Below, piece by piece: positions 1 through 64,000 of a stretch of DNA of 64,000 nt (positions within the stretch are counted from its first letter, which is position 1; each line of letters begins with the position of its first letter). The DNA lies in assembly GCF_963506605.1 (NCBI RefSeq), contig NC_083287.1, positions 50,406,001 to 50,470,000 of the forward strand, given 5' to 3'. This DNA comes from Zootoca vivipara. Lineage: Eukaryota. The position numbers and the translations under genes are program-made. The notes under the pieces are model-generated. The model searched no databases. It was not told where the DNA came from and saw nothing but the letters and a program-made list of their open reading frames with translations.

Positions 1-73
1 TAACTGCAAGTGTCAAATCAGTAGTGCCAGTGTTCTAAAGTGCCTTTTTGTCATATCCATTTACTTATTTTAG

Positions 74-232
<159 letters not shown>

Positions 233-1130
233 TGAGCTGTGCAAAGCATTTTTTTTTTTTTACTGCCATGGAGGGGGATATTTTGTAACCCCACAGCTGA
301 TTTGAACAACTGATTTTAGTAGAGAGAATGGGTTGAAAACAGATGAGTATAGATATTCTGGAGCAATAGTTCACTGCTGAAACAAAATTGACATAGTAAG
401 CCTTAACAGGCAGTTAGAAATTGCTTCAGCCAGCATTCAAAAGTCAGTTTTTAAACTTAACAATATCAGTTAAGTGATATAAAAGGATACGTTCTGAAGA
501 CACGTGAGGTGAAGCTACGTCAGTACCTGGGTGGGTGACTGCCCAGGAATGGAATGTATTCCACCCTAGCTCCCATAATGGAAGAAAGATGAGATATAAA
601 TAGAAGGAAGTAAATAAAATACAAGTCAGTGTTTCCATTAATGACAGGGACACTAGCTGGACCCATATATTCCTGGAACCTGGGCAGAAGTTGTCTACAA
701 TGTTTCATGGGCCTCTGTTTGAGTAGATGCCAGGCCACCTGAGAGTGGGTGGGTTGGGGGAGTTTGTAACAATGTCAAATGCACTTGTTTCAGTGTGTCG
801 TAGTGTCTGTCAGCCACTTACTGTACTTGTATGGGAGAAAATCAAGTTCTCTGTTGGGATCTTAGTGTTCCCACTGGGGTAAAGGTGTACAACCTTTTAG
901 CTCTCAGCTATCTTACCATGTGTGATGATAATTGGATTTTTAAAACGTTTACCTCAAATTACAGCCCTTAATATGGTGAAAACACATTGCAGAGGGTATT
1001 GTGTTGCTCTAACAGCAGCCCAATAGATCATTTCAAAGTATAATGTGACCATTATAAAGAGAGGAAATGATGGGCTGAAAAATGTATTGTGGCAGCAAAA
1101 TGTAAATTCTTAATGCCGGACACTACTTAA

Positions 1131-1316
<186 letters not shown>

Positions 1317-2560
1317 TAGCTTGGTGAAAAGATTGCACACAACTTCTATATAAATTTCAAATCTTTCAGTGTTTCAATGTATGAACAGGAATATCTGTCC
1401 TGAACAATTATTTTATTACACATTCCCATGCTCTGGGAAGACTGCACTTGATGTTGTTAGGCAGGCATTTTGTCTAATCCAACAGGATACTTATTGGAGC
1501 TGGAGGGTTTATAATACAGCCTTATTCCACTAAGCTGCTGGAGAAGTTTATCCCATATGCTGGTGCTGAAGTGCCTGCACTTGGTCCTCTTCCTTCTGAA
1601 AGTCTTCCTCCAATATAATGGGCTGAGGGGAGTTTAGTAGTTACAGTACAATTGTTATCCCTACACACACACACACACCCCAAAACATGTCTGTGGATAT
1701 CTTTGGAAAAAGAAAAGGAAGAAAATCTGGAACAGAGTCCCTAAGATGGTGGAACGCACCTTGCACACCTTCTGGCAACTCCTGCAGCCAATCTTGTGCC
1801 AAATGTATTGCTCTGCTTTCCTTTGGACCACATCAGCCAGGCCGAGAGGGGGATCTTGTCATCTGGGCAGCCCAGGACCTCCATGCACACTGCCCAGGCT
1901 TGCCCCCTGGGAAGGTCACTTCAGTGCTGCTAACACAGTGGTTTGACTTCATTGCCGGAAGAGCACTCCATTGTCTCTCGAAACAGGCGGATGCCAACGT
2001 TGTACATGTACATGCACATACACACATATAAACACCCACAGAATAGTAGTCATTTAGAAACTATTGAGGATGACATCTTGCTGACCCCTGCTGCCTCCAG
2101 TTAAGGATAATAAACCCTTTTCTGCTATAGGATTCCATTCCATTGCGGGAGACCTTCTGGGAGCCTCATGCCAGTGGTGGGTGAGGCCAAGGTGTGCAGA
2201 TCATTGGATGTGACTCTTACCTATGGACAGTATGCTACATTCCAGGCACACTTGTCAGAGGTTTCTACACCTGCCCACCCATCTCTCCATCTAGGCAAGC
2301 AGGAGGCATCATCATAGTTCAAGCTTGTTTTCAAGCAAGGCAAAAGCAATTGAGTAGGCATGGATCTGGACCCATGATGGTGTGGCATATTGAGAGCCAC
2401 ATTGAGAGACCCACATTCTGTCCCCAGGCCTGAGGTTCCCCACCTCTGTCATAGTACGAGGCCATTTAGCAGAACCCAGCTATTCTTTCTCTCCCCTACC
2501 TTCCAGGCATTGGGAATCGTGAGGCTATTATTTTGGGTAGTGGGGAGCCTGCCATTGTTG

Positions 2561-2798
2561 TACAGTGGTACCTCGGCTTAAGAACTTAATTCGTTCCGGA
2601 GGTCCATTCTTAACCTGAAATTGTTCTTAACCTGAGATACCACTTTAGCTAATGGGGCCTCCCGTTGGTGCCACCACACAATTTCTGTTCTCATCCTAAA
2701 GCAAAGTTCTTAACCCAAGGTACTATTTTTGGGTTAGCGGAGTCTGTAACCTGAAGCGTCTGTAACCTGAAGCGTCTGTAACCCAAGGTACCACTGTA
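2561..2798. mobile_element. Tc1/mariner (Tigger/pogo-like) MITE
   Basis: TA-CAGTGGTACCT...AGGTACCACTG-TA terminal inverted repeats with TA target duplication. Confidence 0.85.
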
Positions 2799-2961
2799 CT
2801 TTCTAAAAGAGTGAAAGAGTCTGGTGCCTATTCAAGAAAACTAAATTGAATCGGCTTTAGTTTGAAGGCCCTGTAAAAATTAGTTTCTTATCGGCAGGAG
2901 AAAATGAGTTTGGATCACAATACTATCGTAACATATCAGAGTTTTTTTTTCTCATCAACAG

Positions 2962-3063
2962 GTATTAAGGGTTTGGGATCCAAGAACCTGTGCAAAGCTT
3001 ATGAAACTCAAGGGGCACACAGACAATGTTAAAGCTTTGCTATTGAACAGAGATGGCACACAG
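2962..3063 (+). CDS. WDR48: WDR48 exon 7
   Basis: aacag|..CAG|gtatgc; [34 protein letters not shown]. Confidence 0.95.
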
Positions 3064-3499
3064 GTATGCATTTGATATCACATTACTGTGAAGGCAACTA
3101 GCTGTATGGGGAAGATTTCTCTCTGTGGTGCAATGATATCCTCCCAGCCCTTTGCATTGCTTATTCTGCAAGATCGGCTTTGAGTTCTTAATAAGAAATG
3201 TGTTGAAACAAACACAATGCATTTTTGTTTCATATTTGAGCAAATATCAATTGTATTTAAATACTTTGCTAGAAGCAACAAGCTAAAACTGGGGGGGGGG
3301 GTTAAAAAAATTGTTGGCATGGATAAGTTTTTTTTGCATGTTATTTCTGTTGCCAAATGAAACTGTAACATTCTATAGGGAAAACAGATTGAACGGAAGG
3401 AAAACTGGACTTGCATGTTGACTTTAGAGAGCTAAACATTTACTCACTATTTTATTGGATATGTAATTGTTTTAAATTGAACAACCATTCTTGTTACAG

Positions 3500-3724
3500 T
3501 GTCTTTCTGGCAGCTCTGATGGGACTATCAGACTCTGGTCCCTTGGTCAGCAGAGATGTATAGCTACATACAGAGTCCATGATGAGGGTGTATGGGCACT
3601 TCAAGTCAATGAAGCCTTCACTCACGTATATTCAGGTGGAAGAGACAGAAAGATATACTGTACAGATCTACGAAATCCTGATATTCGAGTGCTCATTTGT
3701 GAAGAAAAGGCACCTGTCCTTAAG
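3500..3724 (+). CDS. WDR48: WDR48 exon 8
   Basis: tacag|..AAG|gtaata; [20 protein letters not shown]...EEKAPVLK. Confidence 0.96.
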
Positions 3725-3904
3725 GTAATATACATAACCATTTTCCCCCCATATAGATCTTGGTGAAACTTACTATCAGTACAGCTGCAACCTACTTTTG
3801 TTTCCATCAGGTACAGCTTGACTGTTCTGGGTGGCAATTGTACAGATGCATAATACAGCTTGGCACATCATTTGTGAAGAGTTATTGTTATTGTTATAGT
3901 TATT

Positions 3905-4200
3905 GTTATTATTTATTCAGTTTGTATACCATCCTTAATCCATAAATCTCAAGGCAGTCCACAGCATAAAAACAAGATAAAAACACAAAATAAATAATAA
4001 AAATAAGAACAACAAAACAGTAACCCCCCCCTCTTCCCCCATCCCCTCCCACAGACACATTTAAAAGGGTTGAGGATGTTAACCAGCCAAAGACCTGGTT
4101 AAAGAGGAATGTTTTTACCTGACACCTAAAGGTGTATAATGAATGTGCCAGCCAAACGTCCCTGGAGAGAGTATTCCACAAATGGGGACCTTCCTCACTG
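3905..4200 (-). mobile_element. degenerate L2-type LINE 3' end
   Basis: (TAT)-like tail then ...aaagacctggttaaagaggaatgtttttacctg..., the pattern of squamate L2 3' ends. Confidence 0.5.
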
Positions 4201-4913
4201 TTTTCATCTGTAAGGAGATGAGACATAAATACTGGGCATTTTTTAACATAAACATGTGGTGGATTTTTTTTTAATGACAAGTGTTGTGTTATTTATATTG
4301 TTTTATGAAATCAATAATTTTGCTATGGCTGTGGCTTAAATATAGACTATTATTTTTCTAAATTTGGATATGTTAACTCACCATCATAGAGTAATGACAG
4401 TGTACAACCAAACTAGAAATACAGGGTTGCTGAAATCTGCTCAGTCTTCGGAAAGCACATCTAGAAAGTAAAGCTTTATTAAAAAATATCATGCTGCCCT
4501 CTGAGATGGAGCCTTTATCTCTGTGAGATGGGTTTTCAAGTTTGAGGAAGATAAGCAGGAACATATAGTAGGTGTTAGAACAGTACTGTGTGTTGTGATA
4601 AATCTCATCTGTAAATTCAGTTTTTAAATACATCTGTACACTATGCATATAGAAACCTGACACCTGAATTTCAAAAGCAAATTTGCCAATTGTACTGGAA
4701 CTGTTGATTTTTTATATATATATTTTTTTAATCTGAAGCCTAGTTCTGCCCTGGGTTCTGTTCCTTCTTACTCCTAGTGAAACATGTGGCCCCTTCCAGC
4801 ACTAAAATTCTATGATTCTATGTTCCACTTGGTATAAAGGAGTATGCTGTATATTGTATGGGTGTGCAGCAATAGAAAGATGATTTAACACTTCTTATTT
4901 CTTCATTGTTCAG

Positions 4914-4988
4914 ATGGAGTTAGATCGATCAGCTGACCCTCCTCCAGCACTCTGGGTTGCAACAACAAAATCATCTGTGAATAAGTGG
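4914..4988 (+). CDS. WDR48: WDR48 exon 9
   Basis: ttcag|..TGG|gtaaga; [25 protein letters not shown]. Confidence 0.95.
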
Positions 4989-5037
4989 GTAAGAAATGAA
5001 TTAAACCTGTGTAAATTTACATATGCCTAGTTGTACA

Positions 5038-5484
5038 TACCGTGTTTCCCCTATTTTAAGACGTAACCATAATATAAGCCGTAGCAGGATTTCTAAGCAA
5101 TTGCGTGATACAAGCTATCCCCGAAAATAAGACATACTGATAGCAATAACCCCCCTCCCGCCAGCCAACTCCCCCCCTTAAAAATCTCTCCCCATTTTGC
5201 TGTCGCTCCACAGACACATATTTTCTTTAAAAGCTTGTAAAAATGCATGAAGAGCCGTAGCTGCTGGCTGCCGAAGCCTCGTGATTTTCCCTCCCCATTT
5301 CTGAGAGCATTTTTTTTAAATAAAAGGATTCGGAAATATTTTTTTTAGCCAAGCTGTGTAAGCTCTACTTGGTGAAGAGGAGAAAAGTGGGGTGGGGAGG
5401 AGATGAAGGCACGAGGAAGAAAAGAGGGGTGATTGAAGAATGCAAAGGCTGTTTTCCCTTTTAGGGAGAGACCTCCGTGCGCGC

Positions 5485-5551
<67 letters not shown>

Positions 5552-6469
5552 GGCCCACTTCTCGCTTCTCCCCACCTTTCCCTAAATTCCCTTCCATTCA
5601 ATGTGCCCACCCATGAGTTGCCTGTTGATTTCCTCTTAATGGGAATCTCCCGTGTCTGATTGTTGTCTCCTTGCTTTTACCGAAGGCATAAAGCAGCCTT
5701 TTAAAAAGCCTGCTGCAGTGAGGATTCTTTTTCTTTCTACCTTATGCTGCTTGGTTGTCTGTGGAGCTGCCACTTTAAGGATTTGTAAGTAGTCTGGATC
5801 GCAGTCCTTGCCTTGGGGACTTTTATTTTTATTAAGGACTTTTTCCTTCTCACTGTTTGCGAGCTGCTAAACAGAGCTGCTAAACCCTGCCCTACACAAA
5901 AGTTAAACTGCCGGTCCTAACAACATGTGCTTCCTTTACCCACAAAATTTTTAACTCACCTCGCTGGCTCAATTGCTTCTCAATTGCTACCATTTACCAA
6001 GTCAGCAATCTTAATTGCTGCTTAGCTGGCTTCTTTGTTCTCAGCAGGTAGCTTCTTTGCTATCAGTGATACCGTAGCACTACAAAGTGCTACATTGTTG
6101 GAACTTCAGACTGTTGGGACTTAAGTCTTAGGCAGCTGGCTGGTAGAGATCCTTACTTGCTTTACGTATAGGCTACTGCTAGGACTGTATCACACAGATA
6201 GACCCCATTATACTGGTTTAGATTTAAGAAGCTCCAGTGTAGCAGATTGCTATTAAGTGAGTCCCCACCTTGGAAGAGAGAGAGAGCAGCCCTTCGTGAA
6301 CATCCCAGGGCCGGGGAGAGAGGGCTGCGCCAGGGACGCACACACCTCCCTTCCCTCAGACTCATAATAAAAATACCAGTAAGACATCCCACCAAAAATA
6401 AGCCACCCTGTGGTTTTTTGAGGAAAAAAAAGTAATAAGACGGTGTCTTAAAAAAGGGGAAACACGGTA
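5038..6469. mobile_element. non-autonomous Tc2/pogo-like DNA transposon (1.43 kb)
   Basis: TA-CCGTGTTTCCCC...GGGGAAACACGG-TA TIRs, subterminal AATAAGAC/AATAAGCC repeats, no transposase ORF. Confidence 0.82.
5491..5550 (+). repeat. compound microsatellite (CT)20(CA)10
   Basis: direct reading. Confidence 0.95.
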
Positions 6470-6966
6470 GTTGATCCTTCCTTGATAATCTTGGGAAGCT
6501 CACTTGAGCAAAGTTGTGGAATCCCTCATCTATAAATGGAACTCTCTCTCCACCCTACCAAAATATACATGCACCCATCACTGGGCAATATCCAGTGTTG
6601 GTCAAACTCACAAGTAGACCCATTTAAATAAATGGCCTACTCTGAGGCTGACTAACATTAGATTTTACCTACTGACTCATCTGCTTTAAGTACTTTGCAT
6701 AGAAGAGTGTGGCATGAGTGAAGCTTGCTGCTTCTGCCTTCTGGAACAGTTCTGCACCTTGATTCATCAGGACCTCTACTTGTGGCATGGTGTTGTCCGA
6801 ATATTTGTAGTTTTTTCACAAGGGCCATCATGGAAACTGGACAAATAGTTCCCCCAAGGTGGAGAAAGATCCTTTGAAGAAGGGGCATAGGCCATGTTGT
6901 GTAGTGGAATCTAATTATGATCCTTTTACTTTTTCTCCCCTTGCTTTCATTTTATTTATTTTTTAG

Positions 6967-7095
<129 letters not shown>

Positions 7096-7620
7096 TAAAA
7101 GTAGTGCTTTGGGGCTGGCAGAGACGACAATACTTGATCCAGATTTAGTATTTCTGCAAAATCTTGTGTAAATGATCAATCTGTTCCTTTAAGCATCAGG
7201 GGTTTTGTCATCTACATTGGTTGGGACTAAGCAAAAGGGGCTAGAGAGTCCTGCAAAGTACAGAAGTACCGCTCTTCGGCATTTGGGTCATGTCAGGCAG
7301 AAACTATCTCTCACTATGACTGATGGGAACCTTGTTTTGTTCTGTGTGTGTCTCTCTCCCCCCCCAACTTTAAAGTAAAAACTTGCCAATTCAGGCTTAG
7401 GCACCTGGTACTGCACCCAGACTCCATATAAAATTCTGCATGATGCTTCCAGAGATGCAGAATACTGTATTAATTATTCCAGTTCCATCTGAGTAATGAA
7501 AAATTCAAAATGGCATCTTCTTTTTTTTCTTTCGACTGATTCTTTCCCACACAGGCTTTGTGTGTGTCTTTCTGTAATTACACACTTTTACAGACTGAGA
7601 GATCTGCATGGATGGTCTGA

Positions 7621-7773
<153 letters not shown>

Positions 7774-8752
7774 TGACTGGTCAAATATGTGAGATTAGGT
7801 TGTCTTATATTAACTGCTTCTTCATATACAGTGGATCCATGTTTCCCATGTAGCTTGGGCTGGTAGATCCCCTTTAGGATGGGATCCACCAGGTGCTGCT
7901 TTGGAAAAACAAAAGGGCCGTTTCGGGTGGAGACATCTTTTACAGCTGGTTTTTGGCCCTTTTTATAGTTCATGCTTCTTCATAGATCTCCATTAGCTTT
8001 TGTAAAAAGAGAAGTACTTCCTGATTAAATCAATAAACTCATTAATCCCTTGCTTAAAAACAGAAGCTCTAAATTATCTTAAGAGCACATTTCTTCCTCT
8101 CTCCTTCAATAAACCCCACCGTTCCAACCTATCAGGCAGTAAATTCCTGGAGAAAGGTCAGTAGTGATGCCTCTTATAGCAGTAATTTACAGTAACTGCT
8201 AGAGTGTTTTAAGAGAGCTAGGTTTCCTTGCTTTTTCTTGAAGCCCCATTGGGTGTGTATTTTAAAGAAATAGGAAATGTGTGGTTGTATCAACCTGTAT
8301 CACTCAACTGACAGCAAGGCGGCTCCATCAGGGGAACTTGGGTGGGGGAAAGGAATTTTGATCCATTGCTCTCCTTCCCCAAAAAAGCTCTCAACAACTT
8401 TGGTCAATCCAGTGGGTAGATCACTGCCAGTTTATTTATAGTGGGAGTAGATCGCAGTCTCTTGGAAGTAGGGCATGTGCCTGCTCTATAAAACTATTTT
8501 GGAGGATTGCGGACCTGACTTGGGGACTCAGAGGGCTACAAGGGAGTGGAAGAAATGTTGAAAGCTCCTTTCCTCCCCATTCCTCTAATGGAGCTCTTTG
8601 CCATTGGTCTGAGTGGCACAATTGGATGCAACTCATAATGAACATGAGAGAGCATTCAAAACGAACTCTCTGCCAGGGAGTGCAAGTTTGATGATGATAT
8701 GTGCTACGTCTGTGCTGCATAACCTTTTTTGTCGTTGTTGTCTTACATACAG

Positions 8753-8860
8753 GCATGTAAAGTAGAAGACCTTGGGAAAGTGGACTTTGAAGAAGAAATT
8801 AAGAAAAGGTTTAAAATGGTTTACGTGCCAAATTGGTTTTCAGTAGACTTAAAAACTGGG
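8753..8860 (+). CDS. WDR48: WDR48 exon 12
   Basis: tacag|..GGG|gtaagg; [36 protein letters not shown]. Confidence 0.95.
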
Positions 8861-9388
8861 GTAAGGCACACTTTAATTAATTTCAGTGTTGTTGAGGTGA
8901 TCTATATCTCATCCTTCCTTTGGAGCTTAAGGCAATATATATACAGTATATGGTATATGGTGACAGCCACAATGTAATTTTTAGAACAGGCCTATGTGTT
9001 ACATTGGGCTGAGACATTGTGGTTAGGAGACTGTGGGCCTAATTAGGCTCGGCAAAAGTCTTATGCACCTTTTTAAAATGACTTCTACTGGATAAGGTCA
9101 AAGGCCCATGTAGTTCAGCTTACTGTTCTCACATTCACCACCCGGGTGCCCCTGGGAAGCCTGCAAGCAAGACGTGAGCTCATCAGCTCTCTCTCTCCTC
9201 TTGTGATACCCAGCATTTGCTATACCGAGACACACTGCTGAGAGTGGAGGTGGAAAATAGCCATCATGGCTAGTAGTCAGTGATAGCCTTGTCCTCCATG
9301 AATATTTTAAAGCCACCCAAGTCGATGACATACACTACATCGTGGAGGAGCGAATTTCATAGTTGAACTGTATGCTTTGAGAAGGAAG

Positions 9389-9623
9389 TACAGTCGTACC
9401 TTGGAAGTCGAAGGGAATCCATTCTGGAAGTCTGTTCGACATCCAAAAATTTTGGAAACCAAAGTGCGAAGCTCCTGCAGCCAATCGGAAGCTGCGGAAG
9501 CCCCGTTGGATGTTCAGCTTCCAAATATAGATCACAAACCGGAACAATCACTTTTGGGTTTGCAGCATTTGGGAGCCAAAACATTCGAGAACTAAGCTGT
9601 TTGAAAACCAAGGTACGACTGTA
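9389..9623. mobile_element. Tc1/mariner (Tigger-like) MITE nested in a CR1-type LINE remnant (~9100-9750, minus strand)
   Basis: perfect TIR TA-CAGTCGTACCTTGG...CCAAGGTACGACTG-TA; flanks rejoin as gaaggaagta|ctgtcttctgtctgtcctgaatc. Confidence 0.85.
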
Positions 9624-10640
9624 CTGTCTTCTGTCTGTCCTGAATCTTGCAGCATTCAGCTTAGTTGGATGTTCCCAAATTCTAGAGAGTGGGAGAAAAA
9701 CTTCTCCCAATCCACACTATACATAATGTTACACACCTCTTATCATGTGCTCCTGGGCTCTCCCTTTTTTCAAAACTAATATGGCATGTGACAGTCACTT
9801 CAATTTTAACATTAAATATATGAAATTGGATTATGCATAGTGTATACATGTGTTTCCTCCAACGGGAAGGGACAAAATGTCTAGGTGCTCAAGAAAAAAA
9901 GTGTCTGTTTTAAATTAAGCAGAGGTTGAAATAGTGTGCAGATACCAGTTTGCAATCTGATGTTCAAGAGAGTCCCTGAGGAAGAGTGGTGGTTTGAAGC
10001 ACATTGGTCATATGCCTTTGGTTTGAGATGGGAGTTCTCTTGAAAGTAACTCCTCTTTGGAGTCTGCATTGTTAGTTCCAAAAGGTGTGCAAAATGTCTT
10101 ACACGAGCACTTTTTAATCTCAAAACTTCCTTATCAAATCACCTGTCAATTACTATGATACCATTTTTCTTTCGGGTTTAAGTTGGGCTACAGAGGAAGA
10201 TCCTTGCCAAAAGCAAGGCTTGACATCATTTCCCATTATCTTCCCTCTCAATTCTGGCAGGGATTGGATGACCAATCCCCATGGGATTGATAATGTCTTT
10301 GTTTTTTATTTTCAGCAGCATTAGAGTTTGAAGCCTTTTTCTTTTGTTGTGTGCAGTTGAAAAGGAGGCACACATTTGTTTGAGAATTTGTATTTAGTAT
10401 GTTGATGAATACTAATTATTGTGGAAATGTAGTGCACAACTGTTCAAAGAACTTGCTGTATGGCCTTGTAAAACTAATACACAGATACTAATGTAATGAT
10501 GAGATGACAGATGTTGTCATCTGCATGTAATCTTTGTATATTCAAAGTGTGCTTGTCAAAGTTTTCTGTAGGTTTGAATGTGTAGGTTTTGTTCTTAATA
10601 CAGTATTCATACTGCATTCCTCCCAACTGTCTTGTTTTGA

Positions 10641-10766
<126 letters not shown>

Positions 10767-11724
10767 TAAACACCAAAACTCCTTGTACTTACCATGTTTC
10801 TGAAAAGTGTATATAAACCTGTTTGGCGATCTCCCTATGCCCCATCAAATGCTCGAGATATTTTTTTTCTTTTTCTTTTTAATTTAGACTTCTTGCTGTG
10901 GTAATTTGTCTTGGCTTGGTTTTCTTTGGAAACTTAACCCTTGCAAGGCTCAAATTGCCTAGCCTGTCTTAGTCCACAATTCTGCACTACTTTTAGAAGT
11001 GTATTCTGTGAGACTGTCACCAGCTCATCCTCTGCAAGGACTGGAAATTTGGGGTGGTATTCAATGAACTCATTCCATAAGCTCGGGGATTTACACGTCA
11101 CCCCCTCTTCCCCCCTGTGTGTGTCCAGTGCCCTCGCTAAATCTGCTCCAGACGGTTGGAGGAACCCCCTGAACAGATTTAGTGGGGAGGAGGAAAATCT
11201 GTTGCACAAGCATATATCCTTGCGCTGGTGGAGTGAGTTAATTAGCACTTCATTGGATGCAAGCCATTACCCTGATCTTGCAGGCAAACCAGTTTGCAGT
11301 ATCAGTACTTCAGTTTTCAACAAGCGCCCTTCAATGAAGGCTCCTTTTGAGCTTTCAGTTAGAAAGGATGAACTAAGGTCCCGAACCGAATAGCTACCTC
11401 AGTGCATACAAGGACCTGAGCACGTCCTGTGGGTTTGCCTCTTTGAATAGCAAAGTCCCATGCTATATCATAAACCTGCTTTTGAAAGTTCCCTCGGTTT
11501 CCAGAGAGGTTTATGTTGGGAGGGGCTGTTTTTCTGTCCAGAAAAACAAGGCAAAAACATGGGTATGTGGAACCAGCTGCATGGTTCTTTGGATGGCAGC
11601 CTTAAAATGTCTGTAACTAATACTAACAACATGCTAATTTTTTAATTAAAAAATTCATTTCTCACTTTTATAAATATCGGTGACAAATTCTTGCTTTCTT
11701 TCCTTTCTGTGTTACAAAATGCAG

Positions 11725-11820
11725 TGAACCTGGGAGGGCTCTTACTGCAAGCTCTCTTAGAGTATTGGCCTAGAACCCACATCAATCCTATGGATGAAGA
11801 TGAAAATGAGATGAACCATG
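11725..11820 (+). CDS. WDR48: WDR48 exon 14
   Basis: tgcag|..CAT G|gtgagt; NLGGLLLQALLEYWPRTHINPMDEDENEMNH. Confidence 0.95.
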
Positions 11821-12029
11821 GTGAGTGTTTCTTTGTGAGCGGTGTGGAAAGGTTAGACTTTCCTTTCTCAATGCCTTCCTGTACGTATAGTAAGCTTTGA
11901 TATGTAAATAGGAAGTATAATCCATATCTGATCCTACTAGCAAGAGAAAAGGTGGGTGGGTGCCAGTTCTTGGCCGCTGAATCCAGCTTTGTCGCTAGAG
12001 ACCTAGATAGCCCCAGTGGCTAGAAGCAC

Positions 12030-12690
12030 TTTTCACAGCTGCAACTGGTATGAGAGCTTGGCCACAGCAGTCTTTGTGCAATGGTTAATTCAGGATTGGA
12101 TTACTGCGCTGTGTTCTATGTGAGGCTTCCTTTGTGCTGGATCCGGAAGCTGCTGCTAGTGCAGAATGCTGCAGCATGATTGCTAACAGGGGTGAGACCC
12201 TGCCGGCATATGACACATCCGCTCAGAGACTTGCCCATTTGCTTACAGTTCAAGGTTTTACTATTAGTATATAAGACCAGTTTACTTGCAAGATCACTTT
12301 ATCTTATATATACCCAATTGACTGCTTCACTCTGCAGAACTGACACTTGTTGCAGGTGCCACATAATACTTTTTCCACCTTTGTAAGAAATTGATATTTT
12401 AGTGTAGCAGAGCCTGCACTTTGGAACTCCCTTCCTAGTGACACCACACAGGCACCACTGTACTCCTTTTAGCTCCTGCTTTTTTTTAAAAAAAAATGTT
12501 TAGGCAAGTCTATCCGGATACGTTGACGTGTGCTAATCTGGTTTTAGCCGATCCTTGATTTTATTTTATTTAAATGTTTTAATTAGTTTTTTTTAACTGT
12601 TATTGCTCATAATTTTGTTTTATTCTTTCTGTAGATTGCTTTGAGGCTTTAAGCGGTGCATAAATCTTGTAAAGTAAAAAAAAATGAAAC
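12030..12690 (+). mobile_element. old L2-type LINE 3' fragment
   Basis: gaagctg..gtgcagaatgctgcagc (LQLVQNAAA-like motif) and homology to the copy at 42500-43035. Confidence 0.6.
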
Positions 12691-12740
12691 AAATTTCAAA
12701 AATCTCTTGCGGTGATGAAAATGGAATATGCTTGTTTTGA

Positions 12741-13025
<285 letters not shown>

Positions 13026-14691
13026 TAAAGCAAATGATGAGGAAACTTGAATTCTTTGATAGTGCGACTTAGTGACAGTGCTGTGACTCCAATCTCACCT
13101 CTGCCATTAGATGGCCTTAGAGGAGCCACAGACAGTCAGCCCCTCCGCTTGTCCATCTGCCATAGGGGATCTGTGTTCACAGGGTTGTTGTAAGGACCAC
13201 TAAGAAAAAATATAATAAGCAGCATTACCTTTTAAACCCAAAGCAAGTTGATTGTCAAGGGCACTTTCCTCTCTTCAAATGTCCTTTATTCTCTCTGCAT
13301 ATAAACGGTGAAGGAGCAAGGCATGTTTTCATAAATTGTCTCAAGGAGTTTAAACGCTTTATTAAGATATTGTTCATGGTGCCATCCCAAAGGCTCGCAC
13401 CCTTTCTCACTACACAAGAAGTCAAGAATGAGTTCTCCTCCTGTGCTCCCATGTCAGAAGGCAGACTATTCCTCACGAGGTAAGAAGTGGCCACAACCAC
13501 TCTCCCTCTCCAATCTTCTTGACACCTCATTGGAAATCAGCAGTTTTGCAGCCTCCTAGGAAGCAAATTTTTCCCCTCTCTCTCTAGTGAAATACTATTT
13601 CTGATCCGCACAATTTGTGCAGTGGGGAGAACCCCTTAATTCCCTCCCCAAGCAACAGGAGAGGTATGGGAAATAGTGTGCCTCTCAGTAGTCACCCCCT
13701 CTGTAGCAGGAGCCGTGAAAGGACATAATAGGGAAGCAAGTTGTCACTGGGAGGGCTTTCAGCCGCAAGGCTGATTAGCTAATGAAGCTGATGGTCTGGA
13801 CTTGCTCACTGCTCCAGAGAGCTCCCAGCCAGCAAAAGTTAGTAAAGGTAGTAGATGAGAATACTTGATCCAGATCCCAGTGGCGTGGATCCCATCAGGA
13901 AAGGAGAGGAAGGCAGAGGGGAGCCAAGGTTTTATCCATTCATCTAGCATCTCTCTCCATTCTGCCGCATTGAAGAAAGGGACTATTCTGTTAAAGAGTG
14001 CTACCCTTTTGTTTTTGTCTGTCCCACTGAAGGATTTGTCACAGGAGAATACTGGTTCCTTTATGATACCCCAAGTGTTTTTCTACTTTTTTTTTTGCAT
14101 GCCCTGCTTGGCTACTTATTTATTTTAGGACTTCCTGGGGATGTCTTATTCACCTTTAACTGTTGGTTTTTGTTTTATCTCTCACACTGGTATGTAGCCA
14201 TGCAGATGGACTCTAGGTACAAGCTAACATTTGAAGAATTCCATAGGTTCTAAGAAGCCAAAATTAAAATCTGTGGAGTGGGACCCTCCCTCCCTTCTTG
14301 ATACCACATTTTATGTGCTGTCTTCTTACATACCACAGGAGTTAACCCATTCTTGACCAAGAAGGAAAATTTATTGTTAGACTTAACCTTGCTCTTTGTC
14401 CCAAAAGTTGACGTCAATTCAAGGTATCTTAGTAAGATGAGGCAGTTGGTAGTTTTGGACTGGATTTTAATTGCCTGTGCTAAGGAAGCGAATTCAGACA
14501 TGTAACTTCAAGCATTCCCAAGTATAATTCAATGCAAGACATGTGCCACTAGCCGCGGGCACAAATTCATCCCAGTATATCTTAAAACACATTTGCCTTT
14601 GTCTATCAGACTATGTACCTTGTTACTTCCAATGGTATTTCCTTGTTTTCATACACTTGCTGTTGGTTTTTGTGCAGAGATGACATCTTAA

Positions 14692-14895
<204 letters not shown>

Positions 14896-15020
14896 TAGAG
14901 CAGCCTTCGCCAACTGGTGCCTTCAACATGTGCCTTCAACTACAACTTCAGTGGGGCTGGTGGGAGTTGTAGACCAAAACTGGTGTAGAGTTTTGTTCTT
15001 CATTAAAAATAAAATAAAAA

Positions 15021-15435
15021 ATTGACTGTTAAAGGCCATGTTTCTGTTTCAGATACGTGGAATATGCTGAGAGCATTTTGCAGGTTTAAAAATGATGCGT
15101 CTTATTTACAGCTTTAGTTGTGATTTTATTTCTCTTGTTTCCTTATCCAAAAGTAAACAAAATGATTTCATTTGCTGAGTTGCGCTTAAGCTGGCAGGAA
15201 TGCTACTGAAATTTCTCTTGTGACTAACTAAGGCAGTGAAACATCGTTTAGTTTTAGCTATAAAAAAAAAACAAGCTGGGGAACAATGACATAGAAAAAC
15301 TCATGCAAATAAGAAGATTAATTTATCATTTAAGGCGTAAGTAAATGTGCTTGTTACACATTTATGTGCTTGTTATTTGTGCTTGTTACAGTTTCTGCTT
15401 TTTCATTTTGTAGAAGAATATGCCAAAAAAAATTT
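15021..15435 (+). repeat. left copy of ~405-bp direct repeat (L1 target-site duplication), including the duplicated WDR48 exon 17 acceptor
   Basis: matches 19620-20024 except 3 substitutions and 3 short indels (A10/A7, extra AAG, A8/A4). Confidence 0.95.
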
Positions 15436-18400
15436 TTTTGAAAAAAAATATTGATATCACAAAAAATCAACAAAATACAAACCAATAAAACCAATAAAAC
15501 CATGCCATCGCTATACAAATATCGTGTTGCGTCGTTTCCCCTGTTCTTTCCCTCCCTCATGTCCCTCCCTTGACACTTCTCATCCTGTTTTGAGCTTATC
15601 CCTATGTTCCACATATTATTTACATACCATAATTCATTCAGTTGTACGTATATATACATATATATACTGCACTAAGGTAATTACATATTATATCGATCCT
15701 TTGTTCATGACAGAGTCGTTAGACATCTGAGATAATGTTCAGTCTTTCCAATTTATTCCTAATGTAATTAATAAACGATTTCCAAATTTTAATAGTTTCC
15801 TCTGAGTTCATTCCTCTGATTTCTTCATAGTTTTTCGCTAAATTATAATAGTTAAACAATTTTATTTGCCATTCTTCTTTACTTGGGATTCCAGGGGTTT
15901 TCCAGTTCTTTGCGACTTATAACCTAGCCGCTGCTACAGCATAGCTGACTACACATCTATCATTTGATTGGATGTCTTCTGGTATCATTCCCAGGAGGAA
16001 CATTTCCGGCCTTTTTTTAAAAGAGTATTTCAACATTTTCTTTAATTCCTTATATAGCATTTTCCAAAACTCTCTAATTACACTACAATTCCACCACATG
16101 TGGATAAATGATCCGACTTCCTTTTTGCATCTCCAACATAAATTACTGGCCCCTGGGTATATATTAGACATTTTAAGTGGGGTCAAGTACCATCTATTCT
16201 GCATCTTCAAGATGTTCTCCTTCAAATCATAATTGGGGGGTAAAATTCAAATCTTTTTTCCATAAATTTTCCCATTTCTGTACTGGGATAGGTTTTCCCA
16301 GGTCTTGACCCCACTTAATCATGAAATCCTTTGTCATCTCTTCTTCTGTCCTCCATTTTAAAATTATCTGATATAAATTTTTTATATGTTTGCTCTTATT
16401 CACCAATAGTATCTCCTCCAATTTTGACATTTCCTTATCGAATCCCAATTTCCTATCAATTTGCAATCTTTGGTTTATTTGAAAATATTGCAGCCAGGTG
16501 GTCAGGTGATGTTTTATTTCAGAGTATTCTTTTAATTTTAAAATTCTCTCTTTTTCTTCCAATAAAGTTTTATATGTGGGCCAATTACTATCCATATTAG
16601 TCCTTTTAACAGCAACTAGTTCTAAAGGTGAGACCCACCAAGGGGTCTTAGGCTCAAAAAACCTTTTATATTTCTGCCACGCTAAATACAGGGATTTCCT
16701 AATTATGTTAAACATAAAGATGTTCTTTTTTTCTATTTTATCTTTCATCAGATAACGGTGCCAGCCGAATGCCAGCCCTTGGCCCTCCAAGTCTAGAAGA
16801 TCTGTGTTCTTAAGTTCCATCCAGTCTTTGATCCATGCAATAGCCGCCGCATTGTGATAGATCTCGAGATCTGGGAGTCCAAAGCCTCCCCTATCTCTAT
16901 GGTCTATCATGATTGTGTATCTTACCCTCGGTCTTTTCCCATCCCAGATAAACTTCACAATGTCTTTTTTCCATTCATTGAAGATTTTTTCTTTCCCCAA
17001 AATCGGTAAATTTTGAAATAGATAATTCATTTTAGAGACGACAGACATCTTAATCAATGAAATTCGGCCCATTAATGATAATTTCAATTTTCTCCATACT
17101 TCCAAATTTGCCTTTATCTTTTTCCAAATTTCTCTATAGTTTTCCTGTACCAAATCTATCCCTTTTATTGTTGTTTGGATGCCCAAATATTTCAATCTTT
17201 TGTCAATTTTTAAACCTGTTTTTTCTTGAAGTTCCTGCTTTTCTTTAGCTTCCAAATTTTTCACCAACATTTTTGTTTTCTCATAATTTATTTTCAAACC
17301 CGCTAATTTGCCATATTCATTTATCTTACTAATTGCTGAAGGTATACTTTGAATTGGATCTTCGGTGGTTATAATTATATTGTCTGCGAAAGCCTTTACT
17401 TTGAATTTTTTATTGCCAATTACTATTCCTTTAATACTATCCTCTTCTCTCAGATTTTTTAATAGAATTTCCAATGTTAATATGAAAAGAATAGGTGACA
17501 AGGGGCAGCCTTGTCTGGTGCCCCTCTCGATGTTTATCCTGTCGGTTAATCTTCCATTTATTAATATCCTGGCTTCTTGGACTTTATAGATTGCTTTTAT
17601 TGCTTCCTCCATTTGTTCTCCCAAATTCAGATTTTCTATTGTTTTTATCATAAATATCCGGGAGACTCTGTCGAAGGCCTTCTCCGCATCAATAGATAGG
17701 AGAGCTGCCCGCTTATCTCTCCTATTCTCAAGGCATTCCAGAATATTTACAATGTTTCTAATGTTGTCCTTGGCGGACCTTCCCTTTACAAATCCGACTT
17801 GATCCTTATGTATTAATTCTTCTAAAATCTTCTAAAATTCTTCTAAAATTTTTGTGAAGATTTTATAATCACAGTTTAAAAGAGAGATCGGTCTATAATT
17901 AGGTGAATCTGTGTCTGTTTGTGCTTTGGGTATTAATGTAATTTGTGCTTCTGTCCAAGATTTAGGAACCATTCCCTTTGTCAGTATTTTATTCATTAAG
18001 TCTTTGAGCGGAATTAATACTATTTCCTGGAATTCTTTATAATATTCTATAGGGAGCCCATCTAGACCAGGGGTTTTCCCTTTTTTCATAGATTTTATTG
18101 ATTCTATTATTTCAATTGATGTAATTTCCTTATTTAAGAATGTCATTTTTTCTGGTGGGATTTGTGGTAATTGATATTTTTTAAAGAATTCATCAATTTC
18201 TTGGCTACATACCTCTTCTTTTTGATATAGGGTTTCATAAAATTTATGGAATATTTTCATAATTTCCTCAGTCTTGTCAAAAAATTTCCCCTCTGACTTA
18301 ATTCTAGTTATTATTCTTTCATTTTTCCTCTTTTTGATCTGCCACATCAATAATTTACTCGGTTTATTTGCCCACTCAAAATATTTCCAGAATTTTAATT

Positions 18401-19619
18401 TCCGTTCAATCTCTTGATCAATTGTCCTTTCGAATTCCGTTCTCAATAATCTTAATTCTTGTTCAATGTTCTTATCATAATTTTTATAAAGGGATCTTTC
18501 TTTTCTCTTTATTTCTTGCAATAGATTTTCTTTCCTTAATTCCTCGGCTTTCCTGATTCTGGCTGTTTGCTCTATGAAATACCCACGCATAAAAGCCTTC
18601 CCCGCATCCCACACTATATTTGGGTCCACCTCACCATTATTATTTAGCTTGAAATATTCTTTAAGTTTTTTAATTGCCTCTTGTTTTACATTTATGTTTT
18701 TCAACATAAAAACATTTAATCTCCAATTTCTTTCTTTTTCTTCTTCCTTTAATATTAAAGTCATTGAGTTATGATCCGATAAAGTTCGGGGGTTAATTTC
18801 TGCCTTTTGAATTCTTAACGATAATTCCTTTGATATCCAAATCATGTCTATTCTGCTTGTGGTCTGATGTCTTGCTGAAATATGCGTAAATTCTTTTTTA
18901 ATGGGATTTTTATATCTCCAAGCATCTAATAAATTAAGATTTTTACTCAAATACATAAATTTCTTAGGTAATTTCATTTTATATTTCTTCATATTCCTTC
19001 CGCTTTTATCAAATTCTGGGTCGATTATTCCATTCATATCCCCCATTATTATAATCTTGCTTTCAACATAATTCATTAATTGAGATTCTAATTTTCCTAA
19101 GAAGGCTGTTTTACTCCCATTTGGTGCGTAGAGACCCACCCAGACCCACTCTTCACCTTCAATGATTGTCTTTATCATCACTATTCTACCTTCATTATTA
19201 TTCTGGTTTCCATTTCTTTTTAACATAAAATACGACACCTCTCTTCTTTTTTGCATCTGCCGTCACGAATTCCATTCCTAATTTTTCATTCTTTAATACC
19301 CTCAGATGTTTTTTATTTTTGTGTGTCTCTTGAAGACAAATTACATCATAATTTTGTTTTTTTAAGAAATGTCCCACCCTGTTCCGGTTTTTTTATTGTT
19401 TAAACCATTTATATTCCATGATATAATTCTTAGACTCATATTTATTTTATTGAAATTTTTTTAAAAAGGGAAAGAAAGAAAAAGAGGAAAAGGAGAAAGA
19501 AAGAAAAGAAAAAAAGGAAGAAAAAAACCACAAAAAGAAAAATTGTTAAAAACAAAATCAGATTAATCTCTATGCTAAGCAGAACCAAGGAAACAAATCT
19601 TAATTTCCTGTATTTGTGC
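15433..19619 (-). mobile_element. L1 (LINE-1) retrotransposon, 5'-truncated in the inter-ORF spacer; full-length but disrupted ORF2 (~19439-15719)
   Basis: APE endonuclease (MSLRIISWNINGL, IMGDMN, SRIDMIW, SDHN), RT (YRPISLLNCDYKI, GTRQGCPLSP, FADN, KYLG), CCHC knuckle CWRC..HMWWNC; several frameshifts and stops; short poly(A) at 15433-15439. Confidence 0.95.
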
Positions 19620-20024
19620 ATTGACTGTTAAAGGCCATGTTTCTGTTTCAGATACGTGGAATATGCTGAGAGCATTTTGCAGGTTTAAAAATGATGCGTC
19701 TTATTTACAGCTTTAGTTGTGATTTTATTTCTCTTGTTTCCTTATCCAAAAGTAAACAAAATGATTCCATTTGCTGAGTTGCGCTTAAGCTGGCAGGAAT
19801 GCTACTGAAATTTCTCTTGTGACTAACTAAGGCAGTGAAACATCGTTTAGTTTTAGCTATAAAAAAACAAGCTGGGGAACAATGACATAGAAAAACTCAT
19901 GCAAATAAGATTAATTCATCATTTAAGGCGTAAGTAAATGTGCTTGTTACACATTTATGTGCTTGTTATTTGTGCTTGTTACAGTTTCTGCTTTTTTATT
20001 TTGTAGAAGAATATGCCAAAATTT
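19620..20024 (+). repeat. right copy of ~405-bp direct repeat (contains the functional exon 17 acceptor)
   Basis: ATTGACTGTTAAAGGCC...ATATGCCAAAATTT, ending at an L1 endonuclease-like TTT/AA site. Confidence 0.95.
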
Positions 20025-20083
20025 AATAAGATTCCTTTCTACCTCCAACCTCATTCCTCTTCTGGAGCAAAAACGTTAAAGAA
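20007..20083 (+). CDS. WDR48: WDR48 exon 17 (intact copy)
   Basis: tgtag|AAG AAT ATG..AA|gtaagt; KNMPKFNKIPFYLQPHSSSGAKTLK. Confidence 0.95.
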
Positions 20084-20197
20084 GTAAGTATATAAAATAA
20101 ATTACAAAACTTCTCTTGGTTTCCAGGAGCATGAAATAAGGAGCCACAATCAGCTAAGACTTCATGTCTCAACTCCAAATACACTTTGTTTCCACAG

Positions 20198-20390
20198 GGA
20201 TCGACTGTCAGCCAGTGACATGTTGCAAGTTAGGAAGGTGATGGAGCATGTTTATGAAAAAATAATAAATCTGGACAATGAATCTCAGACAACTAGCTCT
20301 TCCAATAATGAAAAGGCCGGGGAACAAGAAAAAGAGGAGGATATTGCTGTTTTAGCAGAAGAGAAAATTGAACTTCTGTGCCAGGACCAG
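20198..20390 (+). CDS. WDR48: WDR48 exon 18
   Basis: cacag|..CAG|gtatcc; [29 protein letters not shown]...IELLCQDQ. Confidence 0.95.
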
Positions 20391-21404
20391 GTATCCCCAT
20401 TGCCTACCTTTCTGGTGGTTTTAAGAATTCAGTGTAGTGAACACAACTTTGTATGCCATTCTGAGTTCCTTGGAAGGAAGGCAGGATATGTTGGCTGGTA
20501 GCGGGGTCTTGAAGTCCTATAAAATGATTTTGGAGAAGAAAAGCCGGGGTTGTGTTTGTGGCATTGGAGCACACAACCTGTCACATTCTGAGAATTCAAA
20601 AACTGGCTCAAACAAAAACAGGTTTGCTTTTGTCCTGTGTTGTCTCCCAGTGGTTGAAATAATCCACTGCTCCAGGGTGGGAGAAGATTCTCCAGTGGGT
20701 ACCAACACCTCACTTTGAATGTCATCTTGCAGTAGAGAGCCTCAGCCATCAAGTGGGCGGAAACAACCCAAAAAGGCAAATTCCCTCTTGTAAAATTAAT
20801 TTGGAGTCCCAAAGGCACTCAGAGAACTGCTTTGAAATCCTCAAGTAGAGTTCCTCGGTCTCACACAAGTAGTTAGTAGACAAGGTGTGGTGTCTGACAG
20901 CCTCTGTCAGTACATTTCTCATACTGCAAAGTATTTTCCTTTAGTTGTGTGCTTTAGAAATGATGGTTCATCTTTCTTGGCTACCATGATGCAAGTTCCA
21001 TTTTGAATAATGTGTGAACTTTACTCCAAGAGTCTTAAAGTTTACATTCATCATCCATGGCTATTAGTAGTTTGTGCTTTGCTGCCTTAAAGCAGACTTG
21101 GGAATCTGAATGCCTTTGTACATCCTCTGGGTAATGTAATGTAGCCTAAATAGGCAACCTTAACAGGAAAAACCTGTCATAAGGAAGATGATGTTGCTGC
21201 TTTTGCAAAGCCCCAACAGCCTTTGTACCTGGATGACTGCTGAATTTGGGGGCTTCTTGCGCATAAAATGAGCTTCTGTGGCCAAAATTTGGGCTGCAGC
21301 CCTAGCACAAGCCTTCTAATGGCTGACAGGGAAATAAAAGATGCATGCTTGAGAGGAGAAACACATGGATATTTGCTACTTTCATAACAGATGGTGGGAT
21401 ATAG

Positions 21405-21797
21405 ATTCATAGAGCTGGAAGGGACTCTTGAGTATCACCTAGTCCAGGCATGTCCAACAGGTATATTGTGATCTACCGGTAGATCACGGGATGTCTGCAG
21501 TAGATCACTGCTAGAACATTGGCTCCCCCCAAAGAAGCTGAACAACTGTGGCTCCCCTAAAAAAGCTCATCATTTTACCTCCTCCCTGAAAAAACTCAAC
21601 AACTTTGACCTGAACCCCCAAAAAGGGGGTAGATCATTGCCAGTTTTTAACTCTGTGAGTAGATCGCAGTCTCTTGGGAGTTGGCCAGTCCTGGTCCTAG
21701 TCCAACCCCTGCAAGGCAAGAATATGCAGCTGTCCCTTATGGAGATCGAACCTGCAACCTTGGTGTTATCAGCACCACTCTAATCATCTGAGCTATC
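21405..21797 (-). mobile_element. tRNA-derived SINE with CR1-like tail, interrupted by a hAT-like MITE (~21445-21693)
   Basis: tRNA-like head on the minus strand (gatagctcag..GCAGGTTCGATC), CR1-like 3' end; inserted CAGG..CCTG element with duplicated cctagtc. Confidence 0.65.
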
Positions 21798-21946
21798 CTG
21801 AAGCCTGTGCTTGTATGCCTAGCTACATACAGGTATACCATCCAAGTGATGCATAAGGGGGGCGGGGGAGGGAGAGAATGGATGTCTATATGTGTTGGGA
21901 AACTCAGAGTCTCATGGAAAAACCGAATTGGTTTTGTTGTGAACAG

Positions 21947-22042
21947 GTATTGGATCCAAATATGGACCTTCGAACCGTCAAACACTTCATATGGAAGAGT
22001 GGTGGCGACTTGACTCTCCACTACCGCCAGAAGTCGACGTGA
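21947..22042 (+). CDS. WDR48: WDR48 exon 19 (terminal coding part)
   Basis: aacag|GTA..ACG TGA; [31 protein letters not shown]. Confidence 0.95.
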
Positions 22043-24193
22043 GCCAAGTGGCGGGCCCAACCAGTTTATTAACTTACTTGAGCTTCCTGTCCTGGTTCCA
22101 GCTGTAGCGCTCTAGAAGCCAACGGAAACCCTAAGGTAGATCTGACACTTCTAATGCCTCAGTGTGGACAGAATCTACATGAATTGAAGTGACTAATAAA
22201 TCTGTAATATAGACAAATCTCTATGACCTAAAACTAAAGCCTGTCCTTACCAAGGTACAAGTGGGAGTGGCATGGGAAGCCCTTGAGTGGTTCCTGTTTT
22301 GTGAGGTGTACAGCAACCAGGTGATCCAGTGCAGCTGTCTGTGGGGGTTCTTATTTCGGTTTTCATTTCCAAGGTTTATCATACCGTCATCCGCTCAAGC
22401 TTGTTGTGAAAAAGGTTTCTCAGCCGTTGCTAAACTCGTTCACCGTGTAAAAAACTGCATGTGCTGTACTTTGTTAATACATTCCATGTATACAGTGCAT
22501 ACTTTTTCATGAAGGGTCAGTTTTGGACACTTCTCGAGACAGATTTCCTAGAGAAAAAAACTCTATTGTACAGTTGAGTAGAACAGTCTCTGTAACGTAA
22601 GCCAAAAGGGTTAACTCCCTTGAGGCTTGTTGATTGTCTTTCAGCTGTGATCGGAGCAAAAATCAGTAGGTTGTGCGATTATAGGGTCAGTACAATGGTG
22701 CAGTGCATCATAATGGAATATTTCAAGCCCTTTAACTAGAGTTTTAAATATGTAACTTCTGGAGTTCCGTTTTCCCCCCTAAGGTGGCTCATTGATCACA
22801 ATTCCAAGTAATTGTGCTCTACATTTTAACATCGTGGCATATTCTAGAAACTTGTAGTAATCGTCGTGATGGGGAAAAAAGGAGTTGCAGATTTTCCTCC
22901 TATGGTTTTTATATGCATTTTTTGGATGTTTTTGTTGATGTTGCAAGCTGTATACAGCTTAGCTTTTCTTTTCAACCATTTCTAAAAAAAATAAATACAT
23001 TTTACAGCTTTTTCATATTCTCATACTCTTGTAGAATCTAACTTATTGTAAGCGGGAGCAGGGGAACACTTCGATCTTCTGGGCAAGAAAAGCTGAGTTT
23101 GAATTCAAAGTTCAACTGGAAAACAAACATCCCAATAACAAAATATTGTAAAGTGGTTTTTATTTGAAACAGAAGCACAAGTGCCTTTTTAAAAGAGGCA
23201 GTATAGTAAAGTTTAGGTCCCTGCCTGCTAGCAGATGAGCACTCCTCTTTTCCTTAATGGTGGCAGCTAGATGTAAGCTATAGCCTGCAAAACATCTTGG
23301 TTTTGCTTCACTGTTGAAAGACAACTGGAAGCCCTAATGCCAGCATTGTTTTTGCAGCATGGGAGCTGCTTAAAATTGAGCAACACGCAGGCCGGTGGCA
23401 TGCTGTGAATATTTCCCATGCTATTTGGTAGTTATCCACAAATGAATTTTGCACCAACCAAGAGGAAAATATCCAGAGCCTGATACTTACGAGTCATTTG
23501 ACTGCCTTTTATGGGTGTTTCGAGGATTATGTGTGTCCTTTCCCCCACCCTCCCACGCCAACTGTGGTAGAAAGACAAAGTGCAACGTTACAGCACCTTT
23601 TGGACATTTTTCTCTTCGTTTTTTTCTTGGGGTGGTAAGTACCCCATGGAGCACTTGCTTTTATACACATCAGATTGTCAAAGCAACTGCCATGTTACAA
23701 AAAGATGAGCTTTGTGTTGTCCCTAAACCATTGTCGCTTGTGTTCCAGATGACACAAAGCACTGCTCTAAACAAGGTCTGGTTATGAATTAAGCTTGCAT
23801 GCACCTTTCCCAGCTTGACATCATTTTCCATTTGTAAATCCCATTTGTGTGTACAGCAATCTAGTTTGCCACCTCTGTGCTACACTGCACACTTTAGTGA
23901 AGTTGGTAAATTCATTGGTTTAAACAACTGTAAATTTGTCCTGAATTGATTGATATTGGAGGAGAGGGGCTTTGTTCTTATAGATCTAATTTTCAATTTT
24001 GTGCTCTCCATGTCTTCACTGAAAGTTAATTCTCCCCTCTTCCCCTCCCTTTTGTGTGTGTTTTTAAAAAATCAGCCAAGATTCTAAACTTTTTATTTTC
24101 TACAATCCCAGCAATGTAGTTTCAGGAAAGGTTGACAGAGGGCCTGTAATGCCAAAAGGATGAACATGTATTGAACAATTGTATAGAAATAAT

Positions 24194-24199
24194 AATAAA
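24194..24199 (+). terminator. candidate distal poly(A) signal of WDR48
   Basis: AATAAA followed by U/GU-rich sequence; more proximal AATAAA at 22195 and 22990. Confidence 0.45.
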
Positions 24200-25705
24200 A
24201 AACTTTAGCTAACATTCCTAAGCAGCTTTGGTCATTTTTGTTTTAATTATGTGATCATAAATTCCTTGGCCAAAAAAAGAGGTATTGCCAGAAAGCTCTT
24301 CAAAGTTCCTGAAACCAAAATTAGCGCACAGAACAACTGTGGATCTTTTGCACACTTGCCCTATCAACTGCACTGCATTATCAGATATGTATGTATATTG
24401 AGTATTTCTGCTTAGTCCTCAAGTAAGGCTACAAAGTTTGTTGCTGTGCTGCTTTTTTCAACTGTGGTTGTGTGTTTGAGCACTAGCTATGCAGGCGGAA
24501 GGTCCCAGGTCCAATCTCTGGCATCTCTACATAGATTGGGAAAGACCCAACAATTTCAGGAGAGCCGCTGCTAGTCTGTGTTGGCAAATACTAAGCTCAA
24601 CAACTGGGACCATCCATTTAATTTTTTTTCCTGGTTCTTCAGTAGTGGAGGAAGATGATCCTGTGTGGGTTGTCAGTGCCCAGCTCTCCACTGGCAGGAA
24701 GTCAAACTTTCAAGGGGGTATGCCTGGTGCGCAGAGCAACCCCCTCACCAGTTCAACTGCAGGTCACTCTTTACCAGGGCCCTGGGTTAGTGGCTCTTTT
24801 GGGCATCACATCCCATTTCACCAGGAGCACAGCTACCTCAACAGTATTCTGGATGTGACCCCTCCCAAGTGATAGTTGGGGGGGAGCTATTGGATACGTA
24901 GTTGAGGATCAACCTCCCGTACCCCAATTTCCCTACCACCTCCTCCTACTCCTAAGCCCATACCAGGGTTTTTTCTCTTCTCCATCTGTGCTACCCTTAC
25001 AACACCAACCATTAGGGGGCCTCTTGGGACTTGTTTTTCCCCTCTTCCTCTTCTATTGCTTATTTTTGACTAGTTACTTGCTTAAGCACAAATTGAACTG
25101 GCAAAGGGTCTACTCTTGCCCACCAGGTATACCACCTACCTGCTCAAAATTTTGGCTTCCTGCCAGTTGAGAGGTGAGCATTGACAACCCACACAGGATC
25201 CCGTTCCTCTACAGGGAAGGAACTTATTGCATTAAGTACCAAAGTTTGCTCCTTGTTCTCAGGTGTTTTTTAAAATAAAAATCTTTGCCTAGTTCTCCAA
25301 GCTCTGTAACCATGAAATATAAGGTGTGCAAGGCAATCCTGGCTCTAAGGAGTTGTTGTTCCTATTCCAAACTCTGAATAGAACACTTTGGAAGGTGCTA
25401 CTGCTGGCTGGGTGTGGGTGGGAGTTTTGAGGACTGGACCCTAGGTCACGAGACTGACCTGAAAAGGGTTTGGAATAGATGTATCTCCTTGCCAATGTCA
25501 TTTTCCTTGGGGGTGATGACTTTGCACCAACTGAGGTTACAGTGGGTGGGGACTTGCTCTGGTTGAGCTACATCAAGACACCTATTGTGGCAGATTGAGA
25601 GTTTGGATTGCACATTATTCTGGGAGCTAGTGAATAATAAGCAGGACCAAAATGGCAACTTCACTTCTGCAGGGAGTACTTTTAACAGGTATTTTCCAAA
25701 AATGG

Positions 25706-25711
25706 TTTATT
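25706..25711 (-). terminator. candidate poly(A) signal of GORASP1
   Basis: TTTATT on + (AATAAA on -) about 1.2 kb past the GORASP1 stop. Confidence 0.4.
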
Positions 25712-26880
25712 TTTAATCTTCAACAAACAGAAGCAGGGAATCAAAAACCATTTTGAAATATACCATTCAACACATCTAGTGTGATATAGAACACCAGTTA
25801 TTCATATTGAATAAAGCCATATTCAGAGCTCAGGAGAGGAATCAGCCTCCCTGAAAAGCAACAGTCTCGCCATCAGGGGTGCAGACCTACATGATAGTAG
25901 CTTATTTGCTCAAGTCAACACATACCTGCCATTAGAACACACTTAATTTGAAAACAAAAATTAAAATTCAATTATTTTACCATGCATGCATGTTTAGAAT
26001 CACCACTTTTAATTTGCAGAGGCTCAGAAGAAATATTTCAGCCACATCTAACCCCAAGTGTAAAACTATAAATTGCTTACGTTCACCTTGAAACTATTAT
26101 TTCAAGAGAGATTTCTAACAAGTAAGGTACCTAATAGGAGAATAAAGTAGCTGCTTGGGTTCATTTCCTACCTCTTTGGCATGTGTATAGTCGAGAGGTC
26201 TGCATGCACCTCCCTGTCTCCCAGATAACTTTAATGTGGCATTGACTAGAGGAGGAGGATTGTGGGGGCTATGCCAGCCCACCTGCATGTGTCAGGGATG
26301 GAGTACTGCAGCAGCTCTTCTGCAAGGAAGCACTGTAACCTGGAGAGAGGAAAGTGCTGGATTATGGCCATGAAAGTTGCAAACACATTAGACTCTTCTA
26401 CATGGGTGCCCAAAGAGAATCAAATTGTGAAGTGTTATTTGGGAATTTTTAACATTAAATATTTTGACATATAAAATCAAGGTGAACAGTTGTCACAATT
26501 AAAACTGAAACCTAGAAAGAGGGCTAAAAGGGTCTGCTAAAATCAAGCCATTGTTTGCTTACTAGCTGCATTTTAAAAAAACAAAACAAAAACTAAACTA
26601 AAAGTCTTGCTGTTAGCTTTTGGGCAGACAGCAAACCTCACACTAAACAGCATTTTTAAAGAACTGATTCCAAGTCAAATAATCAGTGTTATTGCTGAGC
26701 AGTAGTTGCAGATGTTGAAACCTATCAGACAATGACAGGCTGGCTCAAGGCCCCTGGAAACAGCTTGAATTCTTGCAGTATTACTGTTGCTATCACAATG
26801 GGTGTCACTGGGCATCAAAAGCCTTATTGTCTGGTACCAATATCCTTACAGCTGATAGCAAGTGCTGTCACTTTTTAGCT

Positions 26881-27152
26881 CTAGATCTGTACAGTTTCTT
26901 CTGTCAATTCCTTGGCCTTTTCATCTTCACTGTCAGGTTGTAACGCTTTGGTCATTTGCAGGCTCTCAGTCCCATCTAAAAGCATAAGTGTTTCTCGAGC
27001 ACCACCATCAGCTTTAGATGTTGCATTTACAGAGATATCCGCAGGAAGGGATGGCAAAGCAGAAACTGAATGCGCTGCATCCAACTCTGGCTGAGGACTC
27101 GGGCCCTCTGAATAAGAGATTGAATCTTCTGAAACTGGAATAGAGGCCTGAT
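26881..27152 (-). CDS. GORASP1: GORASP1 exon 9 (terminal)
   Basis: tttcag|AT CAG GCC..ATC TAG; in phase with exon 8; acidic Ser-rich tail ...EKAKELTEETVQI*. Confidence 0.8.
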
Positions 27153-27934
27153 CTGAAAAGCAGAAGTCAAAATCTAATTACAGAAAAAAACAATGCCTGT
27201 AATTCTCAAAACATGAAGCCCCTGCAGGTGACTGAAGAAAGCAAGATGAAACCAGTAACTAAGCTACCATGTACTCGCCAGAATTAACCCTGCTAAATTA
27301 TGAGCAATTGTGTCTTCTTCCATGCTTACCCAACCATCAGACCAGGTTTTAACTAGCTTATTTAAAATAGGACAGCAGATCAGGATGAATGTACCGGTAG
27401 ACTGCTCTGTGACTTGCAGAAGATGGGCATGGTTTTTAACTATAACAAAAAAATTCTCAGCTAAATTGATCTGTTGGAATGAAGAAAGGAACCAGAAGTG
27501 CACTTTTGCATGAAACAATATTCAGCTCAGTTAGATCCTGGCACTGAAAACAAATCCCTAGTCTCAGAGGCACCCTTGTTTTTTCTTCTCTGATTCTAAC
27601 ATTGATTTCAACAGGGCTACCCTGAATACACTAATGTTTCATATTGTCCTGTCTTTATGATGCCACAAGATTCTTTTTTTATTTTTGTAAAAAATTGTTG
27701 TCAGTAACCAGAATTTAGTAAGGACGTATTAAAGCTGATCACAATCAATATGTTGGTTGTGGATTTGCATACTTCTTATTTACCTTTACTTTCTCATTAT
27801 AAACACTATAAAGCAGACTAAAAATTGCCAAGTTTTACTAAGATCATGTAGTAAATGCTGCAATCTTTTGTGTTTAAACACAAACATTTAAAGTAAATGA
27901 TGTTTGTGTTTGAATTACCAAAGTGCTTGCTTAC

Positions 27935-28084
27935 CAAAGTGTGAATCAATTCCGTTGTTAGATACTAAGCTATCAGTTGCTGCAACAGTGTCTGGCAAGT
28001 TGAAAGAAGCAGAGGAAGGCACCTTGACTGTTTTCACTAAGTCAATTAGTTCAGGAAAAGAAGCTCCAGACATATCTATAAAAC
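27935..28084 (-). CDS. GORASP1: GORASP1 exon 8
   Basis: ttccag|GT TTT ATA GAT..TTT G|gtaagc; GFIDMSGASF (human GFLDVSG). Confidence 0.85.
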
Positions 28085-28635
28085 CTGGAAAGCAATGGGG
28101 AAGAGAGAAAAGTACAGCCAATAATTTACAAGAGAAATAAATTGTTTAAAGGTGAAATTTCTTTCCTGTTCCTAGCTACCACCAAAATGCCTTGTAACTT
28201 AGAATGCCACCAAGAGACTTCTGCTTACCCCTCTGTTAGCCATGAACAGCCTGATACAAATATGCTGGAATCAGTGGAGGGTGTTATCTGACCCTTCTGG
28301 AAGCACGGCATGAAGTCATTCTTACTTTGATAAGTGCCTTGGGCAAAGGTATTCCTAACCTCCCACAGCCATCTCTGTTCGTAGGCTTATGACTCATGGG
28401 GTGGTAGGTGAGATTCTAAGGATCCTGTCACTGCAGGAGATGGATAGCAGCACCGTCGAGTTAGTATTCCCATCAGTGCCCTACATTGTTCCTCTCCCCA
28501 TGAGCAGACTACAATCTGCAAAGTCATAGTCAACACAGCTCTTCTTCATTGCAGAATTTCTGCACATTTGAACCTGCATATGAAAACCAGTCACTCAACT
28601 TTTATGCTCTAAAGGTCAACAGGTGAACAGATTAC

Positions 28636-28771
28636 CTGGATCCATGACTCTCTGCACAGGAGGAGGAGGCTGAAGAGAATTTTCTACTGAATACATATTT
28701 ACACTTTGATCTGTGCTGTACTCTAAGCTTGCAGGTTCTTCGCTTTGGGAGTTTGGTGCTAACAGAGGAGC
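28636..28771 (-). CDS. GORASP1: GORASP1 exon 7
   Basis: ttcag|GCT..CCA G|gtaatc; APLLAPNS...LQPPPPVQRVMDP. Confidence 0.92.
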
Positions 28772-29221
28772 CTGAAATAATTTATAAAAGAGAAAGAGTT
28801 GCATGCTTCAGAACAAGGAACACATTCATTATCCCTAAGCAAAGCAACTACAAAGGGGGCAGATGACATGACCTCATTAGAGGGCCACAGAGGCTTATAA
28901 CCTCACCCTAGGCAGAGTTTCCAAGGAGGAAAGGCTGCTTTACCCTCTGACCCAGAAGTGCAATGCAAGCCAATCAGCCCAGCAAACCCTACACAATGGT
29001 GTACACAGATGCTCAAGAAGAATGTAACCTAGCTTCCAGGCAGGTAAGTGGGACACGTCATGGCCCTCTGGAGAAAGGAACAAAAGTGAGTAGGTGGAGA
29101 GAAGGTATGTGAGCTGCCCATAATTCCTGGGAGTATTACAGCAGCTGAGCCCTTCCCTTTGCATATTAAAAATAGCAGCACCCACAAACCCTGCAGTCAT
29201 CTTTCACTGTGAAATGCCTAC

Positions 29222-29366
29222 CTCTGTATAGCCATTGGCTGGTGGTTCAGGAGGTGTGTCTCCCAAGGGCAAAGGAGAAGGGGGACCAGCTTCTGCCTTT
29301 TTCTTTGGTATAGAAGGCTGTGTTGGAATTCTGTGCAAATAGCCATATCCAATGCCGCACCCTAAA
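29222..29366 (-). CDS. GORASP1: GORASP1 exon 6
   Basis: tacag|..GAG|gtaggc; [17 protein letters not shown]...ANGYTE. Confidence 0.93.
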
Positions 29367-31019
29367 CTGTACAAGAAGGTAAATGAAAGAACAAGAAACA
29401 AGCTTGTACCCTTGAATATTTTTTTTCAAAGTAACTGACAGACGCCCATTTGACTCATGTAGAATAAAGGAGAGCCCAAGAGATACCCCTCCCCTGCGAA
29501 CAGGAGCAGCTCCTATCTCTCTAAACTGGAGCGTGCAGCCCTCCTTGGTCCCTCTAACTTTGGGGCAGAGACAAGTCTTGAGGCTATAAGTGATGTATAT
29601 TAGTTACGAAGCTTCCAGTCCGCAATCGCCCCCAGGAAGTAGGGCAGCTTGCTTTCTTCCACTTTTCCCTCAGCACAAATAAATACCATGGCACCAAAGA
29701 GACCTAGGCATTGCGGGGAGGGACGGTGTCTGGTAAGCAATCACACCAGACCTCAGCAGCCACTTTAAATAGGATTTTTTGTTAAGGTTTTAGGGTGTCA
29801 AAAGGGAAAAGGCAGAATGTTGCACGAAAGAAACATTTCAGGTCTCTCTATCCTTATGCAGCAACTTACAAAAAGGACTCTTCCCAAGTAGCAGAGCACT
29901 GTGGATGGTCAGAGGGGCAATGGAATGCTGGCGACATTCCAGTTTTAAAGACTCTTGACCCAGTGTGTTCTGATTGACAGGTGGCTCTGTCCAGTCAATA
30001 GAATGAGTGGCACATAACCAATAAAGGTGCTGTTTACCTTGGGAAATGGGCATCAAGTGTTAAAATTACTGCCAGATTTCCCCAACTCCCTTGTGGGATG
30101 ACAAACTTCCCTCAGCTCATGTACTGCAGTAACCTAGGAAATGAAAGCTGAGTAAACTGGAATTGTTTATAAAGGGTGCCAGGCTGCCCCTTGGTTATTC
30201 ACAGAGAACTAAAGTACATATTCATGAACCGAGTCCCCTACTTACTGAAGCCTGAATGGCAAAAGGATAGGAAAAGGAGACAGTCTGCCCTAAACTTGCA
30301 GGAAACTACAGGTAGATGAGGGGGTAGAAACTCCAAAATCCAGCACATGCACACTTCCTCTTGGCTCTTAGCTCAAAAGCAGGGACTGGGGTGGGGTGGG
30401 GTGGGGAACCATTAGGGGCAGCTTTCCCCACCTAGTTCATACACACCTGTATTTCACAAAAGGTCCCTCCACACTGCTTGAGGCTCAGTATCAATGTGAA
30501 TTAGCTCACACCTGAACCACATGGAAAGGACCATAAGGAAATATGGCAGCTAGGATCAGGGGCCCGGGTGCAGTTGCTATGACCGGTAGAGAAAATATGG
30601 CCCCTCGGTTGCACATCTTTATCACTGGTCTATTTCTGAACTACCACCCTACCTTTTATTGAACCACCACCTCAGATTTTGTTTCTAGGCTGCCTGCTAA
30701 CCCTCCTCTGCTCCATCCCTGACACATCAATCAACACACACCTTGGACCCTCATCTGTCTTTTACATTGCATTAAAATGCAAAGAAGGTAAACCCCTGGG
30801 TGAGAACTGCTGCTTCTGTGTTGTGTTGGTGCCAAGGCAAGTGTTCAACAGTGATAACACGAAACACAGAAACTGTAATGGCTTTCTAGGGTGCATAATT
30901 CTCCCATACTGTAGATCCCATGGAGCTAAACATCTTCACAACAATGTACAGGAAAGCATACTATGATAAGTAAGCTTTGACCTCATTTACAGACTATCCT
31001 GTCACTCACAAATCCATAC

Positions 31020-31150
31020 CTTCCTTCTCCACCCCAGGCTCCATTGGGGGTTACAAATACTTCTCGACAGGAATCAGCTTCTGTGTTATAGACCATCAGT
31101 TTCAACGGCTTCCCCTCGTGGGTTTCAATCAGTGAGAAAAAATCTTCTGA
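31020..31150 (-). CDS. GORASP1: GORASP1 exon 5
   Basis: ctcag|TCA..AG|gtatgg; [43 protein letters not shown]. Confidence 0.95.
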
Positions 31151-32210
31151 CTGAGAGTGGGGGAGAAAGACTCATCAACCCAACAGCTGCATTCTAGAAC
31201 CTCTCCCTGCCCGCCATTACATGCTTTCCAGGTGTCCTGTTGCTGTGTAGGACAAAGAATGACTAGCTAGAATTAGCAGCATGTTATTTGGTTATCCCCC
31301 TCACAAGGTCTCCTATAGGTAGCTGCCAAAGTACAAAGCAGCAGGAAACAGGTCTTTGCATTAATCTGTCAAGCTTCCATGTGCTATGGTTGGCAGAAAA
31401 GAGGACAAGATCTGAAGCAGTTAAAGCCAGAATCTGTGGCCCTTCAGATGTTGCTGGACTACAATTCTCATCCCTGACCACTGACCATGCAGGTTAAGAT
31501 TGATGGTAGCTGGAGTTCAACATCTAGAGGGCCACAGGTTACACCATTACTGCTGTGTAGGGCAGAATGGTTTGACACCACAAGTGCAAATGCAGGAGGG
31601 GGGCAGAAGGTGCTTGGAGAAAGTAGGAAGATCACCCATGAAATGGTACTGGGCAGGAGTGGATGTAACTCCTCTCCGCTATTGCCATCAATCCTCTGTG
31701 CAAAACACCGTTAGCTCAGCTGTGCAGAACTCCCCAGCCCATGGGCCTAGTTCAGTGTGCCAGGTCATTTCAGCCAAGCCATGCTGTCACCGGACGTCAA
31801 GTGCAAGACAGACTAAGCCAAATTCAAATGGGAGGATTGGTAACAAACTCTGAACTCTTCCTTTGCAACCTCAACTTGAATTCAGTGCTTTTTCGATTTG
31901 GCTCCTTTCCAAACCCTTGAGAACAAGTGGGTGGATATTTAAAGACAGAGCTACACATTTTGCACAGAGAAATTTATATCTAGTCCCAAAGCAAAGAAAC
32001 TGGGAAGGAGACTGCATGTTTAGAATGGCTTAAGCCTGGGGAATACTTGCTACAATGATCATAGTGCAATTATAGGCATATCTACTCTGAAACTGAATTA
32101 AATGGGGCTTTCTCCCAGGTAAGTGCCTATGAGATTGCAGCAGCAATCACTGAAAACTGTCTAGCCCCACCCCCCATTCAGCCAATGGTGCAACTGATGA
32201 CTCACTTTAC

Positions 32211-32297
32211 CTCCTGCAGTATCTGATCCGATCCAACAATATAATCAGTGTGCGGCTTCAGGCCAGCCAGGGCTGCTGGGGAAGCCGGTTCCACATC
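32211..32297 (-). CDS. GORASP1: GORASP1 exon 4
   Basis: tctag|GAT..GAG|gtaaag; [29 protein letters not shown]. Confidence 0.95.
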
Positions 32298-32933
32298 CTA
32301 GAGAGACATTGATCAGTTATGTTACCTACGCCTAGTCAACAAATCAAGCAGCAAAAAAGCCTACATCCAGTTGTTTGCAAACAATGTTCCCAGAAACCCT
32401 TGCAAGCTCATCTTCAATAGGAGATGAGATAATAGCAGACCAATTCCAGGAAAGTTGTCCACTGTTACCAGACCCACTCATCATGGCAGAGGTGAGTGCA
32501 TGCTAGGAAAACGCTTTTTCTTGGGGAGGGGGGGGGAAATGGGCACCATCTGGTGCACCCTAGAATGCTCTGCAATGTGCAGACAAGTCAATGTGGAAAT
32601 GTTTCCCTGCAGGAGAGGAAGTTTGACAAACAATGCCTTTACTCAAAAAATATTGTGAAAGGGGAGGGGGACAAAGAAAATAAGCCCAGAGCTGACCATC
32701 TCAAAATCCGCTCACCAAAGGGGTTCCCACGATAGTCTGTTGCAGCAAAAACAGCAAAGAGTCTTGTGGCACCTTAAAGGCTAACACTATATTGTACAAT
32801 AAAACTGGTTAGTCTTTAAGGTGCCACAAAACTGTTTGCTGAAGGATTCTTTCTTGGGATAAAACATGCAAACCCTAAATTCAAAGTGACAGAGTAAGGA
32901 AGTGACAACGCACAACCATCATTTCCTACTTAC

Positions 32934-33137
32934 CAGCACATGCCACACCTGCTCACTGGCTCTCTGGAAGCTACAGAACCTCACACTGGCTCCCAGGAGT
33001 CCCTGCCCTCCCCACATGTTGCTGGGGACCACCTCCACTTCACGCACTTTCATCGTTTTAATGTTGTACACCTCCAGTTTCACAGCCTTCTCAACATTGG
33101 CTTTCAGCAGATCTTTTAAGATGTCCCCTTCTTTGTT
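32934..33137 (-). CDS. GORASP1: GORASP1 exon 3
   Basis: (T)18 gag|AAC..CTG|gtaagt; [17 protein letters not shown]...ASEQVWHVL. Confidence 0.94.
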
Positions 33138-35007
33138 CTCAAAAAAAAAAAAAAAAAAGGAAGGAAAGGAAATGTAAGAGGTTTGCTTCTGGGCAGTAGT
33201 CAACAGACCGCTAGGTTGCCAACAACAACAACAACAAAATAAATTGTTAATTTTTAAAATGATTTTATAAGTGGTTTTCCCAGCCACACAGGGCAGCTCC
33301 CAGCAGAATAGCAAAATCACTATAAAACACCAAACATTAAAAACTTCCCTAAACAGGGCTGAAACCAGTTTAAAGATTCACAGAGGCTATGTGGAGGGAC
33401 AGGCCAGCAGCTGCAGAAATTGAGGTTGAAGTATCAACTTGCCTTCCATAAAGTGGATATTTCTTAATACCTTATGGAACTGACAGCCACAAGATGTGCT
33501 ATGGCCACTAACTTAAGATGAATTTATTTTATTAATTCATTAAACATATCTCCTGCCTGCTTTTCCAAAAGAATGCACTGGAGGAGGAGAACAGCAATAA
33601 AAATAAATTCAGCACTTCCTGAGGCAATAAATTCTGTTAAGTTTATTGGAAAGTACTTTTTAAAAGAACACCTCCAACTGAAAACAAAGGTCCCATATAG
33701 CTAAGGCAATTTACCAGTACCTCTGAATACCAGGTTCTGGGGATTACAACAGGAGGAGGGCTGTGGCCTTTATGCCCCATTTGTGAGCTTTTAGTCATGC
33801 ACCGTTTAGGACATTTAACAATAGAGGTACTTATTTTAAAGCAAATCCCTCTGAAATAAACAGGAGTTGCTTCTAATCAAGCATGATTAGGTCATAAAAG
33901 AAATGTGCAAAAAAATAAGCACCACCATTTGCCATGCCTTTATCCAATGAAACATAAAGTATGTTTTGTAGCCATAATGTATGTGGGCCAAGCAGCTTCA
34001 AACATGTTAATTATTTACAGGCTGATATTTGAACAAGTGTTGAAAACTAGTTTTGTGACATGGTGACAGGTCAACACCCTCCTTCCCTTCCCTCCACAGT
34101 GCAACACACCCACCAGCTCTGATGAACTAGAGATGTTTGCAGCACAGATCCCAACTTGAGCAAGTGTACCCAGCCATTTTCTAGAGGAGAAGTTGGGACA
34201 TATCTGATTTCGGAAGAAATCTCCTTTCCAATTCAGACCCCAATATGGCCTGTCCGTTACATCCACGACCAGAACTTCCAAGACAAACAGACATATGTAA
34301 AGGATGGAATTCTGCTACTCGGATTTTTTTAAAGAAACCTAATCACAGAACCACCCTTAATCTCATGCAAACTCACAAGCACAGGTTAGTAAAAAAACCT
34401 GAAACCTTTGTTCATACAGGACACTCACAGCCAGACATTTCAGATGCTTCCATGGCCAACAGTGGGAAGGACCTGCTTGCAAGTTCGCACTCTGCCATTC
34501 TGAGTCACAGGTACTATGACCAACCAAGCCCTGCATAGGGGCAGCCTCCCTTATGACTAAACTTCCAAGCAAATGAACCTACAACAGTGTACAGTCCTTC
34601 TATGTTTTTAGAAGGGCCTCCCAAGAGGGAAACATGAGCAGCTGGGCAGAACCGCAGCCCATATCTCCCAAGTGGTCTGTGCCTATCCGGCAGTTCTACT
34701 TGCTGACTCCTAGTTTTCATTTATTAATTCATTAGTTCCACATATGCACCAATTTTCTTCCACCACAGAGTTCAAGGCAATCTTGAATACATGCTATCAT
34801 GCTTTTCCTCTTCTTTTGCTTTTTTTTTGGGGGGGGGGCAGATATCTGCCATCCAAGCACTGAGCAGATCTACTTAGCTTAAGTGGCAGCTTCATGTACC
34901 TTCAGGTCATGCTTTGGGATGCATTTATTTATAGTACATCAGCAACATACTTACCTGCTAGAGCTCAGCATTAAAAAAAAACCAGTGACTTTTGTTTAGC
35001 TACTTAC

Positions 35008-35088
35008 CAGTCTGGTGTGTCCTATTGTGAGGATGAAATCAAAGAATGGCTCCAGTCCAGCCTGCTGAGCAGGGGAGTTTTCCTGAAC
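35008..35088 (-). CDS. GORASP1: GORASP1 exon 2
   Basis: ttcag|GTT..CTG|gtaagt; [27 protein letters not shown]. Confidence 0.95.
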
Positions 35089-36852
35089 CTGAAAAATGGC
35101 AGAGTTTTACATATACAGTAGATTAATCAAATGAAAAAAATGTCAGTGTAAGCACACGTTTTCTAAATTATGTAATGCAAAAAGTATTCATACCAAGCAT
35201 GCTTATGAGCTGACAATAAGAGACTTGTCTTTCGGCAGTTGGGAGAGGTTATACTGGCCTAGAGCAAAAGGAAAATACCACAACCAACCATCCTAACAAA
35301 CAGGTTAGATGTATTGCTCAGAACCCCTCTCCTCCCTAGCCAAACTGAAGCCAAAAGGAATTTTGAAAGGCAGACTTTCGGTCCATCTAGCTCAGTATTG
35401 TCTACCCTGATGGTCAGTGGCTCCACAGGGTGTCAGACAGGAGTATCTCCCAGTGATACCTGGAGATGCTGGGAATTGAAACTGGTGCTCCATGCGACGA
35501 ACCCCCTTGCCGACGTTGCCAATAGATTATGAGATGAAAGGGTACAGGAGTAAAGCAATCCCCACTCAATTCCTTTCGCCTTAAAATAAACCCCTCAATT
35601 CTGGGCTTCTCAGTAAAGAGAGTCTAATTCCAGATTTCGTGGCCTGATCTCACATCCCCACTGTATCAGTCTGCCATATCACCCTGGCAAAGTTGTGGCA
35701 CTCTAGGTTTTCACCATACTGCCCTTCCCGTGTGACTCTAGGACACAAACTATCCCCTTTTCCTTAGGTAAGTTTTGCCCTTTTCTGAGTCTCCACCTCT
35801 GTGAGTTTTAATACGCTGCTGGAATAACCAAGACGATACTCTTTGGCACAAAAAGAAGATGAATTTTATTTTCTTGAGAACATAGGTTTTTCTTTTCTTA
35901 ACGATGCATAAGTTTACAAGCTTAGTTACAGTTATACATTAACTCTGTCAGACTTGTAACTTCAAGTTATCCTAAGCCTAACCGAAACCACCACTATTCT
36001 GGCCCCACACCCTTCTTCTTCCCTCTTCGTCACCACACTCCCCCTCTCCCTCTTCCAAAGGCCAAACCGGGCACTGTCCTGCCTCCTAAAGATGTGCTTT
36101 CAGTTAAACTGGAGGTGGATTAACTCTTTCTAATCCAGGGTGTAATAAATCTTCCATCCTGGGGCTAATCCGTTACACTCCACCACTCAGTTACATCACT
36201 TCCCCAAATAAAGCATGCACCTAAGAGATGCAGTTTCACAACAGTCAAAGAAGTAACCTATGGAAGACAAAGTACACAGCAGAGAGAGAGTACGGTACTA
36301 TGCAGTGCAAGTCACAGGGAGAAACTTTTAAGCTCTTCCTTCAAAGAGGAGACCAGGTATAAACTATGTACAAAACACCAACTGGGAAATACCAATCTGC
36401 TGCTGCCTTCATGCTTGATATGCTTTCAGGCTCTACAGGCAAAGTTGGGAGCACCAGACTGGTCTACCTCACAATTCAATTTTATCTATATAAGCCTTTT
36501 GTTGCACAGATGGGCTGGGCAGACATTACAAAGAAATGCACAGCCCACCAGCTTCCAACTGCAACCAGGAAATACCAATATTTATTGCACCTACAGGAAG
36601 CACAGTGTGGCTTACACAAGTAATTTCTCAGCCAGACACCAACTGTCAGGTAGAAAGACGTGCTCAGCTTTAACAATAAAACAATGTAGTTCTTGTGCTC
36701 TCGAGATTATTCACCTACAATCAGAAGCTGTTTGTGGTAGATTTACTGAATGACAACGTGTACAAATGTGATTTGCTAAAGACTGTGTGATAACCAGAAA
36801 AAAACTGCAAGCATAGCTAAGCACTACAGAGATTGGATCCAGTTGCACATAA

Positions 36853-37147
36853 GTTGTTATTGTTGTTGTTTAGTCGTTTAGTTATGTCCGACTCTTTGTG
36901 ACCCCATGGACCAGAGCACGCCAGGCACGCTTGCCTTCCACTGCCTCCCGCAGTTTGGTCACTCATGTTGGTAGCTTTGAGAACACTATCCAACCATCTC
37001 GTCCTCTGTTGTCCCCTTCTCCTTGTGCCCTCAATCTTTCCCAGCATCAGGGTCTTTTCCAGGGAGTCTTCTCATGAGGGGGCCAAAGTATTGGAGCCTC
37101 AGCTTCAGGATCTGACCTTCCAGTGAGCACTCAGGACTGATTTCCTT
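36853..37147 (-). mobile_element. RTE-BovB LINE 3' fragment
   Basis: (CAA)n tail, encodes MLGKIEGTRRRGQQRTRWLD; homologous to 38770-39066. Confidence 0.9.
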
Positions 37148-37272
37148 TAATTCTCATTAAAACCAATGGGACTTAAGCCACAACCAACCCATCACATTGA
37201 TTTTAATAAGGCCTATGTGAAATTAATGTGGCCCAACCCCTTTCTATTATATGTATTGTATGTATTTATATC

Positions 37273-39066
37273 AGGAAACTGAATGCAGATTTCCAAAAAA
37301 CAGCAAGGAGAGACAAAAGGGTCTTCTTAAATGAGCAATGCAAAGAAATAGAGGAAAACAATAGAATGGGGAAAACCAGAGATCTGTTCAAGAAAATTGG
37401 AGATATGAAAGGAACATTTCGTACAAAGATTACCATAATCAAGGACAAAAGTGGTAAGGACCTAACAGAAGCAGAAGACATCAAGAAGAGGTGGCAAGAA
37501 TACACAGAGGAATTATACCAGAAAGATATGGAGGTCTCGTACACCCCAGGTAGTGTGGTTGCTGACCTTGAGCCAGACATCTTGGAGAGTGAAGTCAAAT
37601 GGGCCTTAGAAAGCACTGCTAATAACAAGGCCAGTGGAAGCGATGATATTCCAGCTGAACTATTTAAAATTTTAAAAGATGATGCTGTTAAGGTGCTACA
37701 CCCAATATGCCAGCAAGTTTGGAAAACTCAGCAATGGCCAGAGGATTGGAGAAGATCAGTCTACATCTCAATTCCAAAGAAGGGCAGTGCTAAAGAATGC
37801 TCCAACTACCGCACAATTGCGCTCATTTCACACGCTAGCAAGGTTATGCTTAAAATTCTACAAGGCAGGCTTAGGCAGTATGTGGACCGAGAACTCCCAG
37901 AAGTGCAAGCTGGATTTCGAAAGGGCAGAGGAACCAGAGACCAAATAGCAAACATGCGCTGGATTATGGAGAAAGCTAGAGAGTTCCAGAAAAACGTCTA
38001 CTTCTGCTTCATTGACTATGCAAAAGCCTTTGACTGTGTAGACCACAGCAAACTTGGGCAAGTTCTTAAAGAAATGGGAGTGCCTGATCACCTTATCTGA
38101 CTCCTGAGAAATCTCTATGTGGGACAAGAAGCTACAGTTAAAACTGGATATGGAACAACTGATTGGTTCAAAATTGGGAAAGGAGTACGACAAGGTTGTA
38201 TATTGTCTCCCTGCTTATTTAACTTATATGCAGAATTCATCATGCGAAAGGCTGGACTAGATGAATCCCAAGCCGGAATTAAGATTGCCGGAAGAAATAT
38301 CAACAACCTCAGATATGCAGATGACACAACCTTGATGGCAGAAAGCGAGGAGGAATTAAAGAACCTTTTAATGAGGGTGAAAGAGGAGAGCGCAAAATAT
38401 GGTCTGAAGCTCAACATCAAAAAAACCAAGATCATGGCCACTGGTCCCATCACCTCCTGGCAAATAGAAGGGGAAGAAATGGAGGCAGTGAGAGATTTTA
38501 CTTTCTTGGGTCACGAAATTAAAAGACGCCTGCTTCCTGGGAGAAAAGCAATGACAAACCTAGACAGCATCTTAAAAAGCAGAGACATCACCTTGCCGAC
38601 AAAGGTCCGTATAGTTAAAGCTATGGTTTCCCCAGTGGTGATGTATGGAAGTGAGAGCTGGACCATAAAGAAGGCTGATCGCCGAAGAATTGATGCTTTT
38701 GAATTATGGTGCTGGAGGAGACTCTTGAGAGTCCCATGGACTGCAAGAAGATCAAACCTATCCATTCTTAAGGAAATCAGCCCTGGGTGCTCCCTGGAAG
38801 GACAGATCGTGAAGCTGAGGCTCCAATACTTTGGCCACCTCATGAGAAGAGAAGAATCCTTGGAAAAGACCCTGATGTTGGGAAAGATTGAGGGCACTAG
38901 GAGAAGGGGACGACAGAGGACAAGATGGTTGGACAGTGTTCTCGAAGCTACGAACATGAGTTTGACCAAACTGCGGGAGGCAGTGCGAGACAGGAGTGCC
39001 TGGCGTGCTATGGTCCATGGGGTCACGAAGAGTCGGACACGACTAAACGACTAAACAACAACAACA
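37273..39066 (+). mobile_element. RTE-BovB LINE, 5'-truncated (RT domain to 3' end)
   Basis: RT motifs NYRTIALISH, QAGFRKGRGT, DYAKAFD, GVRQGCILSP, YADD; C-terminus WRAMVHGVTKSRTRLND; (CAA)n tail; 13-bp TSD ATGTATTTATATC at 37260-37272 and 39067-39079; one TGA at 38098. Confidence 0.95.
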
Positions 39067-40454
39067 ATGTATTTATATCTCATTTTTCTATGTTAAACAT
39101 TCATTCAAACTGGCTTACAGATTTTGTTTTAAGGTATAGTGAATGGTAAGAGAAGAATCAGAATGTACCATTTTGAAGTAGTAAAAGCAGCTGGAAGGTT
39201 AATATATACAGTGCTTCCAAACAGGGACTTAATACTGCAAATGAGTAGTGGAGAGATATTCCAAATGGCATGTTGGCAACAAAGAGTTGTTGTTTTTTTA
39301 ATACCAGAATTTCCCTGTGAAGGGGGGATACAGGTTGGCAGTTTGATACAAACAATGTTGTGTGGACACTGCAAAGCAAAAAAAGAAAACTTGCATGCAT
39401 GAGGAGCACTAATCCCACAATGAACACCCACATTTAGAGATTTTACTTTAAGAATGGCCACTGGAGCAACAGTGTTTTCAGCAGACTTTTAAAAAACATA
39501 GGGGCAAGGCTTAGCTCCTTTGGGAATATACATTCAGTTAGAATTATGCAATGCACATCTGCATGAAGTTATTTTTAACAGTTTATTTTTATCCAGAGCT
39601 CTTAGTTTCCAAAGGAACCAAATAGTTTTGCACACAAACGGAAGAGGAAAGAGCATCATAACTGGATAGTCAGGCTATGTACCAAGGGGTGCCATTGGGC
39701 AAAGATAATTAACTATGGAAGAGAGTGCTGGACAAGGAAATAGCACTTCATCCCTTGACTAGTGAAAGCATTTTCCTATTCCCCATTTTTAAAATGTTTT
39801 AAAGGTTCCCTCCAGAAAAAAGAGACCCTCTTAAGAATATTGGGGGGCAGGGGGAGGGGCAAAGGAAGCATGGCTTTTTTGCAGTCCTCAGATGAGGACT
39901 AGACCATGTGAAAAATGAATGTAAGATTTTAGGTGCAGCTCATTCATTTTCAGCTTTGTATTCTAGTTATAAAAAAGTATGTCTAGACATTCTGTTGTTG
40001 TGTCCATAACCTAGGTTTAAGGTGCCATTTAGCTCCTAGCTTTCACATCTCAGTTTCTAACACTTCTCACAACTCAAGATACACCCATCAATTACTAGAG
40101 ATAAAAGCACATGTTTCTTTTACACAAGACAACATGTGTGGAATTCACATGGAATTCAAGAAATGCATGGCCATCTTAATTGGGGGATGTTTTAATGTTG
40201 CGCTAGTTGTATTTTTAGTGCAGTTATTGCATTGCTTTTATTCCGTGAGCCAGAGACCTTTTTTAATGTTATAGGCCAGCCTATAACTAATGGAAATCAG
40301 TAAACAATTTCACCACTACAAGAGACAGCTATGGCTGATGACTTTACAGGGGTATTGGGTGGGTGGGGGAGTGCTCAAGAGGATTCATCTGTCAATGGCT
40401 ACCAACCACAATGGCTACATGAAGCCTCCACCTTAGTAACCACAGAAAGGAAAA

Positions 40455-40514
40455 GGAAGGAAGGAAGGAAGGAAGGAAGGAAGGAAGGAAGGAAGGAAGG
40501 AAGGAAGGAAGGAA
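40455..40514 (+). repeat. (GGAA)15 microsatellite
   Basis: direct reading. Confidence 0.95.
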
Positions 40515-40598
40515 CATTGGGAGAGAGGTGCTACCCGCCTGGCCCTGTGCTTGTGGGTTTCTGGTTGGTCACTGTGAGAAGTCGAATGCTGGAATTTT

Positions 40599-41000
40599 GG
40601 TGTTGACCTTTAAAGCCCTAAACGGCCTCGGTCCTGTATACCTGAAGGAGCGTCTCCACCCCCATCGCTCAGCCCGGACACTGAGATCCAGCGCTGAAGG
40701 GCCTTCTGCCGGTTCCCGCATTGCTAGAAGTGAGGTTACAGGGAACCAGACAGAGGGCCTTCTCGGTAGTGGCACCCGCCCTGTGGATCGCCCTCCCATC
40801 AGATGTCAAGGAAATAAGCAGCTATCCTATTTTTAAAAGACATCTGAAGGCAGCCCTGTTTAGGGAAGTTTTTAATACTATATTGTTTTAATACTCGATT
40901 AGGAGCCGCCCAGAGTGTGGCTGGGGGAGACTCAGCCAGATGGGTGGGGTACAAATAATATATTATTATTATTATTATTACTACTACTACTACTACTACT
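40599..41000 (+). mobile_element. L2-type LINE 3' end with (TAT)n(TAC)n tail
   Basis: VLTFKALNGLGPVYLKERL..RTLRS C-terminal peptide; 3' UTR ...agatgggtggggtacaaataa and simple-repeat tail. Confidence 0.7.
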
Positions 41001-41255
41001 TGGGGGGTCTTTTCCAGCAGGATTCCGCTTATGACGCTGGCGCTCAGATAGACTGCCTCTGCGTGCGGAGGTTCCACCTGGCCGTAACAAACCGCCGACG
41101 GAGCCTGCGAGCTCCGTGCGATAAGGGAGTAATAATACCGAATGACAACAAATGAGAGGAGGAAGGCGAACGCCCCGTCACGAATATAAGCCGAGCTTCG
41201 CTTTCCTTCCTCCTCCAGCTGCTTCAGCAACCGCGTCCGGGGAGCTCGCCCTTAC

Positions 41256-41318
41256 CCCGTGCACGTGATATCCCTCGGAGCCCCCGTCGGGGACTTCGGA
41301 GCTGGAGCCCAGCCCCAT
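41256..41318 (-). CDS. GORASP1: GORASP1 exon 1 (coding part)
   Basis: ATG GGG CTG GGC..GGG|gtaagg; MGLGSSSEVPDGGSEGYHVHG. Confidence 0.94.
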
Positions 41319-41767
41319 GAGGGCCACCTCAGGAGCTCGGAGGCGACACCGGCGACGACATCCTCATTCTCCCCCAGCCGCCGCCGCCGCCAAGTTCCAA
41401 CGCTGCAGCGCCGACTGAGCATGCGCAGGGAGGGCGGGAGGTTGGTGGAGGGACGCAGCTGACCACAGAGTAGCCGACGCGCTCGCGCTCTATAGGCTGA
41501 GGGCTTCCCCTCCACGTGACGGCCCGCCCGGACAGGCTACCACAGGGAGGGGAGGGGTTTTCGCGCCTCGAGAAAGATGACGAGGAGGATCCGGAGGGCG
41601 AGACGCGGCTTAGCAACGGGGAGCGGGAAGGGGCGTGGCCGCAGGTAACCACTCACGCCGGGCGGCGGTTGGCTGCTCGAGGTGTTCGTCTTGAGAAGGG
41701 AAGGCGGCGCGTGCCGTGGCGGCGGTTGGCGTTTCGAACGTCCCCCAGGCGGCTGCTGTCGGCGGCC

Positions 41768-41794
41768 ATGGCTGACGAAGACCCTCAGGCCTTG
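41768..41794 (+). CDS. TTC21A: TTC21A exon 1 (coding part)
   Basis: strong Kozak gcggccATGG; MADEDPQAL|gtactc; 27 nt, phase 0 into exon 2. Confidence 0.8.
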
Positions 41795-42154
41795 GTACTC
41801 CATTTCCCATCCCAAAGGGAGAGGGCTGGTTGGCTGTGGCTGGTGCCAGGCCCCCGTTATTAATTCGTGGGAGGTTTAAACTCCTGCCTTTCCTGTGTAG
41901 ACGGATCACCAAATGGCTCTTACGCGGACTTTAGCCCGCCGCCCCGCCCCCTCCTTTGCTGTGCCTTGCCTACCTCACAGGGGTGTTGTGAAGTTAAAGT
42001 GAAGAGGGAGCACTGCTTACACCATGCACTTTCCTGTATCCATTGTGTTGAGCCTCCCCACCAGAGCGGGGCGAGATTCCAGCGGTCCAAGACGATTACC
42101 CAGGGTCTGGGTTCCTTGGCCTTTGGGGCAGCGGAGATTGCGGTGTCTTTATGA

Positions 42155-42353
42155 TACAGTGGTACCTCAGGTTGCGACCCGATCCGTTCTGGGGTGCCAT
42201 TCGCACCCCGAAAAGTCTGCCACCCGAGTGGCGTTTTTCGTGCATGCGCGATAGAGCGCTTATGCGTAAAGCGCACAGAATGCTTTTGCGCATGCACGCG
42301 CGTATCACGAAAAAACGCAACCCGCAGCGGACGCAACATGAGGTATGACTGTA
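42155..42353. mobile_element. CpG-rich Tc1/mariner (Tigger-like) MITE
   Basis: TA-CAGTGGTACCTC...GAGGTATGACTG-TA. Confidence 0.8.
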
Positions 42354-42499
42354 CACCGTTTATTGGCACACATATACAACCTGAGCCTACAACAGAAAGG
42401 TCTTGCTCCTCCCATAGCCACAACCTTGGATTCAAGCAGAAACCAACCATGAGATCCCGGGTATAGGGCGGTATATAAATTCAATTAATTATAATAATA

Positions 42500-43035
42500 A
42501 CCTGAAGCTGCAGTTTGTGCAGAATGCTGCAGTGCGATTGCTGAAAGGAGTGAGACCTTCCCAGTATATAACATTTGTGCTCGGAGATCTGCACTGGTTG
42601 TCAATTTGCTACAGGGTCAGGACCCTTAGTATACAAAGCCTTAAAGAATTTGAGACCTGTTAGCTGTGAGAACACCTTATATTTGCCTTGTCAAGCACTA
42701 CAGTCTGGGGAACTAGCACTGTTACAGGTGCCACATAATACCCATTCCACATCCGTAATAAATCATTATTTTAGTGTGGCTGCACCTACACATTGGAACT
42801 CCCTGCCTATTGATACTGGGCAGGTGCCTTCACTGTACTCTTCAGCACATACTATACACATTTGTTTGGGCAAGCCTGCCCAGTTATCTAGAATGCTGAT
42901 GTGTTTTTAGTTTAATGTTGGTTTTAATTTTTTGAAAGCTTTAATTGTTTACTAATAATGTTATTGTTTTATTCTTTTTCTAAACTGCTTTGAGGAATTT
43001 TACAAAACTGGCATATAATTTTTATGAAATGCATA
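42500..43035 (+). mobile_element. old L2-type LINE 3' fragment
   Basis: KLQFVQNAA-like and AAPTHWNSLP motifs; homologous to 12030-12690. Confidence 0.6.
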
Positions 43036-43078
43036 ATAAACAAGCAAGCAATGATTTTCTCTTTCTCTCCCCCTCAAG

Positions 43079-43208
43079 GCTAAAATTCTATACTATGCTC
43101 AAGAAAAATACTTCAACTATGTTGTTCAAGTGACAAACATTGAACTGGCAAAACATGCTAATGACCCAGTGCTGCTGTTTTTCAAGGGTTTTGCAACAAT
43201 TCTTCTTG
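43079..43208 (+). CDS. TTC21A: TTC21A exon 2
   Basis: tcaag|GCT..CTT G|gtaaat; AKILYYAQEKYFNYVVQ...NDPVLLFFKGF. Confidence 0.92.
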
Positions 43209-43549
43209 GTAAATACTTTAAATCAATAAACTTTGAAAGTACATCTTTCTAAAAACAAAATACAGTGTAAAAGCCTAATTGAGCTAAATGAGGTTTTTTT
43301 TAATGCATCTGAGTTCTGCATTCTGAGGTAACTTGAGAACTGGAAACTTTTAAAAAAGATGAAACCTGAGTATATCAAAGGCTAGGAAACGCTAAGTTTC
43401 ATGTTAGGAACTGACCCCAGACTGTGGTGTGCAAGTGAAAACAGAAAGTGCACCATGCTTGCATATATCTCTGGTATTGTTTTACCATTCTAATAACCCA
43501 CCCTAAAAATATGGCACTCCCATGAGTCAATTGTATTACATCCTTGCAG

Positions 43550-43663
43550 GCCGAATTCAAGAAGGCATTGTACTACTAGAGAATGCCCGGAAGCGCCATG
43601 TAGATGTTTCCTTATGTTGCCTCATGGGTATCATTTATGCACACAAAAGATGTGAAAACGTTG
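43550..43663 (+). CDS. TTC21A: TTC21A exon 3
   Basis: tgcag|..GTT G|gtaagt; RIQEGIVLLENARKRHVDVSLCCLMGIIYAHKRCENV. Confidence 0.92.
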
Positions 43664-44192
43664 GTAAGTTCTGTGCTATTAAATACATTTTGTGCCATTC
43701 ATTACAAGTTGCCAGAAATGAGAGATTTGGTATTTCCATTAAAAGTATTAAAATCAATCAAACAAAAATTGAGGGTGGGGGGTAGTGAAAAAATAAATCA
43801 AAAATAGGGTATGATCCTGCCGTCTTGAGTATGGAAGGCTGGCAGAAGAACTGGAGAGAACTGGAAAACTTCACTGCACAGTTTTGCAAGTTACACTTAA
43901 AATTACCCTAAGTACACTTTTGGAATAGCAAGCAAGACCTAGAGTTTTAAGTTCCATCAGTTTCAAATGCAATTTGACTTAATTCACGTTTAGAACATAA
44001 CATGAAAAAAGACCTGCAATTCTATAAGTATTTCATACCTTGCACACTTCATGATGTAACTTTCATCCCCAAATTGTTTTCCTTGAATCAGCCCTAGGAG
44101 CCTCTTTGTTGGCCCATCTTGTGTGATACGTGAAAACCAGACAAGTGGATAACAAGGTAGCATATACCACCACCCGTCCTGTTTACTTTCAG

Positions 44193-44359
44193 ATACCTCT
44201 GCTGTTTTGGACTTGGAAACCAAATTAAAGGAAGCGCGGAAGATCGCCGGAAGTAATGCATTGTATTATGGTGGAATGTTTATGTGGCTAATGAATAAAA
44301 ATGATAAAGCAAAGGAGTATGTTGACAGAATGCTGAAAGTGTCTAATGGAGCAAGAGAG
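44193..44359 (+). CDS. TTC21A: TTC21A exon 4
   Basis: ttcag|..GAG|gtaaag; TSAVLDLETKLKEARK...KAKEYVDRMLKVSNGARE. Confidence 0.92.
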
Positions 44360-44930
44360 GTAAAGTGGAGTAGATCAGGCTGTTCACTGAACATTGAAAT
44401 GTGCCAGACCTATTAAATACTCCATAGAATGTATGCCAGAAAAGAATAGTTATAACCTTGCAAATGTCATCCTTGTTCAAAGACAGACTTCCTCATGCAT
44501 TGCCCTTCTGGATCAGAAGGACTCAAGCACACAAAAAGGAGCTGGGAGAAGGGACATATCTGCATCCAGAACTCAAGGTTGTATGCATAGTCACCCTGGA
44601 ATGTGTACTGGCTCTCAAACAGATGGTAAACATTGTCAGTTCTGACAGCACCAAACTGTCAGCACTTCTGTTTCAGGAAGGCCAGAGAGTGACTCTAGAC
44701 ATCTCCTTCACCCTTCCCAGTGTGACAGATGTTCAGTGCTGGCAAAGCTGACAGTGCCAACCATCTGTTCAGTTGAGGAAGTCAGTTGAAATATATGTGA
44801 TCAGCCTTCTGGACTGGGGCCAGTGTACTACCTAATCTTCACTGTGTTTCTCATTGCTTATTGTGAAATCCGACCTGTTCTTTCGCATCAACGTGAATCA
44901 GTCGATAAACTGCATTATCTTATAAAGGAA

Positions 44931-45608
44931 CACTATTTTTCGTTCCATAAGACGCACCTTTTTCCTCCTAAAAGGTAAGAGGAAATGTCTGTGTGTCTTA
45001 TGGAGCGAATGCATGGTCCCTGGAGCCAAATTGCCCAGGAGCTAAAGGCAGATGTGCTTTTTTTTTTTAAGAAAGAGCCAAAGGCTAACAAGAGGGAATG
45101 AGCTGAAAGGAATGGCTCAGCAGCTGATTGCAAGAGATCGGGGAGGGAGATAAGAGAGCTAGCTCCCTTCCCGGCCCCTCCCAGCCCTTTGCCTAGGCCT
45201 CAATTGTTGTCTGCAGAGGGAAACATGTGACTGGCTGATTAGATTATCTGTCTGGAAACTAGAAATGGGTTCCTTTCCTATAGAAGAAGCTGCAGAACTG
45301 TGAGTTGAACCCCATAAAAACAGGATTTTTCCCCTTGCAAGGAAACTCAGCAACTTTGAGCTGATCCTAAAAAATGGAGCTTTCTCCCCTTTGCAAAAAA
45401 GATGCACAACTTTGAGCTGATCCTTTAAAAAATGGAGCTTTCCCCCTTTGCAAAAGAAGCTTCCTCAAATATTTAATGGGGGGGGGCAAAGGCACCTAGG
45501 CCTCTAGGAGTTGGCTGCTATGCCTAGGACAATTCAAGAAAGCAAAAAAATGTTTATTGTTTTCCTCCTCCAAACTGGGTGCGTCCTATGGAGCGAAAAA
45601 ATGCGGTA
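44931..45608. mobile_element. non-autonomous Tc2/pogo-like DNA transposon
   Basis: imperfect TIRs tatttttcgttccataagacgcac / gtgcgtcctatggagcgaaaaaatgcgg-TA; internal tandem caactttgagctgatcc..cccctttgcaaaa units. Confidence 0.7.
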
Positions 45609-46877
45609 TATACCTTGAGTCCGGTCTTGGCTGGGGAGGGCGGGGTATAAATAAAATTTATTAGTATTAGTATTAACGTATACACAGCAGTAATTCCCAG
45701 TGAGTTAAATGCACACTCCCTGTCAAGTGTGCAGAGGAGGATAACAACTTGATACTTCCATGTTTTAATACGAGTTCCTTCATTCTTAAAAAATCTTAAC
45801 TATCAACACCCTAGATTCACTAGACAGCTTATGATTGGACTGAAAGTGATGAAGCCCAATCTAACAAAGTGGATTTCTCCACTTTGGTGCAAAAGCAAAT
45901 TAAATTAAAATTGGTTTTGTTTGTTAAATGAAAACACCCCTTTTTCTACTTAGCTTTGAAAGGGGTTGGGGAAATTAATGGCATTTACCATTTATCAATG
46001 GTTATCACCCAGCTGTAAAAGCTAAACGAAACATTAAAGTTCCTAAAGGCTGGGAACATACAGGAGGTGAATGCAGTTGCTTATGGACTTCCAAGTGTTT
46101 TTGACTAGCCCAGAATGCAGCTTCAGAGGAACCCTTGATCTGATCCCTCAGGGCACTTTGTATATTGTTGTGGATTTGCTTCTGTGTATTGTAGTGAGAT
46201 TTTGTTTCCTGTGCAAGTTAAATAAGAGTAATTTATCACCAAATGTTTATAGTTTGCAATCCTCTATACCGCATGTGGATAAGGATAATCCACAACCTGC
46301 CGGTGGCCCTCATAGGTCTTCAGTCCAGTCCAGTCCAAACTCCCAAGCTGTTGTCTCTGCCAAATCCCCCCTAGTCTGCCACAGTTATCCCTATGTGTGT
46401 TCCTCATATAAATTGCATAACTCTCAGCCAACCAAGCAGCTGTGCTAGGGGTGCAGTTGTGATGAGGAAGCAGCATGGGGAAAGTTATTTCCTGTGCTCC
46501 TTCCTCCCCACCACAATTATATGTGAGTTTGAACGGCTTCTTCCACCACTGGCTCTGGCACATCCATGCAGCCCCCAACAGCCCAAAAAAGTGTGCTGTA
46601 CACACTTATCTGGAAGTAAGCCCCATTGAACTATGTAGAACTAAATTATGGATAGATGTTCATAGGACTGCAATGTAAAAGAAATAAAAAACATTTCAAT
46701 ACTTTTAAAAGTGATGTGACTATTTTGATATGATGTATACAGCCAACTACTCAGTAGGTTGTTAGGCTTTGTTGTCTGAGATCCTTGTATGGCTCATAGT
46801 GCAGAAAGGGTATCACCTTTGCCAGACCATATTCAGAGGTAACCATTATTTGACTGCAACAGACTCCCTTGGAACAG

Positions 46878-47016
46878 ACATTCCTTAATTGGTGGTTTTT
46901 AAGCAGAGGTTGGATGGCCATCTGTTGTGGATGCTTTAAGTTGAGATTCCTGCATTGCAGGGGTTGAACAAGACCCTCAGGGTCACTTCCAACTATACAA
47001 TTCTATAATTCTATGA
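46878..47016 (+). mobile_element. CR1 LINE 3' end
   Basis: aagcagaggttggatggccatctg...ttccaactatacaattctataattctatga (CR1 ATTCTRTG-type tail). Confidence 0.75.
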
Positions 47017-47594
47017 CAGCAGGATGCAGGAGAATTCTAGAAAGTATCCTTTGGATCTGAGGATGCTGGAAGGGAAGCAAGTACAGGGGTTGGTAATATG
47101 GGGGAATGAAGGCTTTGCTGCTGCTTTAGTAGAGGTCTTCACAGTACTATGTTCTTCCAAGATTGCTTTCTGGAATCATTCAAAGATAAGTCCTAATGAG
47201 TCTTGTGGCCTCTGGCTCCAAGAACTTTTCAAATCTTAGTTCTGGGTTCTGGGAGAGGGAGAACTTTCTAATACAAAACCTACAACCTTAATTATCGGTG
47301 TGTTCCAAACATGTGTATCACACTCTTCCTGCTCAGTTGGTGGTGGGTGGGGAAACAGCAGAATGTGAATTGTCTTGGCAAAAGGATGGTATTTGTTCAT
47401 AGTTACATTTTTCAGAAAATACCAGTGCCCTAAGGTTTCTTATATATTTGGTTTCTAATTGCGTTTAATTTTTGTATCTGAAAAAAGTAATGGTATGTGA
47501 ACTATTAAATTGACATTCTATTGGCATACTAATGCTGTAATTGAAGAGTTTCATTACTTTGCTGAGGAGGTGTTTGTTTTTTCCACCTCTGCAG

Positions 47595-47717
47595 GGACTA
47601 GTTTTGAAAGGATGGATATATGTTACCAGTGACAAAGCTCATGCTGCTAAGAAGGCTATAAAATATTTGGATGAAGGGATTCAAGACAATACAGAAATAT
47701 TTGGGATGTTGGGAAAG
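47595..47717 (+). CDS. TTC21A: TTC21A exon 5
   Basis: tgcag|..AAG|gtagat; GLVLKGWIYVTSDKAHAAKKAIKYLDEGIQDNTEIFGMLGK. Confidence 0.92.
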
Positions 47718-47796
47718 GTAGATAATTTACTTTTAGCTTTGCTATCATTCTCTCTCCTTTTAGAGAGGATAACCAAGTGGTTAGAACTATACCCCT

Positions 47797-48135
47797 GGAG
47801 GCATCTTACCCATAGAGGCTAGTAGCACAGGGTGCCGGGGTGCCAAATTCTGAAGGGTGCCAGGGAAAAGGCGGAGACTGGACGCTCGCCATGCCAAAGC
47901 AATACCGTGCCCAGAGCCTCTGTCTGATGTGGCCACTGCGGCACAAAGCGGCCAGCTGAGCAGGGAGGCACCGCGTCCAGCCTTCACCTCTTTCCTGCCA
48001 GAGGAGCCGCCCTCCAGCCGCTGCCCGCCTCCTCCAGCCCCGCCGGCAGTGCTGTCCTCCCTTAAAAAAACTGTGAAACGGGGGCACCGGAGGGAGCTTT
48101 GCACCACGGCGCCGGATATGCTTACGACGGCCCTG
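47797..48135. mobile_element. GC-rich hAT-like MITE
   Basis: right end cttacgacggccctg, degenerate left end; internal ggtgcc/ggcacc repeats. Confidence 0.45.
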
Positions 48136-48265
48136 CTTGGGGTATTGCAAATCCAACTCCAAAATCCTTTAACTTGATCCTATGCAGAGCTAGGTGCACT
48201 TTAAGCCCATTGAAATCAGTGGTCATATCTGTCACTAACTCTGTGTCAAAACAAAATTTAAAAAT

Positions 48266-48345
48266 TCCTTCCAGTATCACCTTAGAGACCAACTAAGTTT
48301 GTCTTTGGTATGAGCTTCCGTGTGCATGTATACTTCTTCAGATGC
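48266..48345 (-). mobile_element. Penelope-like element fragment with degenerate hammerhead motif
   Basis: homologous to 49338-49418 and 60287-60366; core GAAA mutated to GGAA. Confidence 0.7.
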
Positions 48346-48593
48346 AGTGGTGACAGCATGTGTACTCCATACTCGTTTTTTAAAAAGGAAACTTCTGCCA
48401 TAGGCATCTCTCACTGGGCAGCTGTCTTCTGACTACAAAACTGTATTGGATTGATTTTGCTGGCAAAATCCAGGATAGGTGAATGTGATGTGACTCCATT
48501 ATGAACTGTCCACAGTGTTGGCATACATCCACTCAAGTGCCTATTCCAAATGATATGTATTTTTTCTCTCACCCCCCTTCCCACTTTCTGTAG

Positions 48594-48751
48594 GCAAAAT
48601 ATTTCATGGTGCAACAGAATTACTCTGGAGCTCTGGAAATAATTAGCCAGTTAGTAGTTACTTTCCCTTTATTTACACCAGCCATTGTCATCAAGATGAG
48701 ACTACATTTAGCATCACAGGACTGGGAGCAAACTGCAGAAGAAAGTAAACG
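48594..48751 (+). CDS. TTC21A: TTC21A exon 6
   Basis: tgtag|..CG|gtagga; AKYFMVQQNYSGALEII...QDWEQTAEESK. Confidence 0.92.
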
Positions 48752-49337
48752 GTAGGAGGTGATTTTCAGCAATGGAAGAAACTGAGACGTGCCATTTCAT
48801 TTGTAAACAGGTTGGCCAACCTCTATATAGGAAGCTGCCTCTCACTGAGTCCTGTATTACTGACTAGCACGGTGACTTTGGATTCGCAGGCACATACTTG
48901 GTTGTGACCCTGCAGCCTGGGTATGAATCTTTAGACTCCTGCCTGGTGGGTGGTTTGATGTTTCCCTTAGACTCCACCAGGGGCTTATCTGCTAGCACTC
49001 AGGCTGGAACCCACCCTGAGGACCCTTCTGGAGAATCCTCTGGAAGCAGCTTCACCAGGGAGTCTCAGGATCTCCATGGCTGGCAACAGGAGACATACCT
49101 GCTTCTCCATGTCTTTGGCTAATAGGAGAGATGGCAGTGGTCAGGGATGATGAGAGCTGTCAGTTAAAGCATCTGTTTGGGAGCAGTTTGGGAAGATAGG
49201 AGTCTTTCCTAGTCCTAGAGATGTCAGAGATTGAACCTGGAATGTTTTACATGCAAAGCTTGTGCTCCTCCATTGACCTTTAGTTCTTTCCCTATAAAGT
49301 GGCTATTTAAAATATAATCATAATTCTTCTTATGGAT

Positions 49338-49418
49338 TCCTTCAGTAGCACCTTAAAGACCAACTAAGTTTTTATTTTGGTATGAGCTTTCGTGTGCATG
49401 CACACTTCTTCAGATACC
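49338..49418 (-). mobile_element. 81-bp Penelope-like element fragment
   Basis: 13-bp TSD TCTTCTTATGGAT at 49325-49337 and 49419-49431; identical to 60287-60366. Confidence 0.8.
49379..49418 (-). ncRNA. minimal type I hammerhead ribozyme motif (PLE-type)
   Basis: minus strand GGUAU-CUGAAGA-A-GUGUG(CAUG)CACAC-GAAA-GC-UC^AUACC. Confidence 0.7.
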
Positions 49419-49715
49419 TCTTCTTATGGATGTTTAACATAATGGCCAGTAGGTGTCCCCAGTACCTACACAGTTACAGACTGTGTTGGCTACTGTGTTC
49501 TGTGCCTTCCTGGTGCTCCTGAGTCTTCTAAATCTAACTCTCCACTTTCAGCAGATAAGTCACAAAATCCATTTTTTTTGTCTTTCTAAACCTTAAATTT
49601 GTTTTCTCCTTTATCTGAGTGTGACTCTGTAGCAATAAGTATGTAGCTTTTAATTAATAATAGATTTTCTTTCTTTCAATAATAGGCCTAATTGAAATTA
49701 AAATAGCATAAATAA

Positions 49716-51994
49716 TTTTATGATAAAAATTTTGGAAAATATGGAGGTTGGGCAAGGGTTCATTAATGGTATAAATGCAATCTATTCAGAACAAAAAGCG
49801 AAAATCATTGTGAGCAATGTGGTATCAGAGGAAAGTAGAATTGAAAAAGGTACCAGGCAAGGGTGCCCACCTTCCCCTCTAGTCTTTATAACTGTCTTGG
49901 AGGTCTTGCTGAATATGATAAGGAAAGACAAAGAGGTGAAAGGTATAGGAGTGGGATCAAAACAGTATAAATTAAAAGCCTTCACTGATGACTTAGTATT
50001 AACTTTACAGGACCCGGAGACCAGTGCAACTAAAGCACTGGAAATAATTCAGGAGTTCGGACAGCTTGCAGGGTTCAAACTGAATAAAGCAAAAACCAAA
50101 GTATTGGATAAAAATTTAACACCAGAAGAAATAAATAGTTTACAGGATGCCACAGGTTTGACGTTTGTTAAAAAGCTGAAATACCTGGGAGTAAATATGA
50201 CTGGGAAGAATGTAAATTTGTTTTAAAATAATTATGAAAAATTGTGGAACGAAATTAAGAGAGATTTGGAGACATGGTCTAATTTGAAATTATCTTTGAT
50301 GGGCCGAATACCTGTGATAAAAATGAATGTATTGCCAAACATGTTGTTTTTGTTTCAAGCATTACCAATTATTGATAATCTAGGGTGTTTTAAAGTCTGG
50401 CATAAGGTGTTATCAAGATTTATCTGGCAGGGGGAAAAACCAAGAATTAAATACAAATTGTTAAGGGACACTAAAGATAGAGGAGGTTTTTCCCTACCAG
50501 ATTTAAAGTTATATTTTGAAGCAGCAGCCTTTTACTGGATGAAAGAATGGTTCCTACTCGACAATACCGACGTATTAGATCTAGAAGGTCATGACAATGC
50601 ATTTGGATGGCATGCATATTTGTGGTATGATAAGATTAAGGTTCACAAAGGTTTTAAATGTTATATTATCAGAAAATCATTATATAATGTGTGGAATAGA
50701 TATAAGGATTTGTTAGAAAGGAGAACACCCAGGTGGATTTCACCTTTAGAAGCTAAGGCACATAAAAAATTGAATATGGAAACCAAGTGGTTAAAGATAA
50801 AGATATATTGGTGGTTGAAGAATATAATTTTAAGTTAAAAACATACGAACAGTTGAAGAATAATGTAAATGATTGGTTACAATATCATCAAATAAATGAA
50901 ATGTTCAAAATGAATAAAATAGGTTTTCAAACAAAAAAGTCTAAATTGGAGACGGAACTGTTAGAGTCTAAAACAAAGAATCTTTCAAAGATGTATAATT
51001 TATTATTGGAATGGCATACTAAAGATGAACAAACGAAATCTGTTGTGGTTGATTGGGCAAAAGATGTGGGTCATAATATCATGATGGAGGATTGGGAAAG
51101 GTTATGGAAGAAGAATATAAAGTTAACCGCTTGTAATGCCTTAAGAGAAAATATGATGAAAATGATGTATAGATGGTACCTTACACCAGTAAAACTAGCT
51201 AAGATTTATCACAAGCATGATAATAAATGTTGGAAATGCAAGAACGCAGAGGGAACCTTTTACCATATGTGGTGGACCTGCCCCCAAGTAAAGAACGTCT
51301 GGGAAAAGATTTATAATGAAATGAAAAAGGTGTTGAAAAGCATCTTTATTAAGAAACCAGAAGCTTTTTTACTTGGAATAGTCAGAGAGGAACTACCAAA
51401 AAAAGATATTACGCTTTTTCTGTATGCCACAACAGCAGCGAGGATTTTACTAACTAAGAATTGGAAGAGTGAAGACCTACATACAGTGGATGAATGGCAG
51501 ATGAAGATGATCGAATTTATGGAACTGGCTGAATTGACAAGGAGACTTTGTGACCAGAGAGAAGAGTTGGTGGAAGAAGATTGGAAGAAATTCAAAGTTT
51601 AAGAAATAATTGCAATATTGGAAATGTGTAATATAAGATTTGGAAGTACAGGGAGGTTGTAGAGGAGGAGGATTTGTAGAAGTATTGTAGTATATTAAGA
51701 TTTAGATATAGATATAAGTGTTAAATAAGAATTGAAATGCTGTTAAGGAATTAAAAAGAGGTGAAATTTGTTAGTTAAGGTAAAAATAAGATGATTGAAG
51801 TATGATATAGAAATTACTAAGGATGATATACAATGAAACGCAGCAAGGAGGGACATGAGGAAGTAAAAAATGTCAGGACACATGCCTTTTTTGTTTTTTG
51901 TTTGTATTTTTGTGTTTTATGTGAATTTTTTGTATTGTATTTTTGTGTTTTATATGGTTTTTTCAGTTTTATAACATCAAATACATTTGGAAGT
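49716..51994 (+). mobile_element. L1 retrotransposon, 5'-truncated (RT C-terminal half, CCHC knuckle, 3' UTR)
   Basis: GTRQGCPPSP, FTDD, KYLG, CWKC..HMWWTC; 16-bp TSD AAAATAGCATAAATAA at 49700-49715 and 51995-52010 preceded by TT/AAAA. Confidence 0.93.
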
Positions 51995-52069
51995 AAAATA
52001 GCATAAATAAGTCATTTATGCTATAATTTACCTTTCTCTCTAATACTTTTGAACAAATTCTTGTTTAAG

Positions 52070-52154
52070 AATCCTAAGCAAGGATCCAAATGATATAGAT
52101 GGACTCCAGTACATGGTTGTAAATCATCTTGCTATTACTGGGAATAAAGTTTTG
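52070..52154 (+). CDS. TTC21A: TTC21A exon 7
   Basis: ttaag|A ATC..TTG|gtgagt; ILSKDPNDIDGLQYMVVNHLAITGNKVL. Confidence 0.88.
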
Positions 52155-52535
52155 GTGAGTATTATATATTTTTTGACATTTGGAATATAAAATTGGTGTC
52201 CTAGAATTTTAAAGCAGACATAGTCTTCATGGTGCTCTTTGCCTGCAATGATGTCATGTGTATCATTAGTAATGTTGCCTTTTTGTGCTCTTTATATTAA
52301 GCATATCTGTACTTGAGGATATGTTTCCTTCATAGATACTAATATGTAGCATAATGTGAAGAATTGGGCTCAAAATCCCATATTTTGTTTTTAAAATCAA
52401 GTGCCTAACATGTTTAAAATGTGTACATAGTTTTTCACCTTTGGCTAACTCACTACTTGTTATGCCATTCAGTGTATTAGCTATAACATAAGTGGCAGTG
52501 TCTCTTATTTTAAAATATTAAACTTTTTAATGCAG

Positions 52536-52634
52536 GCACTGCAAATGCTTAGAGAATTTATTGTTGCTTTGGAGTTGAAGGAGCCCCAAAGACCCGAACT
52601 TCACCTTCAAAAAATCCTTGTAATCAGCAGACTG
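52536..52634 (+). CDS. TTC21A: TTC21A exon 8
   Basis: tgcag|..CTG|gtaagg; ALQMLREFIVALELKEPQRPELHLQKILVISRL. Confidence 0.92.
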
Positions 52635-52929
52635 GTAAGGGCATGTTTACCATTACTAAGACCTATCTTGCTTAGCAATAATTTGTTTTCTTTCCTATCT
52701 TTGGTGCCTTCACCATTTGAAGTGGATGCCCCCCCCCAAGAAAATCTTACAAATGTGTGGGGAAATCTAATTTACTAGCTAGCTGTATAAATTGATAATG
52801 CTTAGTTCCCCCCCCCATAATGAACAAATGTAATTATGCATTTTCAATACTTCCATCCCACCACATGGCATTTTTGATCATATATATACTTCATGAACAT
52901 GACATTAATTTTTTGCCCTTTAAATTTAG

Positions 52930-53125
52930 TGCGGAAAGAATCAAGATATTCTCCGGGAAGTGTATGAGTTTGTTAAAGACTCAGGTAGCAACCTAATATC
53001 TAGTAATGCACATAATGCGAATGAGTTAGGATATCTCCTAATCCTTCAAGGGAGCTGGAAGGAAGCATCTGAATGGTATGCAAAAGCCTCAGAGTTGAAT
53101 GAAAACACTGCAGATTCAATGACAG
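52930..53125 (+). CDS. TTC21A: TTC21A exon 9
   Basis: tttag|TGC..ACA G|gtaggc; CGKNQDILREV...ANELGYLLILQG...ADSMT. Confidence 0.9.
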
Positions 53126-53823
53126 GTAGGCTGTTGAGATTTTTTTTTTAGTTTAGTTTAGTTTAATTTAATTTAGTATCTGTCTTTCTTCAACCTAAAA
53201 AAAATAAAAATCTTTGGACCATGTGCCAACCTCAAGTCACTTTTAGATCTGGTGCATGGCGTTACCTGGACTCTGGAGGAGTGGATACACATCTGTAATC
53301 TGCTATATACAATAGTTACATCTGATGGGATGCTCAGTGTGTGGGGCCATATGTGCGTTGGCCTGATAATTCTCCCATACAGTCTTACATGAAGATTTTT
53401 CACATCAGAGATGCTACACTATGTGCATGCTGGAGGCAGAGGAGGATATGCATTTGTTCACCCACTGTGCAAAGTAGATCCACTGCCCAGAAAGATTTAT
53501 GATCTTAGACATAGACCGTCTTGTTAGGACCATAGCAATCTCTCCTGAGAATTTTCTCACTTTATAGTTTGGATGGAGAAAGGCTGGAATGAGAGTGTAG
53601 CATTTAATGAAGAGCTCAGTATGTATAAAGAGTGTGATTCATCCAGACAGGGACATGGGACTTGAAGCTAGTAATATGTACAGTAATTTGGCTACAACCT
53701 CTAGCTCAGACCTGCCCAGCTGTTATAGGCAGTAATATGTAAATTGGCAACAACTGATAGCTCAAGACTTATACTTAATCATACTTATGAATGTGTAATT
53801 TATTGCTGATAATTACTTTTCAG

Positions 53824-53921
53824 GATCTATATGGTGCCAGGTGCTTGGAGGAAAAATAGAAGAAGCAGAGAATCAACTGGAGTTTCTAAAGGAAGTTCAG
53901 CAGTCTACGGGAAAATCTTCA
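53824..53921 (+). CDS. TTC21A: TTC21A exon 10
   Basis: ttcag|..TCA|gttaga; SIWCQVLGGKIEEAENQLEFLKEVQQSTGKSS. Confidence 0.88.
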
Positions 53922-54715
53922 GTTAGATTACACTTATTTACTCTGATGTCTTATGTATACGCTTATCATGAATTGTCAAATGCAGGTGAACGCCTGCCCA
54001 ACCCCATGTAATTGTGTGTTTCTTCAGGTGGTGGTCACTGCAGTCTCTTCTACTGTATTTTCCACCCTGCTTAATGTTGCTACCGGTAGGCTCCAAAAAT
54101 TTCAGAAGGGTTGGCAGCTAGCAGACCCTGGGATGAATTTAGTCAAAGAATGCCACTGGTCATGTTTATCCCCACCTACCTCAGGTCACCAGTTTTATTA
54201 GGTAGAAGTTGTTCTATTGCATTTCAGCTCCCTTCTTGTTGGCTGTGCTCAGAAGTCCTACCATGGGGAGATCATTTAGTACTGCAGTTGTTCCCAGCAC
54301 CTCTTTGGCTTGGCACATTAGTTTGCTGAAATGCAGCAAGATGTAAAGGAATGCTAGAATAGCCTAATTGGTGGGTCAGGGAATGATCTTGTTCTCATCA
54401 CTGGCTTCTTTTAGAGAAAATATGCCACTCAGCTAGTCTTCCCAGTACATTATTAGAGTTGTAATTTCCCCATAGCATGGCAAATACATTCTCTGCTATT
54501 TTTGGATGGATACAATGCCTGCTTTGCAATCCCTCAAATTGTACTCTTGTCACACAATAATTTCTGCATCTTAGGTGGCACTGTAGGTAGGCTGCTGTAC
54601 AGTAAATGCATTTATGTGCATAATGACAAATCCATAAGTATATTTGCTGTTTAGCACTTTTGTATGACTTTGCCATATATGATTGTGTGGATGTAAAACA
54701 TATTAGCTTCTAAGG

Positions 54716-55048
54716 CAGGGGTCAGCAAACTTTTTCAGCAGGGGGGCGGTCCACTGTCCCTCAGACCTTGTGGGGGGCCGGACTATATATTTTTTTGGGG
54801 GGGGGGGAATAGGAACGAATTCCTATGCCCCACAAATAACCCAGAGATGCATTTTAAATAAAAGGACACATTCTACTACTCATGTAAAAACATCAGGCAG
54901 GCCCCACAAATAACCCAGAGATGCATTTTAAATAAAAGGACACATTCTACTCATGTAAAAACATGCTGATTCCCGGACCGTCTGCGGGCCGGATTTAGAA
55001 TGCTATTGGGCCGCATCCGGCCCCAGGGCCCTGGTTTGGGATCCCCTG
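54716..55048. mobile_element. hAT (Charlie-like) MITE
   Basis: CAGGGG...CCCCTG termini, 8-bp TSD TTCTAAGG (54708-54715 and 55049-55056), internal ~60-bp tandem duplication. Confidence 0.88.
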
Positions 55049-55418
55049 TTCTAAGGACTGGGAAAGTGTCTAATATTTACAGTCTTTGCCAACCTTGATC
55101 AGAAGAACACAGGGATGCTTCTAAATTCATTTTGAGGACCATGATTGAAACTAGTTCAACAAAGCAAGTTTAGGTGCTTCCTGAGTTAAAATCCAGCCTG
55201 AGCTAATGATGGCCACACATCAACCTAAGCCAGAAAGAGAGGGGTTGGGTCCTCTCCACACATGAAGTAGGAGGGAGCTGATCCTGCCCTCCCAGTTCCC
55301 AAACCCTAGTTTATTTGTACATCTGCAGTTCTGCACTGATTCTAATAGATTATTTAAAGGGTTAATCTTAAAATAAATCTCTTGTTCATTAAAATTTTTG
55401 TGTGCTGTTTTCTCACAG

Positions 55419-55616
55419 CTTCTAGCTTATCTTCAAGGTGTGATTGCTTCAAGGAAAAACAATGATCAGGCTGCCTGTGCCTTTCTCAACGAAGCTGCAG
55501 AACTTCATTGCTCTGCTTTGCATGGACTTCCTCTAAGCATTGAATACTACGAAAAGCTGAATCCCATGTTTATGATTGAAATTGTGAAAGAATATTTGGT
55601 CTTCTGTCCCAAGCAG
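55419..55616 (+). CDS. TTC21A: TTC21A exon 11
   Basis: cacag|..CAG|gtagaa; LLAYLQGVIASRK...EYYEKLNPMFMIEIVKEYLVFCPKQ. Confidence 0.92.
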
Positions 55617-56340
55617 GTAGAAAACTTGAGTTTTGCACTCCCCGTTTTGCTAAGTAGTAGGATTTATTGGGGGTTGAAAGGTGGCAGCCTTTTACATGTT
55701 GGATTTGCTTGTGAGAAGAGAGCTGGAGACTTATAGTCAGTGTTTGAAGTAGGATGTGATTGTGTGGGGTGCCATCCTGCTTCTTTTTCAGGTACACCTA
55801 AAATTATCCTGTAATTTCAGGATGCTATGCAAAGCAAGATTGTACAAACGCTACAAATGTAGACTGTACTGTCCAGAGCAGAGTTATTTGTGGAGTTGGG
55901 AGAGGCAGGCACTTGAGCACTGTAACCTCTCTCTGTTTACCAGCACGAGGCAGGCAGACTGTGCTAGGATTCACAAACGCACCACTACTCTCAGTAAACA
56001 GGAGGTAAAAACTGCATCTTTCCCAGTCTGATACTTGTGAGATTTCTGTTTCCTTTGCTGGCTACATTCCAGCTGCCTTGCTGTTTCTCCCCACTTCTCC
56101 CAAGCAGTTGTGGGGTGCCCATAATTATTTACTTAGATAATTTATATACTGTACTACAATTCTCACAAACCACAGGGTGGTTTACAACAAAAATAAAGCT
56201 AAAAAGAATCTATAAAAAGGCACAGCCCTTTAAAAATGACAACACAATAACTCATAACAAATCACTACATAACAATTACAGAGTGCAATGAGATTGAGTG
56301 TTTGGGGGGGGTGTACACAGGTTGTACATTGATAACAAAG

Positions 56341-56341
<1 letters not shown>

Positions 56342-56379
<38 letters not shown>
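56342..56379 (+). repeat. (TAT)n microsatellite
   Basis: direct reading. Confidence 0.9.
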
Positions 56380-56380
<1 letters not shown>

Positions 56381-56582
56381 TGATAGCAGCAGCAGGAACT
56401 ATATAAATGTTCCCATAAGCACTCGGATATGTTCATAGAAATCTTATGCAATGGGTAGGCAGATTGAAGTTCATAAGTAGCATGACCCCTGGGCTAGACT
56501 TGGGATTGTTTACCGAATACATTAATTTTACCCTGTATTTTATTTTTTTGGAAAATATTGCAATTTCACTTTCTCTCTGTAG

Positions 56583-56712
56583 CCTCGGTTACCAGGTCAA
56601 GTTTTATCTTCACTTCTTAAGCAAGTAACTATAATTTTGAATCCACTTGTGAAAGCCACCCCTGGAATGATCGAGCCTCTTTATCTAATGGCACAGGTTA
56701 AATATTTATCAG
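56583..56712 (+). CDS. TTC21A: TTC21A exon 12
   Basis: tgtag|..TCA G|gtaaat; PRLPGQVLSSLLKQVTIILNPLVKATPGMIEPLYLMAQVKYLS. Confidence 0.93.
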
Positions 56713-57247
56713 GTAAATTGAGTTCTGAGTGTCTACTCAAGAAAAAAGTAAAAAATGCTTCTGGATTTTAGGTTGCTGGGAGTTGGTTGCAGGGAATGAG
56801 CTTTTGACTATTATTGTTGTTTCCTGCCCTTCACCTTAGGGTGGGTTATAGCAATTAAGACACAATATTACAAACAATTTAAAACAATTTAACTACCTGT
56901 ACAACAGAATTAAAAATTCCAAGCTTCTTATTAAGCTAAGAAGCAATAATGGTTCTGATCCTTGACTTGGGGATACAAAGATCAAAGACAAAGGGAAAGA
57001 GTCAGAGCTATACACTAGATTTGCAATCCCCAAGAGAACAAAACAACATTAAAAATGAGGGGTTGGTCCAGTTCCCAACTGAGAGCTCACAGCTCACCTT
57101 GCACTACTGGAGCGGGGATAGCACAAATCTCAATTCTCACGAACAATAAATATGAAGAAGACAGTATTTAAAAGAGCACTCAGGGTGTGAACCCAGCTTT
57201 GTAATTTGCATGTCATTCCAGCTAACCTGGTATTTATGTATGCCATT

Positions 57248-57565
57248 TGGGTAAGGACTGTAGCTTAGTGGTAGAACATCTGCTTTGCATGCATAAGGTC
57301 TCAGGTTCAATACCTGAGGGGGAAACTCTTATCTTAAACCCTGAAGAGCTGCGGCCAGTTAGTGTAGACCAGGCTTCCTCAACCTCGGCCCTCCAGATGT
57401 TTTTGGCCTACGACTCCCATGATCCCTAGCTAGCAGGACCAGTGGTCAGGGATGATGGGAATTGTAGTCTCAACATCTGAAGGGCCAAGGTTGAGGAAGT
57501 CTGGTGTAGACAGTACTGAGCTAGATGGACCATTGATCTGATTGGATGTACAGCAGCTTCCTATA
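57248..57565 (+). mobile_element. tRNA-derived SINE (Squam3-like)
   Basis: A-box TAGCTTAGTGG and B-box GGTTCAATACC, body gagctg..ccagttagtgtagac|agtactgagctagatggacc, tail gcagcttcctat; interrupted by a MITE. Confidence 0.7.
57370..57503. mobile_element. palindromic hAT MITE
   Basis: CAGGCTTCCTCAACCT...AGGTTGAGGAAGTCTG, 8-bp TSD GTGTAGAC. Confidence 0.88.
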
Positions 57566-58034
57566 TAAGATGCTTGTTCATCCATCAGTCATGCTCCCTC
57601 ATGCTTTTGAGCAGGCTGTCTACTTTTTTTAAACAAAAGTGTATATTTGTTTACAAACTTTTTCTTTGCTTTATTAAAAACAAAACCTGTAAATGTTTAT
57701 AAAACAGTTGCAAAACTGCTCCAGGAGTTGGTTGGTGATATCATAGGAACTATGTTTTTACTCTAGTTCAAACTGAAAATGCTACAGACATGGAGAACCA
57801 AGTTTTCAGATCTCGGGAGACGAAACAGTCCATATTATAATCACCATTGTTCATTACTGCTCCAAAAATATTCCATCTGTCTTCACCTTAACAACACTGA
57901 ATAGCATGGGATCAAATTAGTAAACTGTTGTGCTTGCTCAGAAAGGCCTGCATAAGATTAAGTAAAGTATAACATGGTTTTTGAAAAAAAAATGGCATGT
58001 TGAGAGCAAAACAACATGTTAGGCTATTTTGCAG

Positions 58035-58192
58035 GAGAGCTAGAAACTGCCCAGGGTACTCTGCAGCGTTGTTTAGAATTGGATCCAACATCAACAGATG
58101 CCAATCTTCTTATGGCCCAGATCCACCTCTCTCAAGGAAACATCAAAGAATGTGTCCATTCACTTGAAATAGGAGTCAGCTACAATTTTCAG
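58035..58192 (+). CDS. TTC21A: TTC21A exon 13
   Basis: tgcag|..CAG|gtaaga; ELETAQGTLQRCLELDPTS...LEIGVSYNFQ. Confidence 0.93.
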
Positions 58193-58949
58193 GTAAGATG
58201 GAGCCCAAAAGGAACAATGTAAATGCTTGTGAGAACAGTCTTCCCCTTTACTCTGGCCTTGCCTGTGGGTCTGTGCTTGTGAGTACCAAGCTTACAAGCC
58301 TTTTCCTTGTTACTCTACATGCATGTGACCAGCACACGTGCAAAAAAGAGGACAGGTAGTTTGGGCACTATTTTCTGGAATTATAATTCTGCATTCACTT
58401 CCTTTCCCAAAAACATAATTGCCAACTCTTTGTATTCCATTGTTTTCAGTGTTGTCCTGTTCTCCGATCTTTTTTGAGAACTGATTTGTGACTCCCCATC
58501 ATCATGTTCTAGTGCAACCTCCGTGCTAGCTAATTTAATATGGACTGGCAAAGCATTACAGAAGCTTTTGGGGGCACCTTTGCTTTTACTTAGAAGTTTC
58601 CTTCTTGTGGCTTCTGCAACTAAATGTTCCTGTTCAGTACAACACAACATGAATAATAAATTGTCTCTTAATTGCTACTTTCAGCACAGTCCTATGTCTG
58701 CTAAGAAGACAGACCTATATAATTCAATGAGGATTAGGTAAATGGGATTAAGATTGCAGGTTTAGTTCCTGCTCCCAGGAGGGTGAAATAAATTAATTTC
58801 TGATTTTCTCTCCTTTTTCCCCTTTATGTTATGTCATAATTTAAAAGAAATGCCCATTTTTAAAAAGAAACTAGTAACTTTGTGCGCCACACATAGTTTG
58901 AATTTTCTGCTTTTAATTGTTCTTATTGTGTGTGTTGTTATATATTGAT

Positions 58950-59352
58950 AGTGATTTAATGATATGCAGAAATACATACCCATTACAAAGTATCTTTTTA
59001 AAATATACTGAAATAAAACAGCTACTTAATATAAAAAAACAAGAGAAGAAAGGAGAAAAGAAAACGAAAAGAAAGAATTAAGGAGAAGGAAAGCCAAAGA
59101 GGAGAGAGAAAGAAAAAAGAGATTAAAGAAAGATAAATATAGTATTTACTCATTAAGATCCAAGCATACTATATTCTATAAGCCAGTATTTTTTCAATCT
59201 TCAAATCCAGATATTCATTTTCTCTTTCATGCAAAAAGTCCGTAAGAAATTTCTAATAAATGTCACTAATGGTTTTTCTCTAATTAAACACATTAACTTT
59301 GCCATCTCCAATAGTTTTGCCATCTCCAGTAGTTTTGTCAGTCATTCCTTTC
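58950..59352 (-). mobile_element. old L1 3'-end remnant
   Basis: minus strand encodes LTKLLEMAK..LIREK, typical of the L1 ORF2 C-terminus, followed by a pyrimidine-rich 3' UTR. Confidence 0.55.
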
Positions 59353-60240
59353 TAGTGCCTAAAGCCTAAAGGAACAATTAATCAGTAAATGTTCAGTCCC
59401 CCGCTGAACAGGAGGAAGCTTCTAATTGATGTTTCTAGGGACCTTTGCTGAACAGGCTCTAGTGAGGATGTGGAATCAACCAAGAAGAATAAATCTCAAG
59501 TGACAGAGATGGTTTATTCTAGAAATTGGGCTACTTTGCAGATGCACACACATTACGGATGTACCGGTAATCTGATACTTGGTGCCAGTTCAGATTACAG
59601 TTCAATATACCTGTACTGTTTTGCTTCAGTTCTCACTTTGCGATTTTAAACTATTCCTGTCTGTCCTTAACCTATTCAAAAATAATGTTATTGTTTACTT
59701 TTTTAATAATGATTTCAGAGCTGACTGAAAACTCATTGCCCATTGAAGTACTTACCCTGACCCAGGGTTATTGTATGTTCAAGTGATGATGGATGTGACA
59801 GACACTCCCTACCCTTCCTGTTCTTTGTCATTTTATTCATTGCCAGCTAGCTAGGATAGAATTTATATTTTCAAACAAATGAATGCTCCGCCATACCCCA
59901 CAAAACGCAGTTCACATTGTTCAAAGCATAGTTTGCATGGTGTGCTTATGATTCCGCCCCCCCCCCCAACTTACTCACTTTGCTCAGAAAAATGAACAAA
60001 ATGAATGCAGTTTGTATTTTTTGCATGGATTACATCATCATCACATCATATAACAACAACAACAACAACTTTTTTACTGCTTGGTGGTAAAGGCAGCATA
60101 ACAGTTTGCAGAAAGAATAAAACAAAATTATTGATAAAAACAACAACATTCAAAACTAAAATTAATAATGAGAAGTAATGTATAAACACGATGCTAGGAA
60201 AATTGGCCGTTTAATATAATGTTATACTGTAATAATGTTA

Positions 60241-60366
60241 CAGGTAGGTAGCCGTGTTGGTCTGGATCGAAGTAAAATAAAAAAATTCCTTCAGTAGCAC
60301 CTTAAAGACCAACTAAGTTTTTATTTTGGTATGAGCTTTCGTGTGCATGCACACTTCTTCAGATAC
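60241..60366 (-). mobile_element. Penelope-like element fragment
   Basis: caggtaggtagccgtgttggtctg...gtagcaccttaaagaccaac...atgagctttcgtg..ttcttcagatac, the PLE terminal-repeat signature. Confidence 0.8.
60329..60366 (-). ncRNA. minimal type I hammerhead ribozyme motif (PLE-type)
   Basis: minus strand GUAU-CUGAAGA-A-GUGUG(CAUG)CACAC-GAAA-GC-UC^AUAC. Confidence 0.7.
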
Positions 60367-61250
60367 AGACAATAACAATGATGTTATTGCAGATCTTATA
60401 TACATGAGACTCCCATTTTAACTCGGGGCAAAAATGTGAAAGGCAGATCAACTGTTAAACAATGAATGTTAATGGTTGTTAATGACATAATCACTTCAAC
60501 AATGAGACCAAGTTGAAGAGAATTCACATTTCAGCAGTACCCAGTTAGCAGACAGTTTAAATCAAAAGTTGATCATAGCAGTTGATCTTAACAGTAACTT
60601 ACTACTAGTATTACGGTACTACTACTACTATTACTACTACTAATAATAATAAATTTTTATTTATACCCCGCCCTCCCCAGTCATATGTTGTCATGTTTTA
60701 AAAAATCTAAGTAAACCAAAACCAGTATGTAGTGCTTTTTTTCTGAGGGGGCGCAGGGGTACCCATACCCCTAAACATTTTGTGAATATTAACGGGAGAA
60801 GAAACTATTTTTTAAAAAATAAATAAATAAAATAGTTTTTTCTCCAGCACAGTGAATTGTCAGTTCTGTTCAATAGCATGGTGAATAATCAGTTCCGTTG
60901 CTATAACAACATCATCAAAACAACAACAACAACAACAACAATTTTATTATTATTTATACCCCACCCATCTGTCTGAGTTTCCCCAGCCACTCTGGGCAGC
61001 TAACCCCGATGGTGGCCTCATTTCCTGTCACAGTGTTTCCTGAGTCTCAGATGGAATGTGAGTAACGCTAAACATAAAAAAAAAAAGCACTGCCAGTATG
61101 GAAAAAACCCCAGACAGTCACTGCAAGCAAAACTACGGTACTTCACCATCCCTAACACAAACCCACTGAGTCATTTGAAAACTAATACTTTCAGGATGAG
61201 GTTTGCATTGGATGTTCTTACTAATGTCACTTTTTTCATATTTTGGGCAG

Positions 61251-61463
61251 CTTCGTGATTCTCCATGGTATCACTTCATCAGGGCTAGAGCACTGAATAA
61301 AGCTGGGGAGTATCCTGAAGCCATAAAAGTCTTAAAAATGCTTATCAGTTTACCTCAAATGAAACGGGAAGCTAAGAAAGGCCAGGGCCCCCGTATAGTT
61401 ATAAGTGAACAAGTCTCCATCTATCTGGAACTCGCTGAAGCTCTTCGATTAAATGGGGAACTG
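61251..61463 (+). CDS. TTC21A: TTC21A exon 14
   Basis: ggcag|..CTG|gtaaga; LRDSPWYHFIRARALNKAGEYPEAIK...EALRLNGEL. Confidence 0.93.
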
Positions 61464-61501
61464 GTAAGAAGTTCTATATATTATCTACTCAGTAAATGTA
61501 A

Positions 61502-62343
61502 TCTATATAAATAAAAATGTAAATGTCTGTTTGTGTGTACGAACAGTAAGCTCCGAAACCGCTTGAATGATTGCATTGAAATTTTGACACAATGTTGCAT
61601 TCCAATACAGGAGTGTTTGTATATACTTAGATTGTATAGATGTCACATCTGTCACAGGTAAAAAACATGATTTTGTGTAAAAATAGCGCCCTCTATTGGA
61701 CGTCAAAGGAACAGACCCTATAGTACGTTCTTTCCTCCCAGGACGCTGTGGGGAACGCGATGGCATCGTTCCGACGCCAGCTTGCAGAGCGTGCTGGGAG
61801 CGGGTGGCCGATGGCTCCTTCTGGCAGAGCGGGGGCAGAATCCTCTTCCTCCCCCGCCGGCGCCTCGCCTCTCCCCACCAGCCTCCACATGTTCGCCTTC
61901 GGTCAGGACCTGCAGCTGGGCTGCCTGCCCCCTCGGCCGCTGGAATCCGGTGGGGAAAATGGACAGACCCCCCCCCAACATCTCCATACGTTGGCCGGCT
62001 CCTTCTGGGAGACCGGGGGCCAGATCCTCTCCCTTCCCCACTGCCACCTCTCATCTCTCCCCCCCCGCCCTTGGCATGTCCACCTCCCCTAAGGGACTAC
62101 ACCTCGACCACCTACCCCCTCACCCATCAAGATCCGGCAGGGGAACCGCCCAGACCCTCCCCAAAATGTAGGTATGTGAGGGGGGGGAAGAGAGGGGTCG
62201 GGGTGGAGGTTGACATGGCATCGGGGAAAGATGATGTCACTTCCCGGGGGCAACAGATAGAGGGGTGTTGTTGCATCATCCACCTCTCCTGGGAAACGGG
62301 GGCCCTGACTGAGCCACAGCAACACGTGGCCAGGTACAGCTAG
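61502..62343 (+). mobile_element. non-autonomous Helitron
   Basis: A|TCTATATAAATAAAAATG 5' end; GCCAC-N8-GTGGC hairpin at 62313-62330, 9 nt before CTAG|T; no TSD. Confidence 0.88.
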
Positions 62344-62721
62344 TGTCTAATATTTTTAAAGGAAGCAAAACCCTCTGGGGTAAAGAGCAAACCTGATGAA
62401 CTCACTCAATTTAAAAGTAAACTGGTCAAAAATAAACTGGAGAAACTAGCAATTACATAACTTCAGATGTTCTTTTATGTTCTTTGAAGGGAAGATTATT
62501 GGAAATGATTTCTGCAAGAGGTTGAATCAGATCCTGCAGTTTTATTCAAAACCTAATGGGCTTATCTGTCCTGAGCCCATTCACTGGTAGCAGATTCAGA
62601 ACAGAACGGGAAGGACTTCCGTCAGGCAGCTCATTATACCATTGTCTTTTGGAACTCCCATTTCAAAAGGCAGCAATTTAGACAAAACCATAGAATTGCA
62701 GATTGGTACAATGCAGGATAC

Positions 62722-63059
62722 GGGACGTGGATGGCGCTGTGGGTTAAACCACAGAGCCTAGGGCTTGCTGATCAGAAGGTCGGCGGCTTGAATCCCTGCG
62801 ATGGGGTGAGCTCCCGTTGCTCGGTCCCTGCTCCTGCAGTTCAAAAGCACGAAGTGCAAGTAGATAAATAGGTACCGCTCCGGCAGGAAGGTAAACGGTG
62901 TTTCTGTGTGCTGCTCTGGTTCACTAGAAGCGGCTTAGTCATGCTGGCCACATGACCCAGAAGCTGTACGCCGGCTCCCTCGGCCAGTAAAGCGAGATGA
63001 GCGCTGCAACCCCAGAGTCGTCTGCGACTGGACCTAACGGTCAGGGGTCCCTTTACCTT
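62722..63059 (+). mobile_element. Sauria (POM-type) SINE nested in a minus-strand CR1 3' end (~62689-63160)
   Basis: gggacg..tggcgctgtgggttaaacc tRNA-like head, gtagataaataggtacc core, (ACCTTT)-type tail; 12-bp TSD TACAATGCAGGA (62707-62718 and 63060-63071). Confidence 0.9.
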
Positions 63060-63500
63060 TACAATGCAGGAATCTTAACTAAAGCATCCATGACAGGTGG
63101 GCATCCAACCTCTGCTTAAAAACCTCCAATGAAGGAGAGTCCACTATCATGAAAGGGAGTCAAATGATTTCTTTCTGAATATTTGAGCCTTTGCTCATGG
63201 AACTCAAATAGATCAGTAAATTGCCTGGTATTAGGGGAAAGCATATAAGGAATACAATGATAAAAATAATAGGTAAACCACTCTCAGCTTCAGTTCTCTG
63301 CAATATGATGATAGTAATACGGATCTGCTTTACAGAGTTGTTGTAAAGTTGACTGAGATTAATGTATATGGAGGGTTTTGAGTGTTCAAAAACTGCTATA
63401 TAAATGTTAATTCCTATAATTATTAGCAGCAGTAGCATCACCTTTTCTATGTAGCATTTAAGTTTTTGAAGAATTTCCATGTATTGTTTTAACATTCTAG

Positions 63501-63739
63501 CATGAAGCTACTAAGATAATGCAAGATGCCATTATTGAATTTAATGGGACTTCAGAAGAAACCCGTGTCATGGTTGCTAATGTAGATTTGGCTCTCAGCA
63601 AAGGGGAAGTGGATTCAGCCCTAACTATGCTGAGGAATGTGACACCATGCCAGCCGTATTACACTGAGGTTAAGGAAAAAATGGCTCAGATATACCTTCA
63701 AGTCCGAAAGGATAAGAGACTGTATATTGGATGCTATTG
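63501..63739 (+). CDS. TTC21A: TTC21A exon 15
   Basis: tctag|CAT..TG|gtaatg; [20 protein letters not shown]...DKRLYIGCY. Confidence 0.93.
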
Positions 63740-64000
63740 GTAATGTTTCAAGTTAATTTTGCTTTTTGCAAGTATTCTTTTTCATATCTTGCTTGAGGGG
63801 CAGGAATGAATACAGAGCATTAGAGCAAGGCTTATTCAAGAGACTATCAGACTATAAGATTTTTCCTTCTCCAAGTACAGCACTGTGATGCAGACCCTCC
63901 AAGTGTCCCTATTTTCCAGAGATGTCCTGATTTAGAGAAGCCGTCCCAGTTTCTGATTTGATTCCGGAATGTACTTTTCCTTAGAACATCCCTATTTTCA

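What the first reader, a model, noticed from the sequence alone, without database searches (positions are those of the whole stretch)
15414..15676. Decoy exon-17 acceptor creates a ready-made alternative last exon (UAF1 lacking the C-terminal SUMO-like domain) or poison exon
Seen: the upstream copy keeps the pyrimidine tract and ttttgtag acceptor (15413|15414), 4.6 kb ahead of the real one. Spliced from exon 16 it reads in frame KNMPKKIFLKKNIDITKNQQNTNQ-stop. The stop overlaps the first of two tandem AATAAA (15484, 15493), followed by GU/U-rich sequence at ~15520-15550, which is a complete poly(A)-site layout from antisense L1 3' UTR. A good donor AAG|gtaatt at 15676 could instead define a 263-nt PTC-containing cassette. 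Established: exon 17 starts at about residue 557 of 677, at the start of UAF1's C-terminal SUMO-like domain (SLD2), which binds SIM-like motifs of FANCI/ATAD5/RAD51AP1; the WD40 propeller binds USP1/12/46. Inference: a lineage-specific isoform that binds DUBs but cannot target substrates, or an NMD-based dosage control.
Basis: partly seen in the sequence, partly recalled or inferred. Interest (0 to 1): 0.8.

Follow-up and report, generated by a model that had tools for sequence, protein, structure and literature searches.

The report
Jumping gene duplicated a splice site
A jumping gene (L1) sits between two 400-base copies of an intron end in the DNA-repair gene WDR48; it likely landed inside an exon and copied the splice signal as it inserted, which would have spared the gene, and a small, partly blind RNA sample shows no use of the leftover upstream signal.

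Summary
The decoy belongs to a 408/402-nt direct repeat (97.8%) that flanks a 4.2-kb antisense, 5'-truncated, decayed L1. The repeat holds 393 nt of intron end plus 15 nt of exon 17, and it starts at a TT/AAA site like the family's targets. Of 40 related L1 loci, 27 have 11-20-nt target-site duplications and none has a long one. Best reading: L1 inserted inside exon 17, and an unusually long duplication rebuilt the acceptor downstream, leaving a skipped decoy. In 62 reads from three RNA runs (6% of each), no joint or loose end was listed at 15414 or 15676, and reads crossing the decoy look unspliced. One run's coverage stops just after the AATAAA pair. That test is shallow and can drop exon-bearing reads. 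The antisense AATAAA is a family trait (30 of 40). A regulated truncated isoform or NMD switch is unsupported but not excluded.

The parts
14757..14844 (+). WDR48 exon 16 (88 nt; number recalled from the human gene), ends in phase 0
15021..15428 (+). Upstream copy of the long duplication: 393 nt of intron end, decoy acceptor and the first 15 nt of exon 17
15412..15413 (+). Decoy acceptor AG; 23-mer differs from the true one at one base
15414..15488 (+). Predicted decoy reading frame: 5 exon-17 codons, 19 new codons, stop
   Evidence: no spliced reads listed
15429..15447 (-). L1 3' junction: short A-run remnant; L1's own poly(A) signal is damaged; runs X21 and X22 carry another allele at 15433-15434
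15484..15498 (+). Tandem AATAAA from the antisense L1 3' UTR (family-wide trait)
15674..15682 (+). Cryptic donor AAG|gtaatt; no use seen
15432..19619 (-). 5'-truncated L1: part of the inter-ORF spacer, ORF2 (endonuclease and reverse transcriptase) with frameshifts and a stop, 3' UTR
19620..20021 (+). Downstream copy of the long duplication, carrying the acceptor of the intact exon 17
20007..20083 (+). Intact exon 17 (77 nt, residues 557-582), donor GAA|gtaagt; TTT/AA nick-like site at 20022-20026
20198..20390 (+). Exon 18, 63 of 64 residues identical to human WDR48 583-646

Best explanation
An antisense L1 is flanked by two near-identical 0.4-kb copies of the WDR48 intron 16 end and exon 17 start; it likely inserted 15-18 bases inside exon 17 by target-primed reverse transcription with an unusually long target-site duplication, which would have rebuilt a complete acceptor and exon 17 downstream and left the upstream copy as a mostly skipped decoy. 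Shown: the repeat, the L1, the intact downstream exons and short duplications in relatives. Inferred: first nick at TTT/AA (20022-20026 in the intact copy), second nick about 405 bases away, fill-in of the gap. An ordinary 11-20-nt duplication at this spot would have split exon 17, so only a duplication reaching past the branch region could leave a working allele. Also inferred: the spliceosome picks the distal acceptor by exon definition, because it is paired with a 77-nt exon and a strong donor, while the decoy is followed by antisense L1 sequence that may bind repressors.
For: The repeat borders the L1 exactly on both sides. The element has endonuclease and RT domains and ends where relatives end. 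The target reads TT/AAAT on the L1 strand, like sites of relatives such as CTTT/AAAAT and TGTT/AAAAT. At most 1 nt of 5' microhomology. 27 of 40 related loci have 11-20-nt duplications and 0 of 40 a long one. The 3' junction is real: 11 reads in X21 and 2 in X22, from one study, cross it with a non-reference allele. Exons 17-19 are intact, and exon 18 is 63/64 identical to human. No decoy or cassette junction is listed in 62 reads. Long duplications by LINEs are known but rare: 1 of 25 ZfL2-2 insertions in chicken DT40 cells had 1228 bp (PMC2666801, passages); somatic human L1 duplications over 40 bp, one of 92 bp (PMC4398972, passages). MATR3 and PTBP1 repress splicing and 3' processing in and around antisense L1 in human cells (PMC6108849, passages).
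Against: No empty allele or outgroup was seen: the related-species run gave only two spurious 18-21-nt matches. The junction allele in X21 and X22 blurs the A-tail and nick-site reading by a few bases. The copies differ less (3 substitutions in 402) than the L1's decay predicts (1.2-1.5% private changes; Poisson P 0.004 at 1.41%, 0.07 at 0.9%), which needs gene conversion or a partly decayed source. Pyrimidine-tetramer density is high over the L1 as a whole (5.0 per 100 nt versus 2.0-3.8 in four other gene stretches) but low in the first 260 nt after the decoy (0-2.3). In X21, sense depth falls from 14.9 to 0 by 15508, which may mean some RNA ends at the L1 signal.
Confidence: 0.72

Rival explanations
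1. One reading: the decoy is used at a meaningful level, as an alternative last exon giving a UAF1 without its C-terminal SUMO-like domain, or as a 263-nt poison exon that tunes WDR48 dose through NMD.
For: The two acceptors are identical but for one base. An in-frame stop, two AATAAA and a GU-rich element follow; the cryptic donor matches 8 of 11 U1 positions. X21 coverage ends at about 15508. WDR48 1-634 cannot associate with FANCI (PMC4391933, passages), so such a protein would differ in function.
Against: No loose end at 15414 or 15676, no joints, no step in depth at 15414 or 15676 in three runs. Antisense AATAAA is a trait of the L1 family, not a locus adaptation; AATAAA also occurs 9 times in the first 14.7 kb of the window and 5 times in the L1.
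Confidence: 0.12
2. The L1's antisense poly(A) signal ends a small share of transcripts without using the decoy acceptor: exon 16 reads on into the intron (stop at 14896-14898) and the RNA is cleaved near 15510, mildly lowering full-length WDR48.
For: In X21, reads with the upstream-copy allele peak at 15316-15443 (about 11 or more, against 0-3 in unique intron on either side), look unspliced, and none covers 15508-15539. The read-through frame closes after 17 intron codons. Premature polyadenylation by intronic L1 is a described effect (PMC2176070, passages).
Against: The 11 reads start at only about 4 places. No poly(A) loose end or end pile-up was listed. X22 reads run through 15508; X23 has none there. 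The stretch 15460-15499 is 14 of 20 A, so oligo-dT mispriming gives the same picture. X21 has no coverage at 14996-15059, which such an RNA would span.
Confidence: 0.2
3. The duplication was not made by the second nick of retrotransposition: a 0.4-kb tandem duplication or repair event came separately, and the L1 was captured at its junction (endonuclease-independent insertion or repair synthesis).
For: The length is 20-35 times that of relatives. The L1's poly(A) signal is damaged and the A-run is short. Copy divergence is lower than L1 decay.
Against: The L1 ends at its natural 3' end, at a TT/AAA site, and fills the junction exactly; separate events meeting to the base are unlikely. The splicing outcome would be the same.
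Confidence: 0.12
4. The repeat is an assembly artefact joining a filled and an empty haplotype.
For: The 5' junction was not checked with reads.
Against: The 3' junction is crossed by reads in two runs of one study. Without the downstream copy, the filled allele would have a broken exon 17.
Confidence: 0.03

Closest known systems
Long target-site duplications of LINE insertions (engineered L1 in HeLa, cited in PMC4398972; ZfL2-2 in DT40, PMC2666801; somatic L1 in neurons, PMC4398972)
   Same: 5'-truncated LINE, endonuclease-like site, direct repeat far longer than 20 nt
   Different: Those are cell-culture or somatic events. This one is inherited, old enough to have decayed about 1-1.5%, present in several samples, and it copies a whole splice acceptor.
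Intron gain by transposons whose target-site duplication supplies a splice site (Introners, PMC9860276, search listing only)
   Same: A duplication made at insertion lets the element be spliced out of an exon
   Different: No new intron arises: the existing intron grows by 4.6 kb and its own acceptor is copied. The element is an L1, and this looks like a one-off accident rather than a family strategy (0 of 40 relatives).
L1-derived cryptic exons and poly(A) sites repressed by MATR3 and PTBP1 (PMC6108849); exonization of antisense L1 (PMC2176070)
   Same: Antisense intronic L1 supplying a poly(A) signal and a donor
   Different: The acceptor is a full-strength copy of the gene's own, not a weak L1-derived site. 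Repression was not tested in this species.
Poison exons and alternative last exons under regulation (recalled, e.g. in SR-protein genes)
   Same: The predicted cassette meets the 50-55-nt NMD rule (recalled rule)
   Different: No inclusion seen, no conservation shown, recent transposon origin.

Membership tests
L1-clade non-LTR retrotransposon | ORF2 with N-terminal apurinic-type endonuclease and reverse transcriptase | tested here: met
   Exo_endo_phos_2 E 1.8e-5 (below curated cut-off) and RVT_1 E 7.9e-29; 79-84% amino-acid identity to intact 1247-aa ORF2s of three relatives
L1-clade non-LTR retrotransposon | Two ORFs in full-length copies, frequent 5' truncation, A-rich tail | tested here: met
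   Relatives have a 357-359-aa ORF before ORF2 and element lengths of 6.3-6.6 kb; this copy starts in the spacer
L1-clade non-LTR retrotransposon | Placement in the L1 clade by an RT tree with named references | not tested
   Clade name rests on architecture and recall; no tree was built
TPRT insertion with target-site duplication | Direct repeat abutting both ends of the element | tested here: met
   15021-15428 and 19620-20021
TPRT insertion with target-site duplication | TT/AAAA-like endonuclease site and poly(A) tail | tested here: inconclusive
   TT/AAAT site and A7 in the reference, but another allele at the junction in X21 and X22 and a damaged poly(A) signal
TPRT insertion with target-site duplication | Empty site with a single copy in an allele or sister species | tested here: inconclusive
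   The related-species run gave no real match in the laid stretch
Alternative last exon | Spliced reads from the upstream exon into the acceptor | tested here: inconclusive
   None listed in 62 reads, but exon-bearing reads may be dropped and exon 16 was not in the stretch
Alternative last exon | Poly(A)-tailed ends 10-30 nt after AATAAA | tested here: inconclusive
   X21 depth reaches 0 at 15508; no tail or end pile-up listed; X22 reads through
Poison (NMD) cassette exon | Stop more than 50-55 nt before the next junction | tested here: met
   Stop at 15486-15488, donor at 15676: 188 nt
Poison (NMD) cassette exon | Inclusion reads with both junctions | tested here: not met
   No loose end or depth step at 15676 in 3 of 3 RNA runs, at depth 0-5; low power, and NMD would deplete such RNA
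Poison (NMD) cassette exon | Rise on NMD inhibition; conservation | not testable with these tools
   Needs an experiment and related genomes

The most novel reading that the evidence does not exclude
An L1 that hit a coding exon of an essential gene rescued its own host allele by a 0.4-kb target-site duplication, spread in the species, and now supplies a tissue-restricted UAF1 lacking the C-terminal SUMO-like domain (by the decoy acceptor or by the L1 poly(A) site), or an NMD dial on WDR48 dose. The self-rescue half alone is likely (about 0.7); the probability given is for the whole, including a regulated product.
Probability: 0.08. Interest if true: 0.75.

Novelty: new variant of a known kind. 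Interest (0 to 1): 0.45.

Why it matters
It shows a route by which an insertion into a coding exon can survive: the duplication copies the whole 3' splice signal, so the element ends up intronic. It is also a natural test of exon definition, since two acceptors alike over about 390 bases compete 4.6 kb apart and the far one must win for the gene to work. Long duplications are missed by pipelines that look for 5-30-nt repeats (inference), so inherited cases may be undercounted. Mouse Uaf1 loss is early-embryonic lethal (title only, in the reference list of PMC10999478), which would make this rescue necessary. A regulated short UAF1 would matter more but has no support yet.

Tried and rejected
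Run search: no RNA holder listed; not used as evidence on expression. A protein search with the 24-residue decoy peptide was too short for the tool, so whether an annotated isoform ends this way is open. No splice-site scoring model (MaxEntScan, SpliceAI) was available; only consensus matches were counted, and the exon 18 donor row was offset by one base and dropped. A branch-point scan found no strong consensus in either copy; the copies are identical there. Rejected: a family habit of long duplications (0 of 40; loci were picked from the top-scored rows, and at least three share a flank and are not independent). Rejected as unsupported: a near-identical source element (best relatives 90-92%; only 37 of 2185 candidates scored). 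Literature: searches found no paper on this locus or on an exonic LINE insertion rescued by a long duplication; the library lacks most subscription papers. Three primary papers asked for by id were not held, so the exact start of SLD2 is recalled, bounded only by PMC4391933 (after residue 535). Supplements were not read.

Full report
Setting. The gene on the + strand is WDR48 (UAF1): the exon at 20198-20390 matches human residues 583-646 at 63 of 64, and a GRASP55/65-domain exon follows on the other strand. Exon numbers follow the recalled human gene.

Observation. All coordinates in the finding check out: acceptor at 15413|15414, 24 codons then a stop inside AATAAA 15484, second AATAAA 15493, donor at 15676. 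The true exon 17 is 20007-20083 and starts at residue 557. The two acceptors differ by one base in 23.

What it is part of. The decoy is the end of a direct repeat, 15021-15428 and 19620-20021, 97.8% alike, with 3 substitutions and 2 three-base indels. It has two matches in the genome, both here. Between the copies lies a 4188-nt element on the - strand with endonuclease and reverse-transcriptase domains. Against three intact 1247-residue ORF2s from the same genome it has deletions of 1, 11, 6, 3 and 3 bases and a 1-base insertion, plus a stop at 17832-17834. It starts in the spacer before ORF2, with at most 1 nt of microhomology, and ends where relatives end. Its nearest scored relatives are 90-92% alike.

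The duplication is unusual for the family. I fetched 40 related loci of 10 kb from the top rows of two searches. 25 had exact 11-20-nt duplications (median 16), 2 more had 13 and 16 nt, 13 had none called, and none had a long repeat at both ends. At least three loci share a flank and are not independent. Many targets read TT/AAAA-like, and the intact copy here reads TT/AAAT on the L1 strand. This fits a first nick 18 nt into exon 17 and a second nick about 405 bases away (inferred). Long duplications are described but rare: 1 of 25 insertions in wild-type DT40 cells, 1228 bp (PMC2666801, passages); over 40 bp in some somatic L1 insertions, and longer on average than in polymorphic ones (PMC4398972, passages).

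Why the gene survived (inferred). A 16-nt duplication at this site would have left exon 17 split by 4.2 kb. The long one copied 393 nt of intron end, so a complete acceptor precedes an intact exon downstream. Mouse Uaf1 loss is embryonic lethal by the title of a cited paper (paper not held), so survival bias would favour exactly this outcome.

Is it real and shared? Reads of two runs from one study cross the 3' junction (11 in X21, 2 in X22) and carry a different allele at 15433-15434 that keeps the decoy frame. The 5' junction was not checked.

Is the decoy used? laid about 6% of each of three RNA runs on 14900-15859: 43, 12 and 7 reads. No joints and no begin or end pile-ups were listed. The only loose end in these runs is 3 reads at 15428 that continue into true exon 17, that is unspliced RNA of the downstream copy; 5 of X21's 8 partly laid reads and X23's 2 are not itemised. 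In X21, 11 of 19 sense reads at 15404 have the upstream allele and 11 cover 15433, so crossing reads appear unspliced. In X22, depth passes 15508 and 15676 without a step. Against my reading: X21 sense depth falls 14.9, 8.4, 3.6, 0 across 15412-15539, as expected if RNA ended after the AATAAA pair. These reads start at about 4 places, the stretch is A-rich, and the other runs do not repeat the pattern. The test is weak. Exons 16 and 17 were outside the stretch, the tool may drop reads with conserved exon sequence, gene expression level is unknown, and X22 and X23 show opposite-strand reads that may be DNA.

The poly(A) layout is not special to this site. 30 of 40 relatives have an antisense AATAAA at that place and 18 have two or more. 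Antisense L1 in human introns is bound by MATR3 and PTBP1, which repress splicing and 3' processing in and around it (PMC6108849, passages). Pyrimidine tetramers are denser in this L1 (5.0 per 100 nt) than in four other stretches of the gene (2.0-3.8), but not in the first 260 nt after the decoy, so this mechanism is only a lead.

The predicted protein. Decoy use would give 561 native residues plus 19 new ones. WDR48 1-634 is reported unable to bind FANCI, and SLD2 lies after residue 535 (PMC4391933, passages). Loss of the SLDs only reduced ATAD5 binding, and USP1 binding was unaffected by the point mutations tested (PMC11348035, passages). The SLDs help recruit USP1 to substrates (PMC8024992, passage). 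So a short form would be impaired, not blind.

An unexplained point. The L1 differs at 28 of 1984 conserved first and second codon positions (1.41%), or 19 of 1241 after removing changes shared with its nearest relative. Two copies of that age should differ at about 7-11 sites, not 3 (P 0.07-0.004). In X21, 0 of 19 reads show the downstream alleles at 15311 and 15324, although 8 of 19 do at 15404. Gene conversion between the copies, or segregating variation, would fit; lineage changes in the source element may inflate the L1 figure.

Verdict. Observation confirmed; interpretation partly supported. The solid result is an inherited L1 with a 0.4-kb flanking duplication that likely rescued an exonic insertion. 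Searches found no report of this locus or of such a rescue, within a library that lacks most subscription papers. The scan held no note on this genome and one related note elsewhere. A regulated isoform remains possible at about 0.1. Interest 0.45.

Noticed in passing
window 15021-15428 and 19620-20021: The two copies are more alike than the L1's decay predicts, and run X21 lacks two of the downstream-copy alleles; possible gene conversion or polymorphism.
   Followed up: partly
window 15425-15439: Runs X21 and X22 differ from the reference at 15433 and 15434 in all 13 covering reads; allele or reference error; frame unchanged.
   Followed up: partly
window 15181, 15184, 15260, 15264, 15508: Further variants in reads that match neither reference copy.
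   Followed up: no
window 36857-39067: An RT-bearing LINE (RTE/BovB-like by recall) at about 37210-39054 with a 298-nt inverted repeat, 89% alike, at 36857-37147 and 38770-39067.
   Followed up: no
window 49700-51600 (+): An older L1-like ORF2 fragment, 65-67% alike to the intronic L1.
   Followed up: no
window 32940-33200 (-): Exon with a GRASP55/65 PDZ-like domain, likely GORASP1, the neighbour of WDR48 in human by recall.
   Followed up: partly
G000:C18:5.3-7.1 Mb (L004, L005, L039, L040): At least eight related L1 copies in under 2 Mb, several with the same 3' flank: a segmental array rather than separate insertions.
   Followed up: no
L006, L010, L011: Full-length L1 copies with open ORF1 and 1247-residue ORF2 and 14-16-nt duplications: the family is probably still young in this genome.
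   Followed up: partly
window 15002-15013: ATTAAA and AATAAA in the ancestral intron just before the upstream copy, another possible intronic poly(A) signal.
   Followed up: no
window 49336-49417 and 60285-60366: An 82-nt perfect repeat 11 kb apart, with a third 84-89% copy near 48240-48347.
   Followed up: no

Follow-up and report, generated by a model that had tools for sequence, protein, structure and literature searches.

An antisense L1 in an exon of WDR48, flanked by a direct duplication of about 405 bp

The WDR48 locus and the inserted element

The window, i.e., the whole 64-kb stretch of Zootoca vivipara DNA analysed here, contains 15 exons of WDR48 (UAF1), which we mapped by tblastn with the WDR48-like proteins P0079, P0027 and P0078 and which are collinear with WDR48 homologues. 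The exons were treated singly, with no spliced WDR48 model, and the identity of the gene is given by the exon following the target exon, whose translation matches human residues 583-647 at 64 of 65 positions (E 4.9e-34). The search of representative proteins with that same exon returned mostly single-exon fragments and was used solely for exon mapping. The exon into which the element discussed below is inserted is the 13th of the 15, and in a homologue of 700 residues the first mapped exon aligns at about position 118. Plausibly, roughly four WDR48 exons lie upstream of the window, which would make the target exon number 17. In other words, the initial annotation, which placed the insertion in exon 17 of WDR48, was right in calling it a WDR48 exon, while the number depends on this estimate of the upstream exons and is used here for convenience. 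Skipping of this 80-nt exon shifts the reading frame, and loss of Uaf1 in mice is early embryonic lethal (Park et al. 2013, PMC3838189, as cited in PMC10999478). The features of the gene and of the element are as follows.

14752-14846, plus strand: WDR48 exon 16 (numbering inferred), ending in ...ITVD and followed by gtaag; tblastn and translation
15436-19619, minus strand (antisense to WDR48): 5'-truncated L1 of 4,184 bp; Pfam domains, frames and closest proteins
19619-19440, minus strand: stretch of 180 nt preceding ORF2; frames
15722-19439, minus strand: L1 ORF2, about 1,240 codons; frames
15721-15436, minus strand: ORF2 stop codon, 3' UTR and A tail; frames
20007-20086, plus strand: intact WDR48 exon 17, 80 nt, with donor AAG followed by gtaagt; tblastn and translation
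20199-20393, plus strand: WDR48 exon 18; match to human WDR48

The insert had been described as an antisense L1, and our analysis agrees. Namely, its minus-strand frames encode a reverse-transcriptase domain (Pfam RVT_1, E 1.6e-16; score 61 bits, cut-off 29.6), and the best protein matches to ORF2 are L1 reverse transcriptases from lizards and snakes, with primate L1 ORF2 ranking next; the closest, from lizards, share only 45% identity with it. The putative endonuclease domain, interrupted by two frame changes, scores slightly below the Pfam cut-off (Exo_endo_phos_2, 1.7e-05, 25.1 bits against 27.4), and homologues carrying PF03372 or PF14529 align to ORF2 from their residue ~21 on, its N terminus reading MSLRIISWNINGL...ICLQETH. 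ORF2 carries five lesions, that is, frame changes near 19388, 19210 and 16232 and in-frame stops at 17834-17832 and 15919-15917, which suggest, as far as sequence can tell, that the insertion is old. At this distance from the closest proteins, the 180 nt between the truncation point and the ORF2 ATG are only putatively L1, and the source element may already have been defective and passed the lesions on. The A tail measures just 4-7 nt.

A blastn search with the element across the window found a single other copy, a distant second L1:

49716-51994, plus strand: second L1, with a 16-bp duplication

The 16-bp duplication attributed earlier to this second copy is indeed present (AAAATAGCATAAATAA), and no A tail is evident, so to speak of short tails as normal for these lizard L1 families may be justified. 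The second L1 is an ordinary insertion, its duplication falling in the 7-20-bp class, and the two elements are alike in class, in having a TT/AAAA-type site, in 5' truncation and in an A tail that is very short or absent. They differ in that the duplication at the WDR48 locus is about 25 times longer and in that only the WDR48 element appears to have primed inside a coding exon.

Direct repeats and junctions

Repeat finding and MAFFT alignment both describe the element as lying between two direct repeats, which, together with the features at their edges, are listed here.

15021-15435, plus strand: left copy of the target-site duplication, 415 nt; repeat alignment
19620-20024, plus strand: right copy, 405 nt, continuous with the remainder of exon 17; repeat alignment
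15433-15439: T7 run on the plus strand, made up of the target TTT and four T complementary to the L1 A tail, with an ambiguous boundary between the two
20022-20027, plus strand: putative first-strand nick, TTT/AAT, on the strand carrying the antisense L1 sequence
14991-15021, minus strand: putative second-strand break, between 15020 and 15021, adjoining a 90% A+T tract

The two copies are identical at 399 of 402 aligned bases (99.25%). All three substitutions are transitions (T15168/C19767, T15324/C19917 and C15404/T19997), and the left copy has three additional A at 15262-15264, an additional AAG at 15311-15313 and a run of A8 (15425-15432) where the right copy has A4, so that the three substitutions and three short indels counted previously are all accounted for. 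Homology begins abruptly at 15021 and 19620, and the bases that precede it are unrelated, belonging to A-rich intron on the left and to the L1 5' end on the right. The pair is the sole long dispersed direct repeat within the 64-kb window, in which we found no further copy of the 405-bp unit, and chance is thereby excluded. Likewise, the idea that the unit is itself a dispersed repeat was rejected, there being no other copy of it in the window.

The left copy consists of 393 nt that correspond to the last 387 nt of intron 16 (the excess being the two 3-bp insertions) and of 22 nt from the start of exon 17, i.e., its first 18 nt plus four extra A. Each copy has a 3' splice site, with the AG at 15412-15413 and 20005-20006, followed by the same 18 exon bases, AAGAATATGCCAAAATTT, which in the left copy are interrupted by the four additional A; these lie directly at the L1 junction. 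Reading both copies bears out the earlier observation that they stop at a common point, 18 nt into the 80-nt exon, at TTT/AA, and that the Ts of the left copy run into the L1 tail. The repeats bound the element to the base, the duplicated stretch, at about 405 bp, exceeding the common 7-20 bp, and no second, short duplication flanks the L1 at either junction.

The L1 3' end with its short A tail adjoins the left copy exactly at TTT/AA, and the 5' end adjoins the first base of the right copy, both junctions being clean, without filler or inversion. In the intact copy, the first nick site on the plus strand reads AAAATTT/AATAAG, while the minus strand at the second break reads GTCAAT/TTTTTATTTTATTTTT, which is without an L1 endonuclease consensus. 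TTTAA occupies 0.31% of window positions. A TTTT/AA-like first nick site adjoining the L1 3' end, as found here, is expected of endonuclease-dependent target-primed reverse transcription, and so is a direct duplication that bounds the element exactly. A low-complexity mis-join at the right junction was considered and rejected, given that the 55 nt between the A/G-rich tract and 19620 are unique. Eight ORFs in the window, including the left-junction ORF 15357-15659 and one whose ATG straddles 19619/19620, have no entry in the protein collection and are uninformative on the junctions.

A single integration event and its alternatives

The most economical reading, and in our judgment the probable one, is that the whole structure arose in one target-primed reverse transcription event whose two strand breaks lay about 405 bp apart. 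In this scenario, the L1 endonuclease would have nicked the plus strand in WDR48 exon 17 at AAAATTT/AATAAG, and the T-ended 3' OH would have primed on the short A tail of the L1 RNA, giving the antisense cDNA. The opposite strand would have been broken about 405 nt away, as opposed to the usual 7-20 nt, in the 90% A+T tract of intron 16 and 174 nt past exon 16, presumably by ORF2p or a host nuclease or at a pre-existing discontinuity. Synthesis or joining of the cDNA would then have halted 180 nt upstream of the ORF2 start, producing the 5' truncation, and fill-in of two 405-nt 3' overhangs would have yielded the two copies of the target stretch. The order of these steps is our reconstruction. 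It was proposed from the outset that the element primed in a coding exon and that a duplication of about 405 bp restored the acceptor and the exon start downstream; every part of this proposal that sequence can address fits, as the L1 ends adjoin the repeats and an intact 80-nt exon is present.

In support of a single event, the boundaries of the repeats coincide with both L1 ends to the base. Against it stand the A tail of only 4-7 nt, the four additional A at the left junction and the lack of an endonuclease consensus at the second break. Could the same arrangement have come about in two steps? One might imagine a 405-bp tandem duplication arising first, with an L1 then entering at its junction and making no duplication of its own, or the L1 arriving first, whether in intron or exon, and being followed by a separate local duplication or repair. 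The tandem junction would have read ...AAAATTT joined to ATTGAC, a tolerable TTT/A nick site, and absent or very short duplications do occur among 5'-truncated L1 copies (PMC2912911). That said, two rare events would have to coincide to the same nucleotide at both L1 ends, while a single event needs no such coincidence, the unit ending at a TTT/AA that already exists in the unduplicated sequence despite the low frequency of this motif. What is more, the tract before 15021 ends in A-runs, which are unsuited to priming on a poly(A) tail. Taking both orders of events jointly, we regard a two-step history as very unlikely.

A different concern is that the duplication may be a product of the assembly. 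Assemblers are known to introduce false haplotypic duplications around heterozygous insertions, and in an animal heterozygous for a simple, exon-17-disrupting L1, an assembler that joined the L1 haplotype to the intact haplotype would create a false 405-bp duplication. The differences between the copies, 0.75% substitutions and small indels in simple runs, could be explained equally well as heterozygosity. However, the window contains zero N and no other dispersed long duplicate, and at 19619/19620 an overlap or graph assembler would have had no shared sequence to act on, the 55 nt before this join being unique L1 sequence; moreover, a false join would have to fall exactly at the truncated end of the L1. 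Finally, with five lesions in ORF2 the insertion looks old, and in an essential gene a null allele would not be expected to last so long. On these grounds an artefact seems highly improbable.

The decay of ORF2 (three frame changes and two nonsense codons) fits how far the repeat copies have diverged, and it argues that the allele has persisted, as an exon-destroying allele of an essential gene would not. If we accept a single event, an ordinary duplication of 7-20 bp at this site would have split exon 17. Instead, the right copy retains 387 nt of intron, the acceptor, the full 80-nt exon and the donor. As this copy passes without a break into the remainder of exon 17, the gene still has all of the intron's 3' end, the acceptor, the exon and the donor. 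From this arrangement we infer that splicing uses the downstream acceptor and that the outcome would be an intron of once 561 nt lengthened by 4.6 kb rather than a destroyed exon, that is, a presumed 'rescue' at the RNA level.

Relation to known long duplications and possible consequences

Very long L1 duplications were formerly ascribed to peculiarities of HeLa cells. Genomic surveys of L1 and other LINEs limit the duplication length, to 5-30 bp (PMC2912911) or 10-49 bp (PMC13295347), and consequently very long duplications are documented mainly in cultured and tumour cells. In HeLa, duplications over 100 bp occur in under 10% of L1 events, and in NER-deficient cells in most of them, with canonical nick sites; target duplications of 242 bp and 275 bp are among those listed (PMC5223499). 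Duplications of more than 100 bp around de novo human L1 insertions in cultured cells go back to Gilbert et al. 2002 and 2005 and Symer et al. 2002, as cited in PMC5223499, and in HeLa assays it is the 5'-truncated L1 class that is tied to 'extremely long TSDs' (PMC2912911). In tumours, L1 insertions are seen with tandem duplications of 1-10 kb, and these duplications are 'regarded as large TSDs' (bioRxiv 10.1101/2024.12.14.628481).

The human cell-culture and NER-deficient cases share with the WDR48 insertion a TTTT/A-type first nick, 5' truncation and a clean duplication of hundreds of bp. In contrast, they involve engineered elements with long A tails in transformed or repair-deficient cells, whereas the WDR48 element is an endogenous lizard L1 with a tail of 4-7 nt, found in a germline assembly, decayed since insertion and crossing an exon boundary. 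The tumour cases are likewise L1s flanked by a direct duplication of the target far above 20 bp, but they are somatic, larger and set in rearranged genomes, while the WDR48 case reads as a single clean event that leaves the gene intact. The mechanism is thus already known from HeLa, repair-deficient cells and tumours, and the surprise lies in a natural, gene-sparing instance; in our literature search we met no previous description of a long duplication that spares an exon hit by an L1, which is not proof of absence.

The same literature suggests a variant of the single L1 event in which the long duplication would come from a replication fork, where an Okazaki gap takes the place of the second break, or else from synthesis, break-induced or by strand displacement, that starts at the reciprocal end. 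The proposal of 'a more distal unrelated nick' for NER-deficient cells (PMC5223499) and the missing endonuclease consensus at the second break speak for this variant; against it, no sequence feature separates it from a distant nick, and the clean junctions show neither filler nor inversion. We consider it quite unlikely.

Returning to one target-primed event with distant breaks, its confirmation would mean that a germline lineage shows the long-duplication outcome known from cells, and that, through a long duplication, a hit that would destroy an exon of an essential gene can end as a tolerated intronic insertion, an effect invisible to cell assays. The WDR48 locus offers a concrete handle on the placement of the second-strand break and an argument for searching for long-duplication insertions with no limit on length. 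It is rather unlikely that LINE integration in this lizard lineage repeatedly yields long target duplications, with the present case more than a one-off. If it did, splice sites and exon ends would routinely be copied, letting otherwise lethal exonic insertions survive, and the copied splice sites would seed new transcript ends.

In the same vein, the duplicated acceptor would, if the event is confirmed, provide a substrate from which a poison exon or else an alternative last exon could form. One candidate lies at the left copy:

15414-15676, plus strand: candidate decoy exon, from the left-copy acceptor to an aag followed by GTAATT at 15677

Judged by its motifs, use of this acceptor together with the AATAAA signals downstream of it could give a UAF1 lacking most of the C-terminal SUMO-like domain. 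Namely, the candidate exon reaches a stop after 24 codons and contains two AATAAA signals at 15484-15498.

Repeats flanking an antisense L1

The best-supported reading of this locus, and one that we consider probable, is the one put forward in the initial annotation: namely, that a single L1 insertion primed inside exon 17 of WDR48 and that a long target duplication of approximately 405 bp spared the gene, since the ends of the repeats, the TTT/AA nick and the clean junctions all fit it. In particular, a repeat search of the window and a MAFFT alignment identify 15021-15435 and 19620-20024 as direct repeats, and a column-by-column count finds 399 of 402 aligned positions identical, in line with the near-identity claimed for them. 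The three mismatches are all transitions (T15168/C19767, T15324/C19917 and C15404/T19997), and the copies also differ by two indels of 3 bp, each in a simple run (AAA 15262-15264 and AAG 15311-15313), and by the length of an A run, which is 8 in the left copy (15425-15432) and 4 in the right. Homology starts sharply at 15021/19620, the bases before being unrelated. In the 64 kb no other direct repeat is both long and dispersed, and no third copy of this unit was found within the window, which contains no N. Shorter repeats also occur, namely a perfect tandem duplication at 54827-54964 with a spacing of 74 bp (blocks of 51 and 18 nt that overlap by 2 nt, 67 nt in total, both at 100% identity), and two short-repeat copies of approximately 72 nt (48272-48343 and 49343-49415; approximately 90% identity, 1,071 bp apart).

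Pfam, translation and database proteins all place the enclosed sequence (15436-19619, minus strand) in the L1 clade of LINEs, as had been proposed: RVT_1 is matched with an E-value of 1.6e-16, the endonuclease match lies near threshold, and the translation has a typical ORF2 start, MSLRIISWNINGL...ICLQETH. The closest proteins, L1 reverse transcriptases of Podarcis muralis and Anolis carolinensis, are only 45% identical, and the element's own family is therefore absent from the protein database. ORF2 spans 19439 to 15722 (minus strand); aligned with homologues, it shifts frame three times and contains two in-frame stops. With only 180 nt ahead of the ORF2 ATG, the copy lacks ORF1 and the 5' UTR, which indicates 5' truncation; between the truncation point and the ATG lies an A/G-rich low-complexity tract (19463-19540), rich in pyrimidines when read on the L1 sense strand. 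The 3' UTR ends in ...GATATCAATATTTTTTTTC, followed by only 4-7 A. A second L1 (49716-51994, + strand), 5'-truncated and distantly related to the first, is flanked by the previously reported 16-bp duplication, AAAATAGCATAAATAA, at 49700-49715 and 51995-52010. No A tail is evident at its 3' end, and so very short tails may be normal for these elements. In both, the 3' UTR contains a GGAGGGACATGAGG motif and is T-rich at its end.

Junctions and the origin of the duplication

The + strand carries the antisense sequence of the L1, and hence the primer came from that strand. In the intact copy the nick site on this strand is GCCAAAATTT/AATAAG, and in the left copy the shared TTT is followed by TTTT, the complement of the tail, and then by the L1 3' UTR; both copies thus read as initially annotated, with the repeat ending at TTT/AA and the tail joined to the left-copy Ts. 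As TTTAA accounts for 0.31% of window positions, a chance boundary there, beside an L1 tail, is unlikely. The left junction (15425-15439) is A8 T7, the target being A4 T3, and the four additional A, directly at the priming site, could reflect slippage in priming or fill-in, later expansion of the run, or homopolymer error. The right copy begins immediately after the L1 5' end, without filler, and no second short duplication flanking the element is found at this junction. An assembly artefact could also give an apparent duplication, but it would require a non-homologous join exactly at the end of the truncated L1, without a gap, and we regard it as highly improbable. Very unlikely, too, is a history in two steps, with the L1 entering an existing tandem-duplication junction or a local duplication arising later, as this needs two coincidences, each to single-base precision.

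The substitution divergence between the copies, 0.75%, bears on the age of the insertion. Approximately 5-6% of random substitutions in ORF2 create a stop, and two stops therefore fit this divergence: assuming 0.37% per lineage, at least two stops have a probability of 0.14-0.22, which becomes 0.37-0.52 if 0.74% is assumed, so that the observed number is compatible with it, though somewhat above expectation. If the element was coding at insertion, the allele persisted long enough for the L1 to decay, and an allele that destroyed an exon of an essential gene would not last that long. The decay thus argues that the duplication is real, an argument that hinges on the source copy having been coding.

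A single insertion with a long duplication would follow standard target-primed reverse transcription except in the nick-to-nick distance. Namely, opposite-strand nicks 405 nt apart would leave two 405-nt 3' overhangs, of which one would prime reverse transcription and the other second-strand synthesis on the cDNA template, and fill-in would double the stretch. The implied second break, between 15020 and 15021, adjoins a 30-nt tract of 90% A+T and does not match the L1 endonuclease consensus; ORF2p, a host nuclease or a replication-fork discontinuity could each fit as its source. That the same L1 event was instead accompanied by duplication from a replication-fork gap or break-induced synthesis we consider unlikely, this being a mechanistic variant inseparable here from a distant nick. 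The distance between L1 nicks can indeed be large: target duplications longer than 100 bp make up less than 10% of L1 events in HeLa cells and 57-91% in NER-deficient cells, where cases at canonical sites include duplications of 242 and 275 bp (PMC5223499). In HeLa cells such duplications are linked to 5'-truncated insertions (PMC2912911), and in tumours 1-10 kb tandem duplications at L1 insertions have been classed as target duplications of large size (bioRxiv 10.1101/2024.12.14.628481). The locus is a natural instance of this known, rarely documented outcome, and its gene-sparing effect is unusual.

The affected WDR48 exon and the left-copy acceptor

Using tblastn with WDR48-like proteins, 15 collinear exons were mapped on the + strand, the affected one (20007-20086, 80 nt) being the 13th. 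The gene is identified by exon 18 (20199-20393), in which 64 of 65 positions agree with residues 583-647 of human WDR48 (E 4.9e-34). The number 17 is plausible, given that the first mapped exon aligns near residue 118 of a homologue 700 residues long. Of eight ORFs from the window looked up by exact match, among them ORFs that span the junctions, none is present in the protein collection. Intron 16 now measures 5,160 nt and would be 561 nt without the insertion.

A duplication of normal length would have cut the exon after 18 nt and, since the reading frame is not kept when an exon of 80 nt is skipped, such an allele would be null; loss of Uaf1 in mice is early embryonic lethal (Park et al. 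2013, PMC3838189, as cited in PMC10999478). The downstream copy keeps 387 nt of intronic sequence with its polypyrimidine tract and AG, as well as the entire exon and the AAG/GTAAGT donor. The left-copy acceptor is nearly identical, the sole difference being C for T at position -10, and leads into 22 exon-like bases (the 18 plus the four extra A) and then into the antisense L1; it could open the following feature:

15414-15676, + strand: candidate decoy exon, 263 nt from the left-copy acceptor to a GTAATT donor at 15677

In translation, the frame entered from this acceptor reaches a stop after 24 codons. Positions 15484-15498 contain two AATAAA signals, and approximately 30 nt beyond them comes a GU-rich stretch. 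By exon definition, splicing should favour the downstream copy. Judging from these sequence signals, the decoy might be a poison exon, or it might serve as an alternative last exon, whose use would remove most of the UAF1 C-terminal domain.
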